A stretch of DNA of 64,000 bases, from NCBI GenBank assembly GCA_965215505.1, contig OZ244065.1:5856001-5920000 (forward strand), read 5' to 3'. The notes below the pieces were generated by a model that was given only the letters and a program-made list of their open reading frames with translations, did no database searches and had not been told where the DNA came from. Source of the stretch: Capsulimonadaceae bacterium (lineage in GTDB: Bacteria; Armatimonadota; Armatimonadia; Armatimonadales; Capsulimonadaceae). Shown in pieces: positions 1 to 64,000 of this stretch. Made by a program: the position numbers and the translations under genes. The first letter of the stretch is position 1. Each line of letters opens with the position of its first letter.

Positions 1-670
1 CGCTGCTCAGAACGACCTGCTGCTGTGCCCCGAAGGTCCTCGCCTGCTGGGCGGCGAGATCCGCCTGCGCCTTGCGGATGGCGGCCTGCGTGGCCTGCTG
101 CTGGTAGAGGAGGTTCTGCTGGGCCTGCGGGAGCTGGCTGAGGGCGGCCTGATAAGTGGCCTGCGCCTGCTGGACGGCTGCGCGCGGGCCGCTGTCTTCG
201 AGCCGCCCGAGGGGCTGGCCCTTTTTGACCTTGTCGCCCTCGTCCACCAGGAGCTGAGTCAGGGTGCCGCTGATGATCGGGCTGACATTGACCAGGTTAC
301 CCTGGACGTAGGCGTCGTCCGTGCTGACGTGGTCCTGGTTGTAGTGGTAGAAGGAAAGGCCATAGATCAGGCCCGCAATCAGCAGGGCGGCTACGACCGC
401 CCCGATGATGAGCTTCCTGACGGGGCTGGCCGGCTTCTTCCCCGCCTCCTTGTCATCGGCCTTGCCGCCATCCCCCTTGCCGCCATCCCCCTTGCCGCCA
501 TCGTCCTTTTTTTCTTCCTTGGGGGCGGCATACTTCGCGCCGTCATGCCCTTCCGGAGTGACGGCGGGGAACTTGGCCTGGCCGTGACCGTTCCCGTTGC
601 CGTTGACAACATCCTTCGCCGGGGCCGGGTAGACCTGTGACTGTGTTTTCTGCTGCTGTTCGTCTGCCAT
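1..670 (-). CDS. HlyD/EmrA-family efflux membrane fusion protein (runs off the window start)
   Basis: Manual translation from ATG 670 (RBS AGGAAGG): MADEQQKT..., TM LIIGAVVAALLIAGLIYGL, then HVSTDDAYVQGNLVNVSPIISGTLTQLLVDEGDKVKKGQPL, typical of EmrA; downstream of TolC. Confidence 0.88.
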   Translation of the reverse strand, partial: MADEQQQKTQSQVYPAPAKDVVNGNGNGHGQAKFPAVTPEGHDGAKYAAPKEEKKDDGGKGDGGKGDGGKADDKEAGKKPASPVRKLIIGAVVAALLIAGLIYGLSFYHYNQDHVSTDDAYVQGNLVNVSPIISGTLTQLLVDEGDKVKKGQPLGRLEDSGPRAAVQQAQATYQAALSQLPQAQQNLLYQQQATQAAIRKAQADLAAQQARTFGAQQQVVLSS

Positions 671-692
671 TTGTTTGCCTTCCTGCCTTGTC

Positions 693-2606
693 CTACTGCA
701 CCTGCGGCGTCCCCACCGCGTTCTGGAACTGGGCACGCGCGACCAGATAATTGTAGACCGCGTCCACCTGATTGTTTTCCGCCTGCACGAGCGCGGCCTG
801 GGCGTCGGTGACTTCCAGGTAAAGCCCGACCTGGCCCTGATAGCGGAGCTGGGCGAGCTGCCGCGCCCCGACGGCCGACTGCAAGGCGGCGTTCGCCGCC
901 CCGATCTGCTGGGCCGCCGTCGCCAGGTTCAGGTACGCCTGCCGGACGTCCAGGGCCACGTCGGAGCGGGTGGAGGCAAGAGACGTCTCTGCGTTCTGCG
1001 TCCGCAGCCGCGCCTCCTGCACCCTGTCGCGCGTCAGGCCGCCGTCATACAGCGGGATGTCGAGCGTGGCCGTGAGCTGTCCGACCCGCTTGCGCGGGAA
1101 CTGGAACGAGGGCGTCGGGTAGTAGTTCCCCGCCGCGCTCAGGCTGAAGGTCGGCTCCAGGCCCGCCCGCGAGAGCTTCACGCCGGTCTCGGCCACGCGC
1201 ACATTGACCTGGGCCTGCAAAATCTCGGGCCTCTGCGCGTTCGCTGTTTGAAGCGCGCGGTTCACATTGATCGCCCCCACCTCGTTCGGGGCGGTCGGCA
1301 GCGGCGGCTGGGCCTTCGGGTCGGGGGCACCGACGCTGGAGAAGTCCGTCACCGGCTGCTGGATGACGACGCCCGGCGGGTCCACGAGCCGCACCGGGGC
1401 GGGCAGGGGACGCCCGACCAGGTCATTGAAGCTGGTCAGGGCGATGGCGAAATTGTTCTGGGCGCTGTCCAGGTTCTGCTGGGCCGTCGCCACCTGCGTC
1501 TGCGCGCGCAGGACATCTATCCGCTGCCCGACGCCCGCCGCGTTGAGGTTCGTCGCGTCCTGGAGCTGCCGCTCGGCGTTGTTCAGGGCGGCCTGGGCGA
1601 CGTCCACCTGGTGCTGGGCGCGCAGGGTGTTGAAGTAGATCGTCTGCGCCCGCAGGATGCGGGCGTTGCGGATCTGCCCCAGGATGAACTCGTCCGCCAG
1701 GCTTTGCAGCCGCGCCTGGTCGGTGGCGGCGCGGATCTGGCCGGTCAGATCAAAGCGGTTGCTGACGTTGAGCGTCAGGATCTCCTGGTGCGTCGGCGTC
1801 ACCTGGATGGGCGGGCCGCTGCCGAGGGCGATCTCGGTCGCCTGATCGTACCGGATGGCCGTCCCCGAGGCATCCACGTTGGGCCGCCCGGCGTCGGCGG
1901 CCTCGTCGGAGCGCTTGCGGTCTATCTGGACGTTGCGCGCCGCCGTCTGCACATCCGCGCTGCTCTGGATCGCCGCCCGGATGGTCGCCGGCAGGTCGAA
2001 CAACTGCGGCCCGCCGGACGCGCCGGGGACGGGCAGGCTGCCCTGCGCGCCGCCGGTCCCGGTGTCCCCGCTCCCATTCGTGCCGTTAGTCCCCGTCGTC
2101 CCGTTCTGCGAGGAGCCGACGCCGTTGCTCCCGTTAGTCCCGTTAGCGCCATTGTTCCCATTTGTGCCGGTATTGCCGGTGGTGCCCGCCGCGCCGTCCG
2201 TACCCCCTGCGCCGTTCGTACCTGTATTCCCTGCGCCTGCCGTCCCGGTGCCGTTCGCATTCCCGACTCCCGTGGCCGTTCCGGGGGCCGCGACGCCGCT
2301 GCCCGTCCCGTTCCCGGTGCCGCCGGCATTGCCGGTCGCACCCGCGCCGACGCCGGTTCCGCCGACCCCCGACCCGCCGACGCCCGTGCCGCCGGTCCCG
2401 TTGGCTCCCGTCCCCGCCGCGCCGCCCGTGCCTGTGTTCCCCCCGGCACCCCCCGTGCCGCCCGCCCCGGCCCCTGAGCCGCCAGCTTGGCCGAACAAGA
2501 TGAAGCCGGGCGCGAGCGGGCCGGCGGCGAGTGCCGGGACGGCGCTGAGACTGAGTGCGACGCCCAGGGACGCGGCGGCGCGTCGGGCGCGTGTTCGTTT
2601 GGTCAT
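693..2606 (-). CDS. TolC-family outer membrane efflux protein with a long Gly/Thr/Asn-rich N-terminal extension
   Basis: Signal peptide MTKRTRARRAAASLGVALSLSAVPALA; OEP repeats (QRPEILQAQ, LDIPLYDGG, LEVTDAQAAL); ATG overlaps the TetR stop (ATGA). Confidence 0.88.
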   Translation of the reverse strand: MTKRTRARRAAASLGVALSLSAVPALAAGPLAPGFILFGQAGGSGAGAGGTGGAGGNTGTGGAAGTGANGTGGTGVGGSGVGGTGVGAGATGNAGGTGNGTGSGVAAPGTATGVGNANGTGTAGAGNTGTNGAGGTDGAAGTTGNTGTNGNNGANGTNGSNGVGSSQNGTTGTNGTNGSGDTGTGGAQGSLPVPGASGGPQLFDLPATIRAAIQSSADVQTAARNVQIDRKRSDEAADAGRPNVDASGTAIRYDQATEIALGSGPPIQVTPTHQEILTLNVSNRFDLTGQIRAATDQARLQSLADEFILGQIRNARILRAQTIYFNTLRAQHQVDVAQAALNNAERQLQDATNLNAAGVGQRIDVLRAQTQVATAQQNLDSAQNNFAIALTSFNDLVGRPLPAPVRLVDPPGVVIQQPVTDFSSVGAPDPKAQPPLPTAPNEVGAINVNRALQTANAQRPEILQAQVNVRVAETGVKLSRAGLEPTFSLSAAGNYYPTPSFQFPRKRVGQLTATLDIPLYDGGLTRDRVQEARLRTQNAETSLASTRSDVALDVRQAYLNLATAAQQIGAANAALQSAVGARQLAQLRYQGQVGLYLEVTDAQAALVQAENNQVDAVYNYLVARAQFQNAVGTPQVQ

Positions 2607-3187
2607 GATTTGCGAAGTCCTCGGACCGTAAGGTCCACAATTTCGGAGATTTCCGAGGCGATCTCGCCCTCGGATGACACGCACGGGTGCGGCGGCAGGA
2701 ACCCCATGCACATGGTCTTCAGGGTGCGGGCCGCCCGCAGGGTGTCCGGGACATCGAAGACGCCGAGCCGGTTGCCTTCCTCCAAAACTCCCGCCAGCAG
2801 TTCCCATTCCTGCTCCAAGTAGGGCCGCATCCGCCCCTGCCAGTGGGGCTTGATTGCCACCACCAGTTCCAGCGTCGCCGGAGACTCGTGGCATCGCTGG
2901 AAGGCATTGAGCATCGGCCGCTGGAGCATCTCCGTCAGCTTCTGCACCGGCGTCTTGCCGGGGTCGCAGGCGACCGCCCGGCTCTTCTCCAGGCTGTCTT
3001 CCTTGTACTGCGCCATGATCGCCAGCCCGATGTCTTCTTTACCCTCAAAGTAGAGGTACACCGTGCCCTTGCCCACGCCCGCATCAGAGGCGATCTCGTC
3101 AATCGTCGTCTTCTTGAAGCCGTAGTGCCAGAGCCGCTGCTCCGCCGCGTCCAGGATTTTCTGCCGCACGTCGCCGTTGCGTGTCAT
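2603..3187 (-). CDS. TetR/AcrR family transcriptional regulator
   Basis: HTH motif GFKKTTIDEIASDAGVGKGTVYLYFEGKEDI. Confidence 0.93.
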   Translation of the reverse strand: MTRNGDVRQKILDAAEQRLWHYGFKKTTIDEIASDAGVGKGTVYLYFEGKEDIGLAIMAQYKEDSLEKSRAVACDPGKTPVQKLTEMLQRPMLNAFQRCHESPATLELVVAIKPHWQGRMRPYLEQEWELLAGVLEEGNRLGVFDVPDTLRAARTLKTMCMGFLPPHPCVSSEGEIASEISEIVDLTVRGLRKS

Positions 3188-3214
3188 GGGAACTCTATCT
3201 CACTTGCTGAACAA

Positions 3215-3267
3215 CTGACTGATTTGTTATTCTAGTCAGAGTATACCACGCCAACACCGATTTTCAA
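3215..3267 (-). promoter_or_regulatory. Promoter (TTGAAA-N16-TATACT) with adjacent TetR-type operator CTGACT-N13-AGTCAG
   Basis: Inverted repeat at 3215-3239 lies just downstream of the minus-strand -10 box at 3240-3245. Confidence 0.55.
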
Positions 3268-3331
3268 TCCGGCGTTCCCTTGTTGCAAAAATGTGCCGGA
3301 CCGGTTAAACTTATCCCAAGAGGACCCGACC

Positions 3332-4228
3332 ATGCCGACCATGCCGTTCTACATCGCCGACTCGTTCACACCCACCCGCTACGCCGGGAACCCCGCCGGG
3401 GTCGTCTTCCCCGACGCGCCGCTCACCGAGGCGCAGATGCTGGCCGTCGCGGGCGAGTTGCACCTGGAGTCCGCTTTCGCCACGCCCCACGACGGGCCGG
3501 AGGCCGACTACCTCGTCGCCTACTACACCGGTGCACAGCGCATCCCCCTGTGCGGCCACGACACCATCGCCCTCGCCACCGTGCTGGCGCAGACGGGCCG
3601 GCTGGATACCCCCGGCACGGTCCGGCTGCTGACCGACGTCGGCGTCCTGGCCGTGGAGGTGGCGGAGGGCGGCACGGTCACGATGAGTCAGGCCCTGCCC
3701 CACTACGGGCAGATCGTGGACGCCGCCGACGCCGCCGGGGCACTGGGCCTCCCCGCCCACGAGATCACCGACAGCGGCCTGCCGGTCCAGATCGTCTCCA
3801 CCGGCACCCCGTTCCTCATCGTCCCGGTCGCCCGCCGCGCCGCCCTGTCCGCCCTCCTGCCCGACATGACCGCGCTCGTCACCTACGGCGACACCCTGGC
3901 CGCCCCCATCGCCGGCTTCTACGTCTGGACGACCGACACCGAGAGCGCCGACGCCCAGATTCACGCCCGCTGCTTCTGCCCCGCCGTCGGCCTGCCCGAA
4001 GACCCCGTGACCGGTACGGCCAGCGCCGCAGTGGGGGCCTACCTCGCCCTCCACGGCCCCCTCCGGCCCGATGCGGGCGGCGTCCTGCGCTTCCGCACCG
4101 AGCAGGGCCACGCCATGGGCCGCCCCGGCAGCGCCGCCGTCCGCCTGGAGACGGACGGCGGGAAGGTGACGCGCGTCCAGATCAGCGGCGGCGCGGTCCT
4201 GGTGGGGGAGGGGAAACTGTGGCTGTAG
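3332..4228 (+). CDS. PhzF family phenazine-biosynthesis-like isomerase
   Basis: Motifs DSF..GNPAGVV, ESAF, LCGHDT, EDPVTGTA, EQGHAMGRP. Confidence 0.9.
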   Translation: MPTMPFYIADSFTPTRYAGNPAGVVFPDAPLTEAQMLAVAGELHLESAFATPHDGPEADYLVAYYTGAQRIPLCGHDTIALATVLAQTGRLDTPGTVRLLTDVGVLAVEVAEGGTVTMSQALPHYGQIVDAADAAGALGLPAHEITDSGLPVQIVSTGTPFLIVPVARRAALSALLPDMTALVTYGDTLAAPIAGFYVWTTDTESADAQIHARCFCPAVGLPEDPVTGTASAAVGAYLALHGPLRPDAGGVLRFRTEQGHAMGRPGSAAVRLETDGGKVTRVQISGGAVLVGEGKLWL

Positions 4229-4257
4229 GGGAACGGACTACAAGAGAACAGAACGCA

Positions 4258-5787
4258 ATGAAGACACGCCGGGCACTCTTTTACGCCCTCCTCCTGCTCG
4301 CCGCGCTCCTGACCGGGCGACCCGCCGCCATCGCTCAGGGCGCACTCAGCAGCGTTCCCAGCGTCAGCGTGTCCGGGAGCGGCTTCACGGTGCAGACATT
4401 GCGCGAGGGCGGCACGGCCTACGGCAACCGCGTCTATGTGTGGCGCGGCGTCCCCGCCGCCCTGCAAGGCTGGCAGTACACGCAGACCGACGGCGGACAG
4501 GCGGCGGTGCTGACCGTGACGCCCGGCTCGGCCGGGTTCGTGTATGCCGCCTCGTCCGCCGCGCTGCCGGGCTGGGAGGAGGTTCCCGCGCTCGCCTTCC
4601 ACTACTCCGACAAGAACGTGACCGCGATGGTCGTCTACCGGCACCCATCCCCCGCCGGCGGTTCCCTCCCCGTCCCGCAGGTCGGCTGGACGGGGACGAT
4701 CGTCCTCGCGCCCGCCGTGGAGCTAAAGACCGCGCCCGTCCCCGGCGTCGTCGTGGACTACTCCCCCGCCTCCACCGGCAGCTACATCGGCTCGCCCAGC
4801 CTCGTCCTCCTGCCCAGTGGCGATTATGTCGCCTCCCATGACCTGTTCGGGCCTGGCTCGACGTCGGACCAGACGCGGCTGTTCGTGTCGCACGACAAAG
4901 GGCAGACCTGGGCACCCCTCGCCGACCTCCGGGGGCAGTACTGGTCCACCCTGTTCGTCAGTGGCGGGCATCTTTACCTCATGGGCACCAGCCGCGAGTT
5001 CGGCGACGCCGTGATCCGCCGCTCGGATGACGGGGGGCGGACCTGGACGACGCCCGCCGACGCCTCGACCGGCCTGCTCGCCTCCGGGGGCCGTTTCCAC
5101 TGCGCGCCCGTCCCGGTCGTCGTCCAGAACGGGCGCGTGTGGCGGGCGATGGAACACCTCGCGCCGGGCGGGGGCCGCCACTTCCTCGCCTTCGTCCTGT
5201 CCGCGCCCCTCGGCGCGGACCTGCTGCAAGCCGCAAGCTGGACGGCCAGCTGGCCGCTGGACTTCCATCCGGACTGGCCCGGCGACAACTGGCTGGAAGG
5301 CAACGCCGTGGTGACGCCGCAGGGCGCGGTGGTAGACATCCTGCGCGTCGGACTGCCTCACGCGGACCGCGCGGCCATCGTCCGCGTCTCCCCGGACGGC
5401 ACGGCGGCGGCCTTCGATCCCGCCGCCGACCTGATAGACTTCCCCGGCGGGAACACCAAGTTCACGGTCCGCTATGACCCCGTTTCGCGCCGCTACTGGT
5501 CCCTGGTCAACCCGCAGAAGGACCCGCCCGCCGAGCGCAATATCCTCGCCCTGACCTCCTCCGCCGACCTGCGCCACTGGGCCGTCGCCTCCGTCCTCCT
5601 CCGCGACCCCGACCGCCGCTCGGTCGCGTTCCAGTATGTGGACTGGCAGTTCGACGGCAGCGACATCGTCGCCGTCTCGCGCACGGCCTTTGGCGGCGCG
5701 CACTCCTACCACGACGCGAACTATTTGACCTTCCACCGCATCGCCGGCTTCCGCTCCCTCGCGGCGGTGAGCGGCGCAAAGCCTTGA
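4258..5787 (+). CDS. Secreted sialidase-like (Asp-box/BNR) beta-propeller protein
   Basis: Signal peptide MKTRRALFYALLLLAALL; Asp-boxes SHDKGQTW and SDDGGRTW; C-terminal FQYVDW...HDANYLTFHR. Confidence 0.75.
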   Translation: MKTRRALFYALLLLAALLTGRPAAIAQGALSSVPSVSVSGSGFTVQTLREGGTAYGNRVYVWRGVPAALQGWQYTQTDGGQAAVLTVTPGSAGFVYAASSAALPGWEEVPALAFHYSDKNVTAMVVYRHPSPAGGSLPVPQVGWTGTIVLAPAVELKTAPVPGVVVDYSPASTGSYIGSPSLVLLPSGDYVASHDLFGPGSTSDQTRLFVSHDKGQTWAPLADLRGQYWSTLFVSGGHLYLMGTSREFGDAVIRRSDDGGRTWTTPADASTGLLASGGRFHCAPVPVVVQNGRVWRAMEHLAPGGGRHFLAFVLSAPLGADLLQAASWTASWPLDFHPDWPGDNWLEGNAVVTPQGAVVDILRVGLPHADRAAIVRVSPDGTAAAFDPAADLIDFPGGNTKFTVRYDPVSRRYWSLVNPQKDPPAERNILALTSSADLRHWAVASVLLRDPDRRSVAFQYVDWQFDGSDIVAVSRTAFGGAHSYHDANYLTFHRIAGFRSLAAVSGAKP

Positions 5788-5852
5788 ATGCGGTATGATG
5801 GTGGCAGGGGAACTTACTATCACGCCACAGCATCCTCTGGGAGAACAGCACG

Positions 5853-6971
5853 ATGGCAAGGGCAAAAATCAACCGCGACCTCGGCAGACGGCATTTTGAT
5901 GAAGGCAATCATCTGTCCGGGTCTGGTCAGGGGGACGCCGCGATCCGGGAGTATGTCGCGGCGACCCGAGCGAATCCCAACAACTCCGAATACTTCCTGA
6001 ACCTCGGCGTCGCCTACACCGAGGCGGGCGACCTGGAAGCCGCCCGGCTCTCCTATGAGGCGGCACGGAATCTCGCCCCGGAAGACCCGAGCGTCCTCTA
6101 CAACATCGGCCTGAACCTGGCGCAGAGGGAACAATTCGAAGAGGCGGCCCGCGTGTTCCGGCAGTTGATCGTGCTTACCCCGGACGATAGCGACGCTCAC
6201 GCGGCGCTGGGCAACGCGCTCCTGTCCAGCGGCAAGGCGGAGGAATCGGCTCAGGTCTACCGGGACGCCCTCCAGGCTGACCCGGAGAATGCACAACTGC
6301 ATTACGGCCTGGGTCGCGCTCTGAAAGAGGCCGGCGAGCCGCGCTCGGCCATCGCCTCATACAAGAAGGCTCTTCAGATCGCACCCGAGCGGGGCGACAT
6401 TTATTTCAGCCTCGCCCTCGCTTTGAGGCAGGAGGGTTTGCTGCGGGAGGCCATCGGCTTCTACGGCAAGGCCATCGAGTTCCAGAAAAATCCCGCCAGC
6501 GCCTATCACAACCTGGCATTGGCATTCGCCGCCAACGATCAGCCCGAGGACGCGCTCGCGACGTTCCGCCACGCGCTCCGCCTCCGCCCGGATGACCCGG
6601 ACACATACGCGGGCCTGGGCGACGTTCTCCGGAACCTCGGCCGCTTTGAGGAGGCCGCCCACGCCTACGAGGAGGCGATCACGCTCCGCCCCGGCGAGTC
6701 CCTGTTTCATGCGATTCTGGGAGACCTGTACGACAACATGGGGCTGACGACCGCCGCCGTCGCCGCGTACCAGCAGGCCCTCCGCCTTGCCCCCTCCGAC
6801 GCCCAGACCTACTACGATCTGGGAGTGGCGCTCGAAGGCGCGGGGCGCACTGCGGAGGCAAAGGGGGCATGGACGCAGGCGATCACCCACAGCCGCGCTG
6901 CCGACTTGACCCAAGCCGCAACGGAGGCGCTGGCAGGCCTGCTCCACGCTTCTTCTGGGCCGGATGGGTAG
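5853..6971 (+). CDS. Tetratricopeptide repeat protein
   Basis: Many TPR-like repeats (YFLNLGVAY, LHYGLGRAL, AYHNLALAF, TYYDLGVAL). Confidence 0.88.
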   Translation: MARAKINRDLGRRHFDEGNHLSGSGQGDAAIREYVAATRANPNNSEYFLNLGVAYTEAGDLEAARLSYEAARNLAPEDPSVLYNIGLNLAQREQFEEAARVFRQLIVLTPDDSDAHAALGNALLSSGKAEESAQVYRDALQADPENAQLHYGLGRALKEAGEPRSAIASYKKALQIAPERGDIYFSLALALRQEGLLREAIGFYGKAIEFQKNPASAYHNLALAFAANDQPEDALATFRHALRLRPDDPDTYAGLGDVLRNLGRFEEAAHAYEEAITLRPGESLFHAILGDLYDNMGLTTAAVAAYQQALRLAPSDAQTYYDLGVALEGAGRTAEAKGAWTQAITHSRAADLTQAATEALAGLLHASSGPDG

Positions 6972-6995
6972 GGGCGCGGCAAGCAGCGCCCCTAC
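6968..6995. repeat. GTAG-type REP palindrome
   Basis: gtaggggcgc-ggcaagca-gcgcccctac, overlapping the TPR stop codon. Confidence 0.75.
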
Positions 6996-7091
6996 GAATG
7001 ACCGCGCCCCGAAGCAGGGAAACGGCCCGCCTCTGGTGAACACTCCCCCTGTAATCAATTGGCACACAACGGAGTGCTACCAGGGGGCCGA

Positions 7092-9721
7092 ATGGATCAA
7101 AGGCATAAACAAGGGCGCAGGCGGTGGGCGGCGGTCTTCGGGGCGGGCCTGGCACTGGCCGGCCTGGCGCGGGCGGGGGCACAGGCACCGATGCCCTTCC
7201 AAGACCCCTCCCTGCCGACATCGCAGCGGGTGGACGACCTGGTGGCGCGGATGACGCTGCCCGAGAAGGCCGCGCAGATGGGCACCGACGCCCCCGCCAT
7301 CGCGCGCCTGGGCATCCCCGCCTATTACTGGTGGAGCGAGTGCCTGCACGGGGATGCGGTCGGCCCAGCCACCGTCTTCCCCGAACCCATCGCGCTGGCC
7401 GCCACGTTTGATCTGGGCCTGCACGCGCAGGTCGCCGACGCCATCTCCGACGAGGACCGGGCCTGGTACAACCGGACCGGCGGCGCGGGCCGTCCGCAGG
7501 GCTTCCACGGGCTGACCTTTTTCGCCCCCAACATCAACATCTTCCGCGACCCGCGCTGGGGCAGGGGGCAGGAGACATACGGCGAAGACCCGTACCTGAC
7601 CGCCCGGTTCGGCGTCGTCTACGTCAAGGGGTTGCAGGGCAGCGACCCCAAGTACTTCAAGGTCATCGCCACCGCCAAGCACTACGCCGTGCATAGCGGC
7701 CCCGAGCCGGAGCGGCACCGCTTTGACGCCGTCGTGTCCCCCTACGACCTCTACGACACCTATTTGCCCGCCTTCCAGGCCACCGTCGTGTCGGCCCACG
7801 CGCAGTCGGTCATGGGGGCCTACAGCAGCCTCTACGGCGTCCCCGCCAACGCCAGCGATCTGCTGCTGAAACAAAACCTGCGCGACAAGTGGGGCTTTGA
7901 CGGCTACGTCGTCTCCGACTGCGGGGCCATCGGCGACATCTTTTACAACCACCACTACGCGAAAAGCATGGAGGAGGCCGCTTCCGACGCCGTCAAGGCC
8001 GGCTGCGACCTGGACTGCGGCGGCGAGTACAGCGCCCTGCCCAACGCCGTCAAGCAAGGGCTGATTACCGACGCCACCATAGACAAGTCGGTCAAGCGCC
8101 TGTTCACCGCCCGGATGCGGCTCGGCCTGTTCGACCCGCCCGCGCTCGTCAAGTACGCGCAGATCCCCGACAGCGTGATAGACAGCCCGGCCCACCGGCA
8201 GCTCGCACTCCGGGCCGCCCGCGAGTCCATCGTGCTGCTCAAGAACCAGAACGGACGACTGCCGCTGTCCCCCGCCATCAAGTCGCTGGCCGTCATCGGG
8301 CCGAACGCCGACGATGCGGGCGTCCTATTGGGCAACTACAACGGCACCCCCTCCCACGCCGTCACCGCCCTGGCCGGCATCCGGCAGCGCGCCGGAGCCA
8401 ATGTCCGCATTGAGTATGTCAAGGCCACCAGCCTGACCGGCGTGAGCGAGCTGACCCCCGTTCCCGCCTCCGCCCTGCGCTCCGGGGGACAGCCAGGCCT
8501 GAGCGCCGAGTATTTCTCCACCGAGGACTTGACCGGTGCCCCCTTCGCCACGCGCCGGGACGCGCAGGTAGACCTGAACTGGGCGCGCGGCAACCCCGTC
8601 CCCGGCCTGCCCGTCTTCCACGTCTCCGCCCGCTGGACCGGCGAGCTTGTCGCGCCGACGGACGGCGAATACACCCTCGGCGTCCGTGGCGATGACGGCT
8701 TCCGGTTATACGTCAGCGGCCAGAAGGTGATTGACGACTGGGCAGTCCACCCGCCGGAGACGCGGAACTACACCGTGACCCTGACGGCGGGCCAGGCCGT
8801 CCCATCCGGCTGGAATACTACCAGGCCGAGGGCGGGGCCGAGATTTCGCTGCAATGGAAGCAGCCCGGCTCGAACAAGTTCGATGACGCCCTGGCGGCGG
8901 CCCGCCGTGCCGACGCCGTGATCTTCGTCGGCGGCATCTCCTCGCAGATTGAAGGCGAGGAGGGTACGGGCGGCAACGGCGACCGGACTAGCCTGGACCT
9001 CCCCGCCGTCCAGGACCAGCTTCTGAAGGCGCTTCATGCCACCGGCAAGCCGGTCATCCTGGTCCTGATGAACGGCAGCGCCCTCTCGGTGAACTGGGCG
9101 CAGGCCAACCTCCCCGCCATCGTGGAAGCGTGGTATCCCGGCGAGGAGGGCGGCACCGCCCTGGCGGATGTCCTGTTCGGCGATGTGAACCCCTCGGGCC
9201 GCCTCCCCGTCACTTTCTATACCGGCGTGGACCAGCTCCCGCCCTTCCGCGACTACGCCATGAAGACCCGCACCTACCGCTACTTCGGGGGCAAGCCACT
9301 CTACCCGTTCGGGTACGGCCTGAGCTACACCCGCTTCTCCTATAGCGGCCTGCACCTGTCCAAATCGGCCACCGGCCAGCCCGTCCACGGGACGGTGACG
9401 GTGCAGAACACCGGCGACCGGCCGGGCGATGAGGTCGTGGAGGTCTACCTGCGCCCCGACCCGAACGGCAAGGCGCGGCAGATCGCGCCCGGCCAGCCCA
9501 TGCCGCGCCTCATCCTGGCCGGCTTCAGCCGCGTCTCGCTCGCCCCGCACGGGCGCGCGGTCGTCCCTTTCACCCTCGCGCCCGAACAGCTCATGCTCCT
9601 GGACGCCAAAGGGAACCGGACCCTACACCCCCACGCCTGGCAGGTCTACGCGGGCGGCGCGCAGCCGGACCTGGGTACGTTGCAGAACAGCGTCGCGTCG
9701 GGTATGTTGACTGTCAGGTAA
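7092..9721 (+). pseudogene. GH3 beta-glucosidase/xylosidase with PA14 insertion and FnIII domain, split by a 1-bp deletion at ~8801-8803
   Basis: GH3 motifs RDPRWGRGQETYGEDP, KHY, YVVSDCGA; adding one C to ccc at 8801-8803 gives AVPIRLEYYQAEGGAEISLQW...DAVIFVGG and joins ORFs 7059-8921 and 8918-9721. May be a sequencing error. Confidence 0.85.
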
Positions 9722-9745
9722 GTTTTTCGTCTACCTGCCTTCGAC

Positions 9746-9775
9746 TTGACACGAACGTAAGTTTCGAGCGATACT
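9746..9775 (+). promoter_or_regulatory. Promoter TTGACA-N18-GATACT with a LexA-box-like CGAAC-N4-GTTTCG in the spacer
   Basis: Sequence ttgacacgaacgtaagtttcgagcgatact. Confidence 0.5.
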
Positions 9776-9810
9776 TCTGCTGGCTGACCGTTCAGCCGGG
9801 AGGTTCAACT

Positions 9811-10227
9811 GTGGTATCAAACTTCTTTGCTGTAAAGGACTCAGCAGCATTTAGCCGCTTCTGTGGGCGCTGGGATTTGGACGTAACAACCGACAAGGCG
9901 GGGCTGAGTGGCTTCAATGAGAAGAGCGATGTCTGGAGCAATGATGACTGGTGCTTACACAGTGGAGTCGAAGACGATGAATCAAAAAAAATGGATTGTG
10001 CAATCCATGATGCGTCTTTCGTAGATGAGTTAGCCGATCAACTCGCGGATCATTATGTTGCGGTCGTTCAAGATCAGCCATGTAAGCACCATTTGTACCC
10101 ACGCGGCCCTGGTGCGGCAGTATTCGCTGTCAACAGTCGGCACGAGACGGCGGAACTGAACCTGAATGCCATCTTCAAACTAGCCGCCTATTTGGGGCAC
10201 TATGTTGTCGAAGACATGGCATTCTGA
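9811..10227 (+). CDS. Hypothetical protein (lower GC)
   Basis: GTG start with GGAGG RBS and a promoter; 138 aa; no recognised motif. Confidence 0.7.
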   Translation: MVSNFFAVKDSAAFSRFCGRWDLDVTTDKAGLSGFNEKSDVWSNDDWCLHSGVEDDESKKMDCAIHDASFVDELADQLADHYVAVVQDQPCKHHLYPRGPGAAVFAVNSRHETAELNLNAIFKLAAYLGHYVVEDMAF

Positions 10228-10319
10228 TCCCCGGTAGGTGCGACTAGCAAAAAGTCGAGAGGAAAACAGGCCCAAGTCGAAGAATAGCAACAACATCGTT
10301 TTGTTGCTAGGAGTTCGGC

Positions 10320-11492
10320 TTGAACGGTTCCCTGCTGGCGGCGCTAGAGTCGAAGATCACTGAAATACAATCCACGCTCGCGGAAGCGGCAGCGGCCGGG
10401 TACAAGTGGAACGAGGCGCAGACCGAGTCTGTCGTGATTGACCCGCTGCTTGCGGTACTCGGCTATGGCCCGTTGCAGGCGCACAAGCAGGGGCACGATG
10501 CGATCACGAAAGACATTCCTGATTACACCCTACTGCCTAATAGCCCGCACAAGTGGTTCCTGGAAGTCAAAAGGCTGGACCTGACGCTGAAAGACGCGGA
10601 AGCCCATCAAGCAGTCAGTTATGCGGTGGCGCAGGGTTCGGAGTGGGCGGTGCTGACTAATGGGCGGGCCTGGTATTTCTACAACGCCCATTATCCCAAG
10701 CCTCTCACCGAGAAGCGCGTGTTCCAGATCGGGGACCTGTTCACTGAGCCGGGGGCGGCCCTGCTGCTGTCGCGACTGTCGCGCGACTCGATGATGAATA
10801 GGGGGCTGACGCAGGCTTGGGCGGCAAGCCGGGTAGCCGACATCGTGCGGCGGCAGTTGCAGACGCCGAACTCCGCCGTCCGTAAGGCGCTCAGGAAAGC
10901 CGCCTCGGAAGAGTTGCAGACGGCGGTCACGGACAGCCTGATCGGCAGTGCCCTGGAGGATGTGGCCTTTACGAAGATGGGTGCGGCCTATCCGCAAGCC
11001 CCTACTGATAGTCTGCTCCCGTCTCCCAGCATTCCGACACCGAAGGACAAGCCTGCCCCGAAGCCACCGCCGCCCGCCGTTCAGGCCGACCGCCTTTATA
11101 TGCTGCAAGACCTAGCGGCACACCCGGAACTGGTGACCGGCAAGAAGCCGTCCCTGCTGGAAATGTTTGGCGAAGCACCTCAACCGGTCAAATCGTGGAG
11201 TGAGCTGGTCCAAAAGACAATTACGGCGGTCGCGGCGCGCTATGGGCTGCCAAGCCTGCCTTTCGTCGGCAGCCAGCAGGGCGAAAAGTATTTCCTGAAC
11301 ACAAGCCCCGTTCGGGCGGACGGCAAGCCGATGATTACGGTGGTGCAGATCCCTGTGAACGAGGCGATAATCTATGCCGACATGAACCGGAGCGCCATCA
11401 ACACGGTGCAGGGCCTCCTGCTGTTGCTGAAAGCGGCCGGTGCGCCGCTTGACGCCGCGAGGCTGAGGGTCGGTCCGACCGACACGGAGTAA
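10320..11492 (+). CDS. HsdR-N-terminal-type PD-(D/E)xK nuclease domain protein with Pro-rich linker and unknown C-terminal domain
   Basis: NEAQTESVVIDPLLAVLGY, IPDYTL, LEVKR, QAVSYA, WAVLTNGRAW. Confidence 0.78.
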   Translation: MNGSLLAALESKITEIQSTLAEAAAAGYKWNEAQTESVVIDPLLAVLGYGPLQAHKQGHDAITKDIPDYTLLPNSPHKWFLEVKRLDLTLKDAEAHQAVSYAVAQGSEWAVLTNGRAWYFYNAHYPKPLTEKRVFQIGDLFTEPGAALLLSRLSRDSMMNRGLTQAWAASRVADIVRRQLQTPNSAVRKALRKAASEELQTAVTDSLIGSALEDVAFTKMGAAYPQAPTDSLLPSPSIPTPKDKPAPKPPPPAVQADRLYMLQDLAAHPELVTGKKPSLLEMFGEAPQPVKSWSELVQKTITAVAARYGLPSLPFVGSQQGEKYFLNTSPVRADGKPMITVVQIPVNEAIIYADMNRSAINTVQGLLLLLKAAGAPLDAARLRVGPTDTE

Positions 11493-11497
11493 ACTGT

Positions 11498-12142
11498 TTG
11501 CAACACCTAATCGACGGCATTACACACATCATTTCCGCCCTCGGCTACCCCGGCGTCCTCCTGCTGATGACCCTGGAGTCCGCCTGCATCCCCGTCCCCA
11601 GCGAGGCGATCATGCCCTTCGCCGGGGCGCAGATCTCCCACCCGACCGGCGGCTTCCACCCCAGCCTCTGGGCGCTGGCCTTCACCGGGGCCTTGGGCAA
11701 CCTGATCGGCTCGGTCATCGCCTACTGGGTCGGCCACTTCGGGGGCCGGCCCTTCCTGAGCAAGTACGGCAAGTACGTCCTCATCCGCCAGCGCGACATT
11801 GACAAGGCCGACGAGTTCTTCCACAGGCACGGCGACATCACCGCCCTGTTCAGCCGGTGGCTGCCCATCGTCCGCACCTTCATCTCGCTGCCCGCCGGCA
11901 TCTCCCGGATGAACTTCCCCAAGTTCTGCCTTTACACGTTTGTCGGGGCCCTCCCTTTCTGCTATCTGCTGGCTTGGGCGGGCGTCAAGTTCGGCGAACA
12001 CATGGAGACGATCAAGGCCGCCCTGCACAAAGCCGACTTCGCCGTCACCGCCGTTCTGGTCGTCCTGTTCGGGCTGTGGCTGTGGCACCACCTGCGGCCC
12101 GAACCGGAAGAGGCCGGAACAAACCCGACACCGGCCTCGTAA
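11498..12142 (+). CDS. DedA family membrane protein
   Basis: LESACIPVPSEAIMPFAG, SRWLPIVRTFISLPAG. Confidence 0.93.
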   Translation: MQHLIDGITHIISALGYPGVLLLMTLESACIPVPSEAIMPFAGAQISHPTGGFHPSLWALAFTGALGNLIGSVIAYWVGHFGGRPFLSKYGKYVLIRQRDIDKADEFFHRHGDITALFSRWLPIVRTFISLPAGISRMNFPKFCLYTFVGALPFCYLLAWAGVKFGEHMETIKAALHKADFAVTAVLVVLFGLWLWHHLRPEPEEAGTNPTPAS

Positions 12143-12170
12143 TGAGAAACAACAAAGCAGGCGGTGAAAA

Positions 12171-12194
12171 CATGGTATAATAGTAGATACCATG
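12171..12194 (+). promoter_or_regulatory. Extended -10 (TGGTATAAT) embedded in the inverted repeat CATGGTAT-N8-ATACCATG
   Basis: Perfect 8-bp inverted repeat overlapping a consensus extended -10 upstream of the prkA leader. Confidence 0.6.
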
Positions 12195-12383
12195 CTTCAA
12201 AGACGAACGCTTGGTCGGGCCAGCGCGCCCGGCAAGGCGGGAAGGAAGAGCGGACAATGAGCGTCTGTCGCCAGCACCCCACCACCACCCACCTTCATAA
12301 CACGATCCGAGGCACAGCGGGCGGATGAACACGGTTTAGGGACAACTCAGGGACAACACGGAACGCGGACTTTTTCAGATCGC

Positions 12384-12433
12384 AGCCTCGGTGACTTCGT
12401 AGCAGACTACGAGCGCCGAGGCTTTGTCGTTTT
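12384..12433 (+). terminator. Terminator/attenuator-like hairpin in the prkA leader
   Basis: agcctcgg...ttcgtag-caga-ctacgag...ccgaggct followed by ttgtcgttttc. Confidence 0.45.
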
Positions 12434-12506
12434 CAAAGTGCAGGCATCACGCAGCATAACGCAATCAAATCATCGAACAACCTATCGGACGCGGAAAGGA
12501 TACAGA

Positions 12507-14438
12507 ATGAGCACCTGGGATATTCTGAAGCAGGCGGAAGAGCAGAGGCAGACGGCAGACAAGCTGCACTGGGAGGGCACGTTCAAAGACTATTTGGACA
12601 TCGTCGCCAAAAACCCCAAAGTGGCCGACCTCTCGCACGCCCGGATGTACGACATGATCAGCGCGGCGGGCGTGGAGGACCCCGGCGAGGGGCAGCCCAA
12701 AGTTTACAAGTTCTTTGAGGGCGAGCTGTTCGGCATGGAGCGGACGATCCAGCACCTCGTGGAAGAATACTTCGCGCCCGCCGCCCGCCGCCTGGACATC
12801 CGCAAGCGGATTCTGATGCTGGTCGGCCCGGTCGGCGGCGGCAAGTCCACGCTCTCCACGCTGCTCAAGAAGGGCCTGGAGAAGTATTCCAAGACCGACG
12901 AGGGCGCGGTGTACGCCATCAAAGGCTCGCCGATGCACGAGGAGCCGCTGCACCTGATCCCCGAGGACCTGCGCGACACCTTCAAACAGCAGTTCGGCAT
13001 CCACATTGAAGGTGACCTGGACCCCGTGGACGCGCATAGGCTCAAGCACGAGTGGGGCGGCCGGATTGACGACGTGCCCGTGGAGCGCATCACGCTCTCC
13101 GAGCGGGAGCGGCGCGGCATCGGCACCTTCAAGCCCGCCGATCCCAAGTCCCAGGACGTGGCCGAGCTGACCGGCTCGGTCAACATCCAGGCCCTCACCG
13201 AGTACGGCCTGGAGTCCGACCCGCGCGCCTACAACTTCGACGGGGAGCTGAACATCGCCAACCGGGGCGTCATCGAGTTCATCGAGATGCTGAAGGCCGA
13301 GAAGCGGTTCCTTTACGAGCTGAACACCGTCGCGGGCGAGCAGACCATCAAGGCGTCGCGCTTCGCCCTCATCTACGCGGACCTGGTCGTGCTGGCGCAC
13401 ACCAACGAGTACGAGTATAACTCTTACTTCGGCAACAAAGAGAACGAGGCGATGATCGACCGCATCTTCGTCGTCCGCGTCCCCTACAACCTGCGGCTGA
13501 CCGAGGAAATCAAGATCTACGAAAAGCTGATCGGCCAGTCCCAGCTCTCCGAGGACCGCGCGGACCTGACCGCCGTCCACATCGCCCCGCACACCCTGCG
13601 GACCGCCTCCATGTTCGCCCTGCTGACGCGCCTGAAGCCGTCCAAGAAGTCGGGGCTGTCGCTGATGACCAAGCTGAAGCTGTACGACGGCGAGAAGCAG
13701 GTGGGCGACTGGGACCAGAAGCACATCCGCGAGCTACAGGACGAGTTCATGGACGAGGGCATGAGCGGCGTCTCCCCCCGCTTCGTCATCAACCGCATCT
13801 CCGCCGCCCTGGTCAAAGGCGGCAAGGGCTACGTCACGCCCATTGACGTCCTGCGCGGGATGCGCGACGGCCTCCAAGAATACACCAGCAGCGAGGAGGA
13901 GCATCGCCGCCTGCTGGGCTTCATTGACGAGACGCGCAAGGACTACGACGAGCTGGCGAAGAAGGAGGTCCAGCGCGCCTTCGTCTACTCCTACGAGGAG
14001 TCGGCCAAGACCCTGCTGGAGAACTATTTGGACAACGTGGACGCCTTCTGCAACCGCACCAAGGTCAAGGACCCCATCACCAGCGACGACGTGGAACCCG
14101 ACGAGCGCCTCATGAGGAGCATCGAAGAGCAGATCGGCGTTTCGGAGAACGCCAAGCGCGAGTTCCGCGAGGGCATCATGCGCTCCGTCGCCTCCGTCTC
14201 CCGCCGGGGCGGGTCCTTCGGCGTCGGCACCGACGAGCGCCTGAAAGAAGCGCTGGAGAAGAAGCTGTTCTCCGACCTCAAAGACATCGTCAAGATCACG
14301 ACCAGCACCAAGACGCCTAACCAGGAGCAACTACGCCGCATCAACGACGTGGTGGACCGCCTGGTGAAAGACCAGGGCTACACCGAGCAGTCCGCCAACG
14401 AGCTGCTGAAGTACGTCGGCACGCTGCTCAATCGGTAA
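12507..14438 (+). CDS. prkA: PrkA/YeaG family AAA+ serine protein kinase
   Basis: Walker A GPVGGGKST, SPMHEEPLHLIP, DPRAYNFDGELNIANRG, EGMSGVSPRF. Confidence 0.95.
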   Translation: MSTWDILKQAEEQRQTADKLHWEGTFKDYLDIVAKNPKVADLSHARMYDMISAAGVEDPGEGQPKVYKFFEGELFGMERTIQHLVEEYFAPAARRLDIRKRILMLVGPVGGGKSTLSTLLKKGLEKYSKTDEGAVYAIKGSPMHEEPLHLIPEDLRDTFKQQFGIHIEGDLDPVDAHRLKHEWGGRIDDVPVERITLSERERRGIGTFKPADPKSQDVAELTGSVNIQALTEYGLESDPRAYNFDGELNIANRGVIEFIEMLKAEKRFLYELNTVAGEQTIKASRFALIYADLVVLAHTNEYEYNSYFGNKENEAMIDRIFVVRVPYNLRLTEEIKIYEKLIGQSQLSEDRADLTAVHIAPHTLRTASMFALLTRLKPSKKSGLSLMTKLKLYDGEKQVGDWDQKHIRELQDEFMDEGMSGVSPRFVINRISAALVKGGKGYVTPIDVLRGMRDGLQEYTSSEEEHRRLLGFIDETRKDYDELAKKEVQRAFVYSYEESAKTLLENYLDNVDAFCNRTKVKDPITSDDVEPDERLMRSIEEQIGVSENAKREFREGIMRSVASVSRRGGSFGVGTDERLKEALEKKLFSDLKDIVKITTSTKTPNQEQLRRINDVVDRLVKDQGYTEQSANELLKYVGTLLNR

Positions 14439-14442
14439 GGCG

Positions 14443-14778
14443 ATGACTCTGGATGAAGCCATCGCTTTGGTATTGGAAGGGGGGATGAAGACTGAACCCG
14501 TCCCGTACAACGCGATGGCTCACATCCTGCACCGAGGGCATGAGCCGGACCATAAACACATCGCGCCGCTGATCGAGGCGTTTGATGTCATTCGGCGCGG
14601 GCTAAAGGGGCAGGCTCTCTTGAACCGAGAGCTTGCTACCGCTCTTTATGTGTTGGGGTCAGAGGCCGCCGGTTACCTAGCACTGGCGTCACAGGGATCG
14701 GACGCTGGTAAGGGTGTCATGTTCAATCAGGTCTTGGGCTTGATGATGTCGGTTGATCACATCTTTTACGACGAGTAG
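14443..14778 (+). CDS. Hypothetical protein (lower GC)
   Basis: 111-aa ORF starting 4 nt after the prkA stop. Confidence 0.6.
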   Translation: MTLDEAIALVLEGGMKTEPVPYNAMAHILHRGHEPDHKHIAPLIEAFDVIRRGLKGQALLNRELATALYVLGSEAAGYLALASQGSDAGKGVMFNQVLGLMMSVDHIFYDE

Positions 14779-14812
14779 CGAGCAGAGGCGCGGAACGAAG
14801 TTGGGGTGACAG

Positions 14813-15442
14813 ATGGCGACAGCACTTCTCGAAAAACAGGACGTTGAGAGGCCGGAGGCGGCGGACGGCGAAACGGCACCCGTACCGTATCACTGGACCG
14901 TAGCCGCGCTTTACCGTGCGCTGGATGCCGGGGTGTTCGAGCATCCCGAACGGCTGGAACTTGTCCAGGGAAGGATTGTCGAGAACATGTCACAGGACCC
15001 ACTGCATCGGTCAGCGCGCGTCCGTCTTGGTAATCGGTTCCGTGCCGCTTTCGCGGGTAAGCTCATCGTGATAGACGAATGCCCGGTGCATATCGCCTAC
15101 GATGGCGAGTTGACCCCCGATCTCGTCGCGTTGCGAGGGGCAGAGGCCGATTTCGATGCGCGCCACCCAGAAGGGAAGGACATCGCGGTTCTAGTGGAGG
15201 TGTCAAACACCACAGCGGCTTACGATCTGGGCGAAAAGGCCCTGCTGTACGCTCAGGCAGGCGTCACGGATTACTGGGTGGTGCTGGTAAATGAAGCCAC
15301 CATCGTCCGCCACCGTGTCCCGACGCCGGAGGGTTATCAGGAAGTGACGCGGCTGTCGGGCGCGGACCCACTCTCGCTGCTGGAACTGCCGGAAGTCGTC
15401 TGGACCATAGATGCCCTGTTCGGGCATGGGGATTCACTATGA
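14813..15442 (+). CDS. Uma2 family endonuclease
   Basis: WTV..., RLELVQGRIVE, PDL, VEVS, KALLYAQAGVTDYWVV. Confidence 0.9.
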   Translation: MATALLEKQDVERPEAADGETAPVPYHWTVAALYRALDAGVFEHPERLELVQGRIVENMSQDPLHRSARVRLGNRFRAAFAGKLIVIDECPVHIAYDGELTPDLVALRGAEADFDARHPEGKDIAVLVEVSNTTAAYDLGEKALLYAQAGVTDYWVVLVNEATIVRHRVPTPEGYQEVTRLSGADPLSLLELPEVVWTIDALFGHGDSL

Positions 15443-16059
15443 GCGTCACGCTCTCGCCGCCGCCCCTGCCGGAACAACGCCCCGAGGACCGACACTGGAC
15501 GGTAGAAGAGTTCCACCGCGCCGCGTCTGCTGGCGTCTTCAACGATCCCGGCCGCATGGAAATCATTCAAGGAAGGATCGTGGAGAAGATGCCGGAAGGT
15601 GGCCGCCACACGGGTATGCGGAGGCGCATTGCCCGCCGCCTGCGGGCGGTTCTAGAGCCGGACAGTTTCGTCTGTGAGGAGTGCCCTCTGCGTATCGCCT
15701 TCGATGGCGAACCGATCCCCGACGTGGTGTTTACCAGGGAAGAGGATTATGGGAGTCAGCATCCAACGCCGGAAGATGTCGTGCTGCTGATTGAATTCTC
15801 CGATACCACGGTCGCCTATGACCTCGGCGGTAAAGCGTTGCTGTACGCGCAGGCGGGCATCGCCGACTATTGGGTGGTCCTGGTGAACGAGGCGGCCATC
15901 GTCTGCCACCGGGGACCGGCGCCGGAGGGCTACCAGGAGGTGACGCGCCTGTCCGGGGCAGACACGCTCTCGCCGCTGGCCGCGCCCGAGGCCGCCTGGA
16001 CCGTCAACGCACTGCTGGGGCGCGAGGAAGCGCCCGAAGGGAACCAAGAGGGAAACTAA
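15439..16059 (+). CDS. Uma2 family endonuclease (tandem paralogue)
   Basis: WTVEEFHR, EPIPDV, LIEFSD, KALLYAQAGIADYWVV. Confidence 0.9.
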   Translation: MSVTLSPPPLPEQRPEDRHWTVEEFHRAASAGVFNDPGRMEIIQGRIVEKMPEGGRHTGMRRRIARRLRAVLEPDSFVCEECPLRIAFDGEPIPDVVFTREEDYGSQHPTPEDVVLLIEFSDTTVAYDLGGKALLYAQAGIADYWVVLVNEAAIVCHRGPAPEGYQEVTRLSGADTLSPLAAPEAAWTVNALLGREEAPEGNQEGN

Positions 16060-16095
16060 CTGGAACACCTGCTCTTTCACATCCCGTGGCACGAC

Positions 16096-16617
16096 ATGTT
16101 CCTGCCCAAGCCGTCCTGGGCCGAAAAGGTCATCCGCCCCATCCTGATCTACATCGCCCTGCTGCTGGCCTTCCGGTTCATGTCCAAGCGCGACCTGACC
16201 CAGAACACGACTTTTGACCTGCTGATCGTCCTGCTGCTGTCCAACATCGTGCAGAACGCTCTAATCGGCGAAGACAATTCCATCCTGGGGTCGCTGGCGG
16301 GGGCGGTGACGCTGCTGCTCCTCAGCACCGGCCTGAACCGCTGGACGGCGAAGAGCGTCAAGGCCCGCCGCATTTTGGAAGGCGAGCCGATCCTGCTGGT
16401 GCATAACGGGCGGCTCCTGGACGACAACCTGACCAAGCACGCCGTCTCCCGCGCCGACCTGAACGCGGGTCTGCGGGGGCAGAACATGATCACCCTGGGG
16501 GACGTGCGGTATGCCTTCCTGGAACTCGACGGCACCATCAGCGTCATCCGCAAGTCCGAGCAGTCCGGCGTCGCCGACTGCATGCCGCCGGAGCTGGCCG
16601 CAAAATACTCGGAGTAG
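16096..16617 (+). CDS. DUF421/YetF family membrane protein
   Basis: KRDLTQNTTFDL, LEGEPILLVHNG, AFLELDGTISVI. Confidence 0.88.
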   Translation: MFLPKPSWAEKVIRPILIYIALLLAFRFMSKRDLTQNTTFDLLIVLLLSNIVQNALIGEDNSILGSLAGAVTLLLLSTGLNRWTAKSVKARRILEGEPILLVHNGRLLDDNLTKHAVSRADLNAGLRGQNMITLGDVRYAFLELDGTISVIRKSEQSGVADCMPPELAAKYSE

Positions 16618-16654
16618 CAGCTTATGAGACGGGAAGAAGGACACCGAAACGCTC

Positions 16655-17827
16655 ATGCCCGAACCGTCACCGCAATCGTCACCGCCGCCCGCGCCGCCGC
16701 AGGTGGGCTTCTCCGCGCTGAAGATCGCCACCGTGGCGGGCATCCCGATCCGGCTGCACTTCACGTTCCTGCTGTTCCTGCTCTGGATCTATGTCGCAAG
16801 CCCCAGCAACGGGCGGCTGGTCAGCGTCGGGTACGTCCTGACCGTCTTCCTGTGCGTCGTGCTGCACGAGCTGGGGCACAGCCTGGTCGCCCTGCGCTGC
16901 GGCATCCCCGTGGCCGACATCACTCTGTACCCGATCGGCGGCGTCGCCAGCATCGAGAAGCGGCCTGACGCGCGTCAGGAACTCGTGATCGCCGTCGCCG
17001 GCCCCGCCGTCAACGTGGTTATCGCCGGCCTGCTGGCCGCCGTCCTGGCCGCCCAGGGGAAGCTGCCGCTGGCCGCCGACCTGTTCCACTTCGGCGGGGG
17101 CTTGACCGGCTTCGTGGCGGGCATCCTGAAGGCGAACATCTGGCTGGTCCTGTTCAACCTGATCCCCGCCTTCCCCATGGACGGCGGGCGGGTCCTACGC
17201 GCCGTCCTCGCGCTCAACATGCCGCCCAGCCGGGCGACACAGATCGCCTCCGGCGTCGGCCAGTCCATCGCCATCGCGGCGGGGGTCTGGGCGGTGATGA
17301 GTCACCCGCCGCAGTGGATGCTGATGTTTATTGCCCTGTTCATCTACATCGGCGCGGGCCAGGAGGCGTCGTCTTATGAGCAGGCCGCGTTAATCGCGGG
17401 CGTCCCCGTCCGCAGCGCCATGATGACCGACGTGCGAACTTTGACCGTGGGTAACACACTGAAAGAGGCCGCCGACGTGCTGCTGGACACCGCCCAGCAC
17501 GACTTCCCCGTCCTGCACGGGGACCAGGTGCAAGGGGTCCTTACCCGCAACGGGCTGCTGCGCGGTCTATCCGAAGCCGGGCCGTCCGGCTACGTCGCGG
17601 GGGCCATGAGCCGGCAGTTCGCCTCGGCGGGTCCTGACGACGACCTGGGCGAGACGCTGCCCGCCTTGCAGGCGCAGCCCGGCCCGCTGCTGATCATGGA
17701 CCCGGCCCGGCCCGGCAAGCTGCTGGGGCTGGTGACCAGCGAGAACATCCAAGAGTATTTCGCCATCAAACAGGTCGTCGCCGCCCGCGACGGCAAGAAC
17801 AGAAACGGTAAGAACGAACGAGTCTGA
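16655..17827 (+). CDS. Site-2 protease (M50) with CBS domains
   Basis: HELGH, AGPAVN, FNLIPAFPMDGGR, C-terminal CBS pair. Confidence 0.93.
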   Translation: MPEPSPQSSPPPAPPQVGFSALKIATVAGIPIRLHFTFLLFLLWIYVASPSNGRLVSVGYVLTVFLCVVLHELGHSLVALRCGIPVADITLYPIGGVASIEKRPDARQELVIAVAGPAVNVVIAGLLAAVLAAQGKLPLAADLFHFGGGLTGFVAGILKANIWLVLFNLIPAFPMDGGRVLRAVLALNMPPSRATQIASGVGQSIAIAAGVWAVMSHPPQWMLMFIALFIYIGAGQEASSYEQAALIAGVPVRSAMMTDVRTLTVGNTLKEAADVLLDTAQHDFPVLHGDQVQGVLTRNGLLRGLSEAGPSGYVAGAMSRQFASAGPDDDLGETLPALQAQPGPLLIMDPARPGKLLGLVTSENIQEYFAIKQVVAARDGKNRNGKNERV

Positions 17828-17853
17828 ACGAAAGAGTCTGAACGAAAGAGTGT
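17820..17853 (+). repeat. 14-bp tandem duplication GAGTCTGAACGAAA x2 (plus a partial third copy)
   Basis: Direct repeats at 17820-17833 and 17834-17847. Confidence 0.85.
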
Positions 17854-17858
17854 AAACT

Positions 17859-19031
17859 ATGGCCGATCCGCTGTATTCTCTCTCCAATGACCCCTGGGAC
17901 CTGCACCGGCGCGCGGACCGCGACCGGGGGCGTCACAACGACAAGATCAAGGAGGTCATCAAGCAGAACCTCGGCGACATCATCTCCCAGCAGGACATCA
18001 TCACCGCCGACCGGGGTAAGATCGTCAAGGTCCCCGTGCGCGGGCTGGAGCTGCCGCGCATCCGCTTCGACCCGCACGACCGCCAGCGCATCGGCCAGGG
18101 GCCGGGGGGCACCAAGCCCGGCGACGTCATCGGCCGCGCCCCCTCCAATAAGGAAGGCCAGGGCGTCGGCAAGAAAGCCGGCCAGGACCCCGGCGTGGAC
18201 TATTACGAGGCCGAGTTCACCCTGGATGAGCTGGCCCAGATGGTCTTCGAAGACCTGTCGCTGCCGAACCTGGAGGACAAAGGGGCCAAGCAGATCCTCT
18301 CGGAACACGCCGAGTTCAACACCATCACCCGGCGCGGACTCGCTTCCAACCTCGACCGCAAGCGGACATTGCTGGAAGCCTACCGGCGCAACGCCCGGCT
18401 CGGCAACGAGAACAAGTGGGAGGTGCGCCCCGAAGACAAGCGTTTCAAGAACTACGAGCTTGTCACCGAGCCGCAGCGCAACGCCGTCGTCTTCGCCATG
18501 CGCGATGTGTCCGGCTCCATGGGCGAGTTCGAGGCCTACATCTGCCGCTCGTTTTACTTCTGGATGACGCAGTTCCTCAGAACAAAATACACCAACACCG
18601 AGATCGTCTTCATCACCTGCCACACCGAGGCCAAAGAGGTGACGGAAAACCAGTTCTTCAGCCTCGGCGACAGCGGCGGGACGCGCATGAGCAGCGCCTA
18701 CCGTCTGGCCCTGGACATCATCGGCAAGCGCTACAACCCGCGCGAGTGGAACATCTACCCGTTCCTCTTCTCCGACGGCTACAACTGGGGCGACGCCGAA
18801 TGCGTGGACCTGGTCAAGAAGATGCGCGACCTGTGCAACCTGATCGGCTACGGCGAGATCGGCAGCGACGGCTGGCAGTCTTCCTTCGGCTTCGCCCCGC
18901 TCGGCCAGGCCTACGAGGAGGCCTTCAGCGCCGACCCGCGCGTCGTCCTGGTCAAGATCAACGACAAGGAAGACGTCTGGCCCGCGCTCAAAAAGTTCTT
19001 CGCCAAGGGGCATCCTGAGATCGCCCACTGA
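17859..19031 (+). CDS. yeaH: YeaH/YhbH (DUF444) protein
   Basis: DRGRHNDKIKE, AMRDVSGSMG, DSGGTRMSSAY, WNIYPFLFSDG; normal partner of PrkA. Confidence 0.92.
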   Translation: MADPLYSLSNDPWDLHRRADRDRGRHNDKIKEVIKQNLGDIISQQDIITADRGKIVKVPVRGLELPRIRFDPHDRQRIGQGPGGTKPGDVIGRAPSNKEGQGVGKKAGQDPGVDYYEAEFTLDELAQMVFEDLSLPNLEDKGAKQILSEHAEFNTITRRGLASNLDRKRTLLEAYRRNARLGNENKWEVRPEDKRFKNYELVTEPQRNAVVFAMRDVSGSMGEFEAYICRSFYFWMTQFLRTKYTNTEIVFITCHTEAKEVTENQFFSLGDSGGTRMSSAYRLALDIIGKRYNPREWNIYPFLFSDGYNWGDAECVDLVKKMRDLCNLIGYGEIGSDGWQSSFGFAPLGQAYEEAFSADPRVVLVKINDKEDVWPALKKFFAKGHPEIAH

Positions 19032-19347
19032 GTAGCTGGGGCGGCGGTAAAAGGCACTGAAGACACAGTTAAAAATGTGGCTGGCTTCGTCTGTCTGCTG
19101 AAAAAGCGTCGCTGGCTTCTTGGCAACCTCGCGTTGTGAACGGGGCTAACGGCATTTTGTCAACTCTGCCGCCGGGTTCTCAGTGCAACCAGAACAAGCT
19201 GACAATCACCGTAGATGCTCCAGAAATAGCTATTGATGCCGCAGCTTTTTCTGGTACACTTACTGTACGGTGGTCAAGGGGAAGGTCGTAAAAGCAGGAA
19301 CATATTTAGGTCAGGGAAAAATTTGAAGCTGGTGAACAGGACACAGG

Positions 19348-20457
19348 ATGACCAATCTTAGAGAAAATTTAGTTTTGCTACAGCAAAAGGCTCGGGAGCG
19401 CACAGTTAAGACTCAGAATATTGAGTACGACCTGGAAACTCTTGTCAAGAAGATCAAGCGCGGAACAATAAAGCTAGACCCTGATTATCAGAGGCGTCAT
19501 AGGTGGTCGGACGAAACTTCCTCCCGTCTGATTGAGAGTCTGATCCTCAACATTCCGATACCGCTAATCTACCTCTCGCAAGATGTTGATGTTGATGAGG
19601 AGGACAGTGACGATAACGCGCGGTACTCTGTCATCGACGGTCAGCAAAGACTCACTGCGATCACCAAATATCTGAGTAATGAATTCGCACTGAGTGATTT
19701 ACAAACCCTCAAGGAACTTGATGGGGCTTTTTATAAAGACCTTCCTCCATTTCTAATCCGGAGGCTAGAAGAGCGAACCATAAAATGCCTCCGGATAGAC
19801 TCGACTGTTGATGCCCAAGTCAAATACGATATATTTGAAAGGCTAAACTCTGGCTCTATCAAGCTGGAACCGCAGGAGCTTCGGAACGCCCTATATGGAG
19901 GTCCTTTCAACGATCTTATAAAACGGCTAGCCACAGACCCAAACTTCCGCATCATGCTCCATATCAACTTAGATAACCCGATTAATAGTAGTCGTGTAAA
20001 AAAGATGGAAGACGCGGAACTCGTTTTGAGGTTTTTCGCCCTCAGCAACGGCAACTACAAAACGTTCAGAGGTGGCTTTAAGACATTTTTAGACACCGAA
20101 ATGGAGAAGTTTTCTCTCCTAAACAGCGTACAGTTGCTCGATCTTGAGAAAACCTTTCTAAGAACGATGAAAATCATCCGCCAGTTTTTTGGGGACTCAG
20201 CGTTCGCGAAGTTCAGGTGTGAAGACGGTGTTTTCATCGAGATGTCTAACTTCAATGTCGCTGTCTATGACGCATTATCAAACGCAGTTGCCATAGAGGT
20301 AGATCCGCTGGAGCCGCGAATAACGCCGGATGCAGTACAGCGATACCGCGACCTCTTTGCAGATAGTGGCTTCTTCGCATCCATAGAAGGTGGCACCGCC
20401 GACAAGGCCAAGGTTATCACTAGAATTGACGCTGCTAGGCAGGCGTTGTCAGGATGA
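19348..20457 (+). CDS. DUF262 (ParB/GmrSD-like) domain protein
   Basis: PDYQRRHRW, LIESLILNIPIP, VIDGQQRLT, IFERLNSG; markedly AT-rich. Confidence 0.9.
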   Translation: MTNLRENLVLLQQKARERTVKTQNIEYDLETLVKKIKRGTIKLDPDYQRRHRWSDETSSRLIESLILNIPIPLIYLSQDVDVDEEDSDDNARYSVIDGQQRLTAITKYLSNEFALSDLQTLKELDGAFYKDLPPFLIRRLEERTIKCLRIDSTVDAQVKYDIFERLNSGSIKLEPQELRNALYGGPFNDLIKRLATDPNFRIMLHINLDNPINSSRVKKMEDAELVLRFFALSNGNYKTFRGGFKTFLDTEMEKFSLLNSVQLLDLEKTFLRTMKIIRQFFGDSAFAKFRCEDGVFIEMSNFNVAVYDALSNAVAIEVDPLEPRITPDAVQRYRDLFADSGFFASIEGGTADKAKVITRIDAARQALSG

Positions 20458-21266
20458 CAACTTTCGCTCGCGATCTTGTTGACTCCCTCGACGCGAGATG
20501 GTCTGAAATCAATTTGTTGATCGCTGAGGCCGAGAGCAGAGCAAGCGATATCGACCTCTACAATGCAATCTGCCGCTCTATCTCTGTACTGATGGTCGCT
20601 CAGTTCGAGGGATTTACGAGAGATGCGGCGCGAGCGATTTTGGACGACATCAACACGTTCTCGTCATTTAGGCAAGCTCCTTCAGCTCTGAAGCAAACAT
20701 TCTGTCGCTCGTTCTTGGAAAAAGAGGATGGGGTAAATAGCAAGGAACTTCAGTCGCGCATCCAGAAGTTAATCAGCACTTTCGATGGCTTAGAAACCAA
20801 ATTCACGCTTGAGCCTTTTTTGGTGAGGGACTCTCACGACTATAACAAAAACCCGTCCCCATCAGTCATTGACCGGATCACAGAAAACTTCGGCGTCCGT
20901 AAATTCTTCACCGTACTAGACGGTTCCGATCTCGATGCCGTATTCAGCGATACCGCACCAGAAGTCGACAAGTTGAAGAATCGAATCAAAAGTTATGTCA
21001 TTACGGGTGTCGAAAACTACCCCTACATATTGGACTCTGCCGCCTTCAATGTTGGAGTCGTGACTGTGCAGATGGGAACATCTACTGGTAAGAAGCGAAC
21101 TTTCTGGGAAGACTTCCTAGACAACGTGATGTCTAAGCGACACGGTATCGCTCATGGATCAATTTCCAATAATCCCAACTCAGTTGAAGAAATCAGAAGT
21201 AGCTTAGTCAAGCTTGAGATTCTTCAGTTAGCCATCCTTATGATGGTTTGTGAAAAATCAGTTTGA
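20454..21266 (+). CDS. HEPN-family nuclease (RiboL-PSP/MAE_28990-like)
   Basis: N-terminal RSISVLMVAQFEGF helix, NPSP motif and C-terminal RxxxxH (KRHGIAHG); ATGA-coupled to DUF262. Confidence 0.8.
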   Translation: MTTFARDLVDSLDARWSEINLLIAEAESRASDIDLYNAICRSISVLMVAQFEGFTRDAARAILDDINTFSSFRQAPSALKQTFCRSFLEKEDGVNSKELQSRIQKLISTFDGLETKFTLEPFLVRDSHDYNKNPSPSVIDRITENFGVRKFFTVLDGSDLDAVFSDTAPEVDKLKNRIKSYVITGVENYPYILDSAAFNVGVVTVQMGTSTGKKRTFWEDFLDNVMSKRHGIAHGSISNNPNSVEEIRSSLVKLEILQLAILMMVCEKSV

Positions 21267-21282
21267 ACGAAGCAGCGACCTG

Positions 21283-22419
21283 CTACTCCGGCAGCGCCTC
21301 CACCGCCCGCTCGATCTCCTCATGTGTATTATAGAAGTGCGGCGAGAACCGCAGCTTGCCGCCCCGCACCGCCCCCGTCACGCCCGCCGCCGTCAGCGCC
21401 TCCAGGACAGCCTCGTTGGTGTGCGTCGGGTGCTGGAACATGACCAGACCCGCGCGCTGATGGTCGGCGCGGGGCGACGTGACCTGACAGCCCTTCGCTT
21501 CCAGCTTCTCGGCGGCATGAGCGGTCAGGGTCAGGACTTGCGCGGCGATGGCCTCCGTCCCGACCTCTTCCAGCAGCGACAGGGCCGTGTCCAGGCCAGC
21601 GATCCCCAGCCCGTTCGGGCTGCCTTCCTCGAAGCGCTGGGCGGTGGGCTTGACGGTGAAGTCTAGCGGGTCGAACTTGGCGACGTCCACAACCGCGCCC
21701 GCCCCCATGTTGACCAGGCGCATCCGCTCCAGGGCGTGGGGCGCGATGTACAGCCCGCCCATCCCCGCCGGGGCCATCAGCCACTTGTGCGAGCCGGTGA
21801 CGGCGATGTCCACCCCCCGTGCCTCGGCTTCCAGCGGCAGGACACCCAGGCCCTGGATGACGTCCACGATGAACAAGGCCCCATGCGCGTGGGCCAGAGC
21901 GGCGCAGGCGGCCAGGTCGCAGCGGAAGCCCGTCCCAAACTGCACCCAGGAGAGGGTCAGGACGCGCGTCCGGTCGTCCATGACGGCGGCCAGGTCATCC
22001 GGCGTGAACACACCATCGGCGCGCGGCGTGACCAGGCGTGTCTCGATACCTCGGTCGGCTTGCGCGTACCAGGGATAGACGACGCTCGGGTACTCACAGT
22101 CCACGCTCACCACATTGTCGCCCGGTTCCAGCCGCAGCCCGTCCGCGACGATGGACAGTCCGTGCCCCGTGTTCTTGACCAGGGCCAGGTGTTCGGCGGG
22201 GACGCCCATCAGCCGGGCCAGCCGGGTCCGCGCTGATTCGCGCCGGGCCATGACCCCCTCCGCGCCCATGAAGAACTCCATCGGATCGCGCCCCGAGAGG
22301 GCGGCGGTCTCCTGGACGGCGCGGACGACGCGGGCCGGGGCGGGCGAAACGCCGGCATGGTTGAGGTAGACGCCCCGCGCGGTGGAGGGCGCAAATTCGG
22401 TGTCACGGTATGGCTGCAT
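21283..22419 (-). CDS. Aminotransferase class V / cysteine desulfurase-like PLP enzyme
   Basis: YLNHAGVSP, VDVIQGLG, GSHKWLMAP, RFEEGSPN, RFSPHFYN. Confidence 0.9.
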   Translation of the reverse strand: MQPYRDTEFAPSTARGVYLNHAGVSPAPARVVRAVQETAALSGRDPMEFFMGAEGVMARRESARTRLARLMGVPAEHLALVKNTGHGLSIVADGLRLEPGDNVVSVDCEYPSVVYPWYAQADRGIETRLVTPRADGVFTPDDLAAVMDDRTRVLTLSWVQFGTGFRCDLAACAALAHAHGALFIVDVIQGLGVLPLEAEARGVDIAVTGSHKWLMAPAGMGGLYIAPHALERMRLVNMGAGAVVDVAKFDPLDFTVKPTAQRFEEGSPNGLGIAGLDTALSLLEEVGTEAIAAQVLTLTAHAAEKLEAKGCQVTSPRADHQRAGLVMFQHPTHTNEAVLEALTAAGVTGAVRGGKLRFSPHFYNTHEEIERAVEALPE

Positions 22420-22500
22420 GACAGGTATAATACCCATTATCTCAATCTCTCGACGGCGCAGCCCGGCAGGCCGGACGTGCCGAAGTCCAGGAGGCAAGAC

Positions 22501-22797
22501 ATGACTGCGGAAGACGCCGAAATCGGGCGCAACGTGCGCCGCGAACTCGGCAAACGGCCCATCAACTCCACCATGGTGGACGTCCAGGTCAAGGCCGGCA
22601 AGATCACGCTCACGGGCCGGCTGACGCACCTGCGGGACGACAAGACCGTCAACCTCCGGTCCGAGATCGATGTCGTGATGAAGAACATGACGCGCGACCG
22701 CCTCGTCAAAGGCTTTTTCGACCAGTTGCAGTACGCCATCGACCACGGCGACGACGGCGAGAAGGACCGGGGCAGCCGCGGGCGCATGCGGACGTGA
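22501..22797 (+). CDS. Small BON-domain-like protein
   Basis: DAEIGRNVRREL...VDVQVKAGKITLTG resembles BON; GGAGG RBS. Confidence 0.6.
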   Translation: MTAEDAEIGRNVRRELGKRPINSTMVDVQVKAGKITLTGRLTHLRDDKTVNLRSEIDVVMKNMTRDRLVKGFFDQLQYAIDHGDDGEKDRGSRGRMRT

Positions 22798-22890
22798 CCG
22801 CGACCGCCGCTTCAGACGGATGCCGCCTTCGCCCTGTACGAAAAGACGCGCGGGGCGAGGCCCCTCCCCGTGCCAAGAAAGTGAGCCGCA

Positions 22891-23184
22891 ATGGTACAGA
22901 GGCAGCCAGTCAAGACTTACCGTGTCACCTGGGATGAGCTGATGAGCCGCCGCAGCGAGATCGCCCCCGGTGCCGTGCTGGAAGTCAGCGTCTACGAGCC
23001 GGAGGCCGCGCCGAAGGTGTCTGCCAAGAACGCCGCCGCCATCGCCTACTTAAAACAGCGCATCTCTGAAGAGGCCACGGATGACCCGGAAGATATCCGC
23101 GCGGCTGACGCCGAAGTCAATGAGCTGATGGAGAATCTGAACAGGAATCGGATCGAAGCCGGGGAGAGGCCTCTCTTTCCATGA
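22891..23184 (+). CDS. Putative antitoxin
   Basis: Small acidic ORF whose stop overlaps the PIN gene start (ATGA). Confidence 0.7.
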   Translation: MVQRQPVKTYRVTWDELMSRRSEIAPGAVLEVSVYEPEAAPKVSAKNAAAIAYLKQRISEEATDDPEDIRAADAEVNELMENLNRNRIEAGERPLFP

Positions 23185-23633
23185 CGCTCCACATCCTGCT
23201 TGACTCCAGCCCGCTGGGGCTTCTGTCAAAGCCCATTCGCGGCACGGCCGCCCCCATTGCTAGCTGGGCGGTGGCCTGTCTCGCCGCCGGTCACGAACTC
23301 TACGTCCCAGAAGTGATTGATTATGAGTTGAGACGGGAGTTACTGCGGGCGGGCAAAGTGAACAGCATCAGAGAACTGGACGGGCTCAAATCCGCGCTCA
23401 ACTTCCTGCCGATTACAAGCCCCGCCATGCTCCTCGCCGCCGATCTCTGGGCAACGTCCCGGCAGAGCGGCCAGCCGACCGGCGACCCGAAGAAGCTGGA
23501 TATTGATGTCATCCTCGCCGCCCAGGCCTTGACCCTCGGCGTCCCCACCGGCGACTTGATTGTGGCGACCAGCAACGTCGCCCATATCTCCCGGTTCGTG
23601 CCTGCCGACCTGTGGAGTAATATCAAGCCGTAG
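23181..23633 (+). CDS. PIN-domain (VapC-like) toxin
   Basis: ILLDSS, VIDYELRREL, DIDVILAAQA, ATSNVAH. Confidence 0.85.
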   Translation: MTLHILLDSSPLGLLSKPIRGTAAPIASWAVACLAAGHELYVPEVIDYELRRELLRAGKVNSIRELDGLKSALNFLPITSPAMLLAADLWATSRQSGQPTGDPKKLDIDVILAAQALTLGVPTGDLIVATSNVAHISRFVPADLWSNIKP

Positions 23634-23728
23634 GATGAGAGTGCTGTTCAGCGAAATGGGAAGTGGAGAAGGCGTGACGGCGCGAGAACACAAGATAAAA
23701 TGTCAAAACGAACTGGTACAATGACCCC

Positions 23729-24751
23729 ATGAGCGAACGGATGATCTCCCCACAGGCGGGCGACGAGGACAGCGACGAGTATTCGCTGCGGCCCAAACGG
23801 CTGCGCGAGTTCATCGGGCAGCCCAAGATCAAGGAGAGCCTGAGCATCTTCCTGCTGGCCGCACAGCGGCGCGGGGAGGCGCTGGACCACGTCCTGCTGC
23901 ACGGGCCGCCGGGCCTGGGCAAGACCTCGCTGTCGCTGATCATCGCCAACGAAATGGGGGCGGCCTTGCGGGCAACCTCCGGGCCGGCCATCGAGCGGCC
24001 CGGCGACCTGGTGGCGATCCTGACGAACCTGGAAGCAGGCAGCGTCCTGTTCCTGGACGAGATTCACCGGCTGTCCCGGCCCGCCGAGGAGATCCTCTAC
24101 TCGGCGATGGAAGACTACCAGGTAGACATCGTCATCGGGCAGGGGCCGTCGGCACGGACGGTCAAGCTGGACGTGCAGCCGTTCACCCTCGTCGGCGCGA
24201 CCACGCGGGCGGGCCTGCTGTCGTCGCCGCTCCGGGACCGCTTCGGCATCCAGCACACGTTCGAGTTTTACACTCCCGAGGACCTGGTGGAGATCATCAC
24301 GCGCTCGGCGGCGATCCTGGACGTGCCGATTGACCTGGACGGGGCAGGGGAGCTGGCGCGTCGCTCGCGCGGGACGCCGCGCGTCGCCAACCGCCTGCTC
24401 AAGCGCGTCCGCGACTTCGCCCAGGTGAAGGCGGACGGCCACATCAGCCGCGAGGTCGCCGCCGCCGCCCTGGCGATGCTGGAGGTGGACGCGCTGGGGC
24501 TGGACGAGTTCGACCGCCGTCTGCTGCGTATCCTCATCGAGAAGTTCGGCGGCGGCCCGGTCGGCGTCGAAACCCTGGCGGCCGCCATGTCCGAGGAGCG
24601 GGACACCTTGGAGGACGTCTACGAGCCGTACCTGATGCAGATGGGCTTCTTGCAGCGGACGCCGCGCGGGCGGGTCGCCACCCGCCGCGCCTGGGAGCAT
24701 CTGGGCCTGACCCCGCCACCGCAGCAGCCGGGGCAGGGCGGCTTGTTCTGA
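23729..24751 (+). CDS. ruvB: Holliday junction branch migration helicase RuvB
   Basis: [52 protein letters not shown]. Confidence 0.98.
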
Positions 24752-24781
24752 GGGATGCGCCCCAGCCTGGCCCGCTCGCCC

Positions 24782-24810
24782 TTGACAAAGCCCCGGATGT
24801 GTGATATTCT
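24782..24810 (+). promoter_or_regulatory. sigma70-type promoter TTGACA-N17-TATTCT
   Basis: Consensus -35 and TG-extended -10 upstream of the TPR operon. Confidence 0.65.
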
Positions 24811-24890
24811 TAGGGGAGGAAGTTAGACAAGACTTCGCCAGAATGACCACCCGAGAGACTTTGTAAGAGAGACTTCGTAAGGAGCAGCAA

Positions 24891-26291
24891 GTGCATTGCC
24901 ACGACTGCAACACGGCCAACACCGTGGACAGCAAATATTGTAAAGAATGCGGTGCCAAGATCAACGAGGGATACCGGACGATGATGCTGTCGGTCCAGGA
25001 CCTCCCGTTAGGCCAGAGTGATGAAACCCTGGACCGTCTGACGCGCCTGCTGGACATGGCCTTCTGGCACAACGAGGCGGGCAACCTCGCCGCCGCCATC
25101 ACGGCGAGTGAGGCGGCCCTCGCGATCAACCCCAACTCCACCACGGCGCATTCCCTGCTGGGATCGCTCTACGAGAAGAAGGGCGACGACGCCCAGGCCA
25201 TCAACCACTTTGAAGCGGTCCTGGCCCTGAACCCGGAGAGCGCCGCCGATGCCGCCAAGCTGGACCAGATCCGGCGTGGCGTCCACGTCAAGGCCGTCGC
25301 GCCGCCGATCACGCACCAGCTGGTGCCGCCGGTCCTGGTGAAGCTCGGGCCGACACTGCGGCAGAAGTGGGCGGGGCTGTCCGAGGCCACTGCCTTGCGC
25401 GCAGGCGAGCCGGGGCTTGGCCTCCAGCGCCGGCCGCTCTATGCGGCGGGCGCGGTCGCGGGGGTCGTCCTGCTGGCGGGCCTGGCTGTGGCGCGGCCCT
25501 GGGCCGGCACACAGACGGCCGGGAACACGGTCCCCGCCGCGCCGCAGCCTAGCTCCGCAAGCCGTTCAGCCTTCGCCGGAATGGTGGCCTCGGCTGCCCC
25601 TGTCGCCGCACCCGCCCCGCCGCTCATCCTGACGCCCGCGCCGCCTTCGGGGACAGCCTCGTATCCGGCCCCAACGGCCGTGACACATGACCCCTTCGTC
25701 GGGCGCGTACCTGCGCCCACCCCACCGGACACCGCCTCGCCCGCCTGGTCCCTGCCCCCCGTACTCCCCCACGCGGCGGCTGCCCGGCGACGCCGACTAG
25801 CCGGCCATGATCTGCCGCCCCTGCGCCTGGCCGCCCTGCCCATGGTCAGCTCCGACGGGGGTATCGCGCCCGCGCCGGTCACCCTGCCTGCGGGCGTCAC
25901 GGCCCCGATGGCGTCCATCGCCTCCATCCCCCAGCACACGGTCGTCGTCGGCTCGCTCGCGGGCGGGACGGGCAGCGTGCCCGCCCAACCCGATGCGCCC
26001 TCGCACATCCGCATCACGGTCCACCAGGTCAGCGACGCCGACAACGCCGACGCCCCGATCGAGTCGAGTGGCGGGAGCGCGCCGGACGGCGGCAGTGCGA
26101 AGGGAGCCTCCTACCAGGAGAACGCCCTGTCCTTGCAGCAGGGCGGCCAGTTCAAGCAGGCGCGTCTCGCCTACCAGCGCGCCATCCGCGCGTATGAGTC
26201 GCAGATTGCTTCCGGGCAGGACTTGGAAACCGCCCAGCGCGGCCTCGCGGCCTGCCAGACAGGACTTCAGATTTGTCAGCAAAGCCAGTAG
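24891..26291 (+). CDS. Zinc-ribbon + TPR membrane protein with Pro-rich region
   Basis: CHDC...CKECG, TPR (AHSLLGSLYEKKGD), TM helix, Pro/Ala-rich segment. Confidence 0.8.
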   Translation: MHCHDCNTANTVDSKYCKECGAKINEGYRTMMLSVQDLPLGQSDETLDRLTRLLDMAFWHNEAGNLAAAITASEAALAINPNSTTAHSLLGSLYEKKGDDAQAINHFEAVLALNPESAADAAKLDQIRRGVHVKAVAPPITHQLVPPVLVKLGPTLRQKWAGLSEATALRAGEPGLGLQRRPLYAAGAVAGVVLLAGLAVARPWAGTQTAGNTVPAAPQPSSASRSAFAGMVASAAPVAAPAPPLILTPAPPSGTASYPAPTAVTHDPFVGRVPAPTPPDTASPAWSLPPVLPHAAAARRRRLAGHDLPPLRLAALPMVSSDGGIAPAPVTLPAGVTAPMASIASIPQHTVVVGSLAGGTGSVPAQPDAPSHIRITVHQVSDADNADAPIESSGGSAPDGGSAKGASYQENALSLQQGGQFKQARLAYQRAIRAYESQIASGQDLETAQRGLAACQTGLQICQQSQ

Positions 26292-28339
26292 ACGCCGCCC
26301 GCCTCGGCCTTGCCGCCCTGTGCCTGCTGGCCGGCGGCCTGGCCCCCGCCCGTGCCAAAGCCCCGCTGCCGACCGTGTTGCTTTTCCCGGCGACGGCCTC
26401 TGACGTGCCCGCGATGGTGGACCTGCGGACGCGCCTCCGTCTCGACGGCGTCCTCCAGGCCCTGACCTACGACCCCGACTCGGCCTCGGTCAAGCGGGTG
26501 GCATCGGAAACCTCGCACCCGGAGTGGCTGATTGGGACGCTCTCCGACAACGCCCGCTTGGCCCTGGCCCGTGCCCTTGGGGTGGCCTTCTACGCCGTGG
26601 TCAGCCCCGGACGCCAGAGCGACAGCACCCACATTGAGCTTGTCCAAACCGCCCCGCCCGCCCTCACTTTCGACTGGTACGGCGTCAACCGGCAGTATGG
26701 GGCGCGTGCCTTAGAATCTCAGGCCCAAGCCGCGCTCGGGCCGGTCGCCCAAGCCGCCAGCATCCCCGCGCCCACTTCCGGCGCGATGGCTTCGGCTCCC
26801 GGTATCTCGGCACCCGCGTTCGCCGTTCCCGCTCCCGCGCCCGTGGTGGTCGCCCCCGCTCCCGCGCCCGTGGTGGTCGCCCCCGCTCCCGCGCCCGTGG
26901 TGGTCGCCCCCGCTCCCGCGCCCGTGGTGGTCGCCCCCGTTGCTCCTGCTGCTCCCAGGCCCTTTATCACTGCGCCGCCTGCGTTGCCTCCAGTAATAGC
27001 ATCGCCCGCCGGACCTGCCCCCGTCGTCAAACCTGTTCCTGTCCCGGAGCCGGCTCGAATCGCGGTCAATCCGGTGCCGACATCCGTGGCAACTCCGATG
27101 CCCGTGCCGGTCATCGCGCCGCCCGTGCCGGTCATCGCGCCGCCCGTGCCGGTCATCGCGCCGCCCGTGCCGGTCATTGCGTTGCCTGTCCCGATCACCA
27201 CGCCGCCTGCTGCCCGCGTCGCCGCGCCTGTTCCCCAGGCCACCAAAGCCGCACCGCCTGCTCCGGCCGTCGTGCCCCGCGCTCCTGTGCCCCTCGTGGC
27301 TGCCCTGCCGCCACGCCCGAGCATCTTCGCCCCGCCGACGCCACAGGACTTCACGGCCATACCACCCGCCCGGCCCGCACCGGCCCGTGACGTCATTGCC
27401 CCCGTCAAGCCTGCCCCTAATGCGGAAGACCTCGCAGCCATCGCGCCGCTGATGCGGAAGGGCGACGCCGCCCTGGAAGGCGGCGACGTCGTCGGGGCCA
27501 TCGCTCTGTACCGTCAGGCCGTCAACGGCGCTCCTCTGAGCCTTGTCCCGCGCCTCAAACTGGCACAGGCATACCAGAAGGGCGGGTTGAGCGAGAAGGC
27601 ACTCAGCGAGGCACAGCGCGCGCTGGAGATCGCGCCGGACAACCAGCCGGTGCAGCAGTTCCTCTCCGAACTGGACCAGGAGAACGGCACCTCAGACGGC
27701 ACCCTGGCCCGCTACCGTGTCCTGATCGAGCATAACGCCGATGAACCGGCCGCCCATGCCGGGCTGGCCGAGGCCCTGTGGAACAGCGGCGACCTGAGCG
27801 GGGCAGAAACCGAATACAAGACCGCCAAGCGGCTGGCACCTCCCGGCGACCACACCGCCGATGCCCACCTCGCCCAGCTTTATGCCACCCAGGCCCGCTA
27901 CGATGACTGCCTGGCCGCACTCCAGGAAGCCGGCAAGGACGGTTACGCGCTGGCCCTCAAGATCGTCAAGAACCGCGCGGACACACTCAGCGGCACCATC
28001 GAAGCCTCGCGCGAGGCCTTCGCCGGCGGCAAGAGTACGCGCGAGCAGTTCTACGACGGGGCTAAGACGACCGACTCCCAGGCCCAGGCGCTGGCCGGCT
28101 TCGTCGCCCGCGTCACCCCTCCCGCCGAGTACAAGCTGTCTCACCTGCACCGGATGCTCTCCACCAACCTGCTCGCGCAGGAGGCGGCCACCCTGCGGGC
28201 CTTCATCGAAACCGGCGATGCCAAGCAGAGCGACAGCGTCTCCAAACTGGAGAAGGCCGCCCAGACCGAGATGCTGACCGCCCAGGCGGCGGAGGAGAAA
28301 CTCGGCCTGTGGGATAGGAACAGCGAAGCCAGGAAGTAA
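26273..28339 (+). CDS. Secreted TPR protein with long Pro-rich repeat linker
   Basis: Signal peptide, APAPVVVAP and PVPVIAP repeats, C-terminal TPRs. Confidence 0.8.
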   Translation: MSAKPVDAARLGLAALCLLAGGLAPARAKAPLPTVLLFPATASDVPAMVDLRTRLRLDGVLQALTYDPDSASVKRVASETSHPEWLIGTLSDNARLALARALGVAFYAVVSPGRQSDSTHIELVQTAPPALTFDWYGVNRQYGARALESQAQAALGPVAQAASIPAPTSGAMASAPGISAPAFAVPAPAPVVVAPAPAPVVVAPAPAPVVVAPAPAPVVVAPVAPAAPRPFITAPPALPPVIASPAGPAPVVKPVPVPEPARIAVNPVPTSVATPMPVPVIAPPVPVIAPPVPVIAPPVPVIALPVPITTPPAARVAAPVPQATKAAPPAPAVVPRAPVPLVAALPPRPSIFAPPTPQDFTAIPPARPAPARDVIAPVKPAPNAEDLAAIAPLMRKGDAALEGGDVVGAIALYRQAVNGAPLSLVPRLKLAQAYQKGGLSEKALSEAQRALEIAPDNQPVQQFLSELDQENGTSDGTLARYRVLIEHNADEPAAHAGLAEALWNSGDLSGAETEYKTAKRLAPPGDHTADAHLAQLYATQARYDDCLAALQEAGKDGYALALKIVKNRADTLSGTIEASREAFAGGKSTREQFYDGAKTTDSQAQALAGFVARVTPPAEYKLSHLHRMLSTNLLAQEAATLRAFIETGDAKQSDSVSKLEKAAQTEMLTAQAAEEKLGLWDRNSEARK
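26830..26938 (+). repeat. 27-bp coding tandem repeat x4 (APAPVVVAP)
   Basis: gctcccgcgcccgtggtggtcgccccc repeated. Confidence 0.9.
27101..27181 (+). repeat. 21-bp coding tandem repeat x~4 (PVPVIAP)
   Basis: cccgtgccggtcatcgcgccg repeated. Confidence 0.9.
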
Positions 28340-28361
28340 GCCTGATCAGGAAGTAAGCCCG

Positions 28362-29099
28362 ATGTCGTTATGGAACCAGTGGCTGCCTGGGGCGTCGGAC
28401 GCGGCGGAGGCCGAGCGCGTCCCACTGCCGCGCGTCGGCGAGACCGTCCGGATCCACGCGGTGGGGGATGCCTACCTCGGCGTCTACCATTCGCGAGTCC
28501 GCGCTGTCGGCCCGCGCCGGATCACGCTGAACAGCCCCGAGGCGGCGGGTTCCTCGGAGACGGTGGGCGATGTCGCCCACATCCTCCCGGTCTATACGCC
28601 GCTGACGCTCTCCTTCATCCGGGCGGATGAGCTGTACCAGTGCGAGACGCGCGTCGTCGGGCCGGTCAAGGCGGGGACCCTCACCGTCGCCCGCCCGCGC
28701 CTCATCACGCGCGTCCAGCGCCGCCAGTTCTACCGCCTGCCGCTGCACTCGCATACCCATTTCCGGGTGCGCGGTGAGACCGGCAGCACCGCCCTCATCC
28801 CCGCCCGGCTGGTCAACCTGTCCGGCGGCGGCGCGCTCCTCGCCTCCCCCAAGCCAGTCCTCGGCGGCCTCCGCGTCAGCCTCCGCGTCCCGTCCGGCAA
28901 AGACGGCGAGCCGCTGGAAGTGGAGGCCGACGCCCTCGACTGCCGGGTGACGACCCAAGGCACGGCGCGCACCTACCTGGTTCGCCTCCGCTTCCTCGGC
29001 CCGCCGCTCCTGACGGAAGAGGACCGCGACGAGATCGTCGCCTACATCTTCGAGCAGCAGCGCTTCCTCCTGCGGAACCGGAAACTCCTGCGGGCGTGA
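28362..29099 (+). CDS. YcgR-like PilZ domain (c-di-GMP binding) flagellar brake protein
   Basis: QRRQFYR (RxxxR) and NLSGGG ((D/N)xSxxG) motifs. Confidence 0.85.
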   Translation: MSLWNQWLPGASDAAEAERVPLPRVGETVRIHAVGDAYLGVYHSRVRAVGPRRITLNSPEAAGSSETVGDVAHILPVYTPLTLSFIRADELYQCETRVVGPVKAGTLTVARPRLITRVQRRQFYRLPLHSHTHFRVRGETGSTALIPARLVNLSGGGALLASPKPVLGGLRVSLRVPSGKDGEPLEVEADALDCRVTTQGTARTYLVRLRFLGPPLLTEEDRDEIVAYIFEQQRFLLRNRKLLRA

Positions 29100-29113
29100 C
29101 CGCTTGCTGAGAC

Positions 29114-29160
29114 AAAAAAATGCCTGTGGCCGATTCGCGGAAAGCGTTTCAGCCACAGGC
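29114..29160 (-). terminator. Intrinsic terminator for a minus-strand transcript
   Basis: Stem gcctgtggc...gccacaggc (29122-29160) with an A7 run on the plus strand, giving U7 on the minus strand. Confidence 0.8.
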
Positions 29161-29315
29161 TCCGCCAGAAAGGCGGATCTTGAAAAGGAGGACATGCGCC
29201 CTTTAACCTACGCACGGACGTTCCGAAAAGTTCCGGTGGGGGCGTAAAGCACCCATTTCTGTCCCTGGGTATCCTGTATTCTTCCTCACTACTGGTGGCA
29301 CCCGGAGTGCGTGCC
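29114..29315 (-). ncRNA. Candidate small RNA (~200 nt), unassigned family
   Basis: Own promoter, several hairpins and a minus-strand intrinsic terminator, between two plus-strand genes. Confidence 0.6.
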
Positions 29316-29321
29316 TGCATG

Positions 29322-29350
29322 ATTGTAACCCCACATTAACCCCCCGCCAA
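29322..29350 (-). promoter_or_regulatory. sigma70-type promoter TTGGCG-N17-TACAAT
   Basis: Plus strand attgta at 29322-29327 and cgccaa at 29345-29350. Confidence 0.6.
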
Positions 29351-29395
29351 ACCCCCGGCATTTACATACGAGAGCCTATAGGCTAAAATAAGGGC

Positions 29396-30376
29396 ATGGA
29401 ACGACGCGCGCCTTCGCAGATGTTCATCGGCGCGTCTCCTCACGCTGGCCGTATGCCTCTCCCGATCCTTTGCTTGATGATCGGCATTAATCTTCTGTGG
29501 TCAGGGTCGGGCCTCGCGGCCAAGATCGCGCTCCACAGCATCCCCCCCATGACCCTGGCGTTTGCCCGGTTCGCCATCGCCGCTCTGCTGATGTACGCCC
29601 TCGCCCTCGCGCTCAAGATAGACCTCCGGGTCGCGCGGCGCGACTGGGGCATGTTCTGGGCGATGGGCGTTCTCGGCCTGGCCCTCACGTACTTGCTGCA
29701 ATACATGGGTCTGCGGCTGACTACGGTGTCCAATGCCGCTCTGCTGCATGCCACCGAGACCGTTTTCCTCTCACTCCTGGCCTTCTTTTTCCTCCGGGAA
29801 GCCATGCCGAAGGCCAAAATCGCCGGCATCACGCTCGGCCTGGTCGGCGTTTATCTGATCGTCGCCAACGGCCTGAGACCGCCCGCGTTCTCCGGCATGA
29901 CACAAGGGAATTTGCTGATTGCCCTGGCCCTCGCCTTTGAGGCCGCCTCCAGCATCGTAGGCAAGGGCCTGGTGGCCCGCTACCCCATCCACTCGGTCGT
30001 CACCTACCAAATGTTGAGCGGCGCGGTCGCCCTGGCGCCGTTCTCCGCCTATGAGCTGACACGGATGATCTCCCAGGGTCATGCGCTGGCGGTCCCGCCC
30101 GCGCCTGCCTTGTGGAGCCTAGCCTACCTCATCCTCCCCTGCACCGTGTTCGGCTATATGGTCTGGTTCACCATCCTGGACAAGCATGAGGCCGGCGAGA
30201 TGTCCGTGTTCCTGTTCATTCAGCCCGTTGCCGGCGCATTCCTCGGTGCCTATTTCCTGGGAGACCCGATCACCACGTTCACTGTGGCGGGCGCCGTCCT
30301 CGTCCTCCTCGCCGTCGGCCTGGTCAACCGGAGGCCTTCCGCCCCGCAGCCCTCGCCGGCACCGCCGGGGCCGTGA
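29396..30376 (+). CDS. DMT/EamA family transporter
   Basis: About 10 TM segments, PPMTLAFARF, FLFIQPV, GDPIT; promoter TTTACA-N17-TAAAAT ends 6 nt before the ATG. Confidence 0.9.
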   Translation: MERRAPSQMFIGASPHAGRMPLPILCLMIGINLLWSGSGLAAKIALHSIPPMTLAFARFAIAALLMYALALALKIDLRVARRDWGMFWAMGVLGLALTYLLQYMGLRLTTVSNAALLHATETVFLSLLAFFFLREAMPKAKIAGITLGLVGVYLIVANGLRPPAFSGMTQGNLLIALALAFEAASSIVGKGLVARYPIHSVVTYQMLSGAVALAPFSAYELTRMISQGHALAVPPAPALWSLAYLILPCTVFGYMVWFTILDKHEAGEMSVFLFIQPVAGAFLGAYFLGDPITTFTVAGAVLVLLAVGLVNRRPSAPQPSPAPPGP

Positions 30377-30387
30377 AAGCGCAAAGA

Positions 30388-30420
30388 AAGACGGGGACGT
30401 GCTGGGCACGTCCCCGTCTT
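30388..30420. terminator. Terminator hairpin between convergent genes
   Basis: Perfect 15-bp stem aagacggggacgtgc-tgg-gcacgtccccgtctt. Confidence 0.85.
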
Positions 30421-30456
30421 AGTTATTGAACGATGCTGTTGTCTAAAGCTCGCTTG

Positions 30457-31224
30457 TTAAGCTCGCTTGCGGCGGCGGGCGATGGCGACGCCGCCCAGAC
30501 CCAGGGCGAGCAGCAGGCCAAAGCTGGCCGTCGTGGAGGCTTCCGGCACGGCGGGAACGCCCGCGTTGAGGGCCAGAGTCGGTGCGGAGTAGCCGGCGCC
30601 GGTGTACTTGGCACCGTCAATCTCCGTCCCGACGGTGCCGCCCGCCGGAGCACCCATGACGAGCTTGACGTCGCCGGCCTTGAGGTCGTTGGAGAGTGCG
30701 GTCTGTGCCGCCGCGCTCAGGATGAACGTGAAACTCGCGGGGCCGCTGACGGTCGTTCCACCTGCGGTATAAGGCTGGGTGGTGTAGGTTTGGGTGCCGA
30801 GGGACGTCAGGGTGCCGAGCTGCGTGCCAATGCCATCGTTCGGGCCGTCTGCCCCCGCAGCGCCAACCTGGTAGAGCAGGCCTTCCGAGCCGGTTCCGGT
30901 GAGCGGGGTGGTGTTGCCGGACAGGAAGAAGTCAAGGGGGCCGGACACGCCGTACTTGCCCGAGTAGGTGGTCATCGTCAGCGTGAAGCTGGTGATGGGG
31001 CTGGTGGAGGCACTCGTGCCGGCGAAGTCGAAGACGCCGAATTCCCCGAAGCCCACGTCGCCGGGGGCCGTGTTGGACTCGACGGAGATTGAGTTGGCGC
31101 TCGTCCCTTCCTTGGTCGCTGAGGCGTAGGCACTGTTGGTTTCGCTAAGCGTCTGCGCCATCGCCCCGGTCATGCTGCCTGCCGCAAGCATCGCGGCGAT
31201 GGTGAGTGTCTTAAATAATCGCAT
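30457..31224 (-). CDS. PEP-CTERM sorting domain surface protein
   Basis: Signal peptide MRLFKTLTIAAMLAAG; C-terminus VPEASTTASFGLLLALGLGGVAIARRRKRA; AAGGAG RBS. Confidence 0.9.
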   Translation of the reverse strand: MRLFKTLTIAAMLAAGSMTGAMAQTLSETNSAYASATKEGTSANSISVESNTAPGDVGFGEFGVFDFAGTSASTSPITSFTLTMTTYSGKYGVSGPLDFFLSGNTTPLTGTGSEGLLYQVGAAGADGPNDGIGTQLGTLTSLGTQTYTTQPYTAGGTTVSGPASFTFILSAAAQTALSNDLKAGDVKLVMGAPAGGTVGTEIDGAKYTGAGYSAPTLALNAGVPAVPEASTTASFGLLLALGLGGVAIARRRKRA

Positions 31225-31295
31225 CGTGGATAATCTCCTTGTCGTAGTCACCCGCAGTCTTAGTTTTGTGGGTACAGGAGATTAAAGCACACCGA

Positions 31296-31335
31296 TGTTA
31301 AGACAGTGTTAAGGCTGGCTTAACTTCACGTTAAG
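31296..31335 (-). promoter_or_regulatory. Four 11-bp-phased TTAA(C) direct repeats (Pho-box/OmpR-family-like site)
   Basis: TTAA starts at 31298, 31309, 31320 and 31331. Confidence 0.6.
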
Positions 31336-31356
31336 CGGTATCCACTCCTACCAAAC

Positions 31357-31929
31357 TCACCCATTAAAACGATTCATCGCCCGTTCGATGCCTTCAGCCA
31401 GCCACACTTCAAGTGCGGCGACGGCCCGGCCAGTCGTCTCGTCTACATCCTTCTGCTCGGCCCGGCTAAACCGCCCTAGCACGAAATCAATCTGCACGGA
31501 TGGGTCACGGGGGGCGCCGACGCCGAAGCGCAGACGCGGGAAGGCCTGCCCATGCAGGTGCGCGATGAGCGACTTTAGGCCGTTATGCCCTCCCGCCGAG
31601 CCTTCCGCCCGCAGCCGCAGCTTGCCGACGGGCAGCGCGATGTCGTCCGTCACGACCAGGATATCCACGAGGGCCAGTGGCTTCTGGCGCAGGAAGGCGG
31701 CGACCGACTGGCCGGACAGGTTCATGAACGTCTGCGGCTTCAGCAGAAAGACGCGCGCATCACCCACGCGCCCGTCACCGACCAGCGCCTGCCCCTCCCG
31801 CCGCGTCACGGCGATGCCGTGGATGCGCGCGAAGGCGTCCACCACATCAAATCCAATGTTGTGCCGCGTGCGCTCGTACTCCTTGCCCGGATTGCCCAGG
31901 CCCACGATCAGCTTGGTCGGAATGTCCAT
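31357..31929 (-). CDS. pth: Peptidyl-tRNA hydrolase
   Basis: LIVGLGNPG, TRHNIGF, KPQTFMNLSG, GGHNGLKS. Confidence 0.97.
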   Translation of the reverse strand: MDIPTKLIVGLGNPGKEYERTRHNIGFDVVDAFARIHGIAVTRREGQALVGDGRVGDARVFLLKPQTFMNLSGQSVAAFLRQKPLALVDILVVTDDIALPVGKLRLRAEGSAGGHNGLKSLIAHLHGQAFPRLRFGVGAPRDPSVQIDFVLGRFSRAEQKDVDETTGRAVAALEVWLAEGIERAMNRFNG

Positions 31930-31998
31930 CGATGTGTATGTTTCCAATGGCGCAATGCGCGAGGAATGGAGAAGGCGGAAACAGAGAAGGGCGAGAAA

Positions 31999-32061
31999 AG
32001 GGGGCGCGATGAATCGCGCCCCTGCGCCCTGCCTTGTAGGGGCGAACCTTGTGTTCGCCCT
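31999..32061. repeat. Pair of GTAG-type REP palindromes
   Basis: ggggcgcgatgaatcgcgcccctgc and gtaggggcgaaccttgtgttcgccct. Confidence 0.75.
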
Positions 32062-32118
32062 TCCGCCTCCGTCCGCCCTTCTTGTCCCGTCCGCCTATTC
32101 CTGCACTCACAGGCGAGG

Positions 32119-33153
32119 CTATGGCAGCTCGATCTGCGCCTTCACCGAGGTCGGCGGCAGGTGGGAGGCGAAGTCGAAGGCCGCGACGCTGTCGGCGAAG
32201 GCGAACGTGTCGGTGATCAGCGGCTTGACGTCTATCTTGCCGCTGCCCATCAGGGACAGGGCGCGCGGGAAGACGTGCGCGTAGCGGAAGACGTGTTCGA
32301 CCCGCGCCTCCTTGATCTGCGCGCCTACGACGTCGTAGGGCGTCGGCCCGCCCGGCATCCCCACCAGGACCACGCAGCCGCCCGGACGGAGCGGCTCAAA
32401 TACGCCCGAGATCGCCCGCTCGCTGCCGCTGCACTCAAACACGACGTCCGCGCCCCAGCCGTCGGTCAGGCCGCGGACGACTTCGGCCACGCTCTCGGAT
32501 GCGACATTGACCGGCGTGATCGGCCCCAGCTTCGCGCCCAGGTCCAGCTTCGGCTGCTGCGTGTCAGCCAAAATGACCCGGCTGCACCCGCCCGCGAGCG
32601 CGGCCAACGCGGTCACCATCCCGATCGGCCCCGCGCCCAGGACGACGGCCAGATCGCCCGCCTCGATCCGGGCCTTCTTCGCCGCCTGCATCCCGACCGC
32701 CAGCGGCTCGACCATGGCCGCCTCGCCGAACGAGACGTTGTCGGGGATTTTGAACGTGTAATCGGCGGGGTGGACGACCGAGGGCCGCAGGACGCCGTGG
32801 ATGGGCGGCGTCGCCCAGAACCGGACGGCCGGGTCCAAATTATACATGCCCAGCCGCGAGGCCCGGCTGTTCGGATCGGGAATGCCCGGCTCCATGCACA
32901 CCCGGTCGCCCGGCTTCAGCGTCGTGACATCTTCGCCGATATCGGTGACGATGCCGGACGCCTCATGCCCCAGCACCATCGGCGCGTTGACGACGAACGG
33001 CCCGATGCGCCCATGCTGGTAGTAGTGAATGTCCGACCCACAGATGCCGACGGTCTTGATCGCGATGCGGACGTCGCGCGGCCCCAGCGGCTCGGCCAGA
33101 GTGATGTCGCCCAGTGCCAGCTTTTTCGTCTCTTCCAGAATCAGTGCTTCCAT
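32119..33153 (-). CDS. Zn-dependent polyol (sorbitol/xylitol) dehydrogenase
   Basis: [33 protein letters not shown]. Confidence 0.9.
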
Positions 33154-33207
33154 GTTGCCCCTCCACTTTCCCCCTAGTATACCCAGCTATGCCGGGCGGG
33201 GGTGCCG

Positions 33208-34623
33208 CTAACGAGGGGGCGTGTCCGCGCCGGCCGCCTCGGCCGCTTTCGCCGCATTCCGGGCCGTCAAGCGGTTGAGGACATCGGGGACTAGCTGCTC
33301 GGCGAAGCCGGCGACGAAAGCCCAGACCAGCAACTTGGCGGCGTCGGGCGTCGTGGCCGGGGTCGCGTCCGTAAACTTCGGGAACACCCCCTCCACCGAC
33401 GAGGCGATGATCGAAGCCGGCAGGTTGCTGAGGAAGATCAGGTAGAGCATCATGGCGAAGATGCCCCCATAAGTTGGGGCCAGACTGATGCCGAACTGTC
33501 CGGCATTGAGCGCGATGGTATCCAGCAGCGGCGTGTTCCCGGCGGGCAGCGCCTGGAGGCGGCGCAGCATGCTGATCAGCCCGCCCAGGACTCCGCACAG
33601 GATGACTAGGGCGGAGACTTGCAGGACCTGGAGCGGGGAAGAGATCGCTTCCGGCGGAGCGACCGGGGCGGCCGGGCCGCCGTCCTTCGTGCCGGGCGTG
33701 ACAGCCGTAGGCGTCGCGGGCTTCACCGGCGGGGTGGGGGCTGCGGGAACGGGCGCGGCCACGATCGCCGAGCGCGTCGGAACAGCAAGCCCGGCGAAGG
33801 ACCTTGGGGAGAAGCCTGGAGCGCCGTAGAGGAAGAGCGCGAGCAGCAGGCTGATGGAGGCCGACATGGCACCGATCCGCGAGATCCGGCTGTTCTTCTC
33901 CTCCCGCGCGTTGATGGTGGAGCGGAGGCGCTGGAGGTCACTCAGCAGGATGCTCAGGTCCGCGCGCAGCGTGGCGGCGGCGGGGGAGTCGCCCGTAGAG
34001 TGGCCTGGCGGGGCCTCAACGGGCGGCTCCGGCGGGGCCGGTGTCAGCAGGAAAAAGCCGGTCGCCCCGCGCGGGATGCTGGTGACGGAGACTGCGGAGG
34101 GCTTCCCTTCCGCGCCCGCCCCCGGTGAGGAGTCACCATGTGGTGGGTCCCCGTCGCCGGGCGGCTTGGACTTCTGATAGCCGTCATACCAGGACTGCCC
34201 GGCGACCTCGTGGTAGCGGGCGCGCAGGTTCCAGGCGTAGCGCTGGAGGTAGGCTTCGGGCAGAAGCTGGAGCAGCGCCATTTCCATCCCGCTGACATCG
34301 GCCCAGTTGAGGTCATGCTTTTTACGCTCCCAGGGCCAGTGGAAGCGCTGCCCCTCCTCTTCCTGCTTCTGCTGTTCCCGGACGAGGTATTTGGCAAGCT
34401 CATTGGCGGCGAGGTTTCGCGGGTCTGGGTCCACGCCGGGGAGCGTCAGGTACTGCGCGACGAGCTGGTTGAAGTACTCGACGGCATAGTCGGGGAGACA
34501 CTTCCCCTTGGGCGAGCGCTGGTTGACGGGGAGCGGCGGCGTACCCCCGCCCTCCCCCGGCGCTTTCGGCGCAGCCCCATTAGCGGTGACGCCGGGGTCT
34601 GCGACGCTTGTCTGGTCTTGCAT
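33208..34623 (-). CDS. Hypothetical multi-pass membrane protein
   Basis: AGGAGG RBS; soluble N-terminal domain, then TMs GVLGGLISMLRR...GGIFAMMLY...AFVAGFAEQLV. Confidence 0.75.
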   Translation of the reverse strand: MQDQTSVADPGVTANGAAPKAPGEGGGTPPLPVNQRSPKGKCLPDYAVEYFNQLVAQYLTLPGVDPDPRNLAANELAKYLVREQQKQEEEGQRFHWPWERKKHDLNWADVSGMEMALLQLLPEAYLQRYAWNLRARYHEVAGQSWYDGYQKSKPPGDGDPPHGDSSPGAGAEGKPSAVSVTSIPRGATGFFLLTPAPPEPPVEAPPGHSTGDSPAAATLRADLSILLSDLQRLRSTINAREEKNSRISRIGAMSASISLLLALFLYGAPGFSPRSFAGLAVPTRSAIVAAPVPAAPTPPVKPATPTAVTPGTKDGGPAAPVAPPEAISSPLQVLQVSALVILCGVLGGLISMLRRLQALPAGNTPLLDTIALNAGQFGISLAPTYGGIFAMMLYLIFLSNLPASIIASSVEGVFPKFTDATPATTPDAAKLLVWAFVAGFAEQLVPDVLNRLTARNAAKAAEAAGADTPPR

Positions 34624-34737
34624 CGGCTTTTCCTCCTTCTGCATTGGTCGGAATCAGAGGTCAAAGCAACCCGCCCTGCCTGAACCGTGCCCGCAGGAGT
34701 ACCGAGTTGGAGTATTCTGTTGTGGGGCTGAACGGCT

Positions 34738-35801
34738 TCAGCCGGCCTTGATCGGCAACTCTTCCACCTGCCAGGTCTCCGTGTCTTTGCTGCCGCTAAA
34801 GCTGCCAGAACCCCAGAGATAATGTACCGGAGTTTGCATGCTGTAGAGGGACGCTGGCCCGAACGGCTTGGGGTCCAGCACCAAATCTGTGTCCCGATGG
34901 ATGACAAGCAGGTCACCGGGATCGTTCCCGAAATACAGCCCGGCGTTCCTGTCTGAAGATCCTACGCCAAACGACATGTCCACCGGCACCCACCCGATTC
35001 CATCCGCATAGAACTCGGACCGGACGTGACACTGCCCATAGTCTAGGGTGGTTAATGCCGATTTCGCCAGGCGGCCAGCGAGGGAGTGAGCGGGAACGCC
35101 GTTAGCGCGCATCGCGGAGACGAACAGGTAGGAGAGGCCGCCGCAGTCGGACTGGTCAGTCAGGCATATCTTGGAAGCACTCCGATCCTGTTTTGGGTCG
35201 TAGTGGTAGTGATAGCGCTTCCGTATCGTCTGATAGACGCGGAAACCAAAATCAAGATCACGCTCCGAGGCAGACCTATGCAAATCGGTATCGTCCAGCC
35301 AGTGCTGGAACGGGGGCGACTGGAAATCCATTGTTCGACTGCTCCGCAGGCTGAGAAGCCGATCCGAGGCAGAGAGCGGCGGGATGGGGGCTGCCGGGGG
35401 GCCAAGCAGTATGCGGCGGGAATAAAGCGTTGCCTCGTATAAAACCTAGATGGTCAGCGCCCGCTGCGCCGGTCCGTTCGGCATGGTACGCGCCCACAAG
35501 ACTGGTCGCTGAAGCTGGCTGAGTTCAGCCGTCCGTCCCTGGCCTTGAGGAAGACCATCGAGGAAAAGGCTGGCTTTCACATGGTCCTGCCCCGGCGAGG
35601 GCAGAGGAACCGGTGTGAAGACGGCCCAGCGTCGTGGCGTGTCCTTCGGGTTTCCCATGTGTCCCTGAGAGTGGCCCGGATGTGTCTCACCGGGACCGTT
35701 TCAACGTGATAGGCCGCCGGGGCGGCGGTCTGCGCGTCGCCGCGTCCGCCGCCAAACAGCGAGAGAACCAAAGCTCCGACCCGAAAGACGCGCATGGTCA
35801 T
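34738..35801 (-). pseudogene. Secreted transglutaminase-like protein disrupted by a frameshift (~35648-35650) and an in-frame TAG (35446-35448)
   Basis: Catalytic motifs DCGGLSYLFVSAMRANGVP, CHVRSEFY, GWVPVD; three ORF fragments join once one C is restored and the TAG is read through. Confidence 0.75.
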
Positions 35802-35806
35802 GCCGC

Positions 35807-35835
35807 AGTATAAACCATGGGCTTGCATCTGTCAA
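35807..35835 (-). promoter_or_regulatory. sigma70 promoter TTGACA-N17-TATACT
   Basis: Plus strand agtata at 35807-35812 and tgtcaa at 35830-35835. Confidence 0.7.
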
Positions 35836-35856
35836 GAAGCCGATCTGCCAAAAATC

Positions 35857-36690
35857 CTACGGGTGTTCCCGGCGGATGTAGGCCAGGGCCGCCGCCCCGC
35901 CGCCCGTCAGCGCCATGACCAGAGGAACAGCGGGCGCAACGCCGTCCGGGACGGGAGAGAGGTGGATCAGAACGAACCCGAGTATCCCCATGATGCAAAG
36001 CCCGAATGCCCAGCAGGCCGAGACCTGCCAGGCAATGGCGCGTGCGTCGGCTCCTGAAGAGGGACTCGACCGGTTGTGTTGGGTCTGTACCAGGAGCAGA
36101 GCCATTTCGGCGCGCAGTGCCTCAATGGGACCCGCCGCGTCGTCCTTGGGCGTCGTCTTCGAGCGCATGTATTGTCGGTACTGTGTGGGGGAAACAGCGG
36201 CACGGTAACGGGCACGCCGGTCATTGGCTTCGCGGCGCAGCACGGCCTCGGGCGTCACGCGCAGCACGGCAAGCTCAAGCTGGTGTAGGTCCGCATAGGT
36301 CAGCGTATGGCGCTCGGATCTCGCGGTCAGATCGTAGATGGTGCTGATCGCCTGTAGGTCGAAATGGAGACACGCCGCCGGGTCCGCCCCGTCCGTCCTG
36401 AACGTGCGGTATTGGTCCAGCAGGGAGCGGAAACGCGCCTCATCGGGGCCGCGCAGGGTCTCGCGTGGGTTTGGCGGGGTTGAAGGCGCCACCCGGACGG
36501 GGGGCGGCGGTGCGGGCCGGAATCGGAGCAGGAAGGGCGAAATGCCGCCCCGCTTGGAAGAAGACGGCCGCTGTGCGCTCGGCGGCGGCGTCGGGGCGGC
36601 TAGAGGGCGGAAAACGAATAGATCAGTCATGATCGGCTTCCCGATGGGTTCCACGACTTCCGGCGTGTCTGCGACCTGCGCTTGTTCCAT
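35857..36690 (-). CDS. Hypothetical membrane protein, shorter paralogue of 33208-34623
   Basis: Shared block LTYADLHQLELAVLRVTPEAVLRR..RARY / LNWADVSGMEMALLQLLPEAYLQR..RARY and LRAEMALLL / LRADLSILL; two C-terminal TMs. Confidence 0.7.
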   Translation of the reverse strand: MEQAQVADTPEVVEPIGKPIMTDLFVFRPLAAPTPPPSAQRPSSSKRGGISPFLLRFRPAPPPPVRVAPSTPPNPRETLRGPDEARFRSLLDQYRTFRTDGADPAACLHFDLQAISTIYDLTARSERHTLTYADLHQLELAVLRVTPEAVLRREANDRRARYRAAVSPTQYRQYMRSKTTPKDDAAGPIEALRAEMALLLVQTQHNRSSPSSGADARAIAWQVSACWAFGLCIMGILGFVLIHLSPVPDGVAPAVPLVMALTGGGAAALAYIRREHP

Positions 36691-36816
36691 GTTGATGACT
36701 CCTCTGTGCTCATGCTGCCGGCCGGATGCGAGAGGCACATCGGACACGCCCCCGCCAAGTGGCTCACTTTGCAGAGACACGGCCGGCCCAATAATCCTAC
36801 TGCAAAGTAGTCATAC

Positions 36817-36833
36817 TGCAAAATTCATGCCAA
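36817..36833 (-). promoter_or_regulatory. sigma54 (-24/-12) promoter
   Basis: Minus strand TTGGCATGAATTTTGCA with exact GG-N10-GC spacing. Confidence 0.65.
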
Positions 36834-36861
36834 AACTAATGTATTCATGCCAAAACATGAT

Positions 36862-38124
36862 TCATGGGTTTACCGAGCCTAGACTGACCAGTTTTGAGGC
36901 CCCGCCGCTATCGCTGGCGATGCGCTGCAAGAGCCGCGCGGCGGCAAAACTGTCGTCCGTTCCGTCCGGATTCCGGCCCACGAGGCCGATGGTGGAGATG
37001 CGCGCGCGCCGGACGTTGAACCGCCTCAGCGCCTGTGTCAGCTTCTCCGGGTCCGTCTCGCCGACGGTCGGGACGCCGTCGGTCAGGATGACGACCTCGT
37101 TGACGTCGCGCAGCATCAGCGCCCGGACGACGGCGTCTTCCAGGTCGGTGTCCCCGGACGCCTCCAGCCCGCCCAGGAAGGCCGAGGCCCTCTGGAGATT
37201 GCCCGGTGCCGCTTCGGCCATGTCCGGGTCGAACATCTCGCTCCCGCCGCTGAAGGTGACGATGTTGAACGTCTCGCCGGGCCGCAGGCCGTGGAGCGCC
37301 TCCCTCAACTCATCCTCAGCCCGGTCCAGCCGGCTTTTCATGCTGCCCGAGGTATCCAGCACATAAACGATGTGGCGCGTCACCCCGTCCGCGGCCAGGC
37401 CGTCCCCGATCCCGAACGGCCCGCCCGCCTTTCGCCCAGTGTAGGCACCCGCGCCGGCGTCCCACCCCGCGCCTCCCCCGGACGCTCCCCGGCTGGCCTC
37501 CGTTTGAGCGGGAACGCGGGCCACCTCAGTCGGCGCGGCGGGCGGGGACGAAGCAGAAGGCGCAGGCTTGGTGAGCCGTGCGTCAGGCACGGGGGGCGGC
37601 ACGGGGATGGAAACCGCTGGAACCGCCGCGCTGCTGAGGGGCAAAGGGGTGAGTCGGACGGGCAAGAGGGTGTGAGGCCGAGGCGGTGCCTGTACCGGCG
37701 GGTCGAAAGAGGTCTGAGCCGGGACGGCAGGTGCCGGCAGATACGAGACCGGTGCAGTGGGGCGTATGGCGGTGACGATGCGGAAAATAGGGGTCGGCGC
37801 AACGGCCTCCCGCACGGGCCGCCGAGGGCGAACCAGGCGGCGCGGGTCTCTCCGTGGGCGCGGGACTGTCTGCGGACGCGGGGGTGACAGGCTCATCGCC
37901 GCCGTCAGCCTCGAAGCGGTCATCATGCCACGGCGGCCCGAGGAGGGCGGCGCGAGACGCCTTGAAAACGTCACCATCCGCAAATGGGGCTGGCCGGGTG
38001 GACTGCTGAGGTCAGGCAGCCCGCCGAGCCGTCCGATTAGGCCCAGCAGGCCCAGGTTCAGGAGGACCGAGGCCGCCAGGCTGATGCGGAAACGGCGCGC
38101 ATCTGCTGTCAATGAGTCGTTCAT
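36862..38124 (-). CDS. Membrane-anchored Pro-rich VWA domain protein
   Basis: N-terminal TM, Pro-rich stalk, MIDAS DTSGS...GDT...LTDG. Confidence 0.85.
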   Translation of the reverse strand: MNDSLTADARRFRISLAASVLLNLGLLGLIGRLGGLPDLSSPPGQPHLRMVTFSRRLAPPSSGRRGMMTASRLTAAMSLSPPRPQTVPRPRRDPRRLVRPRRPVREAVAPTPIFRIVTAIRPTAPVSYLPAPAVPAQTSFDPPVQAPPRPHTLLPVRLTPLPLSSAAVPAVSIPVPPPVPDARLTKPAPSASSPPAAPTEVARVPAQTEASRGASGGGAGWDAGAGAYTGRKAGGPFGIGDGLAADGVTRHIVYVLDTSGSMKSRLDRAEDELREALHGLRPGETFNIVTFSGGSEMFDPDMAEAAPGNLQRASAFLGGLEASGDTDLEDAVVRALMLRDVNEVVILTDGVPTVGETDPEKLTQALRRFNVRRARISTIGLVGRNPDGTDDSFAAARLLQRIASDSGGASKLVSLGSVNP

Positions 38125-38170
38125 CGCAAAGTAGAACGCCGCGCCGTGGCGCAGAGTTTCCCCTGCGGTT

Positions 38171-38200
38171 CGGCCCCGTCACGGTCACACGACGGGGCCG
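38171..38200. other. 10-bp GC-rich intergenic hairpin
   Basis: cggccccgtc-N10-gacggggccg; no U-tract. Confidence 0.4.
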
Positions 38201-38212
38201 GGCGGGAAGCAG

Positions 38213-39043
38213 CTAAGGCACGGACACGGAAGAAATAGCCTGGATGGACCGCACATCGGCGGCGCTGATGCTCCGGCGACCGGCCAGCGTCTCCACGGTG
38301 TAGTTCCGGCCGTCGAAGGACGCCAGCGCGCCCACCACCTGCGTCTTGTCTTTCAGCGTGAAGAGCTGTGTGGGGGGTGATGTGGGGGGAGGGGCCGGTG
38401 CCAGAGGCGTGTCGGCAACGACCTTCGCGTCGTACTGCTGGCCCCGCGCCGCCGTCACGTCCTCGCCGCCCGCCAATACGCGCCCGAGGTCGGCGCTGAC
38501 ATCGCCCGAAACGCCCGCCTGCTGGTAGTACCCGCCGGGATATTCGCCGCCATACCCGTAAGGTGAATACGGTGGGTAGGAGTAGCCGCGCGCTCCCGTG
38601 CTGATCGATGCCCCGATCTCGCCCGTTGACCCGCTGATCGTCCTGATGGTCCCAGGGGAGACCGCGAGCGTGAGGGGGACGAGCGCCCCGTCATCGGTGC
38701 GCGCGTAGTCGCAGGTGAATGTCAGCTTGCCCGCCCGGCCCAGCGCGCCGTGCCCGGCGGACTCGGTGACGTGCCCGCGCGCCAGAGCGCCTTTCCCCAG
38801 GAGCAGCGTGTGGCCCGGCCCGTAGACGTTCTGGTCCACCGTGAAGAGGACCGGCTCCCCGGTCTTGTCCCGGCCCGAGCGCAGATCCATTTCCAGGCGC
38901 AGCCGAATCGGTGTGCCTTTGGTGAGGATAGCCTGGGACGGGACTGTCTGTTGGCCGACGGGCGTCGCCGGGGCGGCGTGCAGCACAGTGGCGCTTGCCG
39001 CTGTGCTGAGCGCGGCGCGGAGAACGATGACGTGAGGACGCAT
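38213..39043 (-). CDS. Secreted hypothetical protein (beta-rich domain weakly reminiscent of TrbI/VirB10-like folds)
   Basis: AAGGAG RBS, signal-like N-terminus, KGTPIRLRL...GEPVLFTV...GALARGHV...GRAGKL pattern. Confidence 0.65.
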   Translation of the reverse strand: MRPHVIVLRAALSTAASATVLHAAPATPVGQQTVPSQAILTKGTPIRLRLEMDLRSGRDKTGEPVLFTVDQNVYGPGHTLLLGKGALARGHVTESAGHGALGRAGKLTFTCDYARTDDGALVPLTLAVSPGTIRTISGSTGEIGASISTGARGYSYPPYSPYGYGGEYPGGYYQQAGVSGDVSADLGRVLAGGEDVTAARGQQYDAKVVADTPLAPAPPPTSPPTQLFTLKDKTQVVGALASFDGRNYTVETLAGRRSISAADVRSIQAISSVSVP

Positions 39044-39146
39044 GGCCTTCTCCTTCTGACGGACCTGGTCTCGCCGCGGGGGCGGCGGAGTGCGCGAACA
39101 TCTTCCCACAGTATACCCGCCTGCACAAGAGACGAACAGGACGAGC

Positions 39147-40340
39147 TTACGGGCTGGCGACCCCCACCGTCACCACCTCGGCCACTCCGCCGCTGTCGCG
39201 GGCGATCTGCTGCAACAGGTGCGCCGCCTCGAAACTGTCGTCTGTGCCGTCCGGGTTCTTGCCGACCATGCCGACGGCGGAGATGCGGGCGTGGCCCGAG
39301 TTGAGCCGACGGATCTCGCGGGCGAGCGCCCCGAAGTCCGTCTCGCCCTCGGTCGGGACGCCGTCGGTCAGCAGTACGATCTCGTTGACATGGGGCCGGG
39401 TCAGGGCGCGGAGCATGGCCGCCTCCAGGTTCGTCCCGCCGTCCACCTGGAGCGTGTCGAGGTAGTCCGAAGCCTTCTGCACCATTTCGGGCGTCGCGGG
39501 TGCCATGCCGACGTCGAACGAGCGGACCTCGCTGCTGAAGGCGATGATGTTGAAAGTCTCGCCGGGCCGCAGGCCGTGAAGGGCCAGCCGCAGCTCCATG
39601 TCGGCCCGGTCAATGCGGCTGGTCATGCTGCCCGAGATGTCCAACACATAAACCACATGGCGCGGGGCGCCGTCGCCCGCCATGCCCCTGCCGAGGCCGA
39701 ACGGCTCCCCGGCGTCGCGGCCCCCCCCGGCCCCCGCCCCGCCCCCCTTGCCGGTTCCGACGCCCGCGCCTGCGCCCCGGCCAGCCGACGCGCCGCCCGC
39801 GCCGCTGCCGGTCACGGCGGCGGGCGGCGCGACCGGGGCCGTCGGCGGGGTGGGGGAGGGCGCGCTGACGGCGACTGGCGCGAGGGCGGGCATGGGGGGC
39901 GCGATGACGTTGTGGACGACGAACGGTGCGGCCCGCCGGGTCGTCGCCACGGCCGGGGCGGGCGCGGCAGGCGGCGCGGCCATCGCGGGTGCCGGGGCAC
40001 CCGCCTCCTGCCCCCCCGAGGGCGCGGCGGGCGGCGCGGGCTGGGCCGAATGGACGCGCGCGCCGGGCCGCCGGGGCGCCTTCGGGCGGGGCAGCTTGAC
40101 CGGGCGCGGCCTGGCGACGGTGGGTTTCACCGGCTGCGGCGGGGGCGGGACGACGGGGACGATGACCGGCGGGGGCGGCGCGGGGTGCCACGCCAGCCGC
40201 ACCATCCGGAGCCGGGGGAACACCGCCGCGAGCGGGGCGGACGGCGACCGCCAGACCCAGCCCATCAGGACGAACGCGGCGGCGTTCACCAGGAGCGAGG
40301 CCAGGAAGCAGAAACTCAAGCGGCGCATCTCGGACGTCAC
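39147..40340 (-). CDS. Membrane-anchored Pro-rich VWA domain protein (paralogue of 36862-38124)
   Basis: TM, Pro-rich stalk, MIDAS DISGS...GGT...LTDG; the VWA domains are highly similar. Confidence 0.85.
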   Translation of the reverse strand: MTSEMRRLSFCFLASLLVNAAAFVLMGWVWRSPSAPLAAVFPRLRMVRLAWHPAPPPPVIVPVVPPPPQPVKPTVARPRPVKLPRPKAPRRPGARVHSAQPAPPAAPSGGQEAGAPAPAMAAPPAAPAPAVATTRRAAPFVVHNVIAPPMPALAPVAVSAPSPTPPTAPVAPPAAVTGSGAGGASAGRGAGAGVGTGKGGGAGAGGGRDAGEPFGLGRGMAGDGAPRHVVYVLDISGSMTSRIDRADMELRLALHGLRPGETFNIIAFSSEVRSFDVGMAPATPEMVQKASDYLDTLQVDGGTNLEAAMLRALTRPHVNEIVLLTDGVPTEGETDFGALAREIRRLNSGHARISAVGMVGKNPDGTDDSFEAAHLLQQIARDSGGVAEVVTVGVASP

Positions 40341-40418
40341 GAATTAAACCCTCCCTTCTTTGGACGCAAGGCCGGGGCCGGGAGTTCCCGACGCGCGGCG
40401 ACTTCCCCGCGATTTTGC

Positions 40419-40447
40419 TTGACTCCGTGGGGGCCAGCGGTTATAAT
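40419..40447 (+). promoter_or_regulatory. sigma70 promoter TTGACT-N17-TATAAT
   Basis: Near-consensus, upstream of glmU. Confidence 0.8.
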
Positions 40448-40490
40448 AGGCCGTCACCGACGCCCCGGCGCGTCCGCAGGAGTACCCGTC

Positions 40491-41900
40491 ATGCCCGATC
40501 CATCGTCGCCCCAGGCCGGCCGAGTCGCCGCGCTGATTCTGGCCGCCGGCAAGAGTACGCGCATGAAATCGCGGCGGCCCAAGGCCCTCCACGCCCTGCT
40601 CGGCCAGCCCCTCCTGCGCTGGGCTGTGGACGCCGCCCGAGGCGCGGGCGCGGCCCGGACGGTCCTCGTGGTCGGGCACCAGGCCGAGATGGTCCGCGAG
40701 GCGATGGGGCCTGACCTGGAGTACGTCCTCCAGGCCGAGCAGAAGGGCACCGGCCACGCCGTCCAGATGGCCGAGGTTCTGCTGCGGGACTGGGACGGCC
40801 CCCTGCTCGTCCTGCCGGGTGACGCCCCCCTGCTGTCCGACTCGCTCTTAGAAGCCCTGCTGGCCCACCACACTCGTTCCGGCGCGGCGGCGACCCTGCT
40901 GACGGCGGTTTTGGATGACGCCGGTTCCTATGGCCGCATCGTCCGCGACGGCGAGACGGGCCGCGTCCAAGCCATCGTCGAGGCCCGCGACGCCTCCCCC
41001 GAACAGCTCCTCATCCGCGAGATCGGCACCTCCGTCTACGCCTTCGACCCCGCCGCCCTGTTCGACGCGCTAGGCCGGATCACCCCGCAGAACGCCCAGG
41101 GCGAATACTATCTGACCGACGCCGTGGCCCTGCTCGCCGGTCAGGGCCGCGTCGTCGAGGCGCTCGTCTCCCCCGACGCCGATGTCGTGCGCGGCGTCAA
41201 CACCCGCCCGGAACTCGGCGAGCTGCGCGCGCTGATGCAGGCCCGCATCCACCAGGCCCACGGCCTTGCCGGCGTCACCATCCTGGACCCCCTGACCACC
41301 CACATTGACGCGACGGTCAAGATCGGGCCGGACACTGTTGTTCACCCCTTCACCCTCCTGTCCGGCGTCACCGACATCGGCGAGGACTGCGAGATCGGGC
41401 CGGGTGCCCGTATCAGCGACTCCCGCCTGGGCAGCGGCGTCTCCGTCCGCGACTCGCACGTCACCGCCTCCGAGGTCGGCGACGGGTGCCGCATCGGCCC
41501 CTTCGCCAACCTCCGCCCCGGAACCGTCCTGGGCCGCAATGTCAAGATCGGCGACTTCGTGGAGACGAAGAACGCCACCCTGGGCGACGGCGTCTCGGCG
41601 GGCCACCTGACGTACCTCGGCGACGCCGAGGTCGGCCCGCGCACCAACATCGGGGCCGGCACGATCACCTGCAACTACGACGGCATAGACAAGCACCGCA
41701 CCGTCATCGGCGCGGACGCCTTCGTCGGCACCCACTCCACCCTCGTCGCCCCAGTCACCCTGGGCGAAGGGGCCTGGACCGCCGCCGGCTCGGCCATCAC
41801 CGAGAACGTCCCCGCCGGTGCGCTCGGCATCGGGCGTGCCCGGCAGGTGAACAAAGAGGGCTGGGCGCGGGCCAAGAAGCGGCGCAAGAGCGGCGAGTAG
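40491..41900 (+). CDS. glmU: Bifunctional UDP-N-acetylglucosamine pyrophosphorylase/glucosamine-1-phosphate N-acetyltransferase
   Basis: LAAGKSTRMKS, GTGHAV, NAQGEYYLTD, HLTYLGD, GAGTITCNYDG. Confidence 0.97.
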   Translation: MPDPSSPQAGRVAALILAAGKSTRMKSRRPKALHALLGQPLLRWAVDAARGAGAARTVLVVGHQAEMVREAMGPDLEYVLQAEQKGTGHAVQMAEVLLRDWDGPLLVLPGDAPLLSDSLLEALLAHHTRSGAAATLLTAVLDDAGSYGRIVRDGETGRVQAIVEARDASPEQLLIREIGTSVYAFDPAALFDALGRITPQNAQGEYYLTDAVALLAGQGRVVEALVSPDADVVRGVNTRPELGELRALMQARIHQAHGLAGVTILDPLTTHIDATVKIGPDTVVHPFTLLSGVTDIGEDCEIGPGARISDSRLGSGVSVRDSHVTASEVGDGCRIGPFANLRPGTVLGRNVKIGDFVETKNATLGDGVSAGHLTYLGDAEVGPRTNIGAGTITCNYDGIDKHRTVIGADAFVGTHSTLVAPVTLGEGAWTAAGSAITENVPAGALGIGRARQVNKEGWARAKKRRKSGE

Positions 41901-41906
41901 AGCTTC

Positions 41907-42254
41907 ATGTCCATCCACAAAGACGATAAGTTTATCGAGTTTATCGAATGCGTTTGTTTGCGGCCGACGATGTTCGTGAGGTCCGGTAGCTTTGAGGAGG
42001 TCGCCACCTTTCTGGATGGCTATACCCATGGCGTGACCCAATTCGCTCCTGCTGATGTCAGGGCCGACTGCCTCTATGCATTCGGGTACTGGCTCTCCGA
42101 CAAGTGCGAGGGCTTGAAGGGAGTCCCGCGCAGTCTAGCATGGTTTGGGAAAATACGCCACCTGTTCCCAGACGATCAGGAAGCATTGCAGGCAATGGCG
42201 CGGCTGTATCGGGAGTTCTTGGACGATCCGGGGCGGGTGAAGAGAACCACATGA
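41907..42254 (+). CDS. Hypothetical protein (lower GC)
   Basis: 115-aa ORF starting 6 nt after the glmU stop. Confidence 0.65.
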   Translation: MSIHKDDKFIEFIECVCLRPTMFVRSGSFEEVATFLDGYTHGVTQFAPADVRADCLYAFGYWLSDKCEGLKGVPRSLAWFGKIRHLFPDDQEALQAMARLYREFLDDPGRVKRTT

Positions 42255-42496
42255 TCACCTCTAAAGCCCGTCAGGAAGTGACTGATTTCCTCGCGGCGAG
42301 CCGAAACCCAGACGAGATCATAGAGTTTCGCCTTTCCGAGGAAGCGCGGGCGCGTGCCTATGACCTCCTCGCACGGGAAAAAGGCAACGGCCTGAGCGCG
42401 GAAGAGGCGACAGAGCTTGACGATTACATGCGGCTGGAACACCTAATGCGCCTCACCAAAGCAAGCGCTAGGGCCGAGAACCAGCGCAAGCCATGA
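42251..42496 (+). CDS. Small hypothetical protein (antitoxin-like)
   Basis: ATGA-coupled at both ends; EIIEFRLSEE...GLSAEEATELDDY. Confidence 0.65.
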   Translation: MITSKARQEVTDFLAASRNPDEIIEFRLSEEARARAYDLLAREKGNGLSAEEATELDDYMRLEHLMRLTKASARAENQRKP

Positions 42497-43263
42497 GCAA
42501 CCTGTACGCCGACCCGGCAGCCGCCAGCCGCTACAACGCCGCCCGGCATCTGCCCGAGGAGACGAAGGCGTTCTGGATGGACAGCCTCAAGGCGGTTCTG
42601 CCTGAAGTCCCTGTCGGGCGGTGTCTGGACTTGGGCTGTGGGACGGGCCGGTTCACGGCGGTGTTGGCACAGACTTTCGCCTGCCCGGTCGTCGGCGTGG
42701 AGCCTTCGGTAGCGATGCTTGCCGTCGCGCGGGCGGAGGCCATCCCCGAGGTGGAGTGGAAGCAGGGGAGCGCCGAGGACATCCCTTTGGAGAGCGGGTC
42801 GGTCCGGCTGGTCTTCATGTCACAGGTGTTCCATCACCTGAACAAGCCGCAGGAGGCTTTGCGGGAGATCCACCGCGTTCTGACGCCCGGAGGCAGCCTG
42901 ATCATCCGTAACGGGACGGCGGAGAACAATGAGGAAACGGAGTGGCTCCAGTGCTTCCCCAAGGCCCTGGCCTTCGACGCCCGGCGCATCCCAACGCGGG
43001 ATGCCCTGGAAGAGACGGTCTGCCGCCGACCGTTCGAGCTCGTCACCCGGCAGACCTTCCGGCAGTTGTTCGCGGCTTCGTACCGGGACTATTACGCAAA
43101 GGTCGGCCAGCGCGGTCTATCTTCGCTCATTGCCATCAGCGACGAGGCTTTTGCGCGCGGTATGGAGCGCTTCAAGGTGTGGGCGGATGAGCAGCCGCCC
43201 GACGAACCGGTCTATGAGCCGGTGGACGTGTTCGTTTTCCGCAGGCACGGGAGCGCGGCCTGA
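42493..43263 (+). CDS. Class I SAM-dependent methyltransferase
   Basis: LDLGCGTGRF, VGVEPS, SAEDIPL, EIHRVLTPGG. Confidence 0.9.
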   Translation: MSNLYADPAAASRYNAARHLPEETKAFWMDSLKAVLPEVPVGRCLDLGCGTGRFTAVLAQTFACPVVGVEPSVAMLAVARAEAIPEVEWKQGSAEDIPLESGSVRLVFMSQVFHHLNKPQEALREIHRVLTPGGSLIIRNGTAENNEETEWLQCFPKALAFDARRIPTRDALEETVCRRPFELVTRQTFRQLFAASYRDYYAKVGQRGLSSLIAISDEAFARGMERFKVWADEQPPDEPVYEPVDVFVFRRHGSAA

Positions 43264-43290
43264 CGTCATGGCCTGTAGAGACGAGACAGG

Positions 43291-43373
43291 AGGGGCGGGG
43301 ACCAAGCCCCGCCCCTACGCGGCCCCGCCATGCCGGTTGCCGTGACCGTAGGGGTAGGGCTTGTCCCTACCCT
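43291..43373. repeat. REPIN-like pair of GTAG REP palindromes
   Basis: aggggcggggaccaagccccgcccctac ... gtaggggtagggcttgtccctaccct. Confidence 0.75.
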
Positions 43374-43515
43374 CCGTTCCATGATACATCTTCTGTCCCC
43401 TGGACAGGTCTTGCGTCAGCGAGTGAATTCAGTCACTCGTTCCTAACTCACCACCAAAGCCGCCGATTGAGCGGCGATCGTCAGTATCAGACGCTACTCG
43501 GGGAGATCACACCAC

Positions 43516-44484
43516 ATGGGAGCGGACGAAGACACCCTGCGCCTCTTCAGCGGCAACGCCAACCCGGCCCTGGCCGAGAAGATCGCCTACCACCTGGGCC
43601 GGTCGCTCGGCAAGATACACTGCACGCGCTTCGCCGACGGCGAGATCCGCGTCAAGATCGAGGAGAGCGTGCGCGGCATGGACGTGTTCATCGTCCAGCC
43701 GACCTGCGCGCCGGTCAATGACACCCTGATGGAGCTGCTGATCATGGTGGACGCCTTCCGGCGGGCGTCCGCCAAGCGCATCACCCTGGTCATGCCCTAC
43801 TACGGGTACTCGCGGCAGGACAAGAAGATCAAGCCGCGCGAACCCGTCACCGCCCGGCTGGTCGCCGACATGATCACGGCGGCGGGCGCGCACCGCGTCC
43901 TGGCCGTGGACCTGCACGCGGGCCAGATCCAGGGCTTCTTCCAGCTCCCCCTGGACCATCTCTACGCCGGACCGCTGCTGGCTGCTTACCTCGCGGAGAA
44001 GGGCCTGAGCGACGGCGACACGGTCGTCGTCTCGCCGGACGTCGGGGGCGTGGGCCGGGCGCGCGGCATGGCCGAGATGCTGCACGCGCCCATCGCCATC
44101 ATCGCCAAGCGCCGCCCCGAGCCGAACAAGGTGGAGATCATGGAGATCATCGGCGACGTGCGCGGCAAGACGTGCGTCATGGTGGACGACATGATCGACA
44201 CGGGCGGCAGCACCGTCCTGGGGGCCTGCGCCCTGATGGAGCGCGGGGCGCGGCGCGTCTTCGCCTGCTGCACCCACGCGATCCTGTCCGACGGGGCCGT
44301 AGGCCGGATCGAGGACTCGCCCATCGCCGAGCTGGTCATCACCGACACCATCCCGTTCGACGACGGAAAGGCGGCCCGCAGCAGCAAGACGACCGTGATC
44401 TCGGTTGCCCCATTGCTGGCGAGCGCCATCTCCCGAATCCACCACGACGACAGCGTGAGCGAATTGTTCGACGCCTACTATTAG
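43516..44484 (+). CDS. prs: Ribose-phosphate pyrophosphokinase
   Basis: FADGEI, PYYGYSRQDKK, DLHAGQIQGFF, VSPDVGG, VDDMIDTGGS. Confidence 0.98.
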   Translation: MGADEDTLRLFSGNANPALAEKIAYHLGRSLGKIHCTRFADGEIRVKIEESVRGMDVFIVQPTCAPVNDTLMELLIMVDAFRRASAKRITLVMPYYGYSRQDKKIKPREPVTARLVADMITAAGAHRVLAVDLHAGQIQGFFQLPLDHLYAGPLLAAYLAEKGLSDGDTVVVSPDVGGVGRARGMAEMLHAPIAIIAKRRPEPNKVEIMEIIGDVRGKTCVMVDDMIDTGGSTVLGACALMERGARRVFACCTHAILSDGAVGRIEDSPIAELVITDTIPFDDGKAARSSKTTVISVAPLLASAISRIHHDDSVSELFDAYY

Positions 44485-44503
44485 ACGCGATTGAAGGAAA
44501 GAC

Positions 44504-46501
44504 ATGGCCCTCGTCGAAAAAGCGCCGCCCACGACGGAGCCTGCGCGCGCCGGGCATCGGCCCGTCCGCTGGGCCTACGTCGCCGGCGTCGCCCTGCCGC
44601 TGATCGTGCTGAACTGCGGGTGGATCGCGAACTCGGAGATGAAAACGGGCGTCACCGAGCTGACCATCTCCACCCTCTTCCTGGGCGTCACCTTCCTGCT
44701 GTTCGTGCTGACGCTGCTGAACCTGCTGCTGGCACGCCTCGCCGGAGGACGGGCCGCCATGCGCCAGCCGGAGCTGATGGCGCTGTACTCGGTCCTCTCC
44801 ATGTCCAGCGTCGTGGCGGGCGTTGGGCACCTGGGCTTCTTCCTGCCGTTCCTCGCCAACCCCTTCTACTACCAGACCACCGCCAACGGCTGGTCGTCCT
44901 TCTGGCATCTGCTGCCCCCCTACATCGGCCCGCGCGACCCCGCCATCCTGCGCGGCTTCTTTCTGGGGCATTCGACCGCCTTTGAGCCGCACATCCTCGC
45001 GGCCTGGGCCTACCCCCTGGCCGTGTGGAGCGTCTTCTTCCTGGTCCTGCTCTGGACGACCCTTTGCCTCGCCGCCATCCTGCGCCGCCGCTGGGAGGAC
45101 GAGGAACACCTGCCGTTCCCCGTCCTCGCCCTGCCGCTGGAGATGACCCGCGAGGGCGCACCCCTGTACCGCCAGCCCCTGCTCTGGGGCGGCTTCGCCA
45201 TCCCCGCCGTCCTGCACTCGCTCAACTCCCTGCAAAGCCTCTTCCCGACCCTGCCGACGATGCAGATCAACAGCGTCCACGACCTCATCCCCGACGCCGT
45301 CCTCCAGTACCCTCTGACGGGGGCCGGGACGCTGTTCTATCAGCTCCACCCGTCCGGCGTCGGCTTCGGGTTCCTGATCAATACCGATGTCTCCTTCTCG
45401 CTCTGGTTCTTCTACCTCGCCCGGAAGGCCCTGGACGTCTGGGCCACGGCCCAGAACTGGCGCGACCCGGCGACGGGCTGGTATGTGGACAGCAACGGCC
45501 AGTTCCCGTATTTCAGCTACCAGGGATGGGGGGCCTGGCTGGCCCTGAGCCTCGCCACCCTGTGGGCCGGACGTTCCTACTTCCGCGCCTACTTCGCCCG
45601 CGCCTTCCGTGGCGACAAAAGGGGTGTAGACAGGGATGAGCCGATGAGCGCGCGTCTGGCAGTCTTCGGCTTCCTCGCTGGTTTCCTGGCCCTGAGCGCC
45701 TTCGTTTGGTCGTCCGGCGGGTCGTGGTGGCTGCCGGTCGTGTTCCTGGCGGTCTACCTGCTGCTCATCGTGACTCTCTCGCGCATCCGGGCCGAGACCG
45801 CCATGATTTCCAGCGAGCTGGTCTGGATCAACCCCCAGAGCATGATCACGGTGCTGACGGGTACGACCGCGCTGTCCCAGCCTGACCTAGCGCACATCGG
45901 CATGTTGTCCTGGTTCAACGGCGACTACCGGGCGGCGGCGATGCCGCACCAACTGGAAGCCTTCGTCGGGCTTCGGCGCGCGGGGGGCCGCCTCAGCCCG
46001 CTCGTCACGGCCCTGCTGCTGGCCGCCGCCGTCGCCATCGTCGCCGCCCTGCTGTGGGACCTCCAGCTCTACTACGTCAACGGCGCGGCGGGCGGCAACG
46101 TCAACTCCTGGCGCATCAGCAAAGGGTCGGAGCCGTGGGTGAACCTGCAAAACGCCCTGCAAAACCCGAAGGCGGCGAACGGGACCGCCCTGGGCGCGAT
46201 GGTCGGCGGCGCCCTGATCGTCTTCCTGCTGTCCGCCCTCCGCACCCGGTTCGTCGGCTTCCCGCTGCACCCCGCCGCCTACGCCCTGAACCTGAGCTTT
46301 GCCAACGACTTCTTCTGGGGCGATATGCTCCTCGCCTGGCTCATCAAGACGTGCGTCCTGCGCTACGGCGGCATCAAGCTGTACCGGCAGGCTTTGCCGT
46401 TCTTCCTGGGCCTCATTCTCGGTGACTACGTCACCGGCTCGGTCTGGAGCCTGATCGGGACGCTTTTCCACCTCAGCCTGTTCCGCACGTTCGCGACCTG
46501 A
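44504..46501 (+). CDS. Large multi-pass membrane protein (DUF6785/DUF6784, OPT-like transporter)
   Basis: Many TMs, RRRWEDEEHLPFP, RIRAETA, FPLHPAAY, LRYGGIKLYRQALPFFLGLILG. Confidence 0.7.
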   Translation: MALVEKAPPTTEPARAGHRPVRWAYVAGVALPLIVLNCGWIANSEMKTGVTELTISTLFLGVTFLLFVLTLLNLLLARLAGGRAAMRQPELMALYSVLSMSSVVAGVGHLGFFLPFLANPFYYQTTANGWSSFWHLLPPYIGPRDPAILRGFFLGHSTAFEPHILAAWAYPLAVWSVFFLVLLWTTLCLAAILRRRWEDEEHLPFPVLALPLEMTREGAPLYRQPLLWGGFAIPAVLHSLNSLQSLFPTLPTMQINSVHDLIPDAVLQYPLTGAGTLFYQLHPSGVGFGFLINTDVSFSLWFFYLARKALDVWATAQNWRDPATGWYVDSNGQFPYFSYQGWGAWLALSLATLWAGRSYFRAYFARAFRGDKRGVDRDEPMSARLAVFGFLAGFLALSAFVWSSGGSWWLPVVFLAVYLLLIVTLSRIRAETAMISSELVWINPQSMITVLTGTTALSQPDLAHIGMLSWFNGDYRAAAMPHQLEAFVGLRRAGGRLSPLVTALLLAAAVAIVAALLWDLQLYYVNGAAGGNVNSWRISKGSEPWVNLQNALQNPKAANGTALGAMVGGALIVFLLSALRTRFVGFPLHPAAYALNLSFANDFFWGDMLLAWLIKTCVLRYGGIKLYRQALPFFLGLILGDYVTGSVWSLIGTLFHLSLFRTFAT

Positions 46502-46536
46502 GCAGGATTCCTCCCGCCTGCGGCGAATAAGGGCGC

Positions 46537-47433
46537 ATGACACAACCAAACGACATCCGTATCGGCACACTCGTCAGCGGCAACGGGGCCGACCCCGCCG
46601 GGTACATCAAGCAGATCTTGCCGCACGGGTTTGAAAGCTTTCAGATCACCTTCTGGCAGACGACCGGCGGCGCGGACCTGCCCGACATGGCCGCCCGCGT
46701 CAAGGACACCCTCGGCGACCGGGCCGTCATCAGTTCGCTCGCCGTCTTCGGCAACCCCTTGGAAGGCGAGGAGCGTGACCTGGACAGCCTGCGGGCCTGG
46801 GAGAGCGCCATTGACAACGCCCACCTGTTCGGTGCCAACATCGTCGCCGGGTTCACGGGCCGCCTGCGCGGCAAGCCGCTCCCCGATTCGCTGCCCCGCT
46901 ACCGCGAGGTCTTCGGCCCACTCGCCCAGCGCGCTGCCGACAAGGGCGTCAAGATCGCGTTTGAAAACTGCGCGATGGGCGGCGACTGGCAGAGCGGCGA
47001 CTGGAACATCGCCCACTCCCCTGTCGCCTGGGAGGTGCTGTTTGACGCCCTGCCCGCCGAGAACGTCGGCCTGGAATGGGAGCCGTGCCACCAGCTCGTC
47101 GCCCTGATAGACCCGATGCCGCAGATCCCCAAGTATGCCTCCAAGATCTTCCACGTCCACGGCAAGGACGCGACCATCCATTGGGATGTCGTGAAGCGCG
47201 AGGGCGTCATCGGCCCGACGCCGTTCGCCTACCACCGAACGCCCGGCTTCGGCGACTCGGACTGGACCCAGGTCATCAGCGAGCTGCGCCGCAATGGCTA
47301 CACCGGCTCGATTGACATTGAGGGCTGGCACGATCCCGTCTACAGAGGCGACCTGGAGATGACCGGCCAGGTCCACGGCTTGAACTACCTGAAGCGCTGC
47401 CGGACCGAGTTCGTCCAGAACCCGATGGGATAG
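46537..47433 (+). CDS. Sugar phosphate isomerase/epimerase (xylose isomerase-like TIM barrel)
   Basis: AFENC, LEWEPCH, HVHGKD, IDIEGWHD. Confidence 0.88.
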   Translation: MTQPNDIRIGTLVSGNGADPAGYIKQILPHGFESFQITFWQTTGGADLPDMAARVKDTLGDRAVISSLAVFGNPLEGEERDLDSLRAWESAIDNAHLFGANIVAGFTGRLRGKPLPDSLPRYREVFGPLAQRAADKGVKIAFENCAMGGDWQSGDWNIAHSPVAWEVLFDALPAENVGLEWEPCHQLVALIDPMPQIPKYASKIFHVHGKDATIHWDVVKREGVIGPTPFAYHRTPGFGDSDWTQVISELRRNGYTGSIDIEGWHDPVYRGDLEMTGQVHGLNYLKRCRTEFVQNPMG

Positions 47434-47443
47434 AAGCCCCTCG

Positions 47444-47542
47444 AGGGCGCACACGCAGGTGCGCCCCTACGCCGCGATGGTACCGTCTGGGTCAAAATGC
47501 GATGACCCGACGCCCGTAGGGGCGCACCTGCGCGTTCGCCCT
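47444..47542. repeat. REPIN: two inverted, near-identical GTAG REPs around an internal hairpin
   Basis: 47444-47470 and 47516-47542 are reverse complements with 2 mismatches. Confidence 0.85.
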
Positions 47543-47604
47543 CCTTATGGCGCGTTCGCCCTCCTTGATCCGTATGCGCCCTTCTGTGATTGCCAGGAAA
47601 CCCA

Positions 47605-48639
47605 ATGCCTACGACAAACACCTTCACCCGCACCGCCGATGGCGTCAACCCGAACCTCGTCCCCAAGATGCTCCTGCCAAGCGGCGTGACCGTCCCCGCC
47701 ATCGGGCTGGGCACCTTCGGGTCGGACAACTACACCACCGAACAGATCGCTGAGGCCGTCATCGGCGCGGCCTCCGTAGGCTACCGGCACTTCGACTGCG
47801 CCTCCGTCTACGGCAACGAGGACGCCGTGGGCCGCTCCCTCCAGACCATCCTACAGGGCGGTGTCCCGCGCGAAGATCTCTGGATCACCTCCAAGGTCTG
47901 GAACGACAAACACGGTCAGGTCATTGAGTCCTGCAAGCAGTCCCTCCAAGACTTGCAGCTTGACTACCTCGACCTCTACCTCGTCCACTGGCCCTTCCCG
48001 AACTTCCACGCCAAAGGTGTGGACGCCTCGGCCCGCGACCCGCACGCCAAACCCTACATCCACGATGACTACATGAAGACCTGGCAGCAGATGGAGCAGT
48101 TGATCGGCATGGGCCTGGTCAAGCACATCGGCACCTCCAACATGACAATCCCCAAACTGGAACTGCTCCTGCGCGACGCGGCGATCAAGCCCGCCGCAAA
48201 CGAGATGGAACTGCACCCGCATTTCCAGCAGCCGGACCTCTTCGACTTCGTGGTCGGCAATGGCATCCTGCCCATCGGCTACTCCCCCATCGGCTCGCCC
48301 TCCCGCCCCGAGCGCGACCGGACGCCCGAAGACACCGTGGACGTGGACGACCCCGTCATCCTCCGCATTGCCCAGCGGCTCAACGTCCACCCCGCCGTCG
48401 TCTGCGTCAAGTGGGGCGTCCAGCATGGCCACATCCCCATCCCCTTCTCGGTCAAGCGCGCGCAGTACCTCAGTACCTTGCAGGCCATCGTCGCCGAGCC
48501 TTTGACCTTGGAGGAGATGCAGGAGATCGCCGGCATTGACAAAAATAACCGCCTGATCAAAGGCCACGTCTTTTTGTGGAAAGACGGCCAGACGTGGGAG
48601 GACCTGTGGGACGTGACCGGCGAGATCACCCCGCCGTAG
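47605..48639 (+). CDS. Aldo/keto reductase
   Basis: IGLGT, GYRHFDCASVYGNE, ITSKVWN, DYLDLYLVHWP, IGTSN. Confidence 0.93.
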   Translation: MPTTNTFTRTADGVNPNLVPKMLLPSGVTVPAIGLGTFGSDNYTTEQIAEAVIGAASVGYRHFDCASVYGNEDAVGRSLQTILQGGVPREDLWITSKVWNDKHGQVIESCKQSLQDLQLDYLDLYLVHWPFPNFHAKGVDASARDPHAKPYIHDDYMKTWQQMEQLIGMGLVKHIGTSNMTIPKLELLLRDAAIKPAANEMELHPHFQQPDLFDFVVGNGILPIGYSPIGSPSRPERDRTPEDTVDVDDPVILRIAQRLNVHPAVVCVKWGVQHGHIPIPFSVKRAQYLSTLQAIVAEPLTLEEMQEIAGIDKNNRLIKGHVFLWKDGQTWEDLWDVTGEITPP

Positions 48640-48694
48640 CGACCGCTTATGCGGTACAATGACAGCACGCCGCATCATCCCTGGAGGCCATATC

Positions 48695-49336
48695 ATGGCA
48701 CTGCCCGCGCTCTACGCCAAAGAACCGCTGCTAAACAAAGACTGGTATACGGAGGACGAATACTTCGCCCTTGAAGACCGCTCCCCCCACCGCTGGGAGT
48801 TCCTGCCTGATGACCCGCCGAACCCAAACGGGCCGCGCCTGGGCCGCATCCGCGCCATGAGTGGGGGCAGCCCGAAGTATAGCGCCCTCGCCATGCGTCT
48901 GGGCCGAAGGCTGGGTAATGCGCTCGAAAGCGCAGGAAACGAAATGTGTGAAGTCTATGGCTCGGACCTAAAGGTCCGCACCGTTGACGAACGCACGACA
49001 TACCCAGACGTCAGCATCGTGTGCGGCGCACTTATCTACCACCCCGGACGGCGTGATACGGTGACTAACCCCATCCTGGTCGCTGAAGTGTTCTCCCCCT
49101 CAACTGAGGGCGATGACCGCAACAAGAAACGCGCGAATTATCAGACAATCCCGACCTTGCAGCATTACCTGCTGCTCACTGCAAACCGGCCGCGCGTCGA
49201 GCTGTACACGCGCGAGGAGGCCGGCTGGCGTTTCGAGGCATGGGAGGACCGGGACGCCCTAATCCCTTTGCCCGCACTTAACCTGACGCTGACACTCGCC
49301 GAGCTATATAAAAGCGCAGACTTCGGGGCCGGTTGA
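48695..49336 (+). CDS. Uma2 family endonuclease
   Basis: AMSGGS, SDLKV, YPDVSIVC, AEVFSPSTE, YQTIPTLQHYLL. Confidence 0.9.
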   Translation: MALPALYAKEPLLNKDWYTEDEYFALEDRSPHRWEFLPDDPPNPNGPRLGRIRAMSGGSPKYSALAMRLGRRLGNALESAGNEMCEVYGSDLKVRTVDERTTYPDVSIVCGALIYHPGRRDTVTNPILVAEVFSPSTEGDDRNKKRANYQTIPTLQHYLLLTANRPRVELYTREEAGWRFEAWEDRDALIPLPALNLTLTLAELYKSADFGAG

Positions 49337-49379
49337 TCTGAGCGCGCACCAATGCCTCAAGCCCTTCAAAGCAGAACCG

Positions 49380-49604
49380 ATGCAAGTTCAAGAACACAAA
49401 GGCCGTGTCAGTATCAACGGCCATAAGCTCATCGGCCACATCACCGACACACCCTGTCCCCGGTGTGGGGAGAAGCTAGTGTACGCCGACAAGTATGATG
49501 CTAATTTTTGCCCCGCTGAGAACATCTGGACTGACGAGAAGTGTGGCGACGTTGCCTGCGCCCAATGTCGCCGGAGGCCGGACAAGCCACTTGCCGAAGC
49601 ATAG
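49380..49604 (+). CDS. Small Cys-rich (zinc-finger-like) hypothetical protein
   Basis: CPRC...KYDANFCP..N.W....CGD..C..C. Confidence 0.65.
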   Translation: MQVQEHKGRVSINGHKLIGHITDTPCPRCGEKLVYADKYDANFCPAENIWTDEKCGDVACAQCRRRPDKPLAEA

Positions 49605-49613
49605 GAGTAACGA

Positions 49614-49889
49614 ATGACCATCACGATTGACCTACCGGAAGACACCGCCGCAATCTTGAATGAGCGGGCGCGGGTTGAGGGACGGCCTATCGCCGAACTC
49701 GCAACGGAGGCGGTCACGGATCGCTATAGTGCCTTCGATGAAGAAGACTTTCTGTTGGATGATGATGCAGTGGTGAAAATCTGGCGAGGTTTAGCGGAAG
49801 TGGATGCTGGTCAGGTTGCGTCTTTGGAAGAGGCACTGGCTAACTTCAAGGCTTCGTTTTCCATGTGCTACAGAAACGGTAACGCATGA
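49614..49889 (+). CDS. Putative RHH-type antitoxin (no toxin follows)
   Basis: MTITIDLPE..., KIWRGLAEVDAGQVASLEE; GGAG RBS. Confidence 0.65.
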   Translation: MTITIDLPEDTAAILNERARVEGRPIAELATEAVTDRYSAFDEEDFLLDDDAVVKIWRGLAEVDAGQVASLEEALANFKASFSMCYRNGNA

Positions 49890-49909
49890 GCAGGATAAGC
49901 CGAATGGGA

Positions 49910-49933
49910 AGGGAGGGACAAGCCCTCCCCTAC
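49910..49933. repeat. GTAG-type REP palindrome (minus orientation)
   Basis: agggagggacaagccctcccctac. Confidence 0.7.
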
Positions 49934-50024
49934 ATCTCCGCGACTTTTGCCCGCGAAGGCGGGGAGTTGCACTTCTAAAGCCCAGGGGTTCAGCCCTGGG
50001 TCCCGGCCACTAGGGAAACAAACC

Positions 50025-51101
50025 ATGACAGTTTTGCAAGAACGAACCCCCCAACCCCGCACCATGCAGGGCGTCGTCCTGCCCGGAAACAGCACCGTCG
50101 CGTTCCGGGAGCAGCCCATCCCCGTGCCGGGGCATGGGCAGGTGCTGGTCCAGATGAAGGCGTCTTCCATCTGCGGCAGCGACATCCGCGCCATCTACCG
50201 GGAACACCTGGGGGTGGGGGATGAGGCCTACCGGAACGTACTGGCCGGGCATGAGCCGTGCGGCCAGATCGCCGAGGTCGGGCCGGGCTGCAAGCGGTTC
50301 AAGGCCGGCGACCGAGTCGTGCTGTACCATATCAGCGGGTGCGGCGTCTGCGAGGACTGCAAGGCCGGCTATATGATCTCCTGCCATTCCTCGTTCCGGG
50401 CCGCCTACGGCTGGCAGCGGGACGGTGGCCACGCGCCGTTCCTGCTGGCCGAGGAAAACACCTGCATCGCGCTCCCCGACAACCTGACCTATGTGGACGG
50501 TGCCCTGGTCGCCTGCGGCTTCGGCACGGCCTGGGAGGCCCTGACGCGCATCAACGTCGGCGGGCGCGACCGGCTGCTGGTGACCGGTTTGGGGCCGGTG
50601 GGGCTGGCGGCTGCCATGCTCGGCAAGGCTTTAGGCGCGTCCCAGGTGATTGGCGTGGACACGAGCCAGGGCCGGATTGACCTGGCGCTGGAACTTGGCC
50701 TGGTGGATGAGGCTTTTCTGAGCGACGCCGGGGCCTTGGACAAGATCAAGGCCGTGACGGGTGGCAAGGGGTGCGAGACGAGCATAGACTGTTCGGGGGC
50801 TGCGCCCGCCCGCAAGCTGGCCCTGCAAGGGACGCGCCAGTGGGGACGGTGCGTATTTGTCGGCGAGGGTGGGAGCGTAAACTTCGACGTGTCGCCGTAC
50901 TTGATCCACCCGCAGATCACCCTGTACGGGTCCTGGGTGACATCACTCAATCATATGGAGGACCTGGTGGAGCGCCTGTCGCGGTGGGACCTGCACCCGG
51001 AAAAGACCGTCACACACCGGTTCAAGCTGGAAGAGGCCGCCGAGGCGTATGACGTGGCCGACAAGGGCCAGTCGGGGAAGGTCGTGATCGTCTTTGACTG
51101 A
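50025..51101 (+). CDS. Zinc-binding alcohol dehydrogenase
   Basis: [20 protein letters not shown]...SC, GLGPVG. Confidence 0.92.
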
Positions 51102-53097
51102 CCTGAACTTCTTAAGCTCTCTGGCGGAAAACATCACTGTGGAGGCTGACCCGACGGGCGTCGGCGTCTTCCTGCGCTTCACGGCCTCCGAGGCTGGCGC
51201 GCGCCACGTCTTCCCCGTCGGCACGGTGACGGGCATGAGCCGCTTCACCTGCTGCGCCCGCTATGAGCCGTTCTGGATGAAGCCGCACGCCGGGATGCGG
51301 GCGGGCCAGGTGCCTGTCGAGACCCAATACCTACTCACCGAGCAGGAGGACGGCTCCTGCGTCCTGTACGTCCCACTGATTGACGGCGCGTCCCGGGCCA
51401 GCCTGCAAGGGGCGGGCGAGGACGGCCTGGAGATCGTCGCCGAGTCGGGCGACCCGGCGACGGTCACGGACCAGATCGTCGGGCTTTTTGTCGCCGCCGG
51501 GGCTGACCCCTACGCCCTCTTGGAGCAGGCCGCGCGCAGCGTGATGACGCACCTCGGGACGGGTAGGCTGCGGGCGGAGAAGCCGCTGCCCGCCTTCGCG
51601 GACGAGTTCGGCTGGTGTACCTGGGATGCCTTCTATGGCGAGGTTTCGCACGACAAGGTGCGGCAAGGGCTGGAAAGCTTCCGCGCCGGCGGCCTGTTCC
51701 CGCGCTATTTGATCCTGGACGACGGCTGGCAGAGCGTCCAGAAGATGCCCACGGGCGAGACGCGGCTGACGGCATTTAGAGCTAATGAGAAGTTCCCCGG
51801 CGATCTCGCCCCGACCGTGCGGATGGCGAAGGGCGAGTTTGGCGTCGAGACGTTCCTCGTCTGGCACGCTCTCAACGGCTACTGGGGCGGCGTGGACGAC
51901 GCCGCCCTGCCGGGCTATGACGCCCGCCCGATGCGCCGCGACCACTCGCCCGGCATCCTGAAGTTTGAACCCGGCTGGACCACGAGCCTCAACGAGTACT
52001 TCGGCGGGTTCGTGAGCGTCGTCCCGCCCCGCCACATCGCCCGGTTCTTCCAGGACTACCACCGGCACCTGCGCGCGCAGGGGGTGGACGGCGTGAAGGT
52101 GGACAACCAGGCCAGTCTGGAGGCCGTCGCGGCGGGCCTCGGCGGGCGCGTCACCCTCATGCAGCGCTACCATGAGGCTCTGGAAGGGGCGGCGCAGACC
52201 CACTTCGGCGGCACCCTCATCAACTGCATGTCCTGTGCCAATGAGATGTTCTACAGCGCCCCGGCTTCTACGCTGACCCGCACCTCGACCGACTTCTGGC
52301 CCAACGACCCGGCCTCGCACGGCCTGCACCTCTATACGAATGCCCAGGTCGGCGCTTGGTTCGGCGAGTTCGTCCACCCCGACTGGGACATGTTCCAGTC
52401 CGGGCACCCGATGGGGGCCTACCACGCCGCCGGCCGCGCCGTCAGCGGCGCACCCGTCTACGTCTCGGACAAGCCCGACGCCCACGACTTCACCCTGCTG
52501 CGTAAGCTGGTGCTGGCTGACGGCTCGGTCGCCCGCGCCGACCTGCCCGGCCGGCCCACGCGGGACTGCCTGTTCCACGACCCGACCCGCGAGGACGTCC
52601 TCCTGAAAATCTTCAGCCGCAACGGGAATGGCGGGGTCGTCGGCGTCTTCAACGCTCGGTATGATGCCGAGAACGCCCTGCCGCCCATCGCCGGTGTCGT
52701 CCGCCCCGCCGATGTGGAAGGGCTGGTCGGGGAACGATTCGCCGTCTACGAACACTCGACGGGCGAAGTCCGCGTCCTGGGCCGCGAAGACACTTGGGAT
52801 GTCGCCCTGCCGCCCCTGACGGCCGAAGTCTTTACCATCGTTCCCCTCACCGACGGGCTGGCACCCCTCGGCTTGGCCGACAAGTTCAACAGCGGCGGAA
52901 CCATCGCCTCGGTCGCCCGGCCTGACGGCGTCTGCGACGTGGTCCTGCGCGACGGCGGCCCCTTCATCGCCTGGTCGGAGCATGAGCCGGCCGAGGTGTC
53001 TATGGAAGGTGCCGCCCTGCCGTTCACCTATGATTCCGCCTCCCGTCTGCTGTCCGTCACCGTCCCGAGCGCCGGGCCGCTCCGCCTCCGCCCGTAG
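51094..53097 (+). CDS. Sip1/raffinose synthase-type alpha-galactosidase (GH36)
   Basis: [52 protein letters not shown]. Confidence 0.9.
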
Positions 53098-53131
53098 CGG
53101 GCCAAGAAGAGTCCAAAAGGAGACAATCGCC

Positions 53132-54040
53132 ATGTCCATGCTGGGAAGGCTGTTCGGGTTCGGCCGGAATGAACACTATGACCGGGGCATCCGCCTCTTC
53201 GACCAGGGCCTTTATGAAGACGCCATCGGCGAACTCAGCCAGGCCCCCCAGAACAGCCCCGACGAGCTGACCGACCGGCTGGCGTCGTTCTACATCGCCG
53301 AGGCTTACTCCAAGCTGGGCCTGGCCGCGCTCGAATCGCAGAGGTACGTCCAGGCCCAGGACGCTCTGGGCAAGGCGCTGGAGATCAACCCGCACTACGC
53401 CGACCTCCACTACCAGTACGGGCGGGCGGCGCGCGGGGCGGGCGTCACCCGCCTCGCCCTCGCCGCCTTCGAGTCCGCGCTTACCATCAACCCGCGCTAC
53501 GCGAAGGCGCTCTTCCTCTGCGGCCTGACCCGGTACGAGGCGGGCCTGCCCGATGCCGGCCTGGCCTCGATCCAGGAAGCCGCCGCTCTTGACCCTGGTT
53601 TCCACGCCCCCCACTTCGAGGAAGCCGTGGCCGCCCACCAGGCCGGCGACTACGCCACGGCCCAGGCGCTCTTCGCCCGCATCGCCGAGACCGACGTGGA
53701 CGACATCATGTTCCACTCCCGCCTCGGTGCCGACCTCTACCGGCGCGGCATGTACGCCGAGGCCGTCTCCGAGTTCCAGAAGGCGCTCGCCCTCAACCCC
53801 GACTACGCCGACATCCACAACCATCTGGGCATCACCTTCAACGCCCAGGGGCTGTACCCGGAGGCCGTCGAGTCCTTCCGTGCCGCCCTCGCCCTCAACC
53901 CCAAATACACCGAGGCCCGCACTAACCTTGCCCTAACTCTGCGCGCAGCGGGCCGCCCCGACGAGGCCTCTAACGAGTTCGCCCGCGTCCTGGAAGACGA
54001 CCCCGGCAACGCCCTTGCGCGCGGGGAAGTCGTGCGATAG
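53132..54040 (+). CDS. Tetratricopeptide repeat protein
   Basis: INPHYADLHY, LNPDYADIHNHLG, LNPKYTEARTNLA. Confidence 0.88.
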   Translation: MSMLGRLFGFGRNEHYDRGIRLFDQGLYEDAIGELSQAPQNSPDELTDRLASFYIAEAYSKLGLAALESQRYVQAQDALGKALEINPHYADLHYQYGRAARGAGVTRLALAAFESALTINPRYAKALFLCGLTRYEAGLPDAGLASIQEAAALDPGFHAPHFEEAVAAHQAGDYATAQALFARIAETDVDDIMFHSRLGADLYRRGMYAEAVSEFQKALALNPDYADIHNHLGITFNAQGLYPEAVESFRAALALNPKYTEARTNLALTLRAAGRPDEASNEFARVLEDDPGNALARGEVVR

Positions 54041-54082
54041 GTGAGGCTCAAACGATTAGACGAACGGAGGCGGGAATAAATA

Positions 54083-54649
54083 ATGAGTGAACCGGATTGG
54101 GAACAAATCTGGAAAGTCGAGCGCGACATCTGCTTTCTGTACCACGAACTTTCCGAATATCCCGGCATCGAGGGTGATTTAGCTTATGGCCTTATATACA
54201 CGCTGCCCTATTGGGACTTCCTGAACTTGAGTGTTCGGCGGATGCCTGATGAGGAGCGTTGCTTCATCCGTGACGGTTGTTTGGTGATGCTTCTTGCGAT
54301 GGCTTGGGATGTGCTTGACGGTTCAGGCTCTTATTTGCTAAATCATCTCGGTTTTTGCCAGCAAGCTGTTGAGTCAGTCGAGGTAAACAACGAGAAGACG
54401 GAACAACTCGTCCAGACCGTCAAAACGGCGCTCAAAGCAGTAGAGATGGATAGCCAAGGAAATGGGCGGCTAGAAGGGCCGCCGCTTCGGCATCTCATAG
54501 ACCTTTCGGTTTGGGTGAACCGGGAATACGTCGGTGGCTACTTCAAGCAAAAAACCAATGAAATGGCGGACCAAGGGGACCGCAGCCTATTCGAGCAGGC
54601 CATGACTAAAGTCAGTGACGCTCCGCCGGACGAACAGGACCAGTTGTAA
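54083..54649 (+). CDS. Hypothetical protein (lower GC)
   Basis: 188-aa ORF with a purine-rich RBS region. Confidence 0.65.
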   Translation: MSEPDWEQIWKVERDICFLYHELSEYPGIEGDLAYGLIYTLPYWDFLNLSVRRMPDEERCFIRDGCLVMLLAMAWDVLDGSGSYLLNHLGFCQQAVESVEVNNEKTEQLVQTVKTALKAVEMDSQGNGRLEGPPLRHLIDLSVWVNREYVGGYFKQKTNEMADQGDRSLFEQAMTKVSDAPPDEQDQL

Positions 54650-54764
54650 GATTGCCGTAATGCCTTGGCACGGGGAGGTCGCACGGTGAAGATTTACCCC
54701 ATTTGGGTTACGTCCTGATTGTGCGACGTAGCGCCGAGCCAGGTAGCTGACCAAGGTTAAGTCT

Positions 54765-55157
54765 ATGCGGAAGGTGTTTCATTCCAGACGCACAACCATC
54801 AGATCCAAAGGAGCATTGTCACGGGCTAGGAGCCGTCAGAGCAGCCAGCGGTACGTCACAAAGCGAGGCCACCATTATCGGGCTATCTGGGATGCAGAAC
54901 GATACCGCCCGCCAATAGTCACTTCACCTCTTATGTTGAGGTCTGCACAGTCGCAGAAAGGGCACCCCATCGCTACGGCTCTCTGGTTCAATGAAGTCGC
55001 CGGGCGAATCATCGCCCTCGCCATCGGGGCCTACATCGCTGATGACGTATTTCATCTCCGAGGCTACCTTCTGGCCGCCGTTTGGATTCTGATCTGTCTA
55101 CCCAGATTGTTTCGGGCTTACAAGTGGATTAGAACCCGTAAAAGCCAGCTCCGATAG
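54765..55157 (+). CDS. Possible hypothetical membrane protein
   Basis: Basic N-terminus, two hydrophobic C-terminal segments; weak RBS. Confidence 0.4.
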   Translation: MRKVFHSRRTTIRSKGALSRARSRQSSQRYVTKRGHHYRAIWDAERYRPPIVTSPLMLRSAQSQKGHPIATALWFNEVAGRIIALAIGAYIADDVFHLRGYLLAAVWILICLPRLFRAYKWIRTRKSQLR

Positions 55158-55254
55158 CTAAAGCGGTACTGGCTTCGTGCCATGAAGATGTGAGGCGATA
55201 ACACTCTGAGACGAGGGAGTGATCAAAATCACTCGCCCCCCTTTGCTTCTCGCC

Positions 55255-56346
55255 TTAGTCCAGCGCCACCGCCTGATACTCGTTCTCGCACGGCACGCCG
55301 TCGGTCAGCCGCAGCGTCTTGGCGGTCAGGTCCATGATGACCGAGGTGACGGTGATGTAATGGTGTTCCGGCGGCTCCAGCCCCTCGGCGGCGTGGCGGC
55401 AGACGCCATAGGGGTAACGGAGGTGGTCGCGCAGGCCGTCCTCGATGTCCGAAACGGAGACTTTTTCGTGCGCCCCCAGCAGCTCGCCCAGGCGTGAACG
55501 GCGGCCGATGGAGAAGACACGCTTGGGATTCGGCGGCTCGGCGACGCCGATCTCGGCGGGGTCGGTGAAGTTGTTGGTGTGGGTCAGCCGCCCCCGCTCG
55601 CAGGCCAGCAGCCGCAGTTTGTCCGGGGCGGCCTCGATGTCCACCACCTTGTCGGGGGTTTGGGCGATCAGGAAGTTTGTGGAGCAGGCGCGGTCTTCGC
55701 CCGTCACGACCGCCACGGCAGCCTCGAAGTCGCGGGCGCGCATGATCTCGTAGCAGCGGACGTGGAAGGGCTTCGCCAGCGTGGACCAGTCATCGTCGGT
55801 GCTGGTCATGCCGTTAATCGCCAGTCCGATGCCCGCGCTGTTCAGGCCGATCTTGCCGCCGACGATCCCGGCCTCGGTGAAGGCCAGCGTTTCCATGCCG
55901 TCCGGGTCGGTCGTGTGCAGGACGGCCCCCTGCACCTGCGGAATCCAGTCCCAGTTCTGGCCGACCAGCAGGTGCCCGTTGGCCGACGCTTCCGGCAGGA
56001 CGGCGAAGGCGGTGCAGCCGTCCACGTCCTCGCTCTGGGCGTTCTTGCCGAACTGGTAGTACAGAATCTCGTAGCGCACCTGCAAGGCGGCGATGTCGTC
56101 CGGCGCGAAACCTGAGCCGTCGGACACGCCCCGCATCCCCTCGAAGTAGTCCGCATTCTGCCGCTCGATCGCCCTCGCATAGCGCCGCGCCCGGTCCAGG
56201 ACCTCGGGGCGGGCCAGCCCCGTCTCCCGCTCGAAGCGGGCGAAATAGACCTCTAAGTTATGGGCGATCTGGCCTTTCAGAGCCTGCCCGTGCTGGACGC
56301 CCTGCTCATACGCCGTCCCCGTCAGATGCACGACCGGTAATGTCAT
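55255..56346 (-). CDS. Peptidase C45 family (Ntn hydrolase)
   Basis: G..HG..L, DGCTAF, GQNWDW, GLNSAG, HTNNF. Confidence 0.88.
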   Translation of the reverse strand: MTLPVVHLTGTAYEQGVQHGQALKGQIAHNLEVYFARFERETGLARPEVLDRARRYARAIERQNADYFEGMRGVSDGSGFAPDDIAALQVRYEILYYQFGKNAQSEDVDGCTAFAVLPEASANGHLLVGQNWDWIPQVQGAVLHTTDPDGMETLAFTEAGIVGGKIGLNSAGIGLAINGMTSTDDDWSTLAKPFHVRCYEIMRARDFEAAVAVVTGEDRACSTNFLIAQTPDKVVDIEAAPDKLRLLACERGRLTHTNNFTDPAEIGVAEPPNPKRVFSIGRRSRLGELLGAHEKVSVSDIEDGLRDHLRYPYGVCRHAAEGLEPPEHHYITVTSVIMDLTAKTLRLTDGVPCENEYQAVALD

Positions 56347-57296
56347 TCGCTTTCCTCTTTCAGCACCTTCACCATGTCAAGCCACGCGGGCTGCCGGACG
56401 AAGCCCAGCCGCTCGTTGATGCCGAGCATCCCCCGGTTGTTCGCCTCGTTCCAGGTCTTGATCGAAGGATACCCGTTTTCCTTCGCCCAGGCGATGTTCC
56501 TCACCTTCAAAGCCAGCGCGATCCCCTGCCGCCGGTACTCACGTTTCACGCCGGTCAGCCCCGTCGTCAGGCCGCTCTCGCTCCGACTCGACCTCAGCGC
56601 CGTCACGCCGACGTACTCCCCGTCTTTGAGGGCTAACAGATAAGCGTCGCGGATCAGGCCGGGGTTCTTGAGGAACGCCGAGAGCCAGACGCTCTTCTCC
56701 AAATCTGTGCGCGGCTCGGAAGAGGGCACGTCCGCCCGCAGGTCCTGCGTCATCTCGTAATGCTTCTGCCAATGCCCCGGCAGATTTTCCAGTTCCCGTA
56801 GCGTCTTGAACTCGACCCCGAATGCCCGCACCCGCGCTTCGGCATTCACATACGGGGCCGGGTCGAAGGCGGTCACATCCAGCCGTGACTCATAGGAGCG
56901 CATGTCTTCGGCGAAGCCCCGGTCTTGCAGGAACCGGAGGCTCCGCGCGCCGTCCTCCCGGATCTCAACGCGGACGGAGAGCGGATCGAGCGGTGCCAGC
57001 GCGGACATCACCTGCTCATACAAGGCTCTGCCCAGCCCCCGCCCCTGCCACTCCGGCTCGACGATGACGTTGATACGGAACCGGCGCGGGTGGTAGGAGC
57101 CGGACCGCTGGCCGTACTCGCCGTAGCCGACTGCCCGGCCCTCCCGCTCGATGAGCCAGCGCCCGTGGCGGCACTTGGCGTCCCGGCGCGCGTCGCCGAA
57201 CTCTTTTTCTTCGGCGGACACAGGATATTCGGGGGACGCCGCGCTGGCGATGCGCGCGAGGGTGGGGTAGTCTTCGGGTGTGAACGGGCGGATCAA
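56343..57296 (-). CDS. Tandem GNAT N-acetyltransferase
   Basis: VEPEWQGRGLG and TGVKREYRRQGIA, NRGMLGINERLGF. Confidence 0.9.
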   Translation of the reverse strand: MIRPFTPEDYPTLARIASAASPEYPVSAEEKEFGDARRDAKCRHGRWLIEREGRAVGYGEYGQRSGSYHPRRFRINVIVEPEWQGRGLGRALYEQVMSALAPLDPLSVRVEIREDGARSLRFLQDRGFAEDMRSYESRLDVTAFDPAPYVNAEARVRAFGVEFKTLRELENLPGHWQKHYEMTQDLRADVPSSEPRTDLEKSVWLSAFLKNPGLIRDAYLLALKDGEYVGVTALRSSRSESGLTTGLTGVKREYRRQGIALALKVRNIAWAKENGYPSIKTWNEANNRGMLGINERLGFVRQPAWLDMVKVLKEESE

Positions 57297-57395
57297 AGCG
57301 ATAGCGCCTCCTCAAGTCTGTGGTCTGTCTGCGCTGCTGTTCGAGATGCTGCCGGTGAATCCCTGCCGGACACGGCGGCAGGAAGCGCGACGGCG

Positions 57396-57860
57396 CTACT
57401 GGGCATCCACACTTGCCTCCCGCCTCAGCACGACCCGCTGATGCCCGTCGGACCGCGTCAGCGTCAGCGTGTCGCCTTGCAACTGATAAGTGAACATCGT
57501 CTCCATCGGGCCGGCGAGTACGACTGTCTTCTGTTCCCCGCCGAGGGCGATGGTCCGGATCGTCGTCCGCTCGGTCAGGACGCCGCCCTCGGCCACCCAC
57601 GTCCCCTCCGCCGTCATCGCGCCCTGCGGCAGCGTGAGCGTCACCGACTGTGTGCCGTCGGCCCGCATCTCCCAAATCGACGGCACGGCGGCATTGCCCC
57701 CCGCCATCGCCCCGCGCCAGCGGCCGACGAGCGGCTGTGCGGCGGCAAGCGACTGTAGGGGAGGGAGAGGCACCGCGCAGCCGGCGGGCAGGAGGCCGAG
57801 GAGCGCGAGCGCGAGGGCGGCACGGCGGCTGATGGATCGCGGAAGGGGCAGAAATCTCAT
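57396..57860 (-). CDS. Putative lipoprotein
   Basis: Signal ending in lipobox-like LPAGC; LVGRW motif and beta-rich body. Confidence 0.6.
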   Translation of the reverse strand: MRFLPLPRSISRRAALALALLGLLPAGCAVPLPPLQSLAAAQPLVGRWRGAMAGGNAAVPSIWEMRADGTQSVTLTLPQGAMTAEGTWVAEGGVLTERTTIRTIALGGEQKTVVLAGPMETMFTYQLQGDTLTLTRSDGHQRVVLRREASVDAQ

Positions 57861-57946
57861 GTTCGCCCGCTTGTTCGGCGTCGGGGGAGTATTTTCCTGC
57901 ATGATCGCCGCGATTCGGGGTATAACCACGGCGACAGGAGGACCGT

Positions 57947-58873
57947 ATGCTAAGATCACCGTTCGCCTCCCCCGCCCTGAAGGCGGTCCCCGGCCAGGTC
58001 GGCGGCGCGATGCGCCTGTGGACGCTTTTGAAGTCGCTCAATGTCCAGGACATCGCCGAGGCCGCCGACCGCCCGTTCCACCTCGCGCTGGTCGGGGCGG
58101 AGGACCACGCGCACCTGCTGATGGCGCGTCTGGCCCTGGAATCTGCCGCCCCGCGCGACCTGGGGCCGTCGGGTCCTGCGGACATCCGGGCTTACGCCGC
58201 CCGGTACGGCAACCGGGCCGAAACCCCGCCAAGCAGTGTGCTGCTGGACGCCGAGGCCTTGACGGCGGACGAGGCCCGCCTAGCTGCCGCGCTGGCTGCC
58301 GTCGTGGCCGAACAGCCAGACCTGCGGCTGGCACTGGCCCGGCACGTCCCGGCCTTCCGGCCCGCGGTCGTCACCTGCCTGATCGCCGAAGCGTCGCGGG
58401 ACAATGCCAAGATCGCCCTCATTTCCGCCGTGCCGGGCGTCATCCCGGCCGCCGCCTTCCTGCTGCCCGCGACCGCCCTGGGCGACATGGTGCTGCTGAC
58501 CAAGAACCAGATCCTGCTTCTGCTGCGGATCGCCGCCGCCTACGGCAAGGAGATGGACCTGCGGGAACGGACGCGCGAGCTGCTGCCAGTCGTCGGCAGC
58601 GCGTTCGGCTGGCGCGCGGCGGCCCGCGAGCTGCTCGGCCTGGTGCCGGGCGGGGTCGGGCTGCTGGTCAAGGGCTGCATCGCCTATGCCGGGACCTACA
58701 CCGTGGGCAAGGCCGCCGCCGTGTATTACAGCACGGGGCACACGCTGTCGCCGTCCCGGCTGCGTCAGCTCTACGGCGACGGACTCAAGGACGCCGCCGC
58801 CCGCATCCGCCCGCTCCTGCGTAAGCGGCGGACGCGCCCGACTGTTGACAAATCCGAGGCCGCGCGGGTATAA
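57947..58873 (+). CDS. DUF697/YcjF-like membrane-associated protein
   Basis: DMVLLTKNQILLLLRIAAAYG, GFGW-like AFGWRAAAREL, IAYAGTYTVG; AGGAGG RBS. Confidence 0.7.
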   Translation: MLRSPFASPALKAVPGQVGGAMRLWTLLKSLNVQDIAEAADRPFHLALVGAEDHAHLLMARLALESAAPRDLGPSGPADIRAYAARYGNRAETPPSSVLLDAEALTADEARLAAALAAVVAEQPDLRLALARHVPAFRPAVVTCLIAEASRDNAKIALISAVPGVIPAAAFLLPATALGDMVLLTKNQILLLLRIAAAYGKEMDLRERTRELLPVVGSAFGWRAAARELLGLVPGGVGLLVKGCIAYAGTYTVGKAAAVYYSTGHTLSPSRLRQLYGDGLKDAAARIRPLLRKRRTRPTVDKSEAARV

Positions 58874-58874
58874 T
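58845..58874 (+). promoter_or_regulatory. sigma70 promoter TTGACA-N18-TATAAT
   Basis: Consensus hexamers upstream of the greA leader. Confidence 0.8.
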
Positions 58875-59019
58875 AACGCGCAAACTTTGGCAACAATCGC
58901 TCCTGGACACGACGTATAGGAAGCACCGGCCGCGGTCGCGGCGGGTGCTTCCGCGCTCTAGCCCCGAGGCTGGGCGCAAAAAACAACAAAAATAACTCCC
59001 GTGCAAGGAGAATGACGAC

Positions 59020-59493
59020 TTGGGTGACATTGAAGAGATCGTGCTGACTCCCGCCGGCTACAAAGAGCTGGCGGACGAACTGGAATCCCTGCGGACCACG
59101 GAGCGGCGCGAAGTCGCCGAGCGCATCCGCGATGCCATCACCTACGGCGAGCTGACGGAGAACTCCGAATACGAGGACGCCAAAAACGCGCAGGCGTTCC
59201 TGGAAGGCCGCATTGAGGACCTGAAGCACATCATGCAGATCGCCCGCCCGCTCGACCCGGAAGAGATCCCGACCGACCACGTCGGCCTTGGCTCGGTCGT
59301 CACGGTCAACGACGAGGATGAGGACTGGGAGTTTACCCTGGTTTCGCCCGTCGAGGCAAACCCCAACCTCGAAAAGATTAGCGACGAGTCCCCCGTCGGC
59401 GAGGCCCTGTTCGGCAAGAAGGTCGGCGACTCTGTTTCCGTCTCCACGCCCGCCGGTCGGACCAAGTACCGGATCGTCGCCATCCGCAAGTAG
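59020..59493 (+). CDS. greA: Transcription elongation factor GreA
   Basis: LTPAGY, GELTENSEYEDAK, ISDESPVGEAL; TTG start with AAGGAG RBS. Confidence 0.96.
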   Translation: MGDIEEIVLTPAGYKELADELESLRTTERREVAERIRDAITYGELTENSEYEDAKNAQAFLEGRIEDLKHIMQIARPLDPEEIPTDHVGLGSVVTVNDEDEDWEFTLVSPVEANPNLEKISDESPVGEALFGKKVGDSVSVSTPAGRTKYRIVAIRK

Positions 59494-59506
59494 ACTCCCA
59501 AGAACT

Positions 59507-59533
59507 AAAGGGCGGGGCTTGCCCCGCCCTTTT
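59507..59533 (+). terminator. Intrinsic terminator-like hairpin between greA and lysS
   Basis: aaagggcggggc-tt-gccccgccctttt. Confidence 0.7.
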
Positions 59534-59573
59534 CGCTTGCTGCCACTCACCCGACACTGAAGGAGCGCCCCGC

Positions 59574-61106
59574 TTGCCCGAAGACGTAACGACCCAGAAC
59601 ACGACGCCCGCCGAGGGCATCGACCCCATCCGCCGGCAGAAGCTCGACGCCCTGCGGGCGGCGGGGCGTGACCCATTCGCCGCCGAGCGGTTCGACGTCA
59701 CCCACCACGCCGCCGAGATCGTCGGCGATTTCGAGCGACTGGAAGGGCACACCGTCTTCCTCGCAGGGCGCATCACCTCCCTGCGGCTGATGGGCAAGGC
59801 CGCCTTCCTGGACCTGACCGACGCAACCGGGCGCATCCAGCTTTATCTGCGCCGGGACGAGATCGGCGACGAACTTTACGGCGACATCCAGCACCACCTG
59901 GACCTCGGAGACATCGCGGGCGTCTTGGGCTTCGTCTTCAAGACCAAGACCGGCGAAACCTCCGTGCATGTCCGCGAGTGGACTCTGCTCGCCAAATCCC
60001 TGCGCCCCCTGCCTCTGGGCAAGGAGTACGAGACCGAGGCGGGCGAGGAGAAGCACGCGGGCGGCCTGAAGGACCCCGAGGCGCGCTACCGGCAGCGGTC
60101 CGTAGACCTGCTGGTCAACCGCGAGTCGCGCGAGCGGCTGCTCGGGCGGATGACGGTCACGCGGGCCATGCGTGAGTACCTGGACAAGCACGACTATCTG
60201 GAGGTCGAGACGCCCGTGCTGCAAATGGTCGCGGGCGGCGCGGCCGCGCGGCCCTTCCTGACCCACCACAACGCGCTCGATCTGGAGCTGCACCTACGGA
60301 TCTCGCTGGAGCTCTACTTGAAGCGGCTGATCATCGGCGGCTTGGACCGCGTCTATGAGATCGGGCGCGTCTTCCGCAACGAGGGCATCTCGACGCGGCA
60401 CAACCCGGAGTTCACCTTGATGGAGGTGTACGCCGCCTACGCGAACCTCGACGACATGATGACACTGGTGGAGGGCATGTACCGGCACATATGCCGCGCC
60501 CTGCATGGCCGGGAGCAGTTTACCTATCAGGGGCAGGAGATAGACCTCGCGCCGAACTTCGCCCGCCTGCCCATCCTGGAGGGCATCCGGCTGAACGCCG
60601 GGGTCGAACCCGAGGAGCTGGCGACGCTGGAGTCGGCCCACACCGTACTGACCCGGCTCGGCCTGCCGACCGAGAAGGAGCCGACCGTCGGCGGCATCAT
60701 CGAGAAGCTGCACGAGAAGTACACGCAGCCGACCCTGACGCAGCCAACCTTCATCACCGAGTTCCCGACCGAAACCTCGCCGCTCGCCAAGAAGATGCCC
60801 GGCGACCCGCGCCTGACGCGCCGGTTCGAGGTCTACATGGCCGGGGCCGAACTCGGCAACGCCTTCAGCGAGATCAACGACCCCCTGGACCAGCGCGAGC
60901 GGTTCGCCGCCCAGTCGGACCTGCGGGCGGGCGGCGACGCCGAGGCGCACCCGATGGACGAGGACTTCCTGCGCGCGATGGAGTACGGGATGCCGCCGAC
61001 GGGCGGCTTCGGCGGCGGCGTGGACCGGCTGGCGATCATCCTGACCGACGCGCCCTCCATCCGTGACGTCATCCTGTTCCCGCTCCTGCGCCCGGAGCGG
61101 GGGTAG
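59574..61106 (+). CDS. lysS: Lysine--tRNA ligase (class II)
   Basis: RYRQRSVDL, GGAAARPF, RVFRNEG, HNPEFT, ELGNAFSE, YGMPPTGG.G.G.DRL. Confidence 0.98.
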   Translation: MPEDVTTQNTTPAEGIDPIRRQKLDALRAAGRDPFAAERFDVTHHAAEIVGDFERLEGHTVFLAGRITSLRLMGKAAFLDLTDATGRIQLYLRRDEIGDELYGDIQHHLDLGDIAGVLGFVFKTKTGETSVHVREWTLLAKSLRPLPLGKEYETEAGEEKHAGGLKDPEARYRQRSVDLLVNRESRERLLGRMTVTRAMREYLDKHDYLEVETPVLQMVAGGAAARPFLTHHNALDLELHLRISLELYLKRLIIGGLDRVYEIGRVFRNEGISTRHNPEFTLMEVYAAYANLDDMMTLVEGMYRHICRALHGREQFTYQGQEIDLAPNFARLPILEGIRLNAGVEPEELATLESAHTVLTRLGLPTEKEPTVGGIIEKLHEKYTQPTLTQPTFITEFPTETSPLAKKMPGDPRLTRRFEVYMAGAELGNAFSEINDPLDQRERFAAQSDLRAGGDAEAHPMDEDFLRAMEYGMPPTGGFGGGVDRLAIILTDAPSIRDVILFPLLRPERG

Positions 61107-61117
61107 CCGCGGACGCC

Positions 61118-62923
61118 ATGACTCCGGCCATTCCCTCGGCTTCGGCCATCCCCCTGCGGACGGCGGGGCGCGACGCGCGGCTGCTCCCCGGCCTCCTGTT
61201 CGCCCTGGCCGCCTGCGCCGCCGGCCTGCTCCTGTTCGTCCTCGCCGAGAACCGGCTGGCCGAGCGGGACCTGGACGCCGCCCGGCAGTGCGCCTTCCTC
61301 TCCTCCGACGCCTTCTGGGTCTGGGGGGTGACGCAGCCCCGCCTGACGCCCGCCGCCCCTCCGCCCGGAGCGTTGTTGCCGGCGCGTCCCCCCGACCCGC
61401 TGCTGCCCCCCGACCTGACTCCGCCCGCCCCGTCGCCCGGCCTCGCGCCCCTGGTCCCGCCCGCTTCCGCGCCGGAGCCTCCGGCACTGCCCGGCGACGC
61501 GCCTCCATCGGGCGACTGGTCCAGGCTGTTCGCGGCGATGCGGGTCGGGCAGGGCCACCTGCGCGCTGCGTACCCGCACGACACGGGCGCGCTCGATGTG
61601 GCTTGGGCGGGCTTCGCGGACTCCCTGCATCAGTACGGGCGGGCGACCTGGCCGCAGACCTCCGCCCTCGGCGCCGCCTGTCGCTCCCTCGCCGACCGCC
61701 TCCGGGACCGCGCGGAGTGGCGCCGCACCCTTGCCTGGATGGTTTCCGGGCTGGGAGGGGGCATTCTGCTGGCCCTGGTCGCGGCGGCGATGATCCTGTC
61801 ACAGCGGCTGGACCTGGAGGCCGACCGGGTTCAGGCCGAACTGGAGCGGCGTGATGCCCTCCTGAATGCGACGGGGGAGGGGATCTACCAGGTGGACGCG
61901 CGCGGCTCCTGCACCTACATCAACCCGGCCGGCGCGGCCCTGCTCGGGTATCAGCCGAAGGAACTCTGGGGCAAAGAGATGGCCACGCTTCTGGGCTGGA
62001 ACCCCGATGAGGATGCGGGGTCGCCCGCCGAGACGCCCGAAGAAAGCCCGCTGCGAACGGTCCTGCGGACCGGCGAGGTCGTGCGGCGGGATGACGACCT
62101 GTTGTGGCGGCGGGACGGCTCCTGCTTCCACGCCACCACACTCGCCTCGCCGATCCTGGCGGGGGGTGTCCTGCGCGGGGCGGTGGTCACGTTCTCGGAC
62201 ATCACGGGCCGCAAGCAGGCCGAGACGCTGCGCGACGACCTGACCGGCATGGTCGTCCACGACCTGCGGACGCCGCTCACGTCGCTGCTGTCCGGCCTCC
62301 AGGCGCTCCGCTTCGTCGGTGGGCATCAGCCCGCCGAGCAGGAGATCCTGGACAACGCCATCGCCGGCGGCGAGACGCTGCTGGTCATGGTGAACGACCT
62401 TCTGGACATCAGCAAATGGGAAAGCGGGTCGCTCGTCCTGGACAGGCAGCCGCTCCAGCCCGCCGACGTGATCGAGTATGCCCTGGCCCAGACCACCCCG
62501 CTGGCCCGGCGGAACGGCCTGCGGGTCGCCCGCAACATCCCCCCCGACCTGCCTCCCGTGGAGGCCGACCGGGATATGCTGCGGCGGTCCCTGGTCAACC
62601 TGCTCGGCAACGCCGTCAAGTTCACCCCGCGCGGGGGCATCGTGACCGTCTCGGCCTCCTATGAAGCCGCCGAGGGGGGCGTCGTCTTCGCGGTCGGCGA
62701 CACGGGCGAGGGCATCCCCGCCCACCAGGTCCGGCGCATCTTCGACAAGTTCGGCCAGGTCGAGAGCCGCAAGGCGGGTCGACGCATGTCCACGGGCCTG
62801 GGCCTGACCTTCTGCAAGCTGGTCGCCGAGGCGCACGGTGGGCGGATCTGGGTGGAGAGTCGGCTGGGCAAGGGCAGCCGCTTCCTGTTTACCATCCCGG
62901 TGACGCCGGAGGCGCATCCATGA
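61118..62923 (+). CDS. Membrane PAS-domain sensor histidine kinase
   Basis: Two TMs, PAS, H-box HDLRTPL, NLLGNAVKF, DTGEGI, GLGL. Confidence 0.93.
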   Translation: MTPAIPSASAIPLRTAGRDARLLPGLLFALAACAAGLLLFVLAENRLAERDLDAARQCAFLSSDAFWVWGVTQPRLTPAAPPPGALLPARPPDPLLPPDLTPPAPSPGLAPLVPPASAPEPPALPGDAPPSGDWSRLFAAMRVGQGHLRAAYPHDTGALDVAWAGFADSLHQYGRATWPQTSALGAACRSLADRLRDRAEWRRTLAWMVSGLGGGILLALVAAAMILSQRLDLEADRVQAELERRDALLNATGEGIYQVDARGSCTYINPAGAALLGYQPKELWGKEMATLLGWNPDEDAGSPAETPEESPLRTVLRTGEVVRRDDDLLWRRDGSCFHATTLASPILAGGVLRGAVVTFSDITGRKQAETLRDDLTGMVVHDLRTPLTSLLSGLQALRFVGGHQPAEQEILDNAIAGGETLLVMVNDLLDISKWESGSLVLDRQPLQPADVIEYALAQTTPLARRNGLRVARNIPPDLPPVEADRDMLRRSLVNLLGNAVKFTPRGGIVTVSASYEAAEGGVVFAVGDTGEGIPAHQVRRIFDKFGQVESRKAGRRMSTGLGLTFCKLVAEAHGGRIWVESRLGKGSRFLFTIPVTPEAHP

Positions 62924-63756
62924 ACAGTCCGATGAAAAGCCGCCTCTACTGGGCCTGGCGCAAGTGGCGCGCGCTGGTCGGCATGTTCGTCCAGGACGGG
63001 CTGGCCTACAAGGCGAACCTGATCATCTGGATCATGACCGACGTCGTCACCGCCGTCACCATGCCCCTGATCTGGCTCGCCTCCTACAACGGCCGGGCGC
63101 AGATCCACGGCTTCGCGCCCTCCGAGATGGTCGTTTATTACCTCGTCATGCTCTCGCTCACCGGGTTCATCGAGTCCCACTGCATGTGGGACATGGCCGC
63201 CGACGTCAAGGCGGGCAAGTTCAACATCTATCTCATCCGCCCGGTCTCGTACCTGATGTACATGTACGCCTCGAACCTCGGGTGGCGCGTCATGCGGACC
63301 CTGCTGGCCGTGCCGCTGTTCGCGCTGGTCGCCCTCGCCTTCCGCCGCTACCTGCCCGACCTGGGGGCTGGACACTACCACGCCGGGCCGGTCTTCTGGC
63401 TCGCCGTGATCCTGGGGCATTGGGTGTCGTTCGCTATCACTTACGCCTTCGGGCTGCTGGCCCTGTGGCTGTACGAGACGCGCTCCGTTTTCAACTTTTA
63501 TTATCTGCCGCTGATCATCTTCTCCGGTCAGCTTGCCCCCCTCGCCCTGCTGCCGCCGGGCTTACAAGCCTTCGTCCGGTGGACCCCATTCCCCTACACG
63601 CTCGCGTTTCCCGCCGGCATATTCCTGGGTAAAGTAGACGGCACACAGCTATGGATCGGGCTGGCCGGCCAGGTCGTTTGGATCGCCCTGGGTCTGCTGC
63701 TGGCGTCCCGGCTCTGGCGCGGCGGCCTGCGGCGCTTTGTCGCCTTCGGCATCTAA
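62920..63756 (+). CDS. ABC-2 family transporter permease (DUF990-like)
   Basis: LAYKAN, GKFNIYLIRP, SGQLAPLALLP, WTPFPY. Confidence 0.85.
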   Translation: MNSPMKSRLYWAWRKWRALVGMFVQDGLAYKANLIIWIMTDVVTAVTMPLIWLASYNGRAQIHGFAPSEMVVYYLVMLSLTGFIESHCMWDMAADVKAGKFNIYLIRPVSYLMYMYASNLGWRVMRTLLAVPLFALVALAFRRYLPDLGAGHYHAGPVFWLAVILGHWVSFAITYAFGLLALWLYETRSVFNFYYLPLIIFSGQLAPLALLPPGLQAFVRWTPFPYTLAFPAGIFLGKVDGTQLWIGLAGQVVWIALGLLLASRLWRGGLRRFVAFGI

Positions 63757-63771
63757 ACCCGGCACCTCAAC

Positions 63772-64000
63772 GTGAATAAAAACAACCACCTGCCGCTTCA
63801 CAACGCCGCCGCGATCCTCCTGACGGCCCTCCTGCTGGCGCTCTGCACCTGGGGCGAGCTGTTCATCAAGGACCTCGCCGGGGTCAACCGCCCCTACACG
63901 ATCTTTTACCTCATTCCGGTCGCCGTCGGGGCAGCGCTTCTTGGCATACGCGGCGGCATTCTATCCGCCCTTGCCGCCGTCCTTCTCGCGCGGCTGTACC
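63772..64000 (+). CDS. N-terminal membrane sensor domain (DUF4118-like), truncated by the window end
   Basis: Manual translation: ...PYTIFYLIPVAVGAALLGIRGGILSAL. Confidence 0.6.
   Translation, partial: MNKNNHLPLHNAAAILLTALLLALCTWGELFIKDLAGVNRPYTIFYLIPVAVGAALLGIRGGILSALAAVLLARLY

Follow-up and report, generated by a model that had tools for sequence, protein, structure and literature searches.

A conserved small RNA family of Armatimonadota with a putative ECF-type promoter and an anti-Shine-Dalgarno seed

The analysis of a 64,000-nucleotide stretch of Capsulimonadaceae DNA (the window) revealed a minus-strand locus which, judged from comparative sequence data, encodes a member of a new, mostly single-copy family of small RNAs (sRNAs) found through Armatimonadota and absent from Rfam. 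A preliminary description of this DNA had proposed an RNA of about 200 nt at this place; the comparative data relocate the predicted functional unit to positions 29234 to 29114. The order of elements in the conserved unit is GGAAC-N17-CGTA, a gap of 9-10 nt, the near-invariant sequence GCGCAUGUCCUCCUUUUCA and then a hairpin and a terminator, both of which covary (Table 1). We consider it probable that the product is a trans-acting RNA of about 87 nt, driven by an ECF promoter, which would serve as the Shine-Dalgarno (SD)-blocking non-coding arm of a stress regulon. The more general proposal of a stand-alone minus-strand sRNA gene with a terminator of its own and an unpaired anti-SD stretch was supported, and the gene is conserved across Armatimonadota. 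Nothing on regulatory RNAs of Armatimonadota was found in the literature searched; the phylum gains here its first well-supported sRNA family, together with a sibling described below.

Table 1. Predicted elements of the sRNA locus and its neighbours (positions in the window).
Feature	Position	Strand	Details
ECF (SigE-like) type promoter	29209..29234	-	-35 GGAAC 29234-29230, 17-nt spacer, -10 CGTA 29212-29209
Core sRNA, ~87 nt	29114..29201	-	Covariance model, lengths, fold; start predicted
Seed GCGCAUGUCCUCCUUUUCA	29181..29199	-	Invariant columns, unpaired, anti-Shine-Dalgarno
Hairpin P2, UCCGCC / UUUCU loop / GGCGGA	29161..29177	-	Paired changes
Rho-independent terminator	29114..29160	-	12-bp interrupted stem, 29160-29149 with 29133-29122; U7 29120-29114
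Distal sigma-70-like site TTGGCG-N17-TACAAT	29322..29350	-	3' part is the box TTAAT-N5-GTTACAAT, 29339-29322
Unconserved stretch, distal site to ECF promoter	29235..29316	-	Leader of a possible long isoform
PilZ-domain protein gene	28362..29099	+	Convergent downstream neighbour, outside the element; Pfam PilZ, E 4.3e-10
EamA transporter gene	29361..30376	+	Divergent upstream neighbour, outside the element; own promoter upstream of ATG

The covariance model (R1) identified the sRNA in 64 of the 71 genomes of the order, with one match per genome in all except four, and in 39 of 151 sampled genomes of the phylum (Armatimonadota by record title), some families of which gave no match. A second match in one genome (locus L020 in G012) shares the terminator alone with the family and was excluded from all alignments. 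DNA searches gave a consistent picture of conservation across the phylum: 18 out of 40 relatives have a sequence similar to the 3' 130 nt (E <= 1.6e-7), and the 19-mer occurs exactly in genomes from a second family. Among 80 loci in public genomes that carry an exact 17-mer, 60 score at least 39.8 bits with the model, and the titles of these 60 records are Armatimonadota-type or unclassified with one exception. No known housekeeping RNA or other family was matched: cmscan against Rfam at E <= 10 over positions 28800-29700 returned just two noise matches to eukaryotic lncRNA models (12-13 bits), the whole window gave no match at the gathering thresholds, and neither tRNA nor tmRNA was found in it.

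Both GGAAC and CGT are invariant in the family. They are spaced so that GGAAC and CGTA lie 17 nt apart in 85 of 88 members, and the distance from CGTA to GCGCAUG is 9-10 nt in 85/88 as well, while the 17-nt spacer has no conserved sequence. A spacer fixed in length yet unconserved points to the two blocks being the -35 and -10 elements of an ECF-sigma promoter. A structured domain formed by the GGAAC..CGUA region was also considered; single-sequence folds of 27 members had no shared hairpin there and RNAalifold paired nothing, and the domain was therefore rejected in favour of the promoter reading. A passage of PMC10012870 gives the Corynebacterium sigma-H/sigma-E consensus as GGAAC-N17-18-cGTT and states that it is identical to that of mycobacterial sigma-E; GGAAC-N17-CGTA agrees with this actinobacterial consensus, but the fourth and last base of its -10 element is A and not T. 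The motif is missing in two Chthonomonas-labelled loci and in two others (L299 and L302), so that control by GGAAC-N17-CGTA does not appear to be universal in the family.

The same promoter form was found in front of a protein-coding operon. A position-weight scan of the organism's own genome ranked the promoter GGAAC-N17-CGTA of an ECF sigma gene (C1:1142167-1142787), 48 nt before its ATG; the sRNA promoters themselves supplied the matrix, and the top rank of the sRNA is by construction. The gene order in this operon is ECF sigma, zf-HC2 anti-sigma and DegP/HtrA protease, and the closest solved chain to the sigma factor is named SigE (E 5.8e-40). Orthologues of the sigma gene are present in all 71 genomes of the order. 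About 48 nt upstream, the motif precedes the sigma gene in 30/30 fetched orthologues of the window's family and in 5/5 best orthologues from four other families; in front of second-best paralogues it is absent (0/3). Among the 23 ECF-like genes of the organism's own genome the SigE-like sigma gene alone is preceded by GGAAC-N17-CGTA. The predicted sRNA promoter matches both the ECF consensus and the sigma gene's own putative autoregulated promoter. The assignment of the sRNA promoter to the SigE-like sigma nevertheless stays circumstantial, as GGAAC..CGT is common to many ECF groups. Feedback on the sigma mRNA was set aside because pairing of its SD, GGAGGAC, with the seed is seen in the window's family and not in other families.

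The presence of the conserved promoter inside the originally proposed transcript indicates that the conserved RNA is only about 87 nt long and begins at the anti-SD stretch, with a start predicted from the position of the -10 element within 29203-29199. This length agrees with the median of 87 nt that separates GCGC from the last base of the T run, both ends included, in 81 members. The core folds with -44.6 kcal/mol (z -5.76), and a z of -3.26 was obtained for the proposed 203-nt RNA. Four hairpins had been suggested for the longer form; in its minimum-energy fold GGCAC..GUGCC and UCCGCC..GGCGGA are present, and UACCCA..UGGGUG and CGCCC..GGGCG are not. The second of the retained hairpins is P2, which has both-sided changes at all six of its pairs, with pairing in 96.2% of cells. 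The terminator stem GCCUGUGGC..GCCACAGGC (29160-29122) folds as a 12-bp interrupted stem and has both-sided changes in 8 of 10 modelled pairs. Over both hairpins, for which RNAalifold was also run, 95.6% of cells are paired and 14/16 pairs have double changes, counted on an alignment that was fitted to the model's own structure; none of 500 shuffles equalled the observed pairing, and slid controls paired at 32-44%. As had been noted from the window alone, the terminator can work on the minus strand only, because on the plus strand the stem is preceded by A7 and is not followed by a T run; a T run after the stem is likewise seen in family members. A simple terminator scan missed this terminator since its loop exceeds 8 nt.

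The stretch CAUGUCCUCCUUUUCA, previously pointed out as complementary to an SD plus start codon, was found at 29196-29181. Comparison extended it to the 19-nt seed GCGCAUGUCCUCCUUUUCA, which shows no variation in any column of 27 sequences drawn from two families. Much of the overall count for seed invariance stems from loci that an exact-motif scan had picked up, an ascertainment bias, and the independent sample consists of 13 divergent members that only the model recovered, 10 of which have CAUGUCCUCC exactly. When the 88-nt form is folded, the seed stays mostly unpaired, with the CCUCC core and the U run free, and its sole contact is a weak 4-bp stem involving an unconserved GGG. Overall, the layout is that of an invariant unpaired seed followed by a covarying terminator, with the seed located at the predicted 5' end. 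The seed shares CCUCCUUU with the 3' end of the organism's 16S rRNA, GGAUCACCUCCUUUCU. Invariance over 19 nt exceeds what SD pairing appears to need, because, across the 71 genomes, the complement AAGGAGGACATG is nearly confined to the sRNA gene. Its extra matches there are about as frequent as those of a reversed control, so that a long conserved target was not found. In the organism's own genome no complement of the 19-mer with up to two mismatches was found besides the sRNA gene, and the single one with three mismatches is apparently due to chance.

These data suggest the following mode of action. The sRNA would be transcribed from GGAAC-N17-CGTA, the form shared with the putative autoregulatory promoter of the SigE-like operon, and since the promoter form equals that of the sigma/zinc-finger anti-sigma/HtrA operon, it would most likely be made on activation of that envelope or surface stress pathway. 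The first 19 or so nucleotides of the sRNA would be unpaired, and a short hairpin and a U-tailed Rho-independent terminator come next, in the usual Hfq-type layout; Hfq is encoded in the genome and may be used. The CCUCC core is expected to pair with SD sequences of target mRNAs, blocking 30S binding, which would lower translation and probably also mRNA stability. Crude scans of ORF starts in the organism's own genome gave leads that include secretin-like and polysaccharide-export-like genes (judged by eye), in a ranking made without gene calls or statistics and dominated by spurious ORFs of this 66% G+C genome. The neighbours of the sRNA gene differ among families, which fits with an RNA acting in trans. 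The candidate sRNA would thus be to the stress regulon what RybB, MicA and MicL are to sigma-E in enterobacteria, namely its non-coding arm.

Several other explanations were weighed against a short trans-acting RNA, two of which place the start of the transcript further upstream. In the original proposal an RNA of about 200 nt begins at TTGGCG-N17-TACAAT, sequesters CsrA through repeated GGA motifs and is tied to the adjacent PilZ gene. A good part of its observations is correct. The promoter-like site is real, with 9/12 matching positions at 29350-29322 on the minus strand (two such sites were observed in 28500-30000 against 0.1 expected from shuffles), and its -10 box TTAAT-N5-GTTACAAT is kept at 18 of 19 same-genus loci and at 6 of 8 other loci of the window's family. 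Six GGA motifs were indeed counted within 29316-29114, the genome encodes CsrA (four PF02599 matches above the cut-off), and the PilZ gene is the convergent neighbour at 13 of 48 unique loci. The site is not, however, the conserved promoter, which lies at 29234-29209 inside the transcript it would produce. The box was absent from the loci outside the window's family (0/10 and 0/9), its distance to the core varies between 20 and 104 nt among relatives, and the roughly 80 nt in between (29235..29316) have full-length DNA similarity in 1/40 relatives only, at 79% identity. These 80 nt hold three of the six GGA motifs; altogether five of the six fall in unconserved leader or promoter DNA, and two belong to GGAAC sequences, one of them the -35 element. 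In the transcribed core of 81 members there are none in 7, one in 37, two in 24, three in 11 and four in 2, and the one conserved GGA is base-paired in P2, so that the exposed GGA motifs typical of CsrA sponges are not seen; a CsrB/Rsm match in Rfam is also absent. The suggested link to PilZ and c-di-GMP did not hold, as all 13 PilZ neighbours (by a BLAST criterion) fall in one family, the neighbours in other families being unrelated; the box and the EamA neighbour (23 of 48 unique loci) are confined to that family too, whereas the RNA spans the phylum. Such a sponge is therefore very unlikely. The TACAAT box may serve a longer form of the RNA or else the divergent EamA gene, which has a promoter TTTACA-17-TAAAAT (29361-29389) ending 6 nt before its ATG. 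A second possibility is that GGAAC and CGUA are themselves parts of the RNA, binding a protein or making tertiary contacts, and that the RNA is about 125 nt or longer in all lineages. The invariance of both motifs would suit this, many lineages have an A/T-rich tract in front of GGAAC in which a -10 element could be hidden, and the 5' end used here is a prediction. It seems doubtful all the same: a spacer held at 17 nt, free in sequence and lacking a shared fold, points to a promoter and not to an RNA element, the bipartite motif stands before a protein gene in all 35 sigma orthologues examined and before a second sRNA with a different body, and it equals the sigma-E consensus in the passage of PMC10012870.

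On the opposite strand, the complement of the seed could be read as part of a gene, with the SD AAGGAGG and an ATG starting the 17-codon ORF MRPLTYARTFRKVPVGA (29195-29248), in which case the minus-strand RNA would be a cis-antisense regulator as in type I toxin-antitoxin pairs. AAGGAGGACATG, being the complement of the seed, shares its degree of conservation, and the region has a 47-aa ORF on the plus strand next to minus-strand ORFs of 92 and 52 aa, the 92-aa one of which crosses the terminator. The 17-codon frame was rejected since it shifts among relatives past ATG CGC, with stops after as few as 11 codons (by eye); moreover, a mere 2 nt separate GGAGG from the ATG, the peptide lacks hydrophobic character, and the polarity of promoter and terminator fits the minus strand in all members. 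We regard a plus-strand gene as extremely improbable. The sense AUG frame of the sRNA was rejected as well: of 81 members, 44 close it with an in-frame stop (peptides of 4-32 aa) and 37 have no stop at all. Neither of these two conserved-AUG/ATG frames is an ORF conserved in frame and length, as a type I toxin-antitoxin or small-protein gene would be. Two further readings take the likeness of CCUCCUUU to the 16S rRNA tail literally. The RNA could be a decoy which mimics the tail and binds a tail-acting protein or nuclease, or titrates SD sequences globally, with no defined set of mRNAs. The 8 nt identical to the 16S tail, the phylum-wide 19-nt invariance beyond the needs of a seed and the failure to find a conserved extended target in the own genome or the 71 genomes all speak for a decoy; against it, CCUCCUUU has other flanking sequence here than in 16S, and 5' seed, hairpin and terminator form the ordinary layout of a base-pairing sRNA, which makes it an improbable alternative. 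In a related version the sRNA and its sibling, as a SigE-controlled pair mimicking the anti-SD tail, would compete for SD sequences genome-wide under envelope stress and act as a brake on translation. SD-led translation would be slowed and leaderless or SD-less mRNAs spared, for example that of EamA, which is apparently leaderless, and the 19-nt invariance would reflect mimicry of the ribosomal tail, not pairing to any one target. We hold this version to be an unlikely one.

The preferred reading, an SD-blocking sRNA of a stress regulon, has parallels in several known systems. RybB/MicA-type seeds aim at sites in the coding region or 5' UTR of porin mRNAs, and the seed of the new family differs from them in being a plain anti-SD (CCUCC). 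As with the sigma-E-dependent sRNAs of Proteobacteria (RybB, MicA and MicL, and MicV and VrrA of Vibrio; PMC4102768, PMC6694218), the sRNA gene has the promoter of an ECF envelope-stress sigma, here a predicted one. Further likenesses are a stand-alone intergenic gene, a Rho-independent terminator, more than one sibling per regulon and an unpaired seed, conserved and placed right at the 5' end, again predicted in our case. There is no sequence or Rfam relation to these proteobacterial sigma-E sRNAs, and the sigma factor with its zf-HC2 anti-sigma is closer to actinobacterial SigE than to RpoE/RseA; the sRNA is analogous and not homologous to RybB/MicA. Outside Proteobacteria, an ECF envelope regulon with a non-coding arm is exemplified by FoxI and FoxJ of Fusobacterium nucleatum, sigma-E-dependent sRNAs of a different phylum to which no sequence relation is expected (PMC11005410); FoxJ is reported there to activate mRNAs. 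The order of sigma, zf-HC2 anti-sigma and HtrA-family protease genes seen here in Armatimonadota resembles an operon of the sigE-rseA-htrA type.

The sigE-rseA-htrA type of operon order is known from mycobacteria. Unpaired pyrimidine-rich anti-SD motifs with broad conservation occur in RsaE/RoxS of Bacillales, in 6C RNA of Actinobacteria and in the CcsR or 'cuckoo' CCUCCUCCC RNAs of Alphaproteobacteria. The new family resembles them in such a motif and in its conservation over a phylum or order; their C-rich motifs lie in hairpin loops and are often repeated, whereas a single motif at the predicted 5' end is present here, and the RsaE, 6C and cuckoo families of Rfam were unmatched even at E <= 10 (28800-29700). 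With CsrB/RsmY/RsmZ there is a likeness in so far as a small non-coding RNA occurs in a CsrA-encoding genome and has GGA motifs in the window's long form, but the core has 0 to 4 GGA, none in a conserved hairpin loop, and no Rfam match. If confirmed, the results would extend ECF stress regulons that have a non-coding repressor arm to a further deep bacterial lineage. The system is testable, consisting of a 26-nt promoter and a 19-nt seed in lineages which, by record titles, include cultured Chthonomonas, Armatimonas and Capsulimonas, and Armatimonadota genomes can be annotated directly with the covariance model and the promoter motif. The sibling sRNA has the same promoter type, a CU-rich start and the seed GUGAUCUCCUU, and promoter logic ties both sRNAs to the conserved SigE-like sigma/anti-sigma/HtrA stress module. 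The sibling was found in the organism's own genome and in 35 of the 71 genomes, against zero matches for the reversed control pattern.

Analysis of the gap between the PilZ-domain and EamA genes recovered, on the minus strand, the elements listed in the preliminary description: a promoter-like site TTGGCG-N17-TACAAT (29350-29322), six GGA motifs, an anti-Shine-Dalgarno (anti-SD) stretch CAUGUCCUCCUUUUCA (29196-29181) and a terminator made of a long hairpin, GCCUGUGGC..GCCACAGGC, followed by U7 (29120-29114). Judged by its sequence, this hairpin with its U run would permit termination of minus-strand transcription only. Two promoter-like sites were counted in the 1.5 kb scanned around the gap, against 0.1 expected. 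No known RNA in Rfam matched the sRNA region at E ≤ 10, and none was matched across the whole window.

Features of the locus and related genes; G000 is the genome from which the window was taken and C1 its contig, and other coordinates are those of the window
Feature	Position	Strand	Basis or remark
Intergenic gap, 296 nt			flanked by PilZ-domain and EamA genes
PilZ-domain gene	28362-29099	+	Pfam
EamA transporter gene	29396-30376	+	Pfam
SigE-like ECF sigma / zf-HC2 anti-sigma / 520-aa HtrA-DegP family protease operon	G000:C1:1142119-1145077 (L212)		autoregulatory-type promoter
Sibling sRNA	G000:C1:~2536300-2536432	minus	composite pattern; outside the window
CsrA-family matches	G000:C1:1569869, 616508, 6150864, 3522904		above the Pfam cut-off

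DNA searches against 40 relatives detected similarity in 18 (E ≤ 1.6e-7), confined in all but one of these to window positions 29241-29109, and a 19-nt exact match, GCGCATGTCCTCCTTTTCA, was present in second-family genomes. A clean alignment of 27 copies, from which locus L020 was excluded because it shares the terminator alone, revealed a conserved order of GGAAC, CGTA, the 19-mer, a short hairpin (UCCGCC/GGCGGA in the window copy) and the terminator hairpin with its T run. RNAalifold limited pairing in this alignment to the two 3′ hairpins, with compensatory changes at 10 of 16 pairs. The excluded locus (G012:C109, in another genome) is an isolated near-copy of the terminator hairpin; it adjoins, tail-to-head, the start of an opposite-strand prepilin-like gene, named by eye from its GFTLIELLVV N-terminal motif.

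A covariance model built from the 27 copies, i.e. from one order, detected the sRNA element in 64 of the order's 71 genomes (32/38 in family f1, 31/32 in family f2), with a single match per genome except in four genomes. Conservation extended across Armatimonadota: 39 of 151 genomes in a phylum-wide sample were positive, including 8/8, 9/13 and 3/4 in the other families f8, f15 and f27. Many families scored zero in this sample, where strict filters and a one-order model mean that a missing match does not imply absence. A search for exact copies of a 17-nt piece of the motif, covering bacteria and archaea with a single genome for each species, returned at least 119 loci, 80 of which were scored with the model. 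Sixty of these 80 scored 39.8-121.7 bits, and their titles name Armatimonadota lineages (Capsulimonadaceae, Armatimonadaceae, Chthonomonadales/Chthonomonas) or unclassified bacteria, with one exception. This is L137, a MAG contig labelled Janthinobacterium lividum with a 116.7-bit copy that was probably placed there by faulty binning. The remaining 20, from other phyla, reached at most 24 bits or no score and look like chance matches within coding DNA. In a 75-row model alignment 95.6% of cells were paired and both-side changes occurred at 14 of 16 pairs, though these counts come from an alignment fitted to that model; none of 500 shuffles reached the observed level, and slid controls were 32-44% paired. 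Both 3′ hairpins covary by RNAalifold and by the model alignment.

The geometry of GGAAC and CGTA was analyzed in 88 unique members (family sRNA loci) passing a promoter-plus-terminator filter. The gap between them was exactly 17 nt in 85 of 88, and CGTA lay 9-10 nt upstream of GCGCAUG, also in 85 of 88. The spacer had no conserved sequence among the 88 and no shared fold in single-sequence folding of 27 members, and bases directly downstream of CGTA are A/T-rich. Because of the fixed spacing, the unconserved and unfolded spacer and this A/T-rich stretch, we read the two elements as an ECF-sigma promoter rather than as part of the RNA. Corynebacterium sigma-H/sigma-E promoters are defined as GGAAC-N17-18-cGTT, a core called identical to that of mycobacterial sigma-E promoters, in a paper on that genus (PMC10012870). 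Four members (the Chthonomonas-labelled loci L167 and L187, and L299 and L302 from the divergent set) have no GGAAC-N17-CGTA upstream and retain seed, hairpin and terminator; some Chthonomonas-labelled lineages have apparently replaced the promoter. Many members, including L011, L012, L029, L033, L052, L067, L084 and L085, have a tract rich in A/T and palindromic in part (AAAA.TT ... AA.TTTT) at 5-35 nt before GGAAC, which could be a UP-like element or operator.

Given such a promoter, the conserved RNA is predicted to start at ~29203-29199 and to be 87-88 nt long; the median length among 81 members is 87 nt. The reading as a stand-alone minus-strand sRNA gene with its own terminator is supported, but the conserved RNA would be this short form and not the ~200 nt once proposed. 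The 88-nt form folds at -44.6 kcal/mol (z -5.76), with the CCUCC core and the U run unpaired in the predicted fold.

The TACAAT site is real, but it is conserved in the window's family only and lies at a variable distance from GGAAC. It belongs to a box, TTAA(T/C)-N5-(G/A)TTACAA (29322-29339, minus), found in 18 of 19 loci from the same genus, in 6 of 8 from elsewhere in the family and in 0 of 19 from other families, 20-104 nt from GGAAC. Within this family the box may give rise to a longer isoform, or it may act for the divergent EamA promoter. It resembles two direct half-sites ~11 nt apart, is separated by eye from the -35 element of EamA by ~20 nt in several relatives, and could be a regulator site common to both divergent genes. 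A promoter-like site TTTACA-17-TAAAAT (within 29361-29398, +) ends 6 nt before the EamA ATG, so that EamA mRNA would be leaderless or nearly so; relatives have by eye a similar layout (TTGACT-17-TAAAAT, few nt, ATGGAA).

A weight matrix derived from the sRNA promoters was run over the window's own genome, where the top rank of the sRNA is by construction. It picked a site 48 nt upstream of the 206-aa ECF sigma gene that opens the operon in the table. Among solved structures this sigma is closest to a chain named SigE (E 5.8e-40); E. coli sigma-E, SigH and SigW rank below it. All 71 of the 71 genomes of the order have a clear orthologue, and GGAAC-N17/18-CGTA stands at about the same position upstream of all 30 orthologues fetched. 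The motif also precedes all five best orthologues from four other families and is absent upstream of three second-best paralogues. Among 23 ECF-like genes of the own genome, this one alone carries it. The second-best genome match to the matrix is GGAAC-N17-CGTA at window 12116-12141 (+), where a DedA-like ORF has its 3′ end; a PrkA-like kinase ORF (12438-14438) follows after ~300 nt, both ORFs being named by eye; an extended -10-like site, TGGTATAAT, lies between site and kinase ORF at 12173-12181.

The 16S rRNA of the own genome ends in ...GGAUCACCUCCUUUCU and has CCUCCUUU in common with the sRNA, so the latter complements the very Shine-Dalgarno sequences that the ribosome reads. Because the exact motif served to find many of the members, counts of seed conservation are biased, and the weakest model matches were examined for that reason: in 13 full-length divergent members, CAUGUCCUCC was exact in 10 and differed by 1-3 bases in 3. 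Within 2 mismatches the own genome has no complement of the 19-mer (the seed at the predicted 5′ end), and no extended complement recurs across the 71 genomes of the order. Since long or recurrent complements were not found, the 19-nt invariance exceeds what SD pairing explains. Crude scans of ribosome-binding sites in the own genome gave leads only for candidate targets.

Other readings of the locus fared less well. A coding RNA was ruled out: the sense frame from the conserved AUG meets a stop after 4-32 codons in 44 of 81 members and none in 37, and a 17-codon ORF on the plus strand does not keep its frame from one relative to the next. The own genome encodes Hfq and has four CsrA-family matches. 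The sponge itself, suggested from the GGA motifs, was not borne out, as five of the six lie within promoter or unconserved DNA and the conserved core holds 0-4 GGA, most often one. Nor did the suggested link to PilZ hold: BLAST identified PilZ as convergent neighbour at 13 of 48 unique loci and EamA as divergent neighbour at 23 of 48, all in the window's family. Outside it the neighbours are unrelated enzymes and transporters, with a PilZ-domain neighbour at one other-family locus by Pfam only. Directly upstream of the PilZ gene, a 688-aa ORF (26273-28339, +) has long Pro/Ala/Val-rich tandem repeats (APAPVVV, PPVPVIA).

RsaE and 6C are C/U-rich anti-SD sRNAs, and such RNAs are resembled by the one described here. 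In predicted function it also resembles the sigma-E-dependent RybB, MicA, MicL, MicV and VrrA (PMC4102768, PMC6694218) and the Fusobacterium Fox sRNAs (PMC11005410). By sequence (Rfam) it belongs to none of RybB/MicA/MicL, MicV/VrrA, Fox, RsaE or 6C, and literature searches for sRNAs in Armatimonadetes/Armatimonadota yielded no relevant paper. In our view the RNA family is new, its logic is familiar and its phylum unstudied.

The second model matches in three genomes proved to be a related sRNA. This sibling (relatives L283-L295) consists of GGAAC-N17-CGTC, 9-10 nt, then GUGAUCUCCUU(A/U)UC, a hairpin and a U-tailed terminator. Of the 71 genomes in the order, 35 contain one exact copy each of its composite pattern; a reversed control gave none. 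Two sRNAs with CU-rich starts behind one promoter type strengthen the reading of a regulon. At L309 (G102:C24:26220-26470, in another genome) there are two GGAAC-N17-CGTATA promoters at a distance of ~130 nt. Behind the first come another CU-rich start (CCUUCCCACCCUCUUUUCUC) and a terminator, an arrangement that suggests tandem sRNAs driven by ECF promoters in a distant family.
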